Positions 1 to 53,853 of a DNA stretch of 53,853 nt are shown in pieces. Every line of letters begins with the position of its first letter. Positions within the stretch are counted from its first letter, which is position 1. A model generated the notes under the pieces. The model had not been told where the DNA came from. It saw nothing but the letters and a program-made list of their open reading frames with translations, and made no database searches. A program made the position numbers and the translations under genes. Location: positions 1 through 53,853 of the forward strand of contig JABANN010000199.1 of NCBI GenBank assembly GCA_013115125.1. Reading direction: 5' to 3'. The DNA comes from Perkinsus olseni. Its lineage: Eukaryota.

Positions 1-417
1 GAGTTCCGAGTTGTCTAGTCTCGAGGGGCCACCAAACCACGGGTTCGATCAGTCCGACGAATTATTACATCAATGAACAACGAAATTTGAACGTGGGGCT
101 TCATTCTTCCCTTAGTAGTCCCCCTGGGCGGTTAGGTCGTTGCATGGGCGAGTCGGGTCGCTCGGATAGCACTGAAAGCAGCGGGCGTCGTTTTCAGGTT
201 TGTTGTTGAAGACCGGTAGAACCTCCTGTGTTCTCCCTCTTCCTTCTTCTCAATGCATCATCAGCAGCTGGAGGGGGAGTATCGGAGCGTTGATCCCCTA
301 CTACAGTCGCCCCCACCAACGGGCGTCTGTACAGCAGCTGCCGCCGCTCAGGCTAGTACGGCTGTTGGGGTGATGCCTGCTAGGTAGTAGGGGGAAGGAG
401 ACTTGCGATGGGCTTTA

Positions 418-485
418 ACGTCCCTAGTGTGATGAGCGATGATCTCTATTGACGTACTTAGTGTGAGGGGCGATGGTCTCTATTG
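418..485. repeat. Tandem 34-bp direct repeat, 2 copies
   Basis: ACGTCCCTAGTGTGATGAGCGATGATCTCTATTG (418-451) vs ACGTACTTAGTGTGAGGGGCGATGGTCTCTATTG (452-485); 29/34 identical. Confidence 0.85.
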
Positions 486-1088
486 CGCCCTCGGTACTCC
501 GCTTAGGGCCATCTAGGATGTATCACCAGTCACAGTCCGCCAGACTGTCTGCTGGCGACTTAGTGAATAGAATGCTGTCTATTAGAAGTGTCGAGATACA
601 CTTTTACGTAGAAGTGCGCGATTGCTGTGTTGAGCTTCTCATCCCCTTCAGTGGGTTGTACGCCCAGAAGCCGCATCTGTCGCTCGGAGGTCTCCGAGGC
701 AGCAGTAGTCTGCTGGCTGGAGGTGGCCATGCAATTCATAGTGCGGCATCTGGCTTGGCGACGTATCTGGGTCAATGCTTGACTCTAGGACAGTTACATA
801 CTCTTGCCGGGGCTACCGGTAGGAGGAGAGGGGGCTGCGTGATTATGATGGGCGTTGAAACGGTTGGTTGGGACAAGTTACAGTACGTTGGTCGAGCGGT
901 GGGTTTTATTGAATCTTTGGTGCGTGTGTGGGTGGCTGTATCAAGTTGTCGATGCGAGTGGGGTGGGTGCAGGATTTCTCGTTTCTGATGCGGGCAAGGG
1001 AGAGCGCGTAAAATGCCCATTGCCGATGATTAAAGTTCGCGGGAAGATCATGATTTACCGTTTGTCGCTGTCGTAGGAGGGACGGTAG

Positions 1089-3211
1089 ATGAGAACGCCA
1101 GGGCCGGATGGTCGCATCTTTTACTCTGTCCGACCTCCGACTTGTTGTAGCCCCCCGATTGTGATAATAGTGACTTGTGGTGTATCTTCATGGCTGTTTT
1201 TGTCAGCCTCCTTCGTGGCGGTGATCTCATCGTATCCGTTGGATCTGATGAAGAACAGGGTAGCATCGGCATCGCTGTACAAGTCGCCATTGGACTGTAT
1301 GAGGATTACGTGGAAGAATGAAGGCTTTAAAGGTACTCTCGTACTCTTTGAAAGATCATAGCGAAGCCATTACACCCGTATTTCGAACTGTTTTCCCAAG
1401 AAGTAACGGGGAGTACTATTCATTTTTCCCGGAAAAAACTAAAGGAAAAAGTTTGGAAAATTTCGAGAATTTTCTTCTCCTTTTTCCCGCTGGAGATTGC
1501 GATCGGTCTCTTCCACGGTGATCTCAACGCGTAATGGAAGCGATTACGCAATGGCTGAGTCGGAGTAAGGGGCGTTTGTATCTTCGGTCTGATGTAGGCT
1601 TCTATAAAGGGGTATCATCCCCTATGGTTGGTGATGTGGCGATGGGCATGGCAGCCTTTGGGGTGTATGGTTATATGAGTACTCGCCTGAAGCAAAGCGA
1701 CAATAATGACTTTGGCCCAGCCAAAACGGCCGCTATTTCTGGTGAGAACAGACACAGTTTTTCCTGGGGCCAATACGAGCCGTCGATCAGGTGCCACAGC
1801 TGGATTGGCAGCAGCTGTCATTGGGTGCCCCTTCGAGGTGGTGAAGCTGCAACTTCAGATGCAGTATGTGCGAGGCCTCAATGCCTCCATCAACGTAGCG
1901 TCATCGGAGTACACCTCGGTGGTGAACCACGTAATAATGGGAGCGTCATTGACTCTACGGCCTCGTCTCCTGATTGTGTTCTTTTGAGTGGAAACGGAAT
2001 TGTACACGTCTGACGTGGTAGATTATACGAGTCACACGTGAGGCGTTTATCTTTATATATTATCTCATCATTCATCATCATTATTTATACGTGTGTCCTG
2101 ATTGTGTTTGACGGAATGGGGATTAGCCAGAAGCTATTAAATATTTTTTGTCTCGATGCTCTCAGTCTGTCGGTCTCTAACGAGCACGATCTGGTCCTGG
2201 TCGTGTGTGTGGATAATATGAAACGGTTGATCGATTTGAGTATCTATACTCTCTTTTCCAGGCCGTTGCAGTCCGTCGTGCAGAGCATCTTGGTAGTGTT
2301 TATCGAGGCCTTATTGATTGCGTCAAGCAAGTACGTGGTGTGAGACCCTTCCCTTGTCTCCCGGGCGAGCGCTTTTTCTACCCTTGCAGGTTGTCGGCTG
2401 CCGTGCCTACAATATGGGTCTCACTGCTATGTGCATGCGTAATGTCGTGGGGTGGAGCATATCTTATCCAACCTTTGAATACTTGCGAAACCGTTTCGCA
2501 AAGTAAGAGTATCTTAGGTTGAAGCTTGGCGTATCCAAATTGGGTCAGGCACATGTTTGGCGATTCTAGTGCACAGTCCGTAGCGAAGTTGCCAACATGG
2601 TCTCTGATGATTTCGGGCGGTATCAGCGGATCGATCTTTTGGACGGCAGTTTTCCCGATGGATGTTATTAAGGCGAACATGCAGGGACAGAAAATTAATG
2701 GTAATTCGGTTAGGAGGGAGCCGGAGGAATGAAGAAATAGAAATCTTCCGAGACGTGCCTAAGATATTCTTAGTGCGATTCCGTGATGGAGTGGTATGCC
2801 ACTACACGCAGTAATAGGGCGTTTGTAGTTGTACTGTGCAAGGTGGTCTCGTACTGGTCCAGTAGAAGGCCACCTACTGGATACAGTACTACTGGGTACT
2901 GGTCAAAAAAATCTCCTGGAATAGGTTGTTATCCCGAGGATGTTCTCTAACTGTTGTCCATTTGTCAGAGCGTACTTGGGCATGCCTGCGTAGCTGCGTC
3001 AGCGACCTTTACAAAGCCGGTGGCATAAGGCGCTTCTACAAAGGCCTCAGTGCAGCGATCATCCGAGCATTCCCGGTAGGCGGCTGTCATCCCCTGGCGA
3101 GCTCTGATGTCATCCCCTTTTCAGCACAACGCGGTGGCTTACTCGGTCTACGCTCTGATCGTTACGGCGTTGACCGTACCACAGCATGCAGTAGCGGCTG
3201 CTGGCGAATAG
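1089..3211 (+). CDS. Mitochondrial carrier family (SLC25) protein, carnitine/basic amino acid carrier-like; multi-exon, 5' end uncertain
   Basis: Spliced exons give three Px[DE]xx[KR] signatures (YPLDLMKNR, CPFEVVKLQ, FPMDVIKAN), plus EGFKG/FYKG and a terminal FYKGLSAAIIRAFP-HNAVAYSVY...AAGE*. Introns are GT-AG (e.g. 1332-1597); TAG at 3209-3211. Confidence 0.9.
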
Positions 3212-3436
3212 CCTCGTGCCACTCCCTCGTGTAAGAACGTCTGGGGATAGCGACGTCGCGCAGGGTTGTTGGCAGAATTTCGGATAACGCCGTGATGGTA
3301 GCATAAATACTTGACTTTTTTACACACTACACAGACTCACAATTTATTCATTTCTTTGTTTTTCTCGGCCTGCCGCTGCTGCCGCTGTTATTTGCCCCGT
3401 CGTCGCCGAAGTGATTTTCCACTGCAAGGTTGTTGT

Positions 3437-4400
3437 TCATTTGGATGTATTGCTGCTGCTGTGGTCCGCAGTGGTCTGTGACGAATTTCGTGGCGCGCGG
3501 TCATCTTGGCGATGCCCTGGTGTAGTTTCCGTTGCGAAGAGCGCCCGCTGAACCACTGCGTGGTTGTAAGAGATGTGTTTCCGGTAGTCTTGAAGAATGT
3601 AAGATTTAAGATTTGTGGTTGTATGGGCGTTGAGGAAATGCAAGATCTGACGATATTGCAAGTGGAAGGAGCTGCTGCTGCAGTCACTGCGTTATCTCCT
3701 GTGAGGGCACCCCTCCTGGTTCTGTGACGAAGTGCCTCGGTATTTCGGGAATTTTGTGCCTGCCGACAATACTAGAATGATGATGACCGTTGAGGAACTT
3801 CAAGTTTCCCAAGATTTCGTAAGTAAGCTGTTTATTACTCCTCCCGCTCGCTTGTTGCCCGTAAGTCACTAATACCATTATTCGGCTTGTTTTCCTTTTC
3901 CCTATCACGATTGCTACAACATACGAAGGGAACTCTGTCATCGTCGTCGTAATCGTCTGCTCTGTTGTAATCTGTTGCCCCTCGCTGATGCCGATCATCA
4001 TCATTACCATAGTCTACCGTAATAGCGAGGACCCCTGAGACAATTGCCTTGAGTTGTGATCAGGGAGGGCCACGGTCGGCGGGGGAGGGTCAGTTCAGCT
4101 GTCTTCTGCGTAAAGTGTCTCGTTGTGACCAGGAGAACTGTCCTGGTATCACGGGCGATGAGACACTTACCACAGGGTGAGGGGATCTAGGGACGCATAT
4201 CCCTAGATCGAGTGTTCTTCGGAGACTTCTGCGAGGACGACAGTCCTGCACATCTTGATATGTACCGTCGGAGGCACTTTCCTGTCCTCGAGAATAGCAC
4301 GAAACTCGTATGGGGAGAAGATTAAGGGCTTCGCTGACTCTGAAACGTCAGGGCGGTGGGTACAGGAATGCCCGGAGTGTAGCGCCGTGAGGCTCTCGGA
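3437..4400 (-). other. Possible fragmented or spliced hypothetical gene
   Basis: Protein-like segments on the minus strand (DYGNDDDRHQRGATDYNRADDYDDDD; HLQYRQILHFLNAH...VVQRALFATE) with candidate GT-AG sites. No recognisable domain and no consistent model. Confidence 0.25.
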
Positions 4401-4494
4401 AGACAGATTGCTCTTGTTATGTCGGCTGTGTGTAGGACTGAAGATAGTGGAAGGCAGGAGGAATTTTGTTGAGTCGGAGCAGTCTTTTTTCAAT

Positions 4495-7058
4495 ATGATA
4501 GATTCTCTCCGGCGGGCTTTTGTGGAGTTCTTGTTGGTCACCAGACGAGCCTTCAGCTTGCTCAGAGTAAGCCAGTTATTGAGAATCTTTTCTTAGTGTC
4601 AAACTCATGTTCAACCTCAAGATACGCTGTCATGTGATCATCCGCATTCCGCTCAGGTGGCCTCGTTGTCCGTCTCCCTTCTAGCCTGTGGAGCGCTGCA
4701 GCGGATTGCGTTCAAGCGAATAGCTTATCCCCTAGGAGAGTAAGTCATGGCAAGTTGCCATTGCCAACCGGCCCACCGCGGCACGCATGCTCCTTCTTAC
4801 GTACTCGCCGCTGTGGAGCTAAATCGCGGGCGCCTGTGAAGTCCATCCTCTTTAAACGGGTCCCATTCTCTCACTTGCGATCGTTACAGACTCCGGAAGT
4901 TTAGATACCCAATTCTGTTGCTCTGTGTAATATCGGCTGCCTTCATCCCCCTTTTCGGCTTCCCCTACCTCTACGTTAAGTGTGCTGCTGGCGGCACTGA
5001 CGACCATCGTATTCTACCCTACGCCATTATAGGTAGGGGTATAATCTCCAACGACGCCTCCCGTCGCCATGAGCTGAATAGCTCAACCGCTACATTCTGT
5101 GCCTGTTAATCGTTTTCGAGAGCCTTGTCGAGGCTAAGTGTACATTACTTGTAAGTTACACAGTAAGCCTTAGGTGCTCTCAATGCTGTTAATGGTGGTC
5201 TTACTATATTCGGCAACGCCTACGTCCCTGGCTACCTGCAGACCATCCTACAGCAGACCATTATCCCCTTCACGATGATCTTATCCGTGGTAGTATCCCT
5301 TCGATCGCTCCAGGTCTCTTACTACACCCGTTGGTCTCAGCTCCTATGCGGTACGCGGTACACTCTGCAGCATCTCCTCGGTGTTGTCATCATTATCGTC
5401 GGTGTCGCTGTGCAGCTAGGGCCGCTAATGGTAAGTGACGGTAAGTGGGGATCTTCCCTTGCGAGTTCCGTGTTCACCTCAGTCGTCGGACGGTGACACT
5501 GGATCTTCCGCGACCACCACAAGCCTTGTCTGGTCCCTGGTGTACCTCGTGGCCCCTCTACCAGTGGCTCTGGCAGCAGTGTAGGCTATGCATTGTGACA
5601 ATTTCGTGGCGCAGTGACGGAACTCTCATCAGTTACCAGGAACTGGAGTTCTCTAAACGCAAGGTTAACTTGATATCCTTGATGTACTGGAGTAACCTCA
5701 TCCAAGCGATGATACTCTTTTTGCTGGTAAGTGGCTCGCCTCCCTGCTGCTAACCTCACAGTCCCCCTTAGGTGCCATACGACCTCGCCACCACCGCGAA
5801 CTCCGAGGTCTCGCACTGGCCGGCAGCATTCCGGTGTATTGCGTACTCGGATAAGACTGTCAACCCGGAGTGTGCGGGAGGGCAGGCCGGCATGTAAGTC
5901 CTGCTCCTCCTGCTGCTCGCCGGACTTCTCGTAACAGCGGCTTAGTTCGTCGCGTCGTTGAACCCTAAAAAGTGTCGAAATTGATTGCTTCCCAGATACC
6001 TAGGGTCCTGCATCCTGTGGATGCTGGTGTCACAGTTGCTTCAGGCTGAGCTTGTGAGGCACGCTGGCGCGAGCCTTTGTGCTGTGGTTATGACGTTGGG
6101 TTTACCAACCACCGCCCTGGCCTTCTCGGTAGGCCCCTCGGTTGGGACCGCCTTAGTTGAATACGCCTTCCTAGCCATTAAGCACATCAATTATACTATA
6201 TAATAAATAACATGATTTATCGAATGGCACGTTACATATTCATACGCGCATCAGGGGCCCTCTGTCGTTCGTCTTCACCGCGATTACCAGTCGGAGTCGC
6301 CGGTTGCTACTTCCTTCATGCCCCTCTGTCCCAGATACCCCAATTGATGGGCGACCACATCGAGCCGATAGATGGATCCACCGTCTTGGCCCTCTCGGTG
6401 GTACGTGCCACCACTCGTAGCGTATCGCGCTTATTCTTCACTGACAGATCCTGCTTGGTGTGAGCTTGTATCGATCCGCGAAGATTCAAGGTGATTCTGT
6501 GGTGCCGAAGGAAGCTGAGGGGTTGATGGCATCCACGGATTCAACCAGTAGGAACCCTATGTCTGGCATTACTACAACACGGTAGTGGTGATTTTGATAT
6601 GGACCATAACTCCAATCGTATTATAGAACAGTCTCTAATAGAGTACCGTACTAGTACGCCGTACTCGAAGTACGGCGTACTTCAATACACGTAGGCGTTA
6701 TTTAATATATTTAATACGTACTAGTTCTCCGTACCCGCACTAGGTTGACAGTTTGAAACGTACTCCGTACCGTACTTTCCTCGACCCCAGTGCGCTTGCC
6801 CAGCTCTAGCGCACATAATCACACTGGCCTACTACCGTCGCCCTACTGCGACGTAGAACCTCTGTCATGGAAGATGGTGTTGCTTTCAGTTTTCACTGCA
6901 TCAGTTGTGTATCAGGTGGGAGCGGAAGCCGCACACCCCTGCAGAGAAGGGGCAGTGTCCAGCCTCGACTCTACAGCTCTGGCATCGGCATCATTCAGAG
7001 TGAATACACCCATGACGAGGGTCTACAGTACGCTGACCTGGCTTCGCTGAGTTCATGA
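4495..7058 (+). CDS. Chloroquine resistance transporter-like (CRT/CLT, drug-metabolite transporter superfamily) protein; about 11-12 exons, 3' end uncertain
   Basis: Spliced product: ...LLACGALQRIAFKRIAYPLGEYPILLL...GALNAVNGGLTIFGNAYVPGYLQTILQQTIIPFTMILSVLLCGTRYTLQHLLGVVIIIVGV...VWSLVYLVAPLPVALAAVYQE...AFRC...PECAG.... About 10 hydrophobic segments and a two-Cys loop, matching the CRT-like pattern. Confidence 0.85.
6641..6776. repeat. GTAC-rich low-complexity patch with a perfect 13-bp inverted repeat
   Basis: AGTACGCCGTACT (6653-6665), CGA loop, AGTACGGCGTACT (6669-6681); many further GTAC words and an AT-rich centre. Confidence 0.7.
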
Positions 7059-8361
7059 TTTATCAACTTTCAGGTGCCCACTTTTACTAGAGCACACTCG
7101 CTCAGCGGCATCTTCTCCTCGCCGTAGATGACAAGGGCGATCAGGTCGCAGCGCATGTCCAATATCATCACTCAAAATGATATTTTCACGTTCAAGGATC
7201 GGCCGTTTTGCCTTTCGCCGATTCGCCTGACTTTTATTAAGGATATTCTATTGCGTTAGGATCGTGTTGTGTTTCGGTACTCCGCGATCTTGCCTGTTGT
7301 GTCAACTCATCGTCCGTAAGCTAATGAGGCATTCACGGGCATCAGCTATAGATAAGAGGCGGAATCAGCCTATGGTGAAGTTACTTCGCCAAGTAGGTGC
7401 AGTGATGCAGTGTAGCACAACAGAACAACTTGCAGGTTAAGTTTATATACTTAACATAGCGCAGCCTAGCCTTGCACTGCCATTGTGGTAACCGTACCGT
7501 GGTTGCTCGGCGTCCTTCTTAACTACCGATGACTCCTCAATCCTCGTCAACATACGATGGCTACCAGAGACACATCTCTCGTGTAACTCCGTGACCTCCG
7601 AGGAGGTTTCCGACGTAACCAGATCAGTATCACCTTCCTGCATGATCTTCTGAATTCTCCATGCCAATAATATTGCCATATACTAATAGCATTCTGAATG
7701 AGAGAACTATGAGGCGTCGGAACCTCATCCAGTTTAGCCTCGTCCGCAAGTACAAGTTAGAATGCCTCATGGCAGTAGATCTCTAGAGCAGAAGCCTCAT
7801 CAACACACTCGGACAAGGCCAATCCCAAACGCTAGTCATGAACATCATGTTTCAACTTCAACCGTGGATAATGCTTTGGCCCGCGCGATCTGGGTTCGCT
7901 GAAAGATGAGACTACGTCGTAGTCCCTACTGACAAAAAGTAGTACAGCAGTAGTCACTACGAAGAAGAGTACGGCAGATTACCGCTTGCGCTAATGAAGA
8001 CAACACAGATATCACTAAGGTATGCCAAGTGGCAGTGGCAGGCTGATTGCCCTTCTTTGCACGGATGTGTACCCACTCCGAGGAGTGCTGGCCGCTCGCC
8101 ACGCCCAGAGCCCCCCGGGCGTGCGCAGCTTCTCGGAGACTTGAGAGGCCAACCCCTATCTTCGGGCGCTTCACTTTCCCGTGGAGCTAGGGCCTCGTCA
8201 CTTGTAGCAATGCAATGCTGTATCTGTGGTAGCGAGCTTATGGCAAATCGACAAGCCAACTTGAAAAAGTCCCCGGTGCTGTCGTGTTGCAGCCGAGAGC
8301 GATCGTTCATTAGTGACCAGGCTGAAGATTAGGAGTCCATTTCAGGTTTAGATCTCCCCAG

Positions 8362-9591
8362 ATGCGTTCCCTCGTCTTCTATGGGTGCATTGAATTATTC
8401 GTCGCCTTCGTCAAAGCCGAGCAAATCTCTCTTCCAATGACAGAAGAGTATGTGCCCTTAACACTCGACGGTCAGGCACTCTACTTCCGGGTGGACACTG
8501 ACAGTGCAAGAACTTTTGCCATCTACGGTCCCATGTACGAGAACCGGCACGGTAAAGGAAGCTGCGATGAGATACCCTCGGAATGTTACTTCTGCCCCAC
8601 TAACGTTTCGTGTGATGATATCTTTAAGAGGAAGAGATGGGAAGTGTCTTTCGGCGACGGTGATGTGGTTGAGTACGTACAACACAACGTGACGCTCGCT
8701 GTTGGTGATGAGCTTGTCCCCGACTTCGAGCTCGGACTTGTCCTCAAACACAGCAACGCTCGCGGGAGACGTACGTCCGCTTACGGCCTGCTCGGCTTAT
8801 CGGTCGGTCGTGGCAACATACCAGAGACTTTCTTGGGACAGCTCAAGAGACGGCAGGTCATTTCTGATCTTGTGTACTCGATTGACGCTGAGGAACAAGG
8901 ACCGTCTATCACAGGCAACCTGACACTGGACGACTCAAGGGCGACTAAGGACCTGGATCTACCCTTCAGCTACAGCTCAACGGGATCCAAGAGAAGTCTC
9001 AAAGTTCCGCTGTGGTCGCTCAGGCTCTTCGATTCCGATCGAAAAGTCTTGACGCGACATAGTTGGAACGTCTCCCGGAGGACAGAGAATGGCCCAACCG
9101 CCAGTTCTGTAGATGCTGGGGCATCGTCACTCCAGATTCCTGAAGAAGACTTCGGAAGATTCTCTAGAGCAGTTGAAGCGGCCATGCAACGCGATAACAA
9201 GAGTACGCACCGTATCATATGGGAGGACCCCAAGACACAATTCAACATGATCAGGGCAGAGGCTATTCCTTACTTGCCCACCCTTGGCTATGTTGTCGGG
9301 GAGCCGCCGCATGATATAGACATCAGGATAGAGCCGAAGCATTACGTCTACGACTGTTACGGAGGCATTTGTTTCCTGGATATTCATCATGACCATTATC
9401 TTTTGTGGGAGACAGTTCTGGGACAGCCGTTGTTCCGTGCGTATGACGTGAAGGTTGACCTTGCTAATTCCCGACTGTCCTTCTCTCGCCACGGAGGAAG
9501 TTCAAGAACTGCCGCGAAAACGGAGACCGCTCAGCCTCGAGGCAAGAAGGGTTCACCGATCGGACGATCATTCAAGCAAGGGAAACACTGA
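8362..9591 (+). CDS. Pepsin-like (A1) aspartic protease paralog 1; intronless, signal peptide, altered catalytic motifs
   Basis: Hydrophobic N-terminus ending VKA|E; FRVDTDS and SVDAGASS at the two DTG positions; flap SFGDG; GLLGLS; VLGQPLFRAYDVKVD. Confidence 0.9.
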   Translation: MRSLVFYGCIELFVAFVKAEQISLPMTEEYVPLTLDGQALYFRVDTDSARTFAIYGPMYENRHGKGSCDEIPSECYFCPTNVSCDDIFKRKRWEVSFGDGDVVEYVQHNVTLAVGDELVPDFELGLVLKHSNARGRRTSAYGLLGLSVGRGNIPETFLGQLKRRQVISDLVYSIDAEEQGPSITGNLTLDDSRATKDLDLPFSYSSTGSKRSLKVPLWSLRLFDSDRKVLTRHSWNVSRRTENGPTASSVDAGASSLQIPEEDFGRFSRAVEAAMQRDNKSTHRIIWEDPKTQFNMIRAEAIPYLPTLGYVVGEPPHDIDIRIEPKHYVYDCYGGICFLDIHHDHYLLWETVLGQPLFRAYDVKVDLANSRLSFSRHGGSSRTAAKTETAQPRGKKGSPIGRSFKQGKH

Positions 9592-10261
9592 CTGTAACCG
9601 GTGTGACGGCGGGGCCGGCTAGACTTGTTGATAGGGTGTTGTTGTAGGCATCTTAATGATGTGAAGCTTTACTATACGTCTGGCGTTGCATTGGAGTCCA
9701 GCTCGAGCCGAGAGTTCCAGCCTCTCCAGCGCCATCATCCTCGCGAGAAATCACAGAGATGAATTTGTGTGGAATCTTTCATCTCTCTGGGACATCGTTT
9801 GTTGATTTCGTTATGATTGCTATCATTGGCGCTGCGCGATGCTTCGCTTCGCCAGTACACTTTTCGCTTTAAACGCTCTACCAGTGTTACACTTGAGGGG
9901 CGACAGAACCATGTTATGGATCCACGCCCTTTCGCCGTGTCTGACGTATACGGGCATGTCGTTCGCCTTTGTCAAAGGCTGGGTTGAGGCAAACAGTGCG
10001 CCCGCCCTAATCTACTCGAAATAGACTGCATTGAGCGCTGCAGGATTTCCATCTAGCGATGGAACTTCCTCATGCTTAGCTCAGGTGTGCCTAGGTTCTA
10101 ACATGCTGATGCTGATATCCAAGCTGAGTGTTCGTTGATGCACTGGTGTTATGATAGTGTATTGCCATTGTCAAGGTTTTTCGACAGGCTTTCCATCACA
10201 ATTTCCGGAACTTCGCAGTCGCCTTCCAGCACGGTACGTTTCACCATTCGGTCTGCTTGTA

Positions 10262-11485
10262 ATGCGGACCCCCACCCTCTCAACGTCTATTGGGGTATTA
10301 TTCTCCTCCGTCAAAGCTGAGCCGGTTTCTCTCCCAATAACTGAGGTGTATGTGCCATTGATGCTCGACGGCCAAACACTTAACTTCTATGCGGACTCTG
10401 GCAGCGCGAGAACTTTTGCCATCTACGGTCCCATGTACGAAGAGCGGCACGGTAAAGGAAGCTGCGATGAGATACCCTCGAAGTGTTACTTCTGCCCCAC
10501 TAACGTTTCGTGTGATGATATTTTTAAGAGGAAGAGATGGGAAGTGTCCTTCGCAGACGGCGAGGAGGTTGAGTATGTGCAGCACAACGTGACGCTCAGC
10601 ATCGGCGGAAAAGTTCTTCCCGAATTCGAGCTCGGACTTATAGCCGCATTTGACAACACTGACGGTATAGAAATGACCCCGGATGGCTTACTTGGTCTCT
10701 CTGGCGGCCGTAGCAGCATACCGGAGACATTCTTGGAACAGCTCAAAAGACGGCGGGTTATCTCCGATCTTGTATACTCGATCCACGCTGAGGAACAAGG
10801 GCCGTCCATCACAGGCAACCTGATACTGGACGACTCGAGCACGACTGGGGACTTGGCTATACCCTTCAGCTACCACCCGACGCGATCAAGGAGCAAGATC
10901 GTTGTTCCGCTGTGGTCGCTCAGGGTCTTCGACTCTGAGCGGAATCTGTTGACGCGAATCAGTTGGGAAGTTTCCCAGAGGACAGAACATGGCCCAAGTC
11001 CCGGCTATGTAGACACCGGGGCCTCGTCACTCCTGATCTCTAAGAATGACTTCGGAACAATCGTTAACGCAACCAGGGCGGCGATGCAGCGATATAACAA
11101 GGATACGTACCAGCTCGTATGGCAGGACCCCGAGACACGCTTCAACATGATCAGAAGAGAGGCTATTCCTTACTTGCCCACCCTCGGCTATGTTATCGGG
11201 GAGCCGCCGCATGATATGGACATCAGAATAGAGCCGAAGCATTATATTCATCCTTGTGAAGGAAGCACTTGTTTCTTGGCTATTACTCCCGACATTTCTG
11301 AAGACCTCACGCTTGGGCAGCCTTTGTTCCGTGCATACGATGTGACGATTAATCTACCCAGTCGTCAAGTGCACTTCTCGCCTCATAGAAGAGATTATAA
11401 AACTGTCGCAAAAGCGAGGCTCTCTCACAGATTGCGTTCTCTGGTACGACGACTACTCAAGAAGCGAGGAAGGAGGTTATTGTAG
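10262..11485 (+). CDS. Pepsin-like (A1) aspartic protease paralog 2; intronless, canonical catalytic motifs
   Basis: ADSGS and VDTGASS motifs, DGLLGLS, TLGQPLFRAY. ATG at 10262 aligns with the paralog 1 start; the ORF is open from 10151. Confidence 0.9.
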   Translation: MRTPTLSTSIGVLFSSVKAEPVSLPITEVYVPLMLDGQTLNFYADSGSARTFAIYGPMYEERHGKGSCDEIPSKCYFCPTNVSCDDIFKRKRWEVSFADGEEVEYVQHNVTLSIGGKVLPEFELGLIAAFDNTDGIEMTPDGLLGLSGGRSSIPETFLEQLKRRRVISDLVYSIHAEEQGPSITGNLILDDSSTTGDLAIPFSYHPTRSRSKIVVPLWSLRVFDSERNLLTRISWEVSQRTEHGPSPGYVDTGASSLLISKNDFGTIVNATRAAMQRYNKDTYQLVWQDPETRFNMIRREAIPYLPTLGYVIGEPPHDMDIRIEPKHYIHPCEGSTCFLAITPDISEDLTLGQPLFRAYDVTINLPSRQVHFSPHRRDYKTVAKARLSHRLRSLVRRLLKKRGRRLL

Positions 11486-12950
11486 CGTAACGATGATAGA
11501 GAGGCTGACGTGACTGATTGTAACGAGATGTGATTGTCAACATGCTGAATGATGTGAGCTTTAAGACTTTTCGCCAGTCGCGTCAAAGCTCCCCTCATAA
11601 CAGGATAGGACCTTAACAGGCGGACCCTCCCCTAGAAGAAATATAGAACTTTTCCTCGGGAGAGCTCACCGTAGGAGCAGCGGGCCCAAACACCTGCAAC
11701 TGAACTCAAGGCGACTTGTAGGCCAAACCTCAACTCATGGCACTCATGCGCTTGAAATCAGAGAGGTCCTTCCGCTACTTCCCGACCCGATGCATATCCG
11801 TGGAGAATTCGAACGCGTTACTACTGTCACATTCAACGTTCAGCCGCTCATAGCAGAATTGGGGCGTAGAATGGCTGAGATTCTCCAGTTAAAAAAATTG
11901 AACAGAGCACAATTTTAGTTCTCCTCCGTTTGTCTTGGGAGTAGCTTCAATAAACCACGTCTTCCAACTATTGGTGTCCACGAAGATGCATGGTGCAGAA
12001 TGATGAGGTCCAAGGTTCAGTCGCTCAGATGGAATTCAGACTCCACGACCGCTCCAACAGGGCGGCACGTCTCACGCGCTACAGGCTGCCCTTCTGTTTA
12101 GAGCTTCGGTCGGGACACTAGCTGACTCAAGAGCCATAAGAGTAGATTAAACACATTGGTGGATCTGACAGATCCGATCTATGCGACTCCGTGTGCAGCT
12201 ATGGGTGATTACTGTGAAAAGCTCTATCTTAAAGATCTTCCGAGAACTAGCTGGAAAAGGAAAAAGTTTGTGGGCACCATCGGCTGATGATAGCTGACCA
12301 GAGGGGAGAAATGAACTTAATTGGTGCACTTCTCGAGCCTTAGAGGTGATGCTTCTGCTGGCTCACCTGACGAGACCTGTGTGAGGGTGGTAGGCGTCTC
12401 TGTCGGAATGTACCCCTGAGGAAAGCTTCGTGACGAACCATCCGACTGCTTTTCACATCAGCGCTTCAAGGAGTTCCTAACTGAGCACATCGGCAACTTG
12501 TCGATTAAAAGAGTCCAACTAAGCCGGAACCGGCGTTGGACTACAAACTCACACGTACAAACGTACGTATAGAAAGAAGACAGAACCATGTTACAGATGC
12601 ACGCTCTGTCACCGTGCCCGAGGAACGGGGGGCAAGCACGTTTGCGGAAGCCGGATTGAGGCAAATCGATTACATTGAGCGCTGTAGGATTTCCGCCGAG
12701 GGAATGGAACTTCCTTATGCTGAGCTCGGGCCTGCACCAGTATGCTGACCCCGGTATTCAATCCGAGTGTTCGTTGATGCACCCCGCGGTATGAAATCGT
12801 ATTGCCACTGTCGAAGAGAGTGTGCGTGACGCTTTAAATGGATAACATCTGAGGTTTTCGGAAGGCTTTCCATCAAAATTTCTAAAGTTTCGCTGTCGCT
12901 TTCCGGCGTGCTTGTGCCTAGGGTATGCTCCAGCATCCGGTCTGTCCATA

Positions 12951-14183
12951 ATGCGCATCCACGCCATCCCAACGTCGATAGGATTATCATATCCCTCTGT
13001 CAAAGCCGAGCCAATCTCTCTACCACTAACAAGAGGGTATATGCCCCTAACGCTCGACGGCCAGACACTCAACTTCCGGGTGGACTCTAGCAGTGCAAGA
13101 ACTTTCGCCATCTACGGTCCCATGTACGAGGACTGGCACGGTAAAGGAAGCTGCGATGAGATACCCTCAAAGTGCTACTTCTGCCCCACTAACGTTTCGT
13201 GTGATGATATCTATACGAGGGAGAGATGGAAAGTGACCTTCGCCGACGGTGACGAGTTTGAGTACGTGCAGCACAACGTGACACTCAGCTTCGGCGGCAA
13301 AGTTGTTCCCGATTTCGAGCTCGGACTCATAGTCGAATTTGACAACATTTACGGTAGAAAGACGACCATGTATGGCCTACTTGGCCTCTCTGGCGGCCGT
13401 AGCAACATACCCGAGACATTCTTGGAACAGCTCAAGAGACGGCAGGTTATCTCCGATTTTGTCTACTCGATCCGCGCTGAGGAACAAGGACCTTCTATCA
13501 CAGGCAACCTGACACTGGACGACTCAAGGTTGACCGAGGACCTGGCCATACCATTCTGCGGCCATCTAAATATATCCAGGAAGAAAATAGTTGTGCCGCT
13601 GTCGCCGCTCAGGCTCTTAGACTCTCAGCGGAGTGTCTCGCCGCAGCATAATTTTAAGGTCTTCGGGAGGGCGGAACATGGTCCTAGGCCCGGAGAGATT
13701 GATTCAGGAGCCTCGTCAATTCAGATTTCTGAAGAGGATTTCGGAACGTTTGTTGGGGCAATTGAAACAGCAATGCAGAGAGATAATCTCCATGCGAATC
13801 ATATCATATGGGCAGACCCCAAGACACAATTCAACATGATCAGGGCAGAGGCTATTCCTTACTTGCCCACCCTTGGCTATGTTGTCGGGGAGCCGCCCCA
13901 TGATATGGACATCAGAATAGAGCCGAAGCATTATATCTTCGGTTGTGACGAAAACATTTGTTTCTTGGATATTAATGACGACGTTCTGGGAGATCCGACC
14001 CTTGGGCAGCCTCTGTTCCGAGCCTATGATGTAAAAGTTGATATTTCTCGATGCCGAGTGTATTTCTCACCTCACGCAGAGATCTCTAAAACTTTTGCGA
14101 AGGCGAGGCCATATCAGCCACACGGTAGATTGCGTTCTCTGGTTCGACGACTACTCAAGAAGCGAGGAACGAGATTATCGTAG
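12951..14183 (+). CDS. Pepsin-like (A1) aspartic protease paralog 3; intronless, first motif DSS
   Basis: VDSSS and IDSGASS motifs, GLLGLS, TLGQPLFRAY. ATG at 12951 aligns with the other paralogs. Confidence 0.9.
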   Translation: MRIHAIPTSIGLSYPSVKAEPISLPLTRGYMPLTLDGQTLNFRVDSSSARTFAIYGPMYEDWHGKGSCDEIPSKCYFCPTNVSCDDIYTRERWKVTFADGDEFEYVQHNVTLSFGGKVVPDFELGLIVEFDNIYGRKTTMYGLLGLSGGRSNIPETFLEQLKRRQVISDFVYSIRAEEQGPSITGNLTLDDSRLTEDLAIPFCGHLNISRKKIVVPLSPLRLLDSQRSVSPQHNFKVFGRAEHGPRPGEIDSGASSIQISEEDFGTFVGAIETAMQRDNLHANHIIWADPKTQFNMIRAEAIPYLPTLGYVVGEPPHDMDIRIEPKHYIFGCDENICFLDINDDVLGDPTLGQPLFRAYDVKVDISRCRVYFSPHAEISKTFAKARPYQPHGRLRSLVRRLLKKRGTRLS

Positions 14184-14440
14184 CGTCATCATGACGCGGT
14201 CAAATTAGTAAGGCTGATGATTTGATCATAATGAGATGTGATTGTGAATATGTTGAATGACGTAATGCTCTAATGCGCCGCTTGAGTTGCGTCAAAGCTC
14301 ATGCATGGATGGCATTTCATAGAACGGAAGTTCCACTGCAGAACATCACAATGGAGGACGTCCCAGAAGAAGACTACCAAAGGATCAGCGCACCTAACCT
14401 TCGACTGAACTCAAAAATACTTCCACGGCTAAATCTCCGC

Positions 14441-14516
14441 TTCATGACACTCATGCGCTTCATGAGTTTCATGACACTCATGCGTTTCATGAGTTTCATG
14501 ACACTCATGACACTCA
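14441..14516. repeat. 9-bp minisatellite (YTCATGnnn) with 27-bp higher-order period
   Basis: TTCATGACA CTCATGCGC TTCATGAGT TTCATGACA CTCATGCGT TTCATGAGT TTCATGACA CTCATGACA CTCA. Confidence 0.9.
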
Positions 14517-14643
14517 CTCTGAAGTTGAAAGGGGGCTAAAATTGAGCCGCTTAACAGACGACCTACTCACCAAAATCTCTCAGCGGAGATTTGCGTGCAT
14601 TCTGCATCACCTACGATCCGGAATGCGGATAGTATCGGGTACG

Positions 14644-14650
14644 AAAAAAA
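14644..14650 (-). terminator. Pol III oligo-T terminator of tRNA-Val
   Basis: T7 run on the minus strand about 18 nt after the tRNA 3' end. Confidence 0.7.
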
Positions 14651-14668
14651 CTGAGGCGAGGTAGCAAA

Positions 14669-14741
14669 TACCAGGAGCGAGGGTCGAACTCGCGACCTTC
14701 TGCGTGTAAGGCAGACGTCATAACCACTAGACTATCCCGGC
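14669..14741 (-). tRNA. trnV-TAC: tRNA-Val (anticodon TAC)
   Basis: GCCGGGATAGTCTAGTGGTTATGACGTCTGCCTTACACGCAGAAGGTCGCGAGTTCGACCCTCGCTCCTGGTA. 7-bp acceptor stem, TCTGC/GCAGA anticodon stem with CT-TAC-AC loop, GTTCGA T-loop; 73 nt, no intron. Confidence 0.96.
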
Positions 14742-15600
14742 ATTACGATCAGCATGATCGCCCCGGTGTTACGATGATCCAGTATGCGCTCTTTGACTGC
14801 TGATTTGCGATAGTCCACGTGGATTCCAAAAAATACGCCCGCAATCATGGAATCAGGGCATTGTGACTCCTATTATAGCTCGATAACCCTGTCAATGACG
14901 GGCACCGTCGGAGGAATTCTGAAGGGGAATACGTTTTACATCGCAAGCCCAGCTTGTCGTCGCGATGAAGAAGTGTTTGCTTCAACTTGAAACAACGAAA
15001 CATGTCATGGGGTGGTAAGAAACCCTCCAATCGTCGCGCTCGGGAGGAACATCATCATCAGAGTCAAAAACGGCCCTCTCGCCGACCGCTTGGTTAGTTA
15101 ATAGTTCATAATACAGTGAGGAATGGAGCGATAAGAATGTGACATTACAGGAACCCGAATCAACGCCTCGTTTCGACGTTGGAATGACAGTTCGCACACG
15201 AGAAGTATTACAGAGCTTGGTGATCGGGGAATTCACAGCAAGAGCATAGGATAAGGACGGTATCATACGGCAGGGGTCAGGCAACCGTCTCCGACGTCGG
15301 CGGACTACACTGATCACGTAGCGTTCGCGGAGGAGACAGTAGAAGCTGAAAAGGGCAATGACGAAATCATGTGGAGTCGAATGAATGCTAGTCATATGAG
15401 GTATTCCGCGTAACGGACTCTATCAAGTGGACTATCGGTTGCACAACTAGGAGAGAACATCACTACGAAACAACTGCCCGGCTGGCTCATTCTCAAATGC
15501 TAGCCCCCATTACTGTCTTGGCATCACCAATGGCAGCTCACCCGACGTACACAGTGCGAGAGCAGAATGCTGCTTAATCGTAAGGGTGGCTTCACCTCAA

Positions 15601-17746
15601 TCACACAACACGATCAATTCCTATAGCCAGTAAATTCTGAAGTCCTTTGTGCAAGGCTGAGTGCTGATCGGAAGTGCCAACCCCACTATCTCCCGCGAGA
15701 TCGCAGTTTGCCTACCGAAAGTAAACGAGCTGCTCTCCTTCGAGTCCATCAAAGCATTCCTGAAGGATTCATAAGTGATGTACCTGATGACGTTCTGTCT
15801 GAGTCAAACGGCCAGTCCAGACAGCGGCACCCCTCGTTGTTGGCATCTGCCTCCCTGATGAGATCCTCCACCCTCGTCCCACAAAAACGGTCGCCGAGGA
15901 CGTTACGCAAATTGCTCAGGGAGATGACCTGCACAACCAAGATGATGCGCCGCCGCTATCAGATTCCCACTCACCCCAGAGTTGTCAACGTCAAAGCGAC
16001 AAAACGCGTCGCGAACATCTTGCTCTGTGAGAGTTATCCGGTGCTGCAGGCATGCCGCGAGGAACTCCGAATAATGGATCTCCTCGTCGCCCGTCTGATC
16101 GAGCTTCCTGAAGATCTTCTCCGCCTCCGCAGCGTCCAGACCGAGGCGCTCCGTGAGGGCCTTGGTGAGATCCCCGAGGCGTATCGTCCCCGACTCATCG
16201 AAATCGAGAGAACGGAACTGGTCGGCCAGAGTGTCACAGACGTCCTTCGGGTTGATACTGAAGGCGACCAGGCTGAGTGCTGCCCGCTTCACGTCGCTCT
16301 CCTTAGCGAACTGGCAGAGGACTTCGAGTAGGTCAGAATCTATAAGGGCGGACTGGGGTTCCTGGATATCGACGAAAGTCCTGATCCAATCGCTTTTCGA
16401 AGCCTTCAGAGCGCTCGGACGATCCGCGGGGTTCTTCTGAAGCAGCCCCTTGACAAAGTCCTTCGCCGAGTCAGATACGCCCTTCCACCGAGGACCTGAA
16501 ACGACGGTTTCGGCGACCGACTCTTGAAAGTCATCAACGAACTCACCCTCGAAGGAGATGGGAGCTTCACAGATATTCCTAACGGTCTGCCTGGGATTCT
16601 CTCCAGCGAAGGGAGGCGAGCCCGACAGGAGCATGTACACTATGACGCCGATGGACCACACGTCGCAACGTACGTCGTAGGCTCCCTTCAGGATCTACTC
16701 GAAAGTTCGACTAACCGTGAAGAGTGGCACTGATGATCACCTCAGGAGCAACGTAGTAGACTGTGCCATGAGTGTCGCTCATCTTCTCTTTCGGTGTTGA
16801 AACTATTTGACTGATGCCGAAGTCGATCAACCGCAAGGGGGCGTCCGGCCGCGCCTCAGCGTAGACCCAGTTCTCCAGCTTGAGATCCCTAATGAGCTCA
16901 TGTCAGTTCGGACCGACTATAGTCACAAATACAATATAAAGCGAACACGCTGGCCTAGGAGACGAGAGCGCGGCTACTTGAGGGGAAATAACCTGCCCGA
17001 CCCCGAGATGCCCTCACCTGTGACAAACACCGTGGGTGTGACAGTAGTGTACTGCCTCTAGCATCTGCTTCGCAGCCACCGCTGCTTCCTCCTCCGTGTA
17101 GCGTCTCTGTAGTGCCAAACGCTCATACAGGTCCTTACCCATACCTGAGGCAGGGGAAAAGAGGTACTCTCAGAAAGCAGAACGAGCTAGCTCCGCCCAG
17201 AAACCCCGCCTTGGAGCATAGGGTAAGGTAGATCCCCACTCACATGCTTCCATCACTAGGTACACGTGTGACTCGTCCTCATAGACCTCGAGGAGCTTGC
17301 ACACGTTCGGGTGGTCCATCCGCAGGAAAATATCAACTTCGTTGTAGAGCCGCTGAGAATAGAGACAGCTCCCAGCCGAACACCAATACCACACCGTCAC
17401 CTACTCGATATTGAGCGGCATCCATCCCCTCGGTGGAGAACGTCTTCACAGCACAGATCCTATCGGTGCCGCGATGCTTGGCCAGGACCACAGCTCCGTT
17501 CATGCCCGTACCTGCACGCCACCACTGCCGAGGGCATCGACGAACGGTCGACTCACCAAGTATCTTATCCTGGTATATTTCGTATCTTGCTTCGATGGGT
17601 ATTTGGCGGATAACCTTCGCTGTGCGCACTCCCCGCTCATCTGTTGTTAATTGATTTATCAAAGAGTGAGCTCGCTGCCTCTGGCCACCAACGCCCGACG
17701 CTGATCTCCGGGGAATGTCCAGGGAGACTGAAGGCAGAAGCAACAT
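15601..17746 (-). CDS. CDPK: Calcium-dependent protein kinase (kinase domain plus 4 EF-hand-like loops); multi-exon, last exon uncertain
   Basis: Spliced motifs LGTGMNGAV, AVK, NEVDIFLRMDHPNV, HRDLKLEN, DFG, GTVYYVAPE, DVWSIGV; then DFDESGTI, DQTGDEEI, DVDNSGVI, DANNEGYI. Confidence 0.93.
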
Positions 17747-18120
17747 TTTCACGCGCGCCACGAAATTAACCCGACCGGCCTCCTCGAGCAATCACGGGGT
17801 TAAAGTCTAGCAACGGAATTCATAGAGTGACCAACCGAAAACAGAAAGCCGTCTCGCTCCTCGAGACGATTGCAGTCAGATGATGATGAGACGATGATTT
17901 CCAGCTCACGAAAAAAAGTACGTCGGTGGTGCTAGTCCAACTAAGCCGTACTGTCGTAGACGTTGTACTTCAAACTCACACACAAAAGCCTACCAGCGTT
18001 CCGATGGCGAATGTCCGTCTTGTTCGACCCATGCTTTCCGCCCGGCGAACCGAGTCCATCCACATCGTCAAGCTTCGAGAGGTGACATCCCATTTACAAT
18101 ATTAAAGCCGTCAGAAAGGA

Positions 18121-19422
18121 CTAACCAGTCCGGGAAAACACAAGACTAGCAGGGATGGAGCGAATAAGATGTGAATGAAAATTCTGTAGAGATGGTCCTT
18201 CACGAGAGGGGCCTTCTAGCCCTGGACGGTCCCTCTGCAATGGTCTCTCACTGCGACCACCGTAGCTCCTCGGACGTTCCTGCAACAGGGAACATGACTC
18301 ACCGCGGCCCTTGCATGCGTTTACCCGCAAAGCCACTCGGCCATTCTGCCAGAGCAGTCCTGGCCGGGTCCGACAACAACATAGTCAGCACCAGCGGCAC
18401 GGCAATGAGCCACCAGCTCGACCTGGCGGGGGAACTCAACTCGGTGGGTAAGACGAGTTTAAATACCTTGACATTGTTGCTGGGGCTGAGGAGTTTGCAC
18501 TCAGTTCGAAGGCTTTTCTGGACGGAGAGCTCCTCGACCTCCTTGCGAATCTTTGTGATCACACTCGGGCCTGTGGCTTCGAAGAGACTCTTCAAGTACC
18601 TTTACGACAGCAACAGCAGGGATACCAGTGAAAAGGGCGATATCGAAGGAACGCTCAAAATGCGAGAACCGGCGATAACAAGAGGAGATGCTTCGACGGA
18701 GCAACCACATCAGACGACTTCCGGCAGCGATGAGGATAGCGCCTGGCCGTAGCTGGCAGGCCTCTCTCTTGTCAAAGCTCACCCTCCAAAAAACAGCGCT
18801 TCCCCTTCAGGGCTAACAGCGCCAGGATCGCTCATGCTAGACAGGAGGTACTCGGGGAAGGGGCGAGGCACATGGACGCAAGATATGATATCTCCTGAGT
18901 ATTGCAGCACCTTGAGAAGGTCGCCCCGGAAGCTGCCCTACCGTCTCGAGCGAGGTCAACCGCCTTCCTGATGGCCGCGGCGGTGCCCTCAACGTCCTCT
19001 GTCCCGACTGGTACCACGAACTTTCTACTGCTGCTGTGAGGAGCAGTAGCTTGGACCGCAGCAAGGCAAATACGGGACACACCACGACCACCGCCGCAAC
19101 AAAGGGACAGCATGGTTACAGTAGAGGGGCTGAAGCCACTGACAATGAGGCGAATGTTCACAGAAAAGGAGTCCTCTGAGAGAAGATATTCCGCACCGGA
19201 ACTCAAACGGCAGTCGAGTTACTCGACCACGGTCACAGCTGACTGAGCGAGTACTGATAGCATAGCGAGCCGTGACGCCCCAACGCTCTCCACAGCTCGT
19301 ACGATCCATATATCGTCATCATTTGGACCCACTACTGCTACGCTCTTCTTCACGGGCGCAGTCAGAAGGGAGGGCGTGAGGCCGGGGAGTAATCCCCGGA
19401 CCAGGGCCCAACTCAACACCAT
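18121..19422 (-). CDS. Hypothetical protein, multi-exon; exon structure and end uncertain
   Basis: Successive minus-strand open segments (MVLSWALVRG...; EDSFSVNIRLIVSGF...; SLFEATGPSVITKIRKEVEEL...) with plausible GT-AG sites. No family recognised. Confidence 0.45.
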
Positions 19423-19460
19423 CACACGGCCAAGAAAAAAACTTAAGCAAAGGACATGTG

Positions 19461-22400
19461 CTACAAGGCTGACCTAGGGGCAGTCGTCATCGTGGGTGGT
19501 CTCAGAACCACCCGGCCGTCACCACCGTGCGCTTGATAATGAACGCCAGACTTAAACACGCGAAGTAAGGCCTCGTCAACGTGGTCTACGAAAACTAAGT
19601 CCATCGCCTCCGTCACTGGTAACGGTAGTGATGCTCGCAGCCTGAAAGAGTATCTTCCACCGTAGTACCCGCCCCACCGCCGCGAATGGCGGATCGGCGA
19701 AGGGCTGCCACTAGCCCGAGCGCTCGGAAGGAAGTGTAACAAAACCCAAGAGTGGTGACTGTAGAGTGACCTACGTCTTGGCGTTCGCTCGAGGCATGAT
19801 GACTGTATCGACGCCGGCCCTCTGTGCTGCCAGGACCTTATCCCTTACGCCTCCCACAGGGAGCACTTGACCAGTCAATGTGATCTCACCTACGGAAGGC
19901 GAGACGATTCGAGAGGCGAGCCGCTGTAGCGGCCAACACAGACCTGTTGTGGCGATAGTAGGCGGGATGGGAAGGCCCGAGAAGAGAGATACCAGGGCAA
20001 GGAAGACCGCAACACCTGACGCGGGGAAGTATTCAGAAAGCGAAGGGAGACAGTGGGCTCACACGTACCGGCACTCGGGCCATCCTTGGGCACGGCTCCA
20101 GCCGGGAAGTGGACATGGACGTCGGCCGAGGTGAGCAGCTTCGGATCGATAGATCGAAAGATGCTCTCGATAGGGGATGATATTACTGAGACCAAGACCG
20201 AGCATAGAGGCAGCAGAATTGGAGCCGTGCTCTAGTGAGCAGCGCTTCGCTCCACCCGAGAATTGTCCGTGCATTCGCCTATTATACTGAAGGATGTTCT
20301 ATATCTTCTCTCCCGACTCCGGAGGGATTCTCTCGCAATTTCGCGTCGAATCGAAACTATGTGCCTTTGAGGTCCGTGGGGAGCTTCGTTTTGTATACCC
20401 GCGAGATTATGCCTTCCGAAAATGGATGAGAAGCTATGGCACACCCTTTACACTGTCCGCTTCCGGTATTCCGTCACTTCGCCACGAAATTCCAGTAGCC
20501 TGAAGTCTCACCTTCATTCGTGACCCTAACCTGTACTGCATTAACCCTCGCCTTTAGTTGTGCTATTGCCGCGCTCACCGACTCTTGCATCACCTTGCCC
20601 AGCTGACCTGACCTCGTCATCACAGAATCGATACAGAGCCCTAGCTAACCTGTGATGGCCACCCTGCCGCTACCACTGGTCCTATCACTAGGTACTGAGC
20701 TACTGGTAATAGTGCTCTCGATCTCGAGCACGTCCCCGCCGGCAGCTGTCACTGCAAGGCCCAAGGCGACCTGCACGGAGCCAGTCTCGAATACCACTCC
20801 TTCCGGAATCGTTTTCTCAGGCATAGGGAACGTACGATACACTATATGTCGAGCTCAAGGGCCCTCGCCTATACGCGCACCGATACGCATCAATAACGCT
20901 AACCGGGTGACTTGGGGTGACTAACCGCACCGATCCGTGGGCGAGCCTACTCCGATTTGCCGGCCTTGAGCGTGTAGCTTTGCTCGCCTCCGCGCCAACT
21001 CCACAGGGGACTCAAAAGTCTCCGGTCCAAGTATGTCGGGGACGTCGCGCTGCCGTATCTATGACTAATACCACTACTCCACCTATCGCGGAGAGAAAGC
21101 TAAAATATCAGCGGAGCGATGCTGGGACCTACCACGAGAGGCGCCGCGGTCTCTCCATTTTGCTCGGTCATCTTGACGGCCGTATATCGGCATACATCGC
21201 CCAGTCGCCTCTCGAGAGATCTGTCACAAGGGATGTGGTACGCTGATATACCGGAGATATACCGTGCTGGACTATCGACAAAGCACTGGTAAGTGAAGCA
21301 TCAAGGGATGTCAAGGAGGAGAGTTGCGGGAAACCTACGCAAGCCCTGCTCTGTGTGAGTACACCGGGCAACGAATTCTTAGAAACCGCACTCACAGAAG
21401 CCTCGTTGCAAAACGATATCGTTGGAGAACGGAATGCTGAGAACCCTGACTTTCTAAGAACTTGCTACGCGGTGAAGACCTCACCTCACGCCAGCTTCCT
21501 TCGTGTAGCACTCCACCAGGTAATCTATGGCGCCATCCTCGATCTTGGCCGATCCAGATGCAAGGCAATGGGACTCCAATTGCCGCGGAACCAGATGCCT
21601 ACCATCATACGCGCTCGCCCTAGCAATCGATTTCGGTGCCGCCTCTTCACTCACCTCTTCGCAATCTCCCGCTTCTCCTGTAGGGTGTAGCTCGCTAGCT
21701 CCACCATCTCCAGGCGATCGATCAGTGGTCGGCTCATTTCACCTGGACGTCTCGGTCAACCAAGGCACACCCCCCGCGGTCGCCCACCTGCCGAGTTTGC
21801 AGTGCATATGAAGGTTATGCAGGAGAGGTCAAACGGCACTCCTAGGTAATGGTCACGAAAGGTGGAATGCTGGGACGGATCCAACAGCTCCAAGAGCGCG
21901 GCTGAGGAAAACAAGTAGCGCACAGCGAAGAATTCGACGGTCAGCACTGTAGACCAGTGGATGACTTCGTGTAAATCGTGAGCGCGCACAGTTGGAGTAG
22001 CAACTCAGTTTCATACAGTGAAAGTGGCTCCCGTTCCTCAGTAAGCCTCCCGCTTCCCTCAGGGCTACTGTGAAGTTTTTGAAAATCCTACAGAGATGAA
22101 TATCTACGTCAGCTAGAGACTCGGCCAATGATGGGAACAAGTGTGCTATATAGGAGCGATGAACCCAACGTCTTGTGGGATCGAGATTATGGTGTCATGA
22201 AACGACTGCCATCCGTGACAATTGTCAGACCGATTCGCAGCAAGGGAGAGAGGTCACGCGGTGCAGGACAGGGCGTGCAGCACTTACCCTGAGCATTTGA
22301 GTTGAAGCCTGGTTGAGCGACTTTATCGATCTCATCGAGTAGCATAACGCACTCTCGACTGCCACAGCGAGCCAGCTCCTGCAGAACAGTGCCCAGCATA

Positions 22401-25400
22401 GCGCCGATATAGGTACGCCTAAGATTCAGGAAACGGCTGCTGAGTAACAGTGACAGAGAATAATGTTAATACGGACGAGGTGGGACGACCGAGGGATCAG
22501 ACTATGATGACGATCATCAGAGCATCCTCATCGAGGAACCCTTTCCCGACCCGGAAGCGATACCGTAGGGACAGCCGGAAGTTTCGACTCCCCCCCCATT
22601 GGATCGCGCGAAGAGCTCCAATACACCCACGTTGCCGCGACAGGTATTCGGGATGCCCGCCTCGCCGTGGGGTTCCCAAGGCGGTCCTATCGAGCCTACC
22701 TATGCCCCCGTATCTCAGCCTCATCACGCACTCCCCCCAATGATACTCGGCAGAACTTCTTGCCCAGAGCATCCGCTATGCTCCTACACAACGACGTCTT
22801 GCCGACACCTGAGTAGACACAGCGTAGGCCGACAATCGCCAGGGGGAAAGAGCAAGCAACGTCCTCACGAGCGATAATAGCAGTGGTGACGATTCTGAGG
22901 ATCACAGCTAACCACGAAGTGCAGCTAAAGAGTCAAGAAGTCTTGAAGAAGATACTAACCCGTTTAACAAGATAGACATGATCTCGTACAAGCCAGGCAT
23001 GTATAGCAACAAATGGGATTGGTATTCACCGTTACAAGAGCGAGGCGGGTAGAATCCACAATGCGGCCTTGCCCCTCACCAGGCGGACCAACCAGGCACA
23101 TTATGGGGCCGGGTGGTGCCTTCCTATTTGTCGGAGACCGCACGGTGGCATCCAAAGTCCCTCCCTCGACAGACGAAAGCTCGGTGGTTGGCCTACAATC
23201 ACGCGGCAATGAAGCGGAGTCTCGAACACCGCAGACGCGAAAACACGTGGACGGGCCGGACGGGGACCAAGAGGACGCGACGGTCCTACCGGGTTTCTTC
23301 CTCATTCTGCGAGCTCCTTCTTGCCTGGTGTAGCTTCATTACTGCTAGATACTCCATCAGCCGCTTTTTCACCTAATGAGCGCTCAGTGCGACGGAATGG
23401 TCGACAACAAGTGTCTGCAGTCAGCCACAGCCGTACGCTGCGCCTGGTAGAACTCGCGAGATTTCAGAATCTGATATCTGGAATCAGCATCAGCATCAGA
23501 TGCCGACTCAATGCGAGGCTCGCATGGCGAACTCTTTTCTCGCCAAACAATTGAGAAGCAATTAGGAGGAAAACCACTCGCAGGAAGTCCAAATTTAACT
23601 TCTTGCGTCTCGGAATGCTTCTGGCTCGGAGCCAGAAACAGAGCCAGCGGCTCCTCTCTCCCGGAAATGCTGCAGGAGAGAATCATATCTCCTGTATTCA
23701 TAGCCGGAGTTCTCCAAAAATTTCACTTTTATCACAATGAAGAGAATCAACGCAAGTCGGACTTGCCAAGCCTTGAACCTTGGGAAAAATCATCAATGCT
23801 AACGTTCCTTCTAATTTCATACTGCGACACCGACGATCCCTAAGCTCAATAATTGGGCCTCAATGAAGAGCCTCAATAAACTGTACGTTGGTGGAACCGA
23901 CCTGCAGCTTCAGTCAAGCAATCACCTTCCCACACAAGTCTTTGGACCGATGCGAAAATACTTAGTGAGTACTATTTACGTAGCTCACTCCCACCAAAAT
24001 CTTCGCTAGTATGCGAAACTGATGCTAGTTTTGCCAGTAAAGCCCTTCCTCTCGAGGTAGTCATAACTAGCGGGAGGTGAGCATTCGTGAGCATCGCCGT
24101 TTGAGCTTCTAGCTCCTCGTCCATACTGGAGCACACACTTCTTTCTCGCGAGGACGCGAACTGGCCTTGCCCTGAGAGTTCCTCTGGTTACAAGGACCTA
24201 CTGACCGTGACTTGCTTATATAGTCGTTTTATGAGCGCATAACCTCTGAGAGATATATCGGCTCAGAGTGTTACTTCTGCGTTCATGGATGCGTGCAAAT
24301 CGTTCGGTGCTCCGTATATCTTAGTGACTGATAACGGAAAGCAATTCGTGAGTAAAGTCCGACGAGTGGATACGTCAACCAACCATCGCCGCGTAGATCT
24401 TTGCAGCAGGCTGCGAAAAAACACCAAACCAGTGGCACGGATACGAGCCGGAAGAGACCTTTCGTCCACCACAAGAGCTATCTTCTGCTGGCACAACACG
24501 TGCGCATGAGTGAGATTACTTATCATCCGTGTTCGTGAACCACTGAAAAGCTGTGCCTTCAACTGAAACACTTTACGTTCAGTCAAGCGCAGCCCCTCGC
24601 ATAGCGCCGACAGGGCGTTGTCGATTGAACCACTGGCCAACCGCCTAACGGACGCAAGCAAGTCATCGGGGAGTTAGCACCGGCAGTAGTTTCCGTGGTC
24701 TCCCGCAGTACAATGGTTGCCCTATGTTCGGTTGAACCGGATCGGTTCTGAGGTACCGCAGACCTCCGGGTTCAGCTTCTAGAAGAAACGTGCTCTGGCG
24801 CATGATACCTCGCAGCGCCAGAGCATGTTGTATCAGTTACAATCCTTCTATTATTAAAGGGTCTCAGAGCCGCTGCCGACCCTGGTAGAATCTCAAGGAT
24901 ATGCATAATGATCGAAACGCAAGCTTCCGCAGCGCCGCCCCTATCTCGGGAACACACTAGGGCAGCCATACGATTCTACTGGAGCACAACAGCTCGAAAC
25001 AGCAGCTAGCTGTGTGCGTGTCAGTTCAATGTCCAACGCCGTCGCCGGCTGAGTTATACACTATAACTTATAGTTGATGCCGATGTGCAAGCAACTCAAC
25101 GATGGGCTCTAGCTGGCCCGAACGCTGCCCCAACGAGCAGAAGGAACAGACCAGGCCATCTCATTGCCGCCTGGCAGGATCCACTCTTCACCGCGGGGCT
25201 GTGTCCAACTACCGAAACACTAGCTCTGCCGCGGCGCAACACACGAGTTTCATCTCCAGGCCTCGAGCATCCGAGGACCCAGCTAATCTCCACTGCTCAT
25301 GCGCGCAGTCAGCTGTGATACATAGAATCCTCTGTGATTTGCGAGCGGTTATTGGAGCGTATCTGCTGCGCCATAAGTGGCATACGGTGAGAGGGCAACT

Positions 25401-28400
25401 CACCGACGAGCTCTACTTAGAGTGAGAACTGGAAGGATGGACCGTCTATCATAGACGACGTAGTCATAATTCTACTTTACAAAAATACTAGTATGCTGCG
25501 CCCTCACAAGCCGGCCCCGCAGGGAACATTCGCTGTGCTCCAAAAAGGGAAAACCAGAGAGAGTCATTACCTTGCTCATTCCGAAGTGATCTCTATCCAG
25601 TATGTATCTCGCTTTATCGAGGTCTATACAGACGTCGGCTTCATCCAACGACCATGGCAGAGAGGCAACTGTCTCAAGGTAGGTCCTGAGAGGCTGTGCG
25701 ATAACGAATACGATACGGAATGCAACGGCCTGTCTTGTACAGTACGCGCAATCGAAAGAGTCCGTTTCGTATCACCTGCATAACTTTTCACCTAGAGCTC
25801 TAACGGAGCTGAAATTTAGTATGTAGACTCTCCAAACGCTGTTATATTGTTCAAATATGTCACGGATCAAATTCTCGAGAAAAAAAATTAAACCAAAGTA
25901 CAATTCCGCACCGAATACCGGTTAATCAACCGAGCATGAACGCTTTGGGAATAAAGTTCATCCCGATCAGGCAGCGACACACCGTCGCCGTCCTTGCCCG
26001 ACCTGGCCACTGTATAATCTGGATGGGTCGAAGGCGTGTTCTGTAGCTTGTGCAGTTCCCTGTCGCAAACCTGAGGACGACTCCTACACCATTCCCGGCC
26101 TCTCCAGGATCCCTACCGCTCTCATGTCCTTTGGCAGAGCAATAGCCGCCAATTTATTTGCGATTGAGGCAATCTCATCCTCACCAGCCTCGCTGTCCTC
26201 GCCGCCTTAGACAACGGTCAACACGGCCGACAACCTTGCCGTCTCTCACCAATTTTCCTAAGTTCTTTCTGGAGCTCCTGAATTTGTCGTCGAATAACTC
26301 GTTCGCGCACATCCATGTCAGCCTGCCGTCTGATGTTGCCCTAAGCAGCGTGGCAGTGGCGGGATAACCAGAGGCCGGTCTTCGTACCCTGACTCGGTTC
26401 GAGACCAGCATGGCCTCCCTCCGCTCATCGACCATATCCCTCGCCATTCGCACTCTCTCTTCAATACACAAACACTCTAAGGCTTCCTGTCGGGAGTTTA
26501 CCGGTGCGTCCTGAACGGTGGGAAGAAGAATTCCTGGTTTCCATTCGAAGGACTCCGCGAAACACGCTTGTGATCGGACAGGCTTTCTGTAAGGCGATCC
26601 ACCGTCCTAGCTTTATCAGCGTCAACGTCGCAGTCGGGTAATATAACTGCGCCTCAAGCACTTCCAAACGTCTAGTCATAGGCCGACACGTCGACCATCG
26701 CTGCACTCAGGTTCAAATCCCCCCAGCGACACTTCGCACTCACTCACCTTCAACGTTGCGCATATGATGTCAGCGAAGAGAGAGCATCTGTCGGCCTTTA
26801 TCGGAGCCTCCGTAATTTCCTTCTCCCCACCTGCATACAAAAGTCATTCGAACTCCGCTCCGCTGCCTCATTACCTTCAACGACACGTCCGCCGTTCCAA
26901 AAAGACGCAACTACCACCTTCCGCTGCAGATCGGCTGAAAGCGAAACATCTCGAGGTAGCCCACGAATGCTTGAAGCCTCTTCACAGATCCATCCAACTA
27001 ACCCGTCGCGTCGAAAAGAGTGCGCAAAAGATCAACTCCTGTACCCTGAGCGCGGCGACAGCATAGCGAACTTCGAACAACAAAATATTGATCGGAGACG
27101 TCTCAGAGGTAAGGACGCCTCACTATAAGTGAACAGCCCCCAGACCATTCCGCCATGCATTGTACATCATCGCTGGTGGTTAATTGACAAGAACCCTGCG
27201 GGGGTCGCTGTACACGAATGAGTACACCACAGCAGAGCCAGGCGAGCTCTCATGGGCCACCTCGACCAAAAGCTCTCCGAGCCACGACCATACATAGCGA
27301 CTGCCTTCCGCCCATCACTACCCGCCAACCTTTCTAGTTCCTCTGACGGTCCCTTTTGGATGCTGCGCAGGACCTGCGATACTCGAGCCTTGCCGTACAC
27401 CACGCTACGATTACCTGAGGGAAGATACTGGGCACAGGATTGTTGAAGGCCAATCAAAGTCCAACGAGCTCCAATGACAAGTCGTAACGGTTTATTCCAA
27501 GCCTAGTGGAAAACAAACTACTCCGGCAACGGCGGGGAAGTTTGCATCTCAGTCGACCCCAATGATGTACTCCCTCTGCTCAGAGCCGCGAATCGAAGTT
27601 CGGCGATACTGTCGAGTCAATTCCACTACGCCGGAAGAAAGGAGTTGTAGGCCGGGTACCGAAGCTCATAGAGAGGAAACTTGCACACACTTCTATCATT
27701 ACTACTACCCTTCCCTAGTATGTCCTCGTATACCAACTCAGCTGCCGAAGTGTCCAGCTCCACCCTGAGGGTCAACCCGACATGAATCCGCATGCTTCCA
27801 TGCCATACAACCACTCAGCCTAAGCACCCTGTACCTGTCCAATCCTTCTAGCGTTAATACAACTTGGTGTCCCCCAGCAGCATCCCCACTTCCGATCTGA
27901 GCTGCCACACTACTCGATGCCATCCGACACAGTGTGCCCACCGTATGCCTGTCAAGGGAGAGGATACTTCTCTACTAGTTTCGGGCATTCCAGCTTTTCC
28001 ATACCCTGTCGAAAACCCACACCACTGTGAGCACGTACCCAACCGATTGGTCGAACCCTGAACGTACTACTGCATCCAAGCTGATCATTCTCACCGCTCC
28101 GTGACGGAGCGGGTAGACGCCCAAAGACGGTGACCCGTCTATTGCGTTCCTAATAACTACGACAAGCCCTCCCCGTCTCTTACACGGTCTCGAGCTCTGA
28201 GCCGTCCCTATCAATGGCCTTCACACCGACTGTTACTAATTTAGCATGCCCGAGAGCATTCTCCGAGGAAAGCGTCTTTTGGTGGGCAACAAAAGCGTTG
28301 TAAACAGATTCATGTACCTACACGAATGCGCATACCAAATTTCCCCCGGATCCCGCGTTGATCCACCCCTAATACCAATGCCTGTGCCCTCAATCCCGGG

Positions 28401-28531
28401 AACAGCACCCTTTTCCTTAGCGGCAGTACAAAAACCATCGGCGCTGCATCGCTCCGCCCTGGCCTGCCTGGAGAGGCTCTGTCAGGCTCCGCGAGAGAGC
28501 GCAGATCAAAATTGCCTTCGAAGGAAGCCAT
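19461..28531 (-). CDS. lon: ATP-dependent Lon protease (LONP2-like architecture), many exons
   Basis: N-domain [11 protein letters not shown] and [55 protein letters not shown]; Walker [32 protein letters not shown]; Walker B LLDEIDK; LLELLDP; catalytic Ser KDGPSAG; catalytic Lys VGGVRDK; ends PRSAL*. Confidence 0.95.
24162..24360 (+). mobile_element. Degenerate LTR-retrotransposon integrase (rve) fragment inside a Lon intron
   Basis: [61 protein letters not shown] matches the rve core pattern (GY.YLL.....SRF...PL....A..V...F....G.P..I.TDNG.QF.S). In-frame TAA at 24240-24242; truncated. Confidence 0.85.
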
Positions 28532-29137
28532 TCAAAATCTCCACTTCACACGTCAATTCTACAGAACCCATCGAAGCAGCCATTGGACCGTACGGTCCAT
28601 AAGCATGCCATACCGGTTTTCCGGTGAAATATCCTACTTGTGTCTAGTTACATCATCTCGAAAGAACCCGTCACCTAAAGGCGAGATAAAGCGTGGTTGA
28701 GAGCTGTCAATGATGCTGCTCAGGAGCACTGGCCTCATGAGAATTCACGAAAAAATATTCACATATTCACGGCACGCTGTACGCAGAAGCCGCCTCCCTT
28801 AGCTGACCACCCAGTGCCCCCCCCCCACCATTACCAGTGGCCACTGACCACTTCACTCCAGCTCAACAATGACGAAGCTTTAAACGAGTTTGTTGGTTTA
28901 TTCGAAATGTATCCCAGAGAAAGAAGACGAACGACGGCAGCAGCAGCAGCAGTGATGACGATCATTCCAGCATAGATGACGACAACGACGAAGCCGCCGC
29001 CGCGGGCCAACCCCGTACGGCGGTACCACCAAGATGTACTTCATTTCCCTCTTCCCAAAGACCAGAAGAATGATGATGACGCCTTACTCGGCGTAGCCAT
29101 CATAATGTTACATATAGCAAAATACAAAGCAGCCACA

Positions 29138-30961
29138 TCAGCCCCGGGCACCTCGGTGACGCCCTCGAGTACCAGCGTTCTCTCCACCTCCGCCACCGCC
29201 CGCTTGGATCTCTACCGGATTCTGACTGTGACGACGATAATGACTCGAAGCCACCTCCGGTAGTTGAACACAGCCCCAGTGCATGAACGGCTGGCCTCTC
29301 TTCATAGACGACCCCGCGAACTTCCGAGCTGCAATAGGAGGCCCTTTGTAGCTGATAGCCCCGCACATAGGTGGTGGTGCTCCATTAGGATACTTGGGGT
29401 GCCGTAGTGGATGCTTATGACGGGGTACCTCCTCCTGGCGATCAGAAGGCGATGTATTCGACCCAGAGGTCGAGTGAGCGTCCAGTGGGGGTGGAGGGCC
29501 GGGCGGGGGTGGTGGCGGCGGGGGCGGTACAACTCCGTTCGGCTGCTGCTTCTCCTCGACTGGAAGGGACCCCTGACGTGACGCCGGGCTGCCTCCACCG
29601 ATACTCGATGACTCAGCCTGCTCGTACTCCGCTTCGATCGCCGACCTCAGCTTCACGCGCCGCGAAATTACATCGACCCCCTTCCCTCGCCACGTCTGAG
29701 CCGAACTTTCCATGTTCAGTGCCGACAGCTCCCACAGTCCAAACTGAGACGGTCTTCTGGCTTGCCGGTCAGCCCGCCATCTACCCACAGAGGCCCTCCT
29801 CCGACCAGTAGCCACATCAACAGCATCGCTGTCACTGCGCAGGACCGACGAAGAGACCGAAGAATCATCCGAACTGCCTTTCATTCCCCCGCTGCCCCAA
29901 CCACTACGGAAGAAGGCATCAGTCAGCGCCAAAGTCGGCGAAGTCTCCAAGTCGGACCCACAGGCGGCCAATATCGATCTTTCCGATGAGCAGGCGTGCA
30001 AGGGCACCCGAGGGGGCATACCACACCTCGCCGAACATCGTCTAAATACCCGCATATCCCAGATGTGAGGAAAGTACTCATAACACGTCTCCGAGAACTC
30101 CTCTTCTGTCTTCGGCAAAGCTTGTCCCGACAGCATTCTTACCAGCCCCGCGAACAGAAAGCCGCCTCCCACTGTGATCCACGTCACATCAGGAGACATC
30201 ACCAAACCGCTGCCCGTTATCAGCTCAGAAAATCGATCCACACTGACGCCCCTTCTCAAATTCGCGTTCAGATCGATTCCCGCCCCTCCCTGCCCTATAG
30301 GAGCCCTCAGCTGCTCCAGAGCATCTGCACAGTACATGTCTTCCCGCACGTCAAAATGGAAGTTGATTTTCCAGACACAACTTGGCGGTGGTCGCTGGCT
30401 TCCATGAGACGCTCTGACGTCCTCAGGATGCCCCGCTACTACGCCGTTCTTATTAGAGAACGCCAAGCTCAACTGTATGATTTTCACGAGGCCCATATTG
30501 GTTCGTATAATCTCGTAGTTTCTCTCGGTGTCATCTTTGAACGGACCTGAGTAAGAGGCTTCGGGAAGCGTCACGCGCCCTTTAATTTCATTACCAGTTG
30601 GCCTTGCTATTAACCCAGGAAAGCGACCATCTACTGCTACATAGGGATATTCTTCTACCAACTTTTCCATTGATCGCAGCTCATGCTCAACATCACTCGC
30701 CCACACCTCTCGCACATAATAGGAGCTGCTCGCCGAAGACGACGACGAAGATGATGACGAGGACTCGCATTCGGTCGTCCATTCGACCGAACTGGACCCG
30801 GATGATTCCCCCATTGCTTCAGCCTTCGTCAGGAGTCCACCCCTACCGGCAGCCAAGCCATTGGCACTCCTAGTGGAGGCTCGCTTGCTCTGCATCGCTC
30901 CGCTCGTTTGAATTGAATTTTTTCGAGTCTTATGAGAAGATCGCACTGACTCTCGTCGCAT
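29138..30961 (-). CDS. CAF1: CAF1/POP2 (CNOT7/8)-like DEDD deadenylase homolog with non-canonical catalytic residues; Ser-rich N-terminus, Pro-rich C-terminus
   Basis: VREVWASDVEHEL...YPYVAVDGRFPGLIARP...YEIIRTN..LVKIIQL...WKINFHFD...FSELITGSGLV. A probable in-frame 48-nt intron lies at 30547-30594. Confidence 0.88.
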   Translation of the reverse strand: MRRESVRSSHKTRKNSIQTSGAMQSKRASTRSANGLAAGRGGLLTKAEAMGESSGSSSVEWTTECESSSSSSSSSSASSSYYVREVWASDVEHELRSMEKLVEEYPYVAVDGRFPGLIARPTGNEIKGRVTLPEASYSGPFKDDTERNYEIIRTNMGLVKIIQLSLAFSNKNGVVAGHPEDVRASHGSQRPPPSCVWKINFHFDVREDMYCADALEQLRAPIGQGGAGIDLNANLRRGVSVDRFSELITGSGLVMSPDVTWITVGGGFLFAGLVRMLSGQALPKTEEEFSETCYEYFPHIWDMRVFRRCSARCGMPPRVPLHACSSERSILAACGSDLETSPTLALTDAFFRSGWGSGGMKGSSDDSSVSSSVLRSDSDAVDVATGRRRASVGRWRADRQARRPSQFGLWELSALNMESSAQTWRGKGVDVISRRVKLRSAIEAEYEQAESSSIGGGSPASRQGSLPVEEKQQPNGVVPPPPPPPPPGPPPPLDAHSTSGSNTSPSDRQEEVPRHKHPLRHPKYPNGAPPPMCGAISYKGPPIAARKFAGSSMKRGQPFMHWGCVQLPEVASSHYRRHSQNPVEIQAGGGGGGENAGTRGRHRGARG

Positions 30962-31123
30962 ACGACAGAAATAATATAAAACGTAGCCCTAAAATCAACA
31001 GCACGTCTATCAGCGCATTGAGACACCACCCATGCCCGTCACGATGACGCGTGCCCCGAGAATCTTGCAATCTTGCATCAACTTGCATTTCCTCAACGCA
31101 ACAATATGCTCTTCGGCGTAACG

Positions 31124-31727
31124 TTACTGAGTGGGGTCAAAGATGGTACGAATATGTTGGCCATTAATGAGCGACACTTGTGTGACCTAAGATTAACGGA
31201 AAATTTGGTATGAGTCGCCGTAGCAGTTCGGTCGAACCCACCATATTAATATCAACTATATGCTCCTTTTTGCCCTCTTTCTCGGCCTCTAGCGTCATCG
31301 TCAATAACCCAACATTCGTCAACACCTACCACACCAATCGTAACCACACACAGAAGGAACACCTACTACTTCCGACGGTATGCCTTCAACGTTTATGGTC
31401 GGGGTAAAAAACTCCACTACACTCTCCCCGGCCGGCACACGTCCCTGCGGTAGCCCTCCAAGGTCTGAGCAACCACAATAACGGCGAAGGAATCTTCCAA
31501 GATACGTACGTATTATCTTCCTAGCGTGGACAGTGTCAACGAGATAATTGACCGTCCACTGAGCACCCGGTATCTGAAAACAGGGACCGTCGGTGATCGC
31601 GGACGGGATCAACCTCGGATACCTCTCGCGATGCTTCAATGGTTAGCTTGATTTTGAGTTCCTGTTCCAGTAGACAGTCGTTGGGCTCTATGTCGACGCT
31701 CTTCACGTCTATAACCACAGGGTCCAT
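31124..31727 (-). CDS. Divergent ASF1-fold (histone chaperone-like) small protein, about 5 exons
   Basis: Spliced: MDPVVIDVKSVDIEPNDCLLEQELKIKLTIEASREIPGAQWTVNYLVD...LGGLPQGRVPAGESVVEFFTPTINVEGIP...NVGLLTMTL...IVDINMVTQVS...RTIFDPTQ*. Spacing parallels ASF1 (W..xY, G.VP.G...F.....P, IP). Confidence 0.6.
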
Positions 31728-32117
31728 CACTATAATTCCACTGCCAGACAAAGCAAGTTCTCAGCCCGCCTCTAAAGCCATTACCAATCCCTCTTGAATC
31801 AACGTACATCTGCGCTAGTCCGACTAAGCCAATGCTTGGCGTTAAACTCGCGACAAAGACACTCTTCGCAAACCCAGATATGTCAACTGACGGACTCTCT
31901 TTCGGTCAAGTCCGAGACAGAGTCGGCTAGCATGCCAGTTGTTCTTCGTCATTTTCCCACTACGGGAACTCAACAACAGCGACAAGTGAAAACCAGAATA
32001 AAGGCGAAAAGTTCGGCCTTTCTGGGGCTCCATTGTGGTCGAATCAGCAACAACACGAGTGGAGCATACTACAGATACTGTAACAGGACAGAGAAAATTG
32101 AATGCAATGATGAAAAG

Positions 32118-34676
32118 TCAGGCGTCCCTCTGTGCATTAAGACGATCCTTGTGTTTATTGGCAGTGTACCTACGAGTAAAACACCAATGAGATCTCGCTG
32201 CCGTGCCGAGTAGAGCTACTCTCTCTCTTTCTTCATCTTATTCTCGATCACCTTCGCTCTGGCGTGCCGTTGCAGGTCAATGCGCTTTAGTATTTCACCC
32301 ACCGTCAAAGTAGATTCACCTGAGACACAGACAGCTCATCACTCAGGTCCTGCCGAGCGTTCCCCTACTTTCGATTTCGGTGAGGATTCCCATCTCCCGA
32401 GGGACCCTGTAGGGATCCTCTCCCATATGTTCCAGACCTCGCTCACCAACATCCCGCTCAGTACCCTTCACCACGACCGACACTCCTAACTGGAGTATGA
32501 GGTCCTTCGTCGGGGCGAAAGGGGCATCGGCCAAGACCTGACCAGAGAGGCATAGCAATGGGATTTCCCCACCGTTCGATACAGTAATTCTGAAACTCAA
32601 AATGGATCCTGTGAATGATTTTTACGCGTCAAATGCGGCTCAAGAATCGGTTTGTTCAGCGACCCCTGTTTCGAACACTTTGGCTCTATCCCAGTCGCCT
32701 TTCACGGAGGATATTAGACCTAGTCAGTTTGCGTTCAGAGAGTCAGATACTGCCCTATACCAAATCATCCACCCCGACACTCCGCGACTCCAGGACGGAA
32801 AAGTAACATGCAAGATTATTACATCGTCAACGTATCGGCAACCTAGCACGCTCAGCACACGCTCCTTTAGATTCATACAGGGATACCTGACAGAATCATG
32901 AGGGATGGTGCTTGCCGTCATCATCAGCAACAGCAACAGCACTCACGCTCCGCCCTTCATCTTGTTCACTACCAAGTCGGAGTGCACTCCAACGATTAAA
33001 TAATCACCAAGCTCCCGGGCCTTCTTTAACGTAGAAATATGGCCTGAAACTTTGGGAGAAATTTTCATTTTTTTCGTTGGATTTTCTCGTTATTACCCGC
33101 ATGGAACATGTCGAAGGCTCCGTCAATATACACAACTTTTTGCCCAGGCTCCTGAGCTTTGACCCGGGCCGAGAAAGAGGACACCAACCTCTCAGTTGGG
33201 AAGAACCGCGAGACGGAGCATACAGATGGTTCCTGATACAGAAAGATGCTGATTCCTGCGCACAGCGAAGATTCTGCGCATGCGTGCAATCTTACCTCAA
33301 GCTCTAGGTTAGCACTGGACGCCCGCCTTCGCCCGAGGTTCCTATCGCCACACTCTTCCTCATTCAGACGAATATGATGGCTCTTGGCAAGGACCATAGC
33401 CCTACCAACAATGTCACTCGTACCTGAAAGTGGGTAATCGAAAGGACCCCGGATCGAATCCCACCCATGACGCCCGTATTACTGACACCCTCAGTCCTCG
33501 GGATACTCTTAAACTTCCCGGCCGCCTTAGCGCTGGCATAGACATCTTTCCCATCGACCAAGCACGGATCATCGCCATGAATGATATAGTCTATCTTGTA
33601 CTGGTCAAACAACACCTAGCTTGACCCGTGAATGCTCAGGATGGAGGTCGGAAAGTATCTTACGTTCTGGATGTACTCAGGTGTCATAATGTACGGACTT
33701 TTTGGTATGATCTCGTCTACCCACACGCACGCCTTCACAGCTTCACCTGAGCGCATCAGCCCGTTCACAGCATCTAGCAAGGCCCCGACTAGATACTCAC
33801 ATCGCTCCTCATCGGATAGGACCGGAGGTGTCCCTTTACACTCGGCAACAGTCTCACTGGAGTTCACGCCAACAATGAGATAATCGCCCAACTCTCGAGC
33901 CTGACGAGTACAGAAATTCGCGACGGATATTTTAGTATCGCTCACTAGTACGATAAACCTACGAAGGCACGTAGTTCAATACGGAGACCCGGGGTGCTGA
34001 GCTGCCGTAAAAAAGGACTCACAGAAATGCTACAGTTAAGACGATTCCGGTAGGCTTCGCATGCAAAAGGGCACAGGCCAACACCGGGCGTGAGTACGCA
34101 TGAGACGCTTTTTCAGCGCTCAACATTCAATAGAGCTGCAGGACGATACACTGGCAGTCCCTCGTTCGGTGGAGTAATTTCGAGACTCGGAATATGTTCT
34201 GGAATCATATTTTTTTACGTAGAATGCGGCACCAGAATCAATTCTAAGTTTCAGAAGTGGTTCAGTGAGCACCTTCGATGCCACTATCATTCAGTTCGAG
34301 CATCGCTCATACCCTTATCTCGCTACACTGCTGATCCAAGCAAGACGCCAGGCCTTAACCCCACTACGACTATTACCGTTCTGAATGCATTCATGTGACC
34401 GTAGTGCATCAAATCAAAGGCACCATCCATGAACACCCGAACGGGCTTGTGATCCGGCTTCTCGCTAGCCTTCTTCTCAACCGTCTCAGTCGAGCGGACA
34501 TACCCCGGTACATCTCGCTGAGATCAGAAGCCGTTCCCTCTCCCTTCGCGCAGCGGGATACCATACCTCCAACTCTTCCTCCAACTGGGCCACCCTGTCC
34601 CTGAGCCTGTCAATGTACAGCTTTGCCCGATACCTGAAACGCTGATATTCAGAAGCTGACGATTCCTGCTCTCATG
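32118..34676 (-). CDS. PCYT2: Ethanolamine-phosphate cytidylyltransferase (two CT domains); multi-exon, start uncertain
   Basis: RVFMDGAFDLMHYGHMNAFR, ARELGDYLIVGV, IHGDD, RTEGVSTSDIVGR; second domain YIDGAFDMFHAGH, MNLKERVLSVLGCRYVDDV, DPYRVPREMG; TGA at 32118. Confidence 0.93.
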
Positions 34677-35979
34677 CAATGGTCAACAGATTTCCTCAGC
34701 CAAAAGTCAAAAGAGGCACGCTTGAAGTTCCGAATGCGTTCCCCCGGATGCTCTGAAGCCACCAATGCAGGGGTCTTCGGTGGAAAATATATAAAAAAAA
34801 CAACACGACTTGAGCTTGCGGCTCGGGCTGTTCATCATAGCAAGGAACGAAGAAGATCGTGCGTTCTTCCTCTCCGTGGCTCAAGAGGAAAATCACACAT
34901 GTCAGTCATGATGTATTACACGGAGCAAAGACGAAGCATTGATAAACCCCAATCGCCAAGGCAAGGCCCTCAAACAGAAGACAAAACGGCCATCGCCTTG
35001 GGCTCTCTATGCCGATCATTCTCAACGGTAAAGTGTGTTCCGATACGCCGACGGTTCGTGAGATTTGCCACATCCGCCACCCCGAGAGCGTCTTCACAAA
35101 CAATTAGACGCAGTGGTTGCGATTGTTATAACTACTACTGACGGGACGCTCCGAGCTGGTCACTCCCAGCTCAAATCATCAACATAGGACCGAACTATTA
35201 CGAGGCATAGATCGCTGATACTCCTATTGCTGCACCAATGCCAAGAGACAGTCGACTTGGTGATCGATCGGGAGTATGATATGACATCTGGGAAATACCA
35301 ACTGATCACAGAAAGGCCTTCAACGACACGTTAGCCTCAAAGGCCGTACACGTTGGCTGGACAGAGGCGATGGTGGGTTGGGCTTCCTGCGGTCACAGGC
35401 GAACCCTCCTGTGGATACATGTGTTTACCAATTTTTTCGGGCATCACATATGGCGCTAGTTCCGGTAGTCGGTATGTTACTTGCGGTGGAAGGAGTTTTG
35501 TGCGACTGCTCCCTCCAAGCTAGACCGGGCCAGCTCTTGCCTAGCCCTAATGATGCATCCCACGGGAACTGTCACTGAGGTGAAGCATAACTTGCTACCT
35601 TGTTGTGTGCGATAGCACGCGTCCATGTGTGACGCAGATATTAGTCCCAAAGGGCTCTGACTGAAAGCATCAGTAAATATCTGAATCGTCAGTAAGATTG
35701 CACGAAAACTGCACTTGTTGTACAGAAGAGCAGCTTCGTCCAAGGCAGTTTGAGCTTCAAAGTTTGAAGTGAACTGGACGAGTTTTGTCGGGCTTCTATC
35801 TATCGTAACGCAGGAAGAGACTATCTTGAAGTGGATCTTACTAAGTGAGTGCTAACTGAATTTTTCCCCCGAGTGTAAGTTTTACTGTAAAACTGAAGCC
35901 CGAGAGGAACCCCAACTGCAAGTCGAACTTCAATCGCCAGCCTTAAGAAAAAACAGATGACTGCGGCTGAGAGCGGAGA

Positions 35980-36126
35980 AAGGGAAACCCGAAACCCCAC
36001 CAGAAACCCGACAGGGCAACCAGAAACCCGAACTTTTATCCAAGTGAAGGCTGCCTACCAAGGCCTGGCAGTTTCCCAAGGCCAAGCTCTCATCCAATGG
36101 CAAGCTGACCCCAAGGCAGCTTGCCA
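35980..36126. repeat. Short dispersed word repeats (GAAACCC[G] x4; CCAAG[G] x5-6) in an intergenic region
   Basis: GAAACCCGAAACCCCACCAGAAACCCG...CCAGAAACCCG followed by repeated CCAAG/CCAAGGC words. Confidence 0.5.
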
Positions 36127-36398
36127 GATTTACTCAGTTTTCGTGTGGTCTGACTGACGATTCAGATATTTACTGACAGTTTCAAATTATTCCAGTCCCA
36201 AAGTATTTGTTATGAATAACGAATTACTTTCGTGAGTAGTTTTCCACCAACCAAACCATTGTGGATGAGCATTGAAGACAACCAGTTACAAGCTCAAGAC
36301 GGCTGCCTAAAATGGCACTCTTTCCAGCGGAGCGAAGCGTCAGTTGGTTGGTAGACTCGCGTCTCGTCTCAACTTTTGTTATCCTGCAGTTCTCGATT

Positions 36399-37790
36399 AT
36401 GACGTTCCTTCAGTCGTCGTTGTCGTCGTCTACTGCTAAACCGAGAGTGCTGATCATAGGCGGCGGTTTCGGTGGCATGTGCGCCGCCGAACAATTGTGT
36501 CGTGAGTTCGACGTGACTCTTGTTGACACGAAGGAGTACTTCGAGTTCACTCCGGGTATTCTCCAGGCATATGGTCAGCCTTCTTATCATCGCAACCTTT
36601 CCTTCAATTACAGTTCTGTAGTTGAGGAAAAGCTCGGTGGAAAATTTGTTTTCGGCGAAGTCAAGTCTGTTGACGGAAGCCGGAAAATTGCTAAAGTGAA
36701 GCCGGTCTGGTCAAAGGAGCTGGTTGAGGTCGCCTTCGACTACTGTATCGTGGCTACTGGGTGCAAATTCGGCCTGACCACTAAGTGGGGAGAGACGCCT
36801 TGGGATGCTACTTCTCTCGAGGAAGCCCGGAAGGACTCAGCATGGCCTCAGTTCGACGAGCGCTACTTGGCCGGTAGACGGGCCCACATTGCTAACGAAC
36901 ACGAGAAACTGACTGAACTCAATAGCAGAAACGGCGTGGTCGTGGTTATTGGCGGCGGTCTTGTTGGCATCGAATGGGTGACCGAGATGGCTCACTACTA
37001 CCCCAACCTCGAGCTCCACGTTGTGGACGCCGGGCCTACTATTCTACGGAATCTACCCGATTCTGCTCGCTCCTACTGTGAAGACGCGTTAAAAAAGCGC
37101 GGCATTCAACTTCACATTGCTTATTTTTCCGAGGACCCCGATTTCTATTCTAAATTGGGCTTGAGGAAGAACCCCGACTGCGTGTACGAGTGCATGGGTG
37201 TCAAGGCAACCAACTACTTTATGCCCAAGTGCACTCTCTCCAGTTTCAATCCTAGCAAGCCCGATTGTCTCGAGACCGATCGCAAGAAGCTCGGCCCAGG
37301 TGGTGGCGGTTGGATCAAGGTGAATAAAAAGCTTCAAGTGCTAGAGGTCCAGTCTGATGGTTCCGAGATCCCTTTCGCTGACGGATCGGTATTTGCTGTG
37401 GGCGATTGCAATCTCTGTTCCGAGCTCCCAATGATACCGAAACTGTGCTTCCCCACCGAGCAACAGGCGTGTAATGCCTGCAATAACATCAGAGTCGCCG
37501 CTGGTCTCACTAAGAGCTGGAGCGAGTACTTGCTTGGTTATCCTGGAGAACTAGTCGACACCTGGACCCCATGGGGCGCTGGTTTCTATGCGGTTTCCCT
37601 CGGTCCCAATGATGGCTGTTTTGTATTGGGCGCCGTATCTGGTGCCCATCCGGGCTATATGGCGCTTTGGGGTCGACCGGTGGTCCTCCAAAAGAAGATG
37701 ATTGAAATGACGAAAGTTGATGAGTACAGACAGGGCATTGCAGGGCGTAGCATCTGGTATATGGTTCACCATATGCCTTTTATCAACTGA
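36399..37790 (+). CDS. FAD/NAD(P)H oxidoreductase, AIFM2/FSP1 (AMID)-like, paralog 1; intronless
   Basis: VLIIGGGFGG, FDYCIVATG, VVIGGGLVGIEWVTE, GWIKVNKKLQ, VFAVGDC. ORF open from 36312; ATG 36399 fits better with paralog 2. Confidence 0.88.
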   Translation: MTFLQSSLSSSTAKPRVLIIGGGFGGMCAAEQLCREFDVTLVDTKEYFEFTPGILQAYGQPSYHRNLSFNYSSVVEEKLGGKFVFGEVKSVDGSRKIAKVKPVWSKELVEVAFDYCIVATGCKFGLTTKWGETPWDATSLEEARKDSAWPQFDERYLAGRRAHIANEHEKLTELNSRNGVVVVIGGGLVGIEWVTEMAHYYPNLELHVVDAGPTILRNLPDSARSYCEDALKKRGIQLHIAYFSEDPDFYSKLGLRKNPDCVYECMGVKATNYFMPKCTLSSFNPSKPDCLETDRKKLGPGGGGWIKVNKKLQVLEVQSDGSEIPFADGSVFAVGDCNLCSELPMIPKLCFPTEQQACNACNNIRVAAGLTKSWSEYLLGYPGELVDTWTPWGAGFYAVSLGPNDGCFVLGAVSGAHPGYMALWGRPVVLQKKMIEMTKVDEYRQGIAGRSIWYMVHHMPFIN

Positions 37791-38018
37791 AGTACTTCAG
37801 TTCTTTCCACAACCCGTGTGCGAGCATTCTTTTCATCCTTCTGCCACTTTGTTAGCGTCGTTACATTTCCCTGTTTTCGCCAGGTGGCTATTCTGTATCA
37901 CTTCCGAGCGTGGGTCTCATCCCCCACTGGGGCAGAGTCCGAGCAGTAACAATCTGCGTGAAGCGTTGCGTTGTTACGCAAGTGAGTTGTTGGCGAATTT
38001 GATTCAGTTGACTCGGCA

Positions 38019-39392
38019 ATGCCAGAAAAACGCAAAGTCCTGGTAGTCGGCGGCGGTTTCAGCGGCCTGTTCGCAGCCTCAGAGCTAGCCTCTCATTTCG
38101 AGGTCACCGTGGTGGACGCGAAGGAGTACTTCGAATACACCCCGGGTATCTTGCGAGCCTACGTTCATCCGGAGCAACATCACAGCCTAACCTTCACCTA
38201 TGCTTCTGTTTTGGAAAGAAAGATGGGCTGCAAGTTCATTTTCGGCGAAGTGAAGAGCATTAATGGTCAGGACAAGTACGCCTTGGTGAAGCCGATGTTC
38301 TCCTGCACCACTCGCGAGGTCCACTTCGACTACTGTATAATTGCCTCTGGATGCAACTTCGGTGTCATGCACAAGTGGGGTGCTTCCTTATGGTTCCCAA
38401 CCATCCACGAGGACGCCCGTGAAGAGTCTGACTGGAAGCACTTGGACGAGCGTTTTCTTTCCGGCCGACGCCTTCACATCGCCGAGGAACACGAGAAACT
38501 CAAGGAGCTGAACGAACGCAGCGGGAGCGTCTTGGTCGTTGGAGGTGGTTTTATCGGCGTCGAATGGGTCACCGAGCTGCAGCACTATTTCCCTAATCTC
38601 AAACTACACATAGTTGATTCTGGACCCAAGTGCCTTGGCCCACTCCCCGAACGCGCCGCTGACTACTGTGAAACTTACATGAGGGAGAGAGGCATCAAGA
38701 TATCCTACGGGCGTTACAAAGATGACCCCGCTTTCTACAAGCAAATCGGGATCGATGAGAAGCCCGACAGCACTTTCGTCTGTATCGGCGTGAAAGCTTC
38801 GAATTACTTCATGCCCCCGAACACGCTCACATCCTACAATCCTGACGCCCCCGAAAAAAAGGTGACGGACCCGAAAATCTGCGGCCCGTGCGGGGGCGGC
38901 TGGATCAGAGTCAATAAGAAACTTCAAGTTTCACAGATGAGTGAAGATCATCAGCTCTCTCTCTTCGGCGGCGGTTGTATCTTTGCCGTCGGTGACTGCA
39001 ACCTCTGCCCCGACCTCCCGCCCATTCCCAAGATCTCCTACCCCGCCGAGGAGCAAGCTTCGCACGCCTGCTGTAACGTGCGTATTCTTGACAGTCTCGA
39101 GCACAAGGGACCATCTGTGACCCGCTTCTGTGGTATCTCTCGTCTCAACGTCCTGCGTGATTCGTGGAAGCCCAAGGGTGCCGGCACATTCGCGACCTCC
39201 CTCGGCCCAAGTGACGCCTGTCTCGTGATGGGCGCCAGTGACAAAGGGAAGGGCAAGATGGTTTTGCGTGGGAGATCCTCTGCGGCTCTGAAGGACTTTA
39301 TCGAATTCTCAAAAGTGAAGGAGTGCAAGTCTTCGTGGCTTGGCAAATTCGCCTGGCATTTTGTACACAGAACGCCGTTTATCAATCATTAA
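38019..39392 (+). CDS. FAD/NAD(P)H oxidoreductase, AIFM2/FSP1 (AMID)-like, paralog 2; intronless
   Basis: VLVVGGGFSG, FDYCIIASG, VVGGGFIGVEWVTE, GWIRVNKKLQ, IFAVGDC; collinear with paralog 1. Confidence 0.9.
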   Translation: MPEKRKVLVVGGGFSGLFAASELASHFEVTVVDAKEYFEYTPGILRAYVHPEQHHSLTFTYASVLERKMGCKFIFGEVKSINGQDKYALVKPMFSCTTREVHFDYCIIASGCNFGVMHKWGASLWFPTIHEDAREESDWKHLDERFLSGRRLHIAEEHEKLKELNERSGSVLVVGGGFIGVEWVTELQHYFPNLKLHIVDSGPKCLGPLPERAADYCETYMRERGIKISYGRYKDDPAFYKQIGIDEKPDSTFVCIGVKASNYFMPPNTLTSYNPDAPEKKVTDPKICGPCGGGWIRVNKKLQVSQMSEDHQLSLFGGGCIFAVGDCNLCPDLPPIPKISYPAEEQASHACCNVRILDSLEHKGPSVTRFCGISRLNVLRDSWKPKGAGTFATSLGPSDACLVMGASDKGKGKMVLRGRSSAALKDFIEFSKVKECKSSWLGKFAWHFVHRTPFINH

Positions 39393-39557
39393 CTGCATCT
39401 GCATCTCTTCGTTCTTCACAAAGACTCAACTAAACTCGCTCCATGTATTGATGTAATGTCCAGCAGTTGTTGTCGGCCTGTGCCAAGTGTGAGTCAATTG
39501 ATCACTTCAAACAAGAGAATAAAACCAGGTGAAAGATACTGTGAATCATGCCATTAG

Positions 39558-40496
39558 TCACGACACAGCACGGCTGCACGCAAAGATACACCGTAGCACT
39601 TCCACTAGGAATTTGGCACTCGGTAAGCGTGAGTAACCCTCCGGGTACTCGACCGGGAATGCTGTCACCAACCGGCCCTCGTAGTCACGGTACACCAACT
39701 GTTGAAGCGTCAATCGGTATTCCCCAAGAGTTTCAAAGACTATCATATTTGTTCCTTGAGATTGGCCATAGGAGGCTTCTGAGTCGCCGGGGAGTTCACC
39801 AAACGACCACAAAATTCGCGTCTTTGTCACTGTTGGTCGCAACACAGTCACACGGGACTTCCGAAGAGGCAAACACTTTTTCATCTTTGCCCCGGTCGTC
39901 CGAGGTGGGCCTATCGAAGCCTCCTCGGCGTACAAAGTAGCTGCGAAACCGCGTGCGGAAATCGCTAGGTCGGTGCTAAGCTCCGTCGCCAGTTGACGTA
40001 GACGGCCAATGCAAACTCTCTCTTTCTGGCAAGACGGTCCAGTACCATCAACCCCAGTGAGTGCTCGGCATAGTCTCGATAACAGACGATCCGTATGCTA
40101 ACACAGCACAACAGGTGTCAGCCATGGACTGCCGGGGAGCCCGATGGACGCACTTCAGCTGAGGCCCTCGCACCCTCTAGTGGTAAGTAAGCACATATGC
40201 ACTGTGTCTCTTCGGGCAACTTCTTGACATACAGACGTACGGACAGAGAGGGCACGTCGAACTCGCACAGCTCGGAGTGTAGCTTCTGCAGGGAAGATGT
40301 GCTTCACAACGGCCGCAAAGAAGCTGACCTCAACCGCGAACATCCTACAGGCGACAGTCTTCATGGCGAGTCTCTGCAGTCGGTCATCAGCGCGGCCTGT
40401 CAGTGACGATTCGACTCGCCATATTATCGAACCTCGATAAGCGTCCACGAGGAAGAGGCCGAATGACGACGTGTGGGGATCATCACCTCCCGCCAT
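39558..40496 (-). CDS. Hypothetical protein, multi-exon
   Basis: Spliceable segments MAGGDDPHTSSFGLFLVDAYRGSIIWRVE...|KLHSELCEFDVPSLSVRLYVKKL...|HTDRLLSRLCRAL...EYRLTLQQLVYRDYEGRLVTAFPVE...RAVS*. No confident family. Confidence 0.55.
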
Positions 40497-40587
40497 ATTC
40501 TCGCACCTTGTCCGAACAAAAACGGGTTTTCGCCAATGGACCTCTGTCTCGAATTCACAGCGAGACGCATTTTCCGTACGGAAACAG

Positions 40588-43165
40588 TCAGCATGGCAAC
40601 CAAGCATCATCATCATCCGCTTCACAATCACTTTCATCATCTGACGACTCGGGTCCCTCGACCTTCGATAGGAAATCGTCCTCCTCCTCAGGATCATAAA
40701 ACTTGTATCTGAGAGTATCAAGCCGACCTCACGGTGAGTAAGAGAGTAAGCTTAGTGTCAAGAATGAACAACAAGACTTACCCTTCTTCTGCGAAGCTTG
40801 GTACAAAGCTTTCTCGAGACGGCCGCGAGGGGGCTGTGGCGAAGTTGACGAAGTAAATGCCTTTATTGTGGAACGCTCGAAGTAACCTGTCACATCGACT
40901 CTGTCTGGATTCACGTAAATATAGGAGAGAGAACCAGGGGAGCTAACGTAAACGCTTCCTCAGGGTCGATAATAGTTAATACGTTCGTTGTTCGGTGATT
41001 TGCTGAACTAACTAGCCTACGTGGTTCATCACAACATACAGGCTCAAAAGTGCTGAGGCTACGGGGTGCCTTCACCAACGACAGGTGTGCGTCAATCGGC
41101 TGCGAAAGTGCTTAGCTATCCAGACGTGAGCTGAGTGGGTGGCTGGCCTTCTCAGGGTACCTCTCGAAGTGGTGATAGTCCATTCTCCTCGCCTTCTTGA
41201 ATGTGAGGTTACACTGATCCAGAGCCTCTAGACAGTAGTCGCGGAAGCACAGGGTCGATGTTGGCTAAGACAAAAACGGTCCGCGATGGTTGCCGAAGAC
41301 CCTCCCTCACAACGCGGTTTATTGAACACCACATCTTGTAGTTGTGTTCGAGCATGTTGAGCACAGTGAGCCGCTTGAACATCTTGAAGACGTCCTGGTT
41401 CTTCCGAAAGAATGCTATCCGCACCATGGCATCCCACTCCTGAATAGCAAGAGGTCCCGGGATCGATCCCCGCAGACTGCACTTCTCACCTCGAAGTCGA
41501 CCTTCGGCGCTGGAACTCGAGGCGTGAGTCTTATGATCACTGAAGTTGTCTGGGGTTGCGGGAAGAACGCTCTGCCCGGTACCTGACAACCGAAGCCCAG
41601 CCTAACACACCGCAGACCAACACCGCGGCATCTCTGAGGAGACCACACAGGGAACGGCAGGGCCCTTCCGATCGGCTCCCCGATGATACACTACGAAAAA
41701 TCTGTAAAGGGAAGTTAGTTTCGCGGAAGACACTGCTACTATGGTATAGCGAGTTTCGACACGAAAATTTCTCCATACACTCCGCCCAGCATAGAGGTGC
41801 TCAGAGAAACACGAATTCCATGCTACATGGAACAGTAAATAATCGTTGCCACCTAAGCTTAGCTTCAATTCCCGGACACACAAGTCGCCAGGGGTCACGA
41901 CAAAAAAGCCAGTCGGCTGCTCTCCCCTTCTTGAGGACACCTTGCATATCCGCTCCGCCTTAAAGAACATTCGCATGTTCAACGACAACCGAGAGTAAAT
42001 CTTCTCTCCAGGATCCGCCAGAAGTTTCTTCCCGAATTCGTGCCTGTGACCGATGCTGAGCGGCACCCCTTGCCCTCCCGACGTACTGCAGCATTATGAT
42101 GCCGGTCCGAAATGGATGGCCCATGAGCTTCAACAGGAAGCCCGTTGCGAGATGGTAACTGAGAGACGCCACCAAACTCGCTAAAGCGCATGTCTAACCT
42201 CCCAGCCGCCCGCCTGCTGTGAATAGGAATGCCGGCCAGCCCTGCACTCACGAGTCACAGCCGAAGACTTCAGAGTCGTGATATTGTACAAGTTGCACGA
42301 TTGACAGGAAAGGCTATGATTTGATCCAGCAGACTTGCCGAGCAAGGCTGCTCATAATAGACTCACGGCAGGTTGGCTATGACCACATCGAAGTGCGGCA
42401 ATGCTAGTCTCTTGAAATCACCAGTGACCACTTCCATGTTCGATGCTCCTCTGAAAAGAGGCAGCAGGAAGAAGACTCTTGCTTCACCAAGGTTGACCGG
42501 CAACTCACTGCATTTCAGCGCGTTGTTCAACTTCCTTCGCCAACCCTTCGTTGACCTCCATGGCCACAACATGGTTCGCCAGCTCGCTCAGCTTCACAGT
42601 CATGTTACCCGTACCAGGGCCCATCTCAAGGACCGTGTCCGAGGGCCGGATTCCAGCCGCCTGTCAGGAGTCACATTCTCGCCTCGCTTTCGATTGTGAA
42701 ACTCTGTGTCCAAACTACAACTGTGTGGCTCAGTCCTTGGCAAACGACATTCACCATTTCATCCAAGATCGATGAAGCAAGTAATGTCCCCATGCCAAAC
42801 AACTTTGCCGAGCTCCCGTTCAACAGAAAGACCCAACTCTCCCTGAGGCCTCCCTGCCGAGTTGACCTTCCCTGTGCGCTCCCGGCACGCCCAGGGCGAC
42901 GAAGATATTTCCAATCTCAACCGTGGGGACTTTCGCCTTCACCGATGCGATTCGCGCAGAGGGTACAGCATGGCGATGAGGCCTCCGTCCCCACCACTAA
43001 TATCCTGCTCATGATGTCCTCGTTCTGCAACAAATGGCCACCTCTATTCCGATACATCACCAGGGCGCTGTGAGGATGCATGACATTCTTCTGGAGGGGG
43101 GCCGGCTTCGAGCTGTAGGCTCCTCGTTGGGGTCGAGGCACTCTAGGATACCTCCGGAAGAACAT
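40588..43165 (-). CDS. DIM1: rRNA adenine dimethyltransferase, DIM1/KsgA family, with N-terminal extension and acidic C-terminal tail
   Basis: GGHLLQN; DTVLEMGPGTGNMT; VVAMEV; GDFK; VIANLPY; YSRLSLN; FFPQP; FEEWDAMVRIAFFRKN; LEHNYK; LLRAFHNKGIYF. Final exon YKFYDPEEEDD...DDDDAWLPC*. Confidence 0.9.
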
Positions 43166-43218
43166 CAGAGACAACACAACTGCATCGATACACTCTGAGC
43201 GCACAAAATTTCAAAATC

Positions 43219-43634
43219 ATGTCTCCAGGCGTAGCTCTCGAGGAGCCCAGATCGATCCCCGGTCCGGGACAGTTGGAACCGTGCCCACCCCCTATCGCTC
43301 GTGCATTCATCTTGGCTGCTCAGGTTCCAACCCATTCGAAGAGTTGCGCGATTCGTGTTCCCTACCATCACCTAGCCGCTCTCGGTTGGCCACCGGAACC
43401 TCACGTCGGATACTCTTTCATACAATTCGCGATGAGCAGTGGTTCTGCCGACTTTCGGGGCCTCGGCGAAGGCTCACGTCAGCAACCGCTGGAATACATC
43501 CGATGCCTCCGCGGCAACCCAAATGTTACTACCACTATTCCTTGCAGCGCTACGGCTCGGCCGACCCCCCTCCCTCGAGGAGCCCCCTCAGACTGCACTC
43601 AACAGCCATGCAAAACCCCCGTTACGAAACTTGA
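43219..43634 (+). CDS. Possible small hypothetical protein (one candidate intron, about 43262-43323)
   Basis: AAAATCATG start context; a GT..CAG intron would join MSPGVALEEPRSIP to the 43281..43634 frame. No homology recognised. Confidence 0.2.
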
Positions 43635-43659
43635 CCATTTCATGCATTGGATGGTAGTA

Positions 43660-46600
43660 CTATACGTTGCTCCTCTCCACACAGTAGCGGTAGTCGGGCG
43701 CGAAGGGGCGATAGACGTAGAAGGGAAACCCTTGGTCATCTGACCAGCGGTGACGGTGACACGCTCCGACGTCCACCACACCAACCTGTGAGGGATCTCT
43801 TGAATTCACCGGTGCTGCAGAGGATTATGTCGTCATCCAGCAGCTCTTCGTGGGGAGTCACCGAGTGGTCGCAGATGAAGACCTGATGACACCTCTCTAC
43901 TTCCAGGGATGGAAACGATGGCCTACAGCGTTAGGCGGAGAGTAGAGCTGGAGAATATGATCCAACCCCCACACGACCGGCTGAGTCTCCTGTGACACCG
44001 GGCACAGATGGCCTTGCCGAGAGATAGCCCGAAAAAACTAAAGAGCCATCCGTCACGCGCCACGAAATTAGCGCAAGTGTCTACTGACCTCCCTATTAGT
44101 AGCCCTTTGCCTGTCTTCCTTCCTAGCAGCATCCGCACTTTCCAGCTGCCGAACGATACAGTTGTTGTACAGCTTTCGGCATACCTGAGCGCTCGAATGT
44201 CATTTCCCAACCAGCGCCGGAGCTGATCCGCTTCCACGGCGAGCCCTGTTTCGAGGGTTGTCGGTAGTTTCGAGGGCTGTCAGCTCCGCGCCTTGAACTG
44301 GCACTGTTCTGACCGGAACTGTTCTGGCTGTCAGGGAGACGGGAAACGGGTGCAGAGCAAATTTGAGAGAAAAAACGCAATTCGCCGCACGACCTGCAAG
44401 ACCAGTATTCGGATGGCGATAAGAGATCCATCCTCGAGAAATTACAGCCGGAACGGACCCGTCCGAGTCCAAGCTTCCTGCGGCTTTCACGACCCGGAAG
44501 GGACGGAGTGGAAAAGAAGAATCGGAGTTCGCACAGTATGGAGATTCTATGAGCTTCGCCGTATCTCCAAAGATTTGCGATTTCGAGAAAATTTTCATTT
44601 TACCACCTCCGTGAGCTGTGCTTGCTTTTCGTGAAGACCCCCCGCAAAGACGTGAAACTAGCGGAAATACCCAACTGACGCTCTCTACGAAAACGTCCGA
44701 AAAAATAGACCTTACATCGGGTGAACGGAACGCCATGAAGTCGGCCTTGTTAGATAGACTGCCGTCTTCCTCTTCCACCACTTGCCCTCCCAAGTCCATC
44801 CGTATTCTCACAGGATTGGAGCACATGTGAACGCCTTTGAACTTCTCTAAAAATGGACGGCTTTCGAGCCTGCAGGCGTCCACCCACTTCTACTCGCGAT
44901 CCCCTGAGTAAGGTGGTCACCGAGGGGTGGGATGGGCAGGAGGCCGCCGACGCCCGCGGGATCTTCGGGGCCGGGTACGAAGACTAGCTGAGAGTTGGCC
45001 ATGGTTTCTGAGGCGGGAGGGCAGGCATGTCCAGCTTGCCAAATAAAGTGAAAACGTAGGACGGAGTATTCGAACCGGGGCCCTTTGGGATAACAATCCC
45101 TGAATCCTTACTCGGGAATCTGTCAAGCTCCTCAGACAGCCGTGCCCAGCATGCCCTGTATTCCCTCACGCTCTTCGCTGACTGACAAAAATAACCCTTC
45201 TCTGCCACCGCTGAGTATTCAGCCCTCCACTAATATTGAATCCCACATACTTGGACGATAGACCATTTCCACTATATCGGTGCTTCATCGAAGTGACTTA
45301 TTCCAGCACACGGCAGGCCGAGGAACCAGCGTTCGGCATCATTCGATCCACGTCCCCTTCACACTCCCCCCTCCGCAGCCCAGTCTGATCACCTTCAGAT
45401 TCACCGGTTTCCTAGTGAAGTTGCCCATGAACACATAGACCGCAGGAGGCGGCTGAGCCATGCGCTCAAAGCCGAACAGAATATCGCTCAGTTTATCGAA
45501 AGTTTCCTCATCGTCCAAGTGGACCTGCGATCGGTCGTGGTGGCGCTAGACCGCTGCTAGGCCCACCTCGCCCATCACAACGACCATGAGGTCCTCGGCG
45601 GACTCCAGACCAGGCTGGCCAATCTCGGAAATCTCTAGCAAGCCAGTGTGGTTCCCGAGCTGTCTGTCTCTAGCGGTGGAGCCGAAGATGTCAACAGTCG
45701 GGTCGCAAAATTTCCGGGAAACTACCTCGAAGAAGGGTTAGGGTTTCGTGTTACACGCAGAGCGTCAGAGTCGATATGCCGAACTTCCCTATGAAGCCCC
45801 TCAAAGACGTGACGGGGCAACCATCATCGTGATACAAGATGAGTATTGAAGAATACTATTCGGCCAACCAACGAGTCCGGAACGCGAATCGGCAACGAAC
45901 CCCTCATTCAAAGGCGAGAGCTCAGGAGCCATATGGTCCACTACGAGTACACGGAATGCTGATATTGTCAATACAATAACTTCCCATACCGCGGATACTC
46001 AGGATCAGCTCGGTAGAAGAGGGAAACTTCCAACGTCCGACCGCGGGAGGCTTTCAAGCGCTGGACATATTGCCTGGTAATCTACATTTCTGTGAAAAAT
46101 TCATCCTGTGTTGGAGAGGCCCGCTCTCCCAGAGACGCCCGAACCGAAAGGGTACATTGCCACTACCTCTAGGGGGCATCATCATCTCGAAGACGTGAAA
46201 GACGCCGTCGCCCAAGGCGGACATCTCCCCTTTCAACAGCACCTATCACAGTCCGTCAACGGCTGTGCGAAGAGGCGGCCCTACGAAGCTCGCATCTGCT
46301 ACGATGAGCTCTGCGCTGGGTTGGCACTGAGAGAAGTCCAATCTCACATTCTCGTGGACGTCTTCGATGTGCAACGCCCCTTCGGACGCTCTCGAAAGAA
46401 GACCAAAGACGAACTGGGAAAGGTGTGGTATCGGTCACTGAGGTGTGTCGAATATACCTACCTTAACGCCTGGATTCCCCGGTAAGTTCTCCACGGCTGT
46501 GATAACGATGCGCTCGTTCGGCCTCGGATCGAGCAGAGACTGGTCTTCCGACTTAGGAGGCTCTTCAACACAAATACCCTGTGAAGCAGGAAGCTCTCCC

Positions 46601-47698
46601 GCCGCCAGCCGAACGCGAAAATGTCAATATGAAATTCTGAGTCCATCAACAGCCGAAGGTAGCGGCCAACACTTTTAACGATTACCGGGCAAGCACGAGG
46701 ACCACATTCATACTGCTAAATTACTGGCAGAATGATTATTTCCGCTGGTACCGCGCATTGAGAAGGGACTGCCCCTGAGACCCACCTCAACGTCAGTATT
46801 GATGCTTATTCTCTCCATCATCCCGCCCATGCCTCCAACCGTGTTCCCCTGGCCCTTCACTCTGATCTACAACCGACAGCGTATCAGGGTCAGGCGACAG
46901 TCCTCCGCACCTTGGGCATTTTCGACCCTTCAGAAGCAATTTTCTCAACTGCTGAGTCTACGTACGTGGGGTTGCCCGATGATTCTGATGAAGATCGATC
47001 CGAGTCGCCAAGTTGGGCGCGACCCTACGCCACAGCGCCTTTCGGAGAGCCAGGAATCTCTCTCGGTACATCGCGGAGTGCTCCTGTGCGTCACCTAGAA
47101 CCGTCGGCAGCTTCCTCGCCGGCACCTGTAAGGTCGCCGCTGCCAACGACCGTCATTGAAGATGCTACGAATTGCTGAGCATCTTGTGCATAGTGGTATC
47201 GTAGCCCAGCCTTAACAACCCCGCCGAGAGAACCATAGGCGTCGATGAGGCGGATGGCTGCGGGCCGAGAGGAAGGGGCTCCTTCTGCTGGCATGGGCGT
47301 TGGGGGCCTAGCCAAGTCCTACTCGCCGCACCGTCACTCGCAGCAACGCAACGCTTCACCCAGAGTCAGCTGGGCAGTGCACGGAGAGCCCCCAGCGGTC
47401 AGTGAGGAATTTTCCAGCGGAATGATGGACAGCGACTCGTCAGTGAGAGCGAGGTGACGACGGAGGGCAGCGTTTGTCCAAGAACAGCTAAGTGTGTATG
47501 AGGCGTGAGGCAGAACGTGTAGCACAGGAAGACGAGGCTTTGACGAACGATGATAGACCATTCGCCTTAGGGTGGCCTAAGTCTCTATTCTCACTATTCG
47601 TCGAAGTAGCGCTGTGCTTCCGGTACATGTCGCAGCACTGGTACGGCCATCGAGACCGGGGCGGTGCCTCGATTTTGATCATTTGAACGCAGCCCCAT
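43660..47698 (-). CDS. POLE2: DNA polymerase epsilon subunit B (POLE2/DPB2); multi-exon, start uncertain
   Basis: LIDAY; AMYRERF; FVFGLLS..EG.LHIED....RLDFS; VFHVFEMMMPP; GEVHLD....DKL; VYVFMGNF; FVPAPEDP; SNPVRI; SRQGHLCP...PVVWGLDHILQLYSPP; VFICD; FYVYRP; TAG at 43660. Confidence 0.9.
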
Positions 47699-48186
47699 GA
47701 GTCACGACGAAAACACAGCTCAACCCCGAGATATGGCGCTGCTTGTCCGTTCAGCTGCACGGAAAGTCGACCAAATCTCCGACCCCGGTGCTCGGCAGTA
47801 GAGCAAGCTCACTGTATCTCTATCGTGTATGTTCGAACGGGCTCCGTAGGCGCCGTTCTGGCCACCGGTCGGCGGCGCCATACTGCGGTCTGTTAGCGAT
47901 GCTGGGCGAGTCTGCCTCCCACAGTGACCATCTCAGAAAGAGCGACGCCCTACACTTAGGCTGCTTGACCAGCCTCGTTGCGGCGTCCGGTTTGAACACA
48001 CTCGACTCCAACCAGTACTCACGAATTGAATACCTTTTACCATCATCATCTCTTCATAACAGCCACACGTACGCATGCACAAGGCATTCGATCGCTGAGG
48101 AATATCAAGTAGCCACAAGAATCCAAGATGAAGGTTTGGCGTGCTGTCGTCGGCTGCAGGTCCTACGTGGCTTCGAACTCTCCGGC

Positions 48187-49551
48187 ATGACGCCTCCGAC
48201 GACTGCTAGTCACCGTAATGGCTACTGGATGGCTCACAACTCTACCGCTGTACAGGGTCACCCTAGAGGTGGCACCCGTATGAATGGCGTGCCAGTATGT
48301 GTTGTTCTTCGAGCATGGTTCTTCGACCTTATCGGTCTGCGACAGCACCCCGTCCGGTCTTCTCTGAGACAAGTTTCCAAGTTCGACGTCTTCATCAGTC
48401 ACCCGTGGTGCATCAGTCGCATGAACACTTTCCTCAGCCTGGCCTTCGTCTACGGCACGGGTTTCCCTTTTTTCCTCTCTTTTTCATTGTGTGCCGTTCT
48501 ACGGTACGCCGGCTGTAGAGTATCCGTATGTTTAGTGGCAGGCTGGTTCTCCTGGCTCGGTGGATTTATCTGTGACGGAGTTTTTTCTAGAAATAATACT
48601 ACTGTCTTCCTTGACAAGTACAGTATCGACCAGCTTGACAATAGTGAAAAGCAAGAGAGCATCCGTAGCATGCGGGAGTTTCTCGAGAAATCCGACGAGA
48701 TCCTCATACTCTGGAGCTCTGTGTACAATACTCGTCTCTGGTGCGTCTACGAGATGGCCTGCTTCTTGAAAGATCACCACATTGACAAAGTTGACATGAT
48801 GCCTGTGACCCTGTTCGCATCCAAAGTCATCACTGCGGCGATTGAAGTGGTTTATTGGAGCGCCAGAACTGCCCTCGGCGGAGAGTATGGCCTCGCTATC
48901 GATCTGACTTATGCCGCCCTCTACGGCGTCCAGGTATGCGAGGACCTCATGCCCTCAGTTATCTGTTTAAGGTCAGACATCAGTGAAGTTGATGTAGATC
49001 GCCTCCAGTGCACGGTCTCACAAGACCGGGACACGCTGGTTGGTGACATTAAGCGCATCTACGGCTCCTTCGCCTCCTTCAAAGAACATGTCCGCACATC
49101 GTTTAAAACTCTTTTGGCGACGTGGTCGACCCGAAGACACATGATACGATGTGGTCTTGTTTTCGGCTATACTTCGGCGTTGGTGACGTTTGTCACAGGT
49201 CGCTTCTCACAAACCTTACTAATCTTCCTCACGCGAGCCTCATACATGTCCTGTGTTACGCAAGGCTGTGTGGGTCTATTAAGGCTCGGTTTGAGACCGA
49301 CAAAAACCCTTGCTAGGGTGTCGGCGCTTTTCTTTGTGCCGCTGCACGCCTGGGCGGTTCATTACATGTGGGAGGTCTATGGCCCGTACGTAGATGGCTC
49401 AGACTCTGGCATTACCTTCAGCACTTTCCCCTACCGAGCAGTCATTGCTGTCGGGCAGCTGCTGATTCTCGGGTCCTGGCTGTGCTATATGGTGAGGCTC
49501 GGTATTTCCCAGAAAGGGAACGGTCTGCCTATGAAAAAGTTGGTCGAGTGA
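48187..49551 (+). CDS. Intronless multi-pass membrane protein with TIR-like domain
   Basis: FDVFISHPW, a hydrophobic insert, VFLDKYSIDQ, SDEILILWSSVYNTRLWCVYEM, then several more hydrophobic helices. The frame is open from 47743 but the start is more likely ATG 48187 or 48280. Confidence 0.8.
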   Translation: MTPPTTASHRNGYWMAHNSTAVQGHPRGGTRMNGVPVCVVLRAWFFDLIGLRQHPVRSSLRQVSKFDVFISHPWCISRMNTFLSLAFVYGTGFPFFLSFSLCAVLRYAGCRVSVCLVAGWFSWLGGFICDGVFSRNNTTVFLDKYSIDQLDNSEKQESIRSMREFLEKSDEILILWSSVYNTRLWCVYEMACFLKDHHIDKVDMMPVTLFASKVITAAIEVVYWSARTALGGEYGLAIDLTYAALYGVQVCEDLMPSVICLRSDISEVDVDRLQCTVSQDRDTLVGDIKRIYGSFASFKEHVRTSFKTLLATWSTRRHMIRCGLVFGYTSALVTFVTGRFSQTLLIFLTRASYMSCVTQGCVGLLRLGLRPTKTLARVSALFFVPLHAWAVHYMWEVYGPYVDGSDSGITFSTFPYRAVIAVGQLLILGSWLCYMVRLGISQKGNGLPMKKLVE

Positions 49552-49797
49552 AGTCGATCCGTCTGCCTCGTTATATGTTCAGTTTTTTGTCGTGTCGGTG
49601 ATTTTATAAGTCATCCAAATACAACGGTCTTACGCATTTCCACTGTACCAAACTCTTTCCGAGTTTGTCATGGGAGGGCGGACTTTATATGTGAAATTAA
49701 CCAGCGCTTCCCTGGCCTACTGCAACATTAGCGTTCGACTGGAATGCGGTAGCGCTCGGGTGGCAAGCAGTGGCTTATAAGGAGTAGACCGTCTTTC

Positions 49798-51446
49798 ATG
49801 GCTCAGTCCACTTCTAAGCACACTTGTAGCGAACCATTTCTACAGAAGGCGGGTGATCTATCAGATGGCAAAGTGAGACCATTAGAGGCCGCGCCATACG
49901 GCACCAGGTAACTCTTAATCGCACGTCCTCAGGATGCGCTAGTGGAAGCCCTCTCGAGACAGCCCAGGCGAAACCTCATTCCCTCCGAGTCTCTTCCTGT
50001 GAGAAAACTCTCAGTCCATTAATGGAGTCTGATGAGCTCATTATTCACGCAGGACCTTCCCAAGATAGAGAGGCCCGAGTGCTGCCGACTGATTCATGAG
50101 TTCAAGGAGCGCCAGTGGCTGGCCTCCCGAGGTGGTTTATGCTGCTCCTCGCTAGCGTAGCTACTAGGACCCATGCTCGTCGTTCTCTGGCTCATGACTT
50201 TATTGCCTTCTTCACTGGAGTTCAGAACCAGTAGATCTGGACCAGTTCATGCCCCGCTAGAGAGAGGTTCTCGAAAGCTTTCGAATAGCACCCGTTTGAC
50301 CTCGATATCCTAAAGCATCAGGAAGTTAGCGGGACTAGGGAGCCTTCTTTTGCAGCGCCCTGTGTCCTCGACGGTATTGAACTGCTCAGCGACGGCTAGT
50401 CGGCATTACTGCCGTTGGGCAGACCCTTTCGCCTCTCACAACCACCTCACCTACGGATTTCGTGCTTACCAGGCCGCTCATGCATGATCGATTTTGACGA
50501 TCAAGAAAGGGGGATGCTTCGAACCTATTTTGACGCTCTGGATCGAGACAGCTCTGGCTCAATAGACGTCAGCGAGCTCGAGGAGGTGAGTGCGACACTC
50601 TCCACTCGACGTTTTGTCCGGCACTTGCGGCACTTACTCCTGTGAAGTGGCACTTGGTCCCGTCAACGAGCAGCCACTAGCCTTCACGATACGGAGTCAT
50701 TTGACTTACTTGATCGTGAAGACTACGTGAGTTACCTTAGGTGATGGTTGCTCTAGGACTCGCAGAGAAGCACTCAGATGTAGAGAAAATGCTCTCCGGA
50801 GTGGACGAAGATGACTCTGGCGAGATCGAATTCCACGAGTTTCTCAGCATAGTAATTACCAGCTCATTACTCGCTGGAAGTACTCGCCCGTCTGTAGTTG
50901 CGAAGAGGCCACAGCTCGAATGACCCGAGCTCGTCAGCGATGTTCAAGGTGACGCCCAATCACATCAGCATGAGCTTTGATCACCTTCCGACCTGTAGGT
51001 TTTCAAGTCTTTGATCCGAGGGAATCTCGGAGACACGGAAAACCTCGGCTTCAAGCTCCTCACTTCCGTGTATCGACGTAAAAGGATAATGGATGCAATG
51101 ATGGCGAAGAGAAAGTCAGTTTACCAGGTGAGAAAATTATCAGCCTCGCGACACCCGCCTTTGAAGGAGGTTTCGTTAGGTCGAAGGAATGCGCATATTG
51201 AAGGCTTTCGAGAGGCAACTCAACGAGTCCAGGTTCTCACGAAAGATGGGGGCTTCGCAAGAAGTAAGTTCCCCCTCGTCTCTGATACCAACTTTTTGCT
51301 CTGCGCAGGCCGAACAAGGGAAAGCCAAGAACAGCACTTCCCGACAACAGGTGGCACTCATCGTGGCCGCGCGTCTCTGGCAGGATTCATTTCTGTTAGC
51401 GGCTCTACGTCGCCCCCTTGAGATTGGCCGGTTCGAGACGTCCTAA
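49798..51446 (+). CDS. EF-hand calcium-binding protein (centrin/calmodulin-like pair), multi-exon
   Basis: FDALDRDSSGSIDVSELEE|VMVALG and VDEDDSGEIEFHEFLSI joined by GT-AG introns; C-terminal YRRKRIMDAMM...GRFETS*. Confidence 0.8.
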
Positions 51447-51649
51447 CCAGATGGAACTCAAGCGTCTCCTAAGAAGCGGAGATGTGAGGCTCTCCAGATA
51501 GCGAGCATCGCAGTTGGTGTCGTTCTGGCACATTGAGTACGTCTTCTGTGTATGCAAACATTCATGATCGACTACCCCACTTTTACTATCTCTACAGTCT
51601 CGTGTAACGAATAGTCAATAATAGTTCATAAGAAGGTCCACGACACAAT

Positions 51650-53853
51650 TAACTGCACATCGTAAAGAAGTTTTTAGTGAACGAGGAGGACGAGTGGCTG
51701 ATCACGTTCTTACCCCACGATTCTCCCTCCCGCACAGCGCAGAAGCGTGTCTTCGGGTCGGTGAGCCTGGGCCACACTGCGTGGCTACGGTGTCCGGCAT
51801 TCTGGCTGAGTCAAGCTCTGCCAGCTTCCATTGTGGCGACGGTCCCCGGCCACGCTGTATTCTAGTCGTACACTGCTAAGCTTAGGCGAAGCTACAGTGT
51901 AGTCATCGGGATTTCTCTCCTCGATCTTTCGTGTGTGGGTTGTTCCAGTCCCGCCCCAAATCATCTTCATCAGGACTCGCTAGTCACCTGCAGATGGTCG
52001 GTGTCCGCAGAGAGGAGCAACCTGGCAACCGCTGTCAATGACCCGCACCACAAGAGGTCTTGAAGGCTATCATTATTAGTGCTCATGATTCCATCGTGTC
52101 GAACCTGAGATCCTAACGCAGTATCGGCAGCTGCCTGAACTGGTGCTTCACGGAAGCATCATTCGGCATGTCCGATAGCTCCCACTAACTACGAAACATT
52201 CTTCGCCGATGAACACAGCAGGAACAGGTCTATGCTACATGGAGAACACCGAAGGGTCAAAAGAAGCAAGGGATACAGGAGGAACAGGCAGGCAACACAG
52301 GGCTAGATACGACAAGTTCCCGGCAGCCTGGCCCGCTCGGGTCGGCGAGATCTCCTCGCTGTCATTGCTGGCCGGAGAGAGTCACGAGCGAGGTTTTTCA
52401 CGCTGCTTCCGTTGGCATGAACTCGCCTCGAGGAGGTGGGTGGGTTCGCCTGAGGAGGGCCGTCCAGCTCCCCATAAGTTCCCGAGCCAGCCTGCCGCGA
52501 GGACGATGCAATCGGGCCTCCCTGTCACAAGAAAACACAAAGACACAGCTGGTAGGCCCCCTATGCTTACTTGGTTGGTCCGGGCTCCCCAATCAGAGCC
52601 AGGGGCCATTCGAAGCCCAGGTCGGGCGACTTCTCGCTCGACAGGCCGTCTTACAGCGGAAGCCGCGGACTCCTCTACTTTGCTTTCATCGGAAGTGGTC
52701 CCCTCTCCACGAAGAGAAAAGACAACCGCGCGGCCAGGACTCTCATCACCACTCAAGGCCCCCAGCCTGCCACCAGCAGGGCTATCAGCAGTCACCGGCA
52801 AACCGAACTCACTTGAACCTCCCCTTCCGAAAACAAGGCCTCCTGCCAGCGAGCCGTTTCTTCTTAGACCTACGAAAAGTAAAAATCTTAGGAGAGGGGT
52901 ACCTCGCGGAACTCTCACCGCAAAATCACGCTCCGCCGACCGGGAGGGACCGAAGGACGCGCATACGGGGAGTCATCCTCGAAGAAGCGAGGTGACATAC
53001 GTCTGCCGCATAAGCATGGAGGGGGTTTCTTCTGAGCTGAGATCACCTCGCAGCCCTCTCGTCGGCTTCCCGCTTCACTCTGGCCAGTCTTAGACGCACG
53101 ATCTTCGCTCTATGCATCGCACACCACCTTGACGGACCAAGACTCGATATCATGCCGGGTCAGCCTGCCCCGCTCCTCACTTTGTTGGCTGAAATCTTCG
53201 GAAGCGAGGGCTATCGAAAACCCAAGAGGCTCTGGTAGGATGAGCAGGGTGGGACGGCGAAGGAAGACCATGACCTGAACAGGAGGATCACAGGCGACCG
53301 AGTAACGAGTACTGCTGCCGAGCTTAGAATACAGCTACGATAGCGTCCGCGGCGGAGCGGAACATACTGGGAGCTGAAACCGCCATCTCAGTTGACTCGC
53401 TCAGGGAGCAGGTGGAAGCCAGATCGGGGGCATCCTGACGAGACCAGTGGGCGAACACATCAAGCCGATTAGCTTGATGTTCGTACGATAACCTCCTTGG
53501 AACTGCTCCAGCTGTGCCGAGAAGATGCCGGCGACGAGGAGGCTACAGAAAGAGACCCTGAGGAGATCAACCGAATTGAAGGAGCTGCGCAGAGATCCCA
53601 CGCTGCTAGATCAGAAGCTAGCAGCGAAGCGTAGGGTGCAGATGAGCATGACAGCGTATGTGATGCGATCTACACCATTCCGCGTGTAAGTTTGACAAGT
53701 GAACCGTCAAGCATGACAATGCCACAAGTGCGATACTAAAACCTCTGGTCTCCGAGATGGGGCAAGGCGCGGTACCAAGCTAGCGTCGGAAAGGTCGATA
53801 GGACCTCACGACGGCAGCGAGGGAAACGCGAAGGCAAACTGTGCCGAGGCCGA
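51650..53853 (-). CDS. Possible hypothetical multi-exon gene, 5'-partial
   Basis: Low-complexity Ser/Gly/Arg-rich open segments on the minus strand alternate with pyrimidine-rich intron-like stretches (e.g. about 52210-52300). No domain recognised. Confidence 0.3.

What the first reader, a model, noticed from the sequence alone, without database searches (positions are those of the whole stretch)
48187..49551. TIR-like domain split by a transmembrane hairpin and retaining the catalytic Glu
Seen: betaA-like FDVFISHPW (about 48382-48408) is followed by about 55 mostly hydrophobic residues (two probable TM helices), then VFLDK, SDEILILWS..Y..RLWCVYE (Glu at 48751-48753), more TM helices, a C....DR......I...YG....F...VR motif and four more hydrophobic segments. 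Established: TIR domains have the pattern DVFISH...VF.D...S...I...S..Y..S.WC..E, and that Glu is the NADase catalytic residue in SARM1, plant and bacterial anti-phage TIRs. Inference: a membrane-embedded TIR enzyme, possibly coupling nucleotide-signal production to a channel or sensor, and so a candidate uncharacterised immunity or signalling system in an alveolate. I recall similar hypothetical proteins in dinoflagellates but cannot verify that here.
Basis: partly seen in the sequence, partly recalled or inferred. Interest (0 to 1): 0.7.

Follow-up and report, generated by a model that had tools for sequence, protein, structure and literature searches.

The report
TIR enzyme domain woven into membrane
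This expressed gene of a Perkinsus-like protist encodes an immune-type TIR domain interrupted twice by membrane-spanning helix pairs, and it belongs to a large, undescribed family in perkinsids and dinoflagellates that probably cleaves NAD+ at a membrane.

Summary

- **Gene.** The CDS 48187-49551 (454 aa) is single-exon. One RNA contig in each of three runs covers about 48156-49643.
- **Family.** It has 1642 relatives at E<=1e-3. W185 and E189 are invariant in 150 of 150 aligned members.
- **Sequence link to TIR.** P0001 alone is below Pfam's TIR_2 cut-off (18.6 vs 28 bits). A 58-column core profile hits TIR proteins in 23 of its 24 PDB matches, best E 3.8e-4.
- **Architecture.** Hydrophobic helical hairpins sit where helices αA (aa 78-133) and αD (aa 207-266) should be. 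Four more helices follow. This layout, and a positive-inside charge bias, hold across the family.
- **HET link.** The core also matches the fungal HET domain in 13 of 24 members.

NADase activity, regulation and biological role remain inferred. I found no paper describing this architecture. I rate it a new variant of a known kind.

The parts
48156..49643 (+). Transcript span (unspliced)
   Evidence: The contig from run X16, recorded as RNA, covers 48156-49588. X3 covers 48162-49643 and X2 covers 48182-49643. No joint lies inside the gene.
48187..49551 (+). CDS, 454 aa plus stop (P0001)
   Evidence: The same 454-aa sequence is held letter for letter in the protein collection.
48283..48330 (+). 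N-terminal strand (aa 33-36) and helix (aa 37-48) that precede the TIR core
   Evidence: pLDDT about 94-96. The family consensus has an LLRG..L...L motif here.
48382..48408 (+). betaA motif FDVFISHPW (aa 66-74)
   Evidence: Strand E66-71 in the model. F69 and W74 are conserved in 100%, and S71 and H72 in 99%, of occupied columns. Structural alignments to TIR domains start at aa 63-65.
48418..48585 (+). Insert 1: helix 78-89 plus hydrophobic hairpin 92-107 / 112-133, in the position of TIR helix alphaA
   Evidence: two hydrophobic segments in 111 of 128 members; positive-inside charge bias.
48601..48774 (+). TIR core: betaB, BB-loop region, alphaB, betaC and alphaC (aa 139-196)
   Evidence: Exactly 51 aa from F141 to A191 in 128 of 128 complete members. 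The core profile hits TIR proteins in 23 of 24 PDB matches. Pfam on core segments: TIR_2 20/24, TIR 16/24, HET 13/24.
48751..48753 (+). Glu189, equivalent to the TIR catalytic Glu
   Evidence: Invariant in 150 of 150 members. It aligns to the E of WCLDELA in chain 7xoz. The RUN1 E100A mutant chain loses the last four aligned profile positions that wild-type RUN1 keeps.
48790..48804 (+). betaD (aa 202-206)
48805..48984 (+). Insert 2: helical hairpin 207-230 / 232-266, in the position of TIR helix alphaD
   Evidence: two hydrophobic segments in 100 of 128 members; only one passes the threshold in P0001. It matches transmembrane hairpins of solved membrane proteins, for example 7p2q_C at rmsd 1.8 over 56 residues. 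Charge bias.
49003..49125 (+). betaE, alphaE (278-292) and an extra helix (295-313), carrying the C275 / D280-R281 / F298 / V302-R303 motif
   Evidence: TIR structural alignments extend to aa 319-329.
49132..49506 (+). Four C-terminal helices (316-337, 340-366, 373-403, 411-440), the putative membrane bundle
   Evidence: Three to four hydrophobic segments in 97 of 128 members. In P0001 the segments 319-337 and 418-436 are clearly hydrophobic and the two middle helices are marginal.

Best explanation
The gene encodes a polytopic membrane protein built around one complete TIR domain.

**Architecture.** The TIR chain leaves the soluble fold twice. After betaA it forms a hydrophobic helical hairpin where helix alphaA would be. 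After betaD it forms a second hairpin where alphaD would be. After alphaE and one extra helix, four more helices follow. The eight helices are predicted to pack as one membrane bundle, with the TIR domain on the cytoplasmic (positive-inside) face.

**Chemistry.** The TIR part keeps the residues used by NAD+-cleaving TIRs: the D.F.SH motif of betaA, the F.D of betaB, and W185 and E189 in alphaC. I therefore expect a membrane-anchored NAD(P)+ glycohydrolase or ADP-ribosyl cyclase whose activity depends on E189.

**Regulation and role.** Two of the helices that normally buttress the sheet are continuous with membrane helices. So the state or lateral clustering of the bundle most likely controls the active site, as self-association does in other TIR enzymes. 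The family is greatly expanded in perkinsids and dinoflagellates, with adjacently numbered locus tags in one assembly. That fits an immune, cell-death or nucleotide second-messenger role.

**What is shown.** The gene is transcribed. The TIR relationship holds by both sequence and fold. The two-hairpin-plus-four-helix layout is conserved, and so are the catalytic-site residues.

**What is inferred.** Membrane insertion and topology, enzymatic activity, regulation by the bundle, and biological role.

My odds are about 0.9 for the TIR-with-two-inserted-hairpins architecture, 0.8 for true membrane insertion, 0.55-0.6 for Glu-dependent NAD+ cleavage, and 0.35 for an immune or cell-death role.
For: **Transcription.**
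- One unspliced RNA contig per run covers 48156-49588 (X16), 48162-49643 (X3) and 48182-49643 (X2).
- 24 listed runs from 14 studies hold at least 0.38 of the sampled words. Only 4 of them were laid.

**Family.**
- 1642 hits at E<=1e-3.
- W185 and E189 are invariant in 150 of 150 members.

**Sequence link to TIR.**
- Pfam on 40 members at E<=1: TIR_2 32/40 (best 2.9e-5) and TIR 19/40 (best 1e-6).
- The 58-column core profile against PDB gives 24 matches at E<=10, of which 23 are TIR proteins. The best are IL1RAPL2 at 3.8e-4, IL1RAPL1 at 4.7e-3 and TLR2 at 0.019. The plant NADases RPPT, SNC1, RPP1, RUN1, RPS4, RPV1 and Roq1 follow.

**Fold.**
- Full-length AlphaFold2 model: pLDDT 84.8, pTM 0.83. 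aa 60-330 model: pLDDT 92.7, pTM 0.87.
- On the full model, 12 TIR entries appear among the 50 rows.

**Layout across the family (128 complete of 150 members).**
- The core is exactly 51 aa in 128 of 128.
- Insert 1 has two hydrophobic segments in 111 of 128.
- Insert 2 has two in 100 of 128.
- The tail has three or four in 97 of 128.

**Topology.** K+R per residue is 0.138 and 0.177 on the flanks against 0.074 in the turn for hairpin 1 (n=120). It is 0.121 and 0.175 against 0.059 for hairpin 2 (n=111).

**Context from papers.**
- Passages of PMC12489294 report Gephyrocapsa huxleyi TIR genes with several transmembrane helices that respond to virus infection.
- Section 9 of bioRxiv 10.64898/2026.04.20.719644 shows that a Chlamydomonas TIR makes 3'cADPR in a Glu-dependent way. 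Its clade includes dinoflagellate and haptophyte TIRs.
Against: - P0001 alone is below Pfam's curated TIR_2 cut-off (18.6 vs 28 bits, E 0.0028). Its own phmmer search of PDB finds no TIR.
- Foldseek gives no match at E<=1e-3 for either model. The best is 0.026, to RPP1.
- In P0001, hairpin 2 and helices 340-403 are only marginally hydrophobic and carry charges. Simple scale sums are 5.6 to 9.7, against 1.3 to 3.8 for the best segments. I had only a crude window method, not a trained topology predictor.
- The conserved Glu is also present in animal TIRs long regarded as scaffolds, such as the TLR2 and IL1RAPL alignments. Its invariance is therefore not proof of catalysis.
- P0001 departs from the family at three positions conserved in at least 86% of members: T81 for K, S146 for C, S158 for G.
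- The membrane helices show almost no conserved polar residues, so nothing specific points to a channel.
- No activity, localisation or oligomer data exist.
Confidence: 0.6

Rival explanations
1. The protein is a non-catalytic membrane scaffold. The TIR domain acts only as a homotypic interaction module, as classically described for TLR, IL-1R and MyD88. It would recruit other proteins at a membrane without cleaving NAD+.
Confidence: 0.17
2. The protein is a HET-like cell-death executioner. The domain would work like the fungal HET domain, a death-inducing TIR relative. The eight-helix bundle would be the effector that damages the membrane once the TIR/HET part is triggered, for example in self/non-self or infection responses.
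For: HET (PF06985) matches 13 of 24 core segments at E<=1, best 5.3e-5. P0001's core matches at E 0.02, aa 4-37 onto HET profile positions 52-85 of 146. The betaB/BB-loop block therefore resembles HET more than canonical TIR. [quoted passage not shown] The family is large, and adjacently numbered locus tags occur in one Perkinsus olseni assembly.
Against: P0001 is below HET's cut-off (15.7 vs 22.5 bits). TIR models match more members: 20 and 16 of 24, and 32 of 40 against 5 of 40 on full-length proteins. The gene appears in RNA contigs of every run laid, which is hard to square with an unregulated killer. This rival overlaps the best explanation rather than excluding it, because HET chemistry is unknown.
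Confidence: 0.13
3. The inserts are soluble helical hairpins or coiled coils rather than membrane spans. The protein would then be a cytosolic or peripheral TIR with helical decorations, with at most the clearly hydrophobic segments inserted.
Against: Hairpin 1 has one charged residue per helix and Kyte-Doolittle means of 1.4-1.6. Two hydrophobic segments per insert are the rule across the family (111 of 128 and 100 of 128). Both hairpins show a positive-inside charge bias, and their turns are enriched in acidic residues. UniProt's automatic name for the Symbiodinium members is 'Transmembrane protein'.
Confidence: 0.07
4. The TIR-like motifs are a chance resemblance in a lineage-specific membrane protein.
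For: P0001 alone gives only a sub-threshold Pfam hit, and Foldseek E-values are above 0.01.
Against: 23 of the 24 PDB matches of the core profile are TIR proteins. Ranks 1-14 of the fold search are TIR domains that cover most of each target. TIR_2 matches 32 of 40 members. UniProt already labels 19 of the 40 named rows as TIR domain-containing.
Confidence: 0.02

Closest known systems
NAD+-cleaving TIR domains: plant RPP1, RUN1 and RPS4, animal SARM1, bacterial SpbK and ThsB
   Different: Helices alphaA and alphaD are replaced by or extended into hydrophobic hairpins, and four more helices follow. The BB-loop region reads D-K-x-C-I-x-Q-x-D, which is HET-like rather than canonical. There is no NB-ARC, LRR, ARM, SAM or other sensor domain. 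Activity is untested.
Fungal HET domain (Pfam PF06985)
   Same: The betaB/BB-loop/alphaB block matches HET profile positions 52-85, and 13 of 24 core segments hit HET, best E 5.3e-5. Like HET genes, the family is large.
   Different: It falls below the HET gathering score for P0001 (15.7 vs 22.5 bits). TIR models fit more members. HET proteins are not described as polytopic membrane proteins; this is my knowledge plus passages of PMC10197012. The taxa are alveolates, not fungi.
Single-pass TIR receptors (TLR and IL-1R families)
   Same: The TIR domain sits at the cytoplasmic face of a membrane. These receptors give the best sequence E-values to the core profile: IL1RAPL2, IL1RAPL1 and TLR2.
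   Different: Those receptors have one membrane helix before an uninterrupted TIR, plus a large ectodomain (passages of PMC7075850). Here the membrane helices lie inside and after the TIR. The predicted outside loops of P0001 are only a few residues long, so no ligand-binding ectodomain exists.
Algal TIR proteins reported in Gephyrocapsa huxleyi (PMC12489294) and Chlamydomonas (bioRxiv 10.64898/2026.04.20.719644)
   Same: These are protist TIRs with a conserved catalytic Glu. Some G. huxleyi genes have several predicted transmembrane helices and respond to virus infection. A clade that includes dinoflagellate and haptophyte TIRs contains an enzyme making 3'cADPR.
   Different: Those papers describe membrane helices N-terminal to the TIR, not hairpins inside it. 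Whether any of their genes belong to this family could not be checked, because sequences and supplements were not available to me.

Membership tests
TIR domain (Pfam TIR_2 PF13676 / TIR PF01582) | Score at or above the curated Pfam gathering threshold | tested here: not met
   P0001 scores 18.6 bits against a cut-off of 28, E 0.0028, aa 147-209 onto profile 29-91 of 122. The 66-aa and 83-aa inserts split the domain, so a linear HMM can see only the middle piece. Among relatives, 5 of 120 listed rows carry a precomputed Pfam TIR hit.
TIR domain | Family-level sequence similarity to proteins with solved TIR structures | tested here: met
   The 58-column core profile gives 23 TIR proteins among 24 PDB matches at E<=10. 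Three of them are at E<=0.005. Pfam TIR_2 matches 32 of 40 members and TIR 19 of 40 at E<=1.
TIR domain | Flavodoxin-like fold with strands betaA-betaE in order, flanked by helices | tested here: met
TIR domain (catalytic subclass, NADase) | Conserved Glu in alphaC (the W-x-x-x-E context) at the position of the RUN1 E100 catalytic residue | tested here: met
   E189 is invariant in 150 of 150 members. It aligns to the E of WCLDELA in 7xoz. Wild-type RUN1 aligns over profile positions 16-53, whereas the E100A mutant aligns only over 16-49 and scores lower, 13.2 vs 16 bits.
TIR domain (catalytic subclass, NADase) | NAD+ cleavage or cyclisation activity that depends on that Glu | not testable with these tools
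   This needs expression of wild type against an E189A mutant, with NAD+ and product measurement.
TIR domain (catalytic subclass, NADase) | Self-association that builds the composite active site | not testable with these tools
   No usable result was obtained; see Tried and rejected.
HET domain (Pfam PF06985) | Score at or above the curated Pfam gathering threshold | tested here: not met
   P0001's core scores 15.7 bits against a cut-off of 22.5, E 0.02. 13 of 24 core segments match at E<=1, best 5.3e-5. On full-length proteins, 5 of 40 members match.
Thoeris ThsB-type TIR (PADLOC, Pfam ThsB_TIR) | Match to the ThsB models | tested here: inconclusive

The most novel reading that the evidence does not exclude
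This family could be the long-missing membrane-bound ADP-ribosyl cyclase or NADase of myzozoan protists. In this reading it is a TIR enzyme whose alphaA and alphaD helices have become transmembrane hairpins. The state of a membrane (tension, lipid change, virus or parasite contact, or lateral clustering) would then be transmitted mechanically to the active site. That would release cADPR-type messengers that drive the cADPR-Ca2+ signalling described pharmacologically in dinoflagellates (passages of PMC9959387). It would also be a living intermediate between TIR and the fungal HET death domain.
Probability: 0.15. Interest if true: 0.85.

Novelty: new variant of a known kind. Interest (0 to 1): 0.64.

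Why it matters
TIR domains are central to immunity in bacteria, plants and animals. Every described membrane-linked form has the membrane helix outside an intact TIR.

This family differs in three ways. It has at least 1642 sequence clusters. It is transcribed. And it is built so that two core helices of the enzyme are continuous with membrane helices. If active, it offers a new way to regulate NAD+-derived signalling directly from a membrane.

It occurs in ecologically and economically important protists: perkinsids, coral symbionts, bloom-forming dinoflagellates and probably haptophytes. These organisms' immune and Ca2+-messenger enzymes are largely unknown.

Its mixed TIR/HET sequence signature may also help settle what fungal HET domains do. 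UniProt already labels 19 of the 40 named rows 'TIR domain-containing protein'. The domain call itself is therefore not new, but the architecture is.

Tried and rejected
**Searches that gave nothing usable**
- Whole-genome search: no genome is held for this window.
- Earlier findings of this scan: none for this place.
- P0001 alone against PDB sequences: only a chance hit, uridylate kinase at E 2.
- Full-length 40-member profile against PDB: best was the IL1RAPL2 TIR at E 0.28, diluted by the membrane parts. I replaced it with the core profile.
- Foldseek against PDB with both models: no match at E<=1e-3, although plant TIRs dominate the top rows.
- Foldseek against viral structures (BFVD): nothing at E<=1e-3. 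The best was a TIR/WD40 protein of Tetraselmis virus 1 at E 0.15. I found no viral counterpart of the architecture.
Prokaryotic and viral DNA collections therefore remain unsearched.
- The search for homologous proteins with the 40-member alignment: returned only 3 proteins because of the word filter.
I used the 40-member and 24-core scans instead.
- Homodimer prediction: no answer, score 0.00, alignment not used. This is evidence neither for nor against self-association.
- The C-terminal four-helix part was not folded on its own, so I make no claim about its fold.

**Idea rejected: fusion to the downstream EF-hand (calmodulin-like) domain**
- The Perkinsus chesapeaki gene model P0002 shows such a fusion.
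- In the 4 laid runs no contig joins the two genes.
- The TIR contigs of three runs end at 49588-49643.
- The EF-hand gene has its own spliced contig starting near 49786.

**Literature**
I found no description of a TIR with internal membrane hairpins in these searches:
- 'TIR domain' + Perkinsus
- 'TIR domain' + haptophyte + transmembrane
- 'TIR domain' + Symbiodinium / dinoflagellate
- 'TIR domain' + 'transmembrane hairpin'
- 'HET domain' + 'TIR domain' + NADase
- 'TIR domain' + alveolates + NADase, 0 papers

The 2020 TIR survey PMC7075850 has no occurrence of alveolat-, Perkinsus, Symbiodinium, Emiliania or insert- in its main text. Supplements of all papers were closed. Tables S9 of PMC12489294 and S6 of the bioRxiv preprint could list members of this family.
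Full report
**What is there.** The region holds the longest ORF of this part of the window, 47743..49551 on the + strand. From the ATG at 48187 it encodes 454 aa, stored as P0001. The public protein collection holds that exact sequence.
- FDVFISHPW is aa 66-74 (48382-48408).
- VFLDK is aa 140-144.
- SDEILILWS..Y..RLWCVYE is aa 169-189, with E189 at 48751-48753.
- The C275/D280-R281/I288/Y292-G293/F298/V302-R303 motif is present.

**It is a real, expressed, single-exon gene.**
- I laid contigs of four runs on 47700-51500. X16 is recorded as RNA-Seq, and X1 contains nine GT..AG splice joints in the neighbouring gene, so it also holds RNA.
- X16 gives one contig over 48156-49588, X3 over 48162-49643 and X2 over 48182-49643. 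No joint falls inside the gene.
- In X1 the summed contig depth is 3441-7720 over 48208-49604. It is 49-57 upstream and 1.65-22.7 downstream. The tool warns that depth of contigs is a poor measure of expression, so I take this only as clear presence.
- 24 listed runs from 14 studies hold at least 0.38 of the sampled words. That is about the share the 1.46-kb transcript makes of the 3.8-kb query. Only four runs were laid.
- The in-frame ORF extension upstream of 48156 is not covered by the gene's contigs.

**It belongs to a large family.**
- phmmer against 1.84 billion representatives gives 1642 proteins at E<=1e-3, 232 at E<=1e-10 and 3 at E<=1e-30.
- The nearest relative is Perkinsus chesapeaki FOL47_002248, 48% identical.
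- A core-profile search listed 120 rows, of which 40 carry an organism name: 29 Perkinsus olseni, 5 P. chesapeaki, 3 Polarella glacialis, 2 Symbiodinium and 1 Prorocentrum cordatum.
- Cluster look-ups add Symbiodinium microadriaticum, S. necroappetens, S. natans, Effrenium voratum and Cladocopium.
- The language-model atlas points to haptophyte-labelled clusters. I treat that as a lead only.
- At least 17 different FOZ60 locus tags occur in one P. olseni assembly, several with adjacent numbers.
- No paralogue lies in this window.

**It is a TIR domain, by sequence.**
- P0001 alone is sub-threshold for Pfam TIR_2: 18.6 bits against 28, E 0.0028.
- Among 40 members scanned at E<=1, TIR_2 matches 32, TIR 19, HET 5 and ThsB_TIR 4.
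- The stretch from F141 to A191 is exactly 51 residues in all 128 complete members of 150. I built a profile of the 58-residue core from 24 members.
- Against PDB sequences that profile gives 24 matches at E<=10. 23 are TIR proteins, and the one exception is TGA7 at E 2.1. The leading matches are IL1RAPL2 at 3.8e-4, IL1RAPL1 at 4.7e-3, TLR2 at 0.019 and RPPT-TIR at 0.034. SNC1, RPP1, RUN1, RPS4, RPV1, Roq1, SIGIRR, TLR6, TLR10 and TLR15 follow.
- The family's invariant W....E lines up with WCLDELA of the plant enzyme.
- Wild-type RUN1 aligns over profile positions 16-53 at 16 bits. The E100A mutant chain aligns only over 16-49 at 13.2 bits. So profile position 51, which is E189, is the residue mutated in that catalytically dead structure.

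**It is a TIR domain, by fold.**
- With 150 aligned relatives, AlphaFold2 gives mean pLDDT 84.8 and pTM 0.83 for the whole protein.
- For aa 60-330 with 127 relatives it gives pLDDT 92.7 and pTM 0.87.
- The order of elements is: betaA 66-71; helices 78-89, 92-107 and 112-133; betaB 139-141; alphaB 152-167; betaC 169-176; alphaC 184-196; betaD 202-206; helices 207-230 and 232-266; a short strand near 273; alphaE 278-292; an extra helix 295-313; and then helices 316-337, 340-366, 373-403 and 411-440.
- These alignments span model residues 4-271. They therefore bridge both inserts and cover most of each target.
- For the full model, 12 of 50 rows are TIR, mixed with TetR-type helical bundles that match the helical part.
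- Foldseek is weaker. Its best E-values are 0.026 and 0.16, with none at E<=1e-3, although plant TIRs fill the top rows.

**The unusual part is the architecture.**
- The TIR is interrupted twice, at the positions of alphaA and alphaD, by helical hairpins.
- Across the 128 complete members, insert 1 (median 85 aa) has two hydrophobic segments in 111. Insert 2 (median 91 aa) has two in 100. The tail has three or four in 97.
- K+R density is 0.138 and 0.177 per residue on the TIR-proximal flanks of hairpin 1, against 0.074 in its turn (n=120). For hairpin 2 it is 0.121 and 0.175 against 0.059 (n=111). Acidic residues are enriched in the turns. This is the positive-inside pattern expected if the TIR is cytoplasmic and the hairpins span a membrane.
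- Hairpin 2 alone superposes on transmembrane hairpins of solved membrane proteins, such as signal peptidase complex 7p2q_C at rmsd 1.8 over 56 residues, NarQ, HtrII, YbtPQ and PfNT1. It also superposes on soluble coiled coils.
- In P0001 itself, segments 87-105, 110-128, 319-337 and 418-436 are clearly hydrophobic. Hairpin 2 and helices 340-403 are marginal (the scale values were recalled).
- Conserved residues are almost all in the TIR part. The membrane helices keep their character but not their sequence. That argues for an anchor or scaffold, or for mechanical coupling, rather than a specific pore.

**There is a second affinity, to HET.** On the 58-residue cores, Pfam HET matches 13 of 24 members, best E 5.3e-5. 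P0001's core matches at E 0.02, onto HET positions 52-85 of 146. On the same cores TIR_2 matches 20 of 24 and TIR 16 of 24. The betaB/BB-loop block is HET-like, while alphaB-betaC-alphaC is TIR-like. Passages of PMC10197012 state that HET is a remote TIR relative able to induce cell death, with unknown enzymology.

**How it most likely works.** I commit to a membrane-anchored, E189-dependent NAD(P)+-cleaving TIR enzyme.
- The reason is the full set of conserved catalytic-site residues across paralogues that are only about 20% identical.
- Two helices that buttress the sheet run on into the membrane. Control by the bundle or by its lateral clustering is therefore the most economical regulatory idea, but it is inference.
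- A role in immunity, cell death or nucleotide second-messenger signalling is suggested by the family's expansion and by published context.
- Virus-responsive TIR genes with several membrane helices occur in Gephyrocapsa huxleyi (PMC12489294, section read).
- A Chlamydomonas TIR makes 3'cADPR, and its clade includes dinoflagellate and haptophyte TIRs (bioRxiv 10.64898/2026.04.20.719644, section 9 read).
- cADPR-Ca2+ signalling has been described in dinoflagellates (PMC9959387, passages).

**Rivals.** I considered four:
- a non-catalytic scaffold TIR;
- a HET-like death effector whose bundle damages membranes;
- soluble rather than membrane hairpins;
- chance resemblance, which effectively exclude.

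**Novelty.** The TIR label is not new. UniProt names 19 of the 40 named rows 'TIR domain-containing protein', and 5 of 120 rows carry precomputed Pfam TIR hits. What I could not find in print is a TIR whose own helices are replaced by membrane hairpins (searches; TIR survey PMC7075850 checked; supplements closed). I rate it a new variant of a known kind.

**What remains open.** Activity, products, topology, oligomeric state, localisation and biological role are all untested. The source genome, eukaryotic genomes in general, and prokaryotic and viral DNA collections could not be searched for this family.

Noticed in passing
window 49786-51500 (+), beyond the finding: A separate multi-exon EF-hand (calmodulin-like) gene lies about 235 nt downstream of the stop codon at 49549-51. 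One X1 contig set shows nine GT..AG joints at 49872/49933, 49998/50053, 50129/50471, 50583/50739, 50851/50898, 50946/50997, 51125/51178, 51263/51309 and 51348/51398. A 9-letter loose end (CTTGGCTCA) sits just before 49786. From recall, it looks like the 3' end of the perkinsid/dinoflagellate spliced leader, which would mean the gene has its own trans-spliced 5' end.
   Followed up: partly
P0002 (Perkinsus chesapeaki FOL47_002248, 695 aa): The public gene model of the closest relative fuses the TIR-membrane protein to the EF-hand protein and drops the last membrane helix. The contigs laid here join the two genes nowhere, so that model is probably a mis-fusion. The gene order is conserved between the two organisms.
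   Followed up: partly
P0225, P0230, P0250: Some family members sit inside long gene models with unrelated Pfam domains. P0225 carries an mRNA-capping enzyme beta domain in P. olseni. P0230 is 1216 aa with sugar-phosphate transporter domains in P. chesapeaki, and its locus tag is numbered next to that of P0003. P0250 is 1910 aa with PF05721. These are likely further merged gene models rather than true fusions.
   Followed up: no
Perkinsus olseni assembly, FOZ60 locus tags: Paralogues carry neighbouring locus tags: 011302/011304/011317 on one 209,780-bp contig, 008391/008392, 007424/007427 and 000177/000179. This suggests tandem arrays, as seen for fast-evolving immune gene families.
   Followed up: no
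window 47743-48186 (+): The open frame continues 148 codons upstream of the annotated ATG. The gene's RNA contigs start at 48156-48183, and a separate low-depth contig ends at 48062. The extension is probably untranslated or intergenic sequence that happens to be open.
   Followed up: partly
window 14668-14742 (-): A single tRNA-Val (anticodon TAC) is the only RNA-family match in the window.
   Followed up: no
P0001 aa 81, 146, 158: The window's protein departs from its family at three positions conserved in at least 86% of members: T for K (96%), S for C (87%) and S for G (86%). All invariant catalytic-site positions are kept.
   Followed up: no
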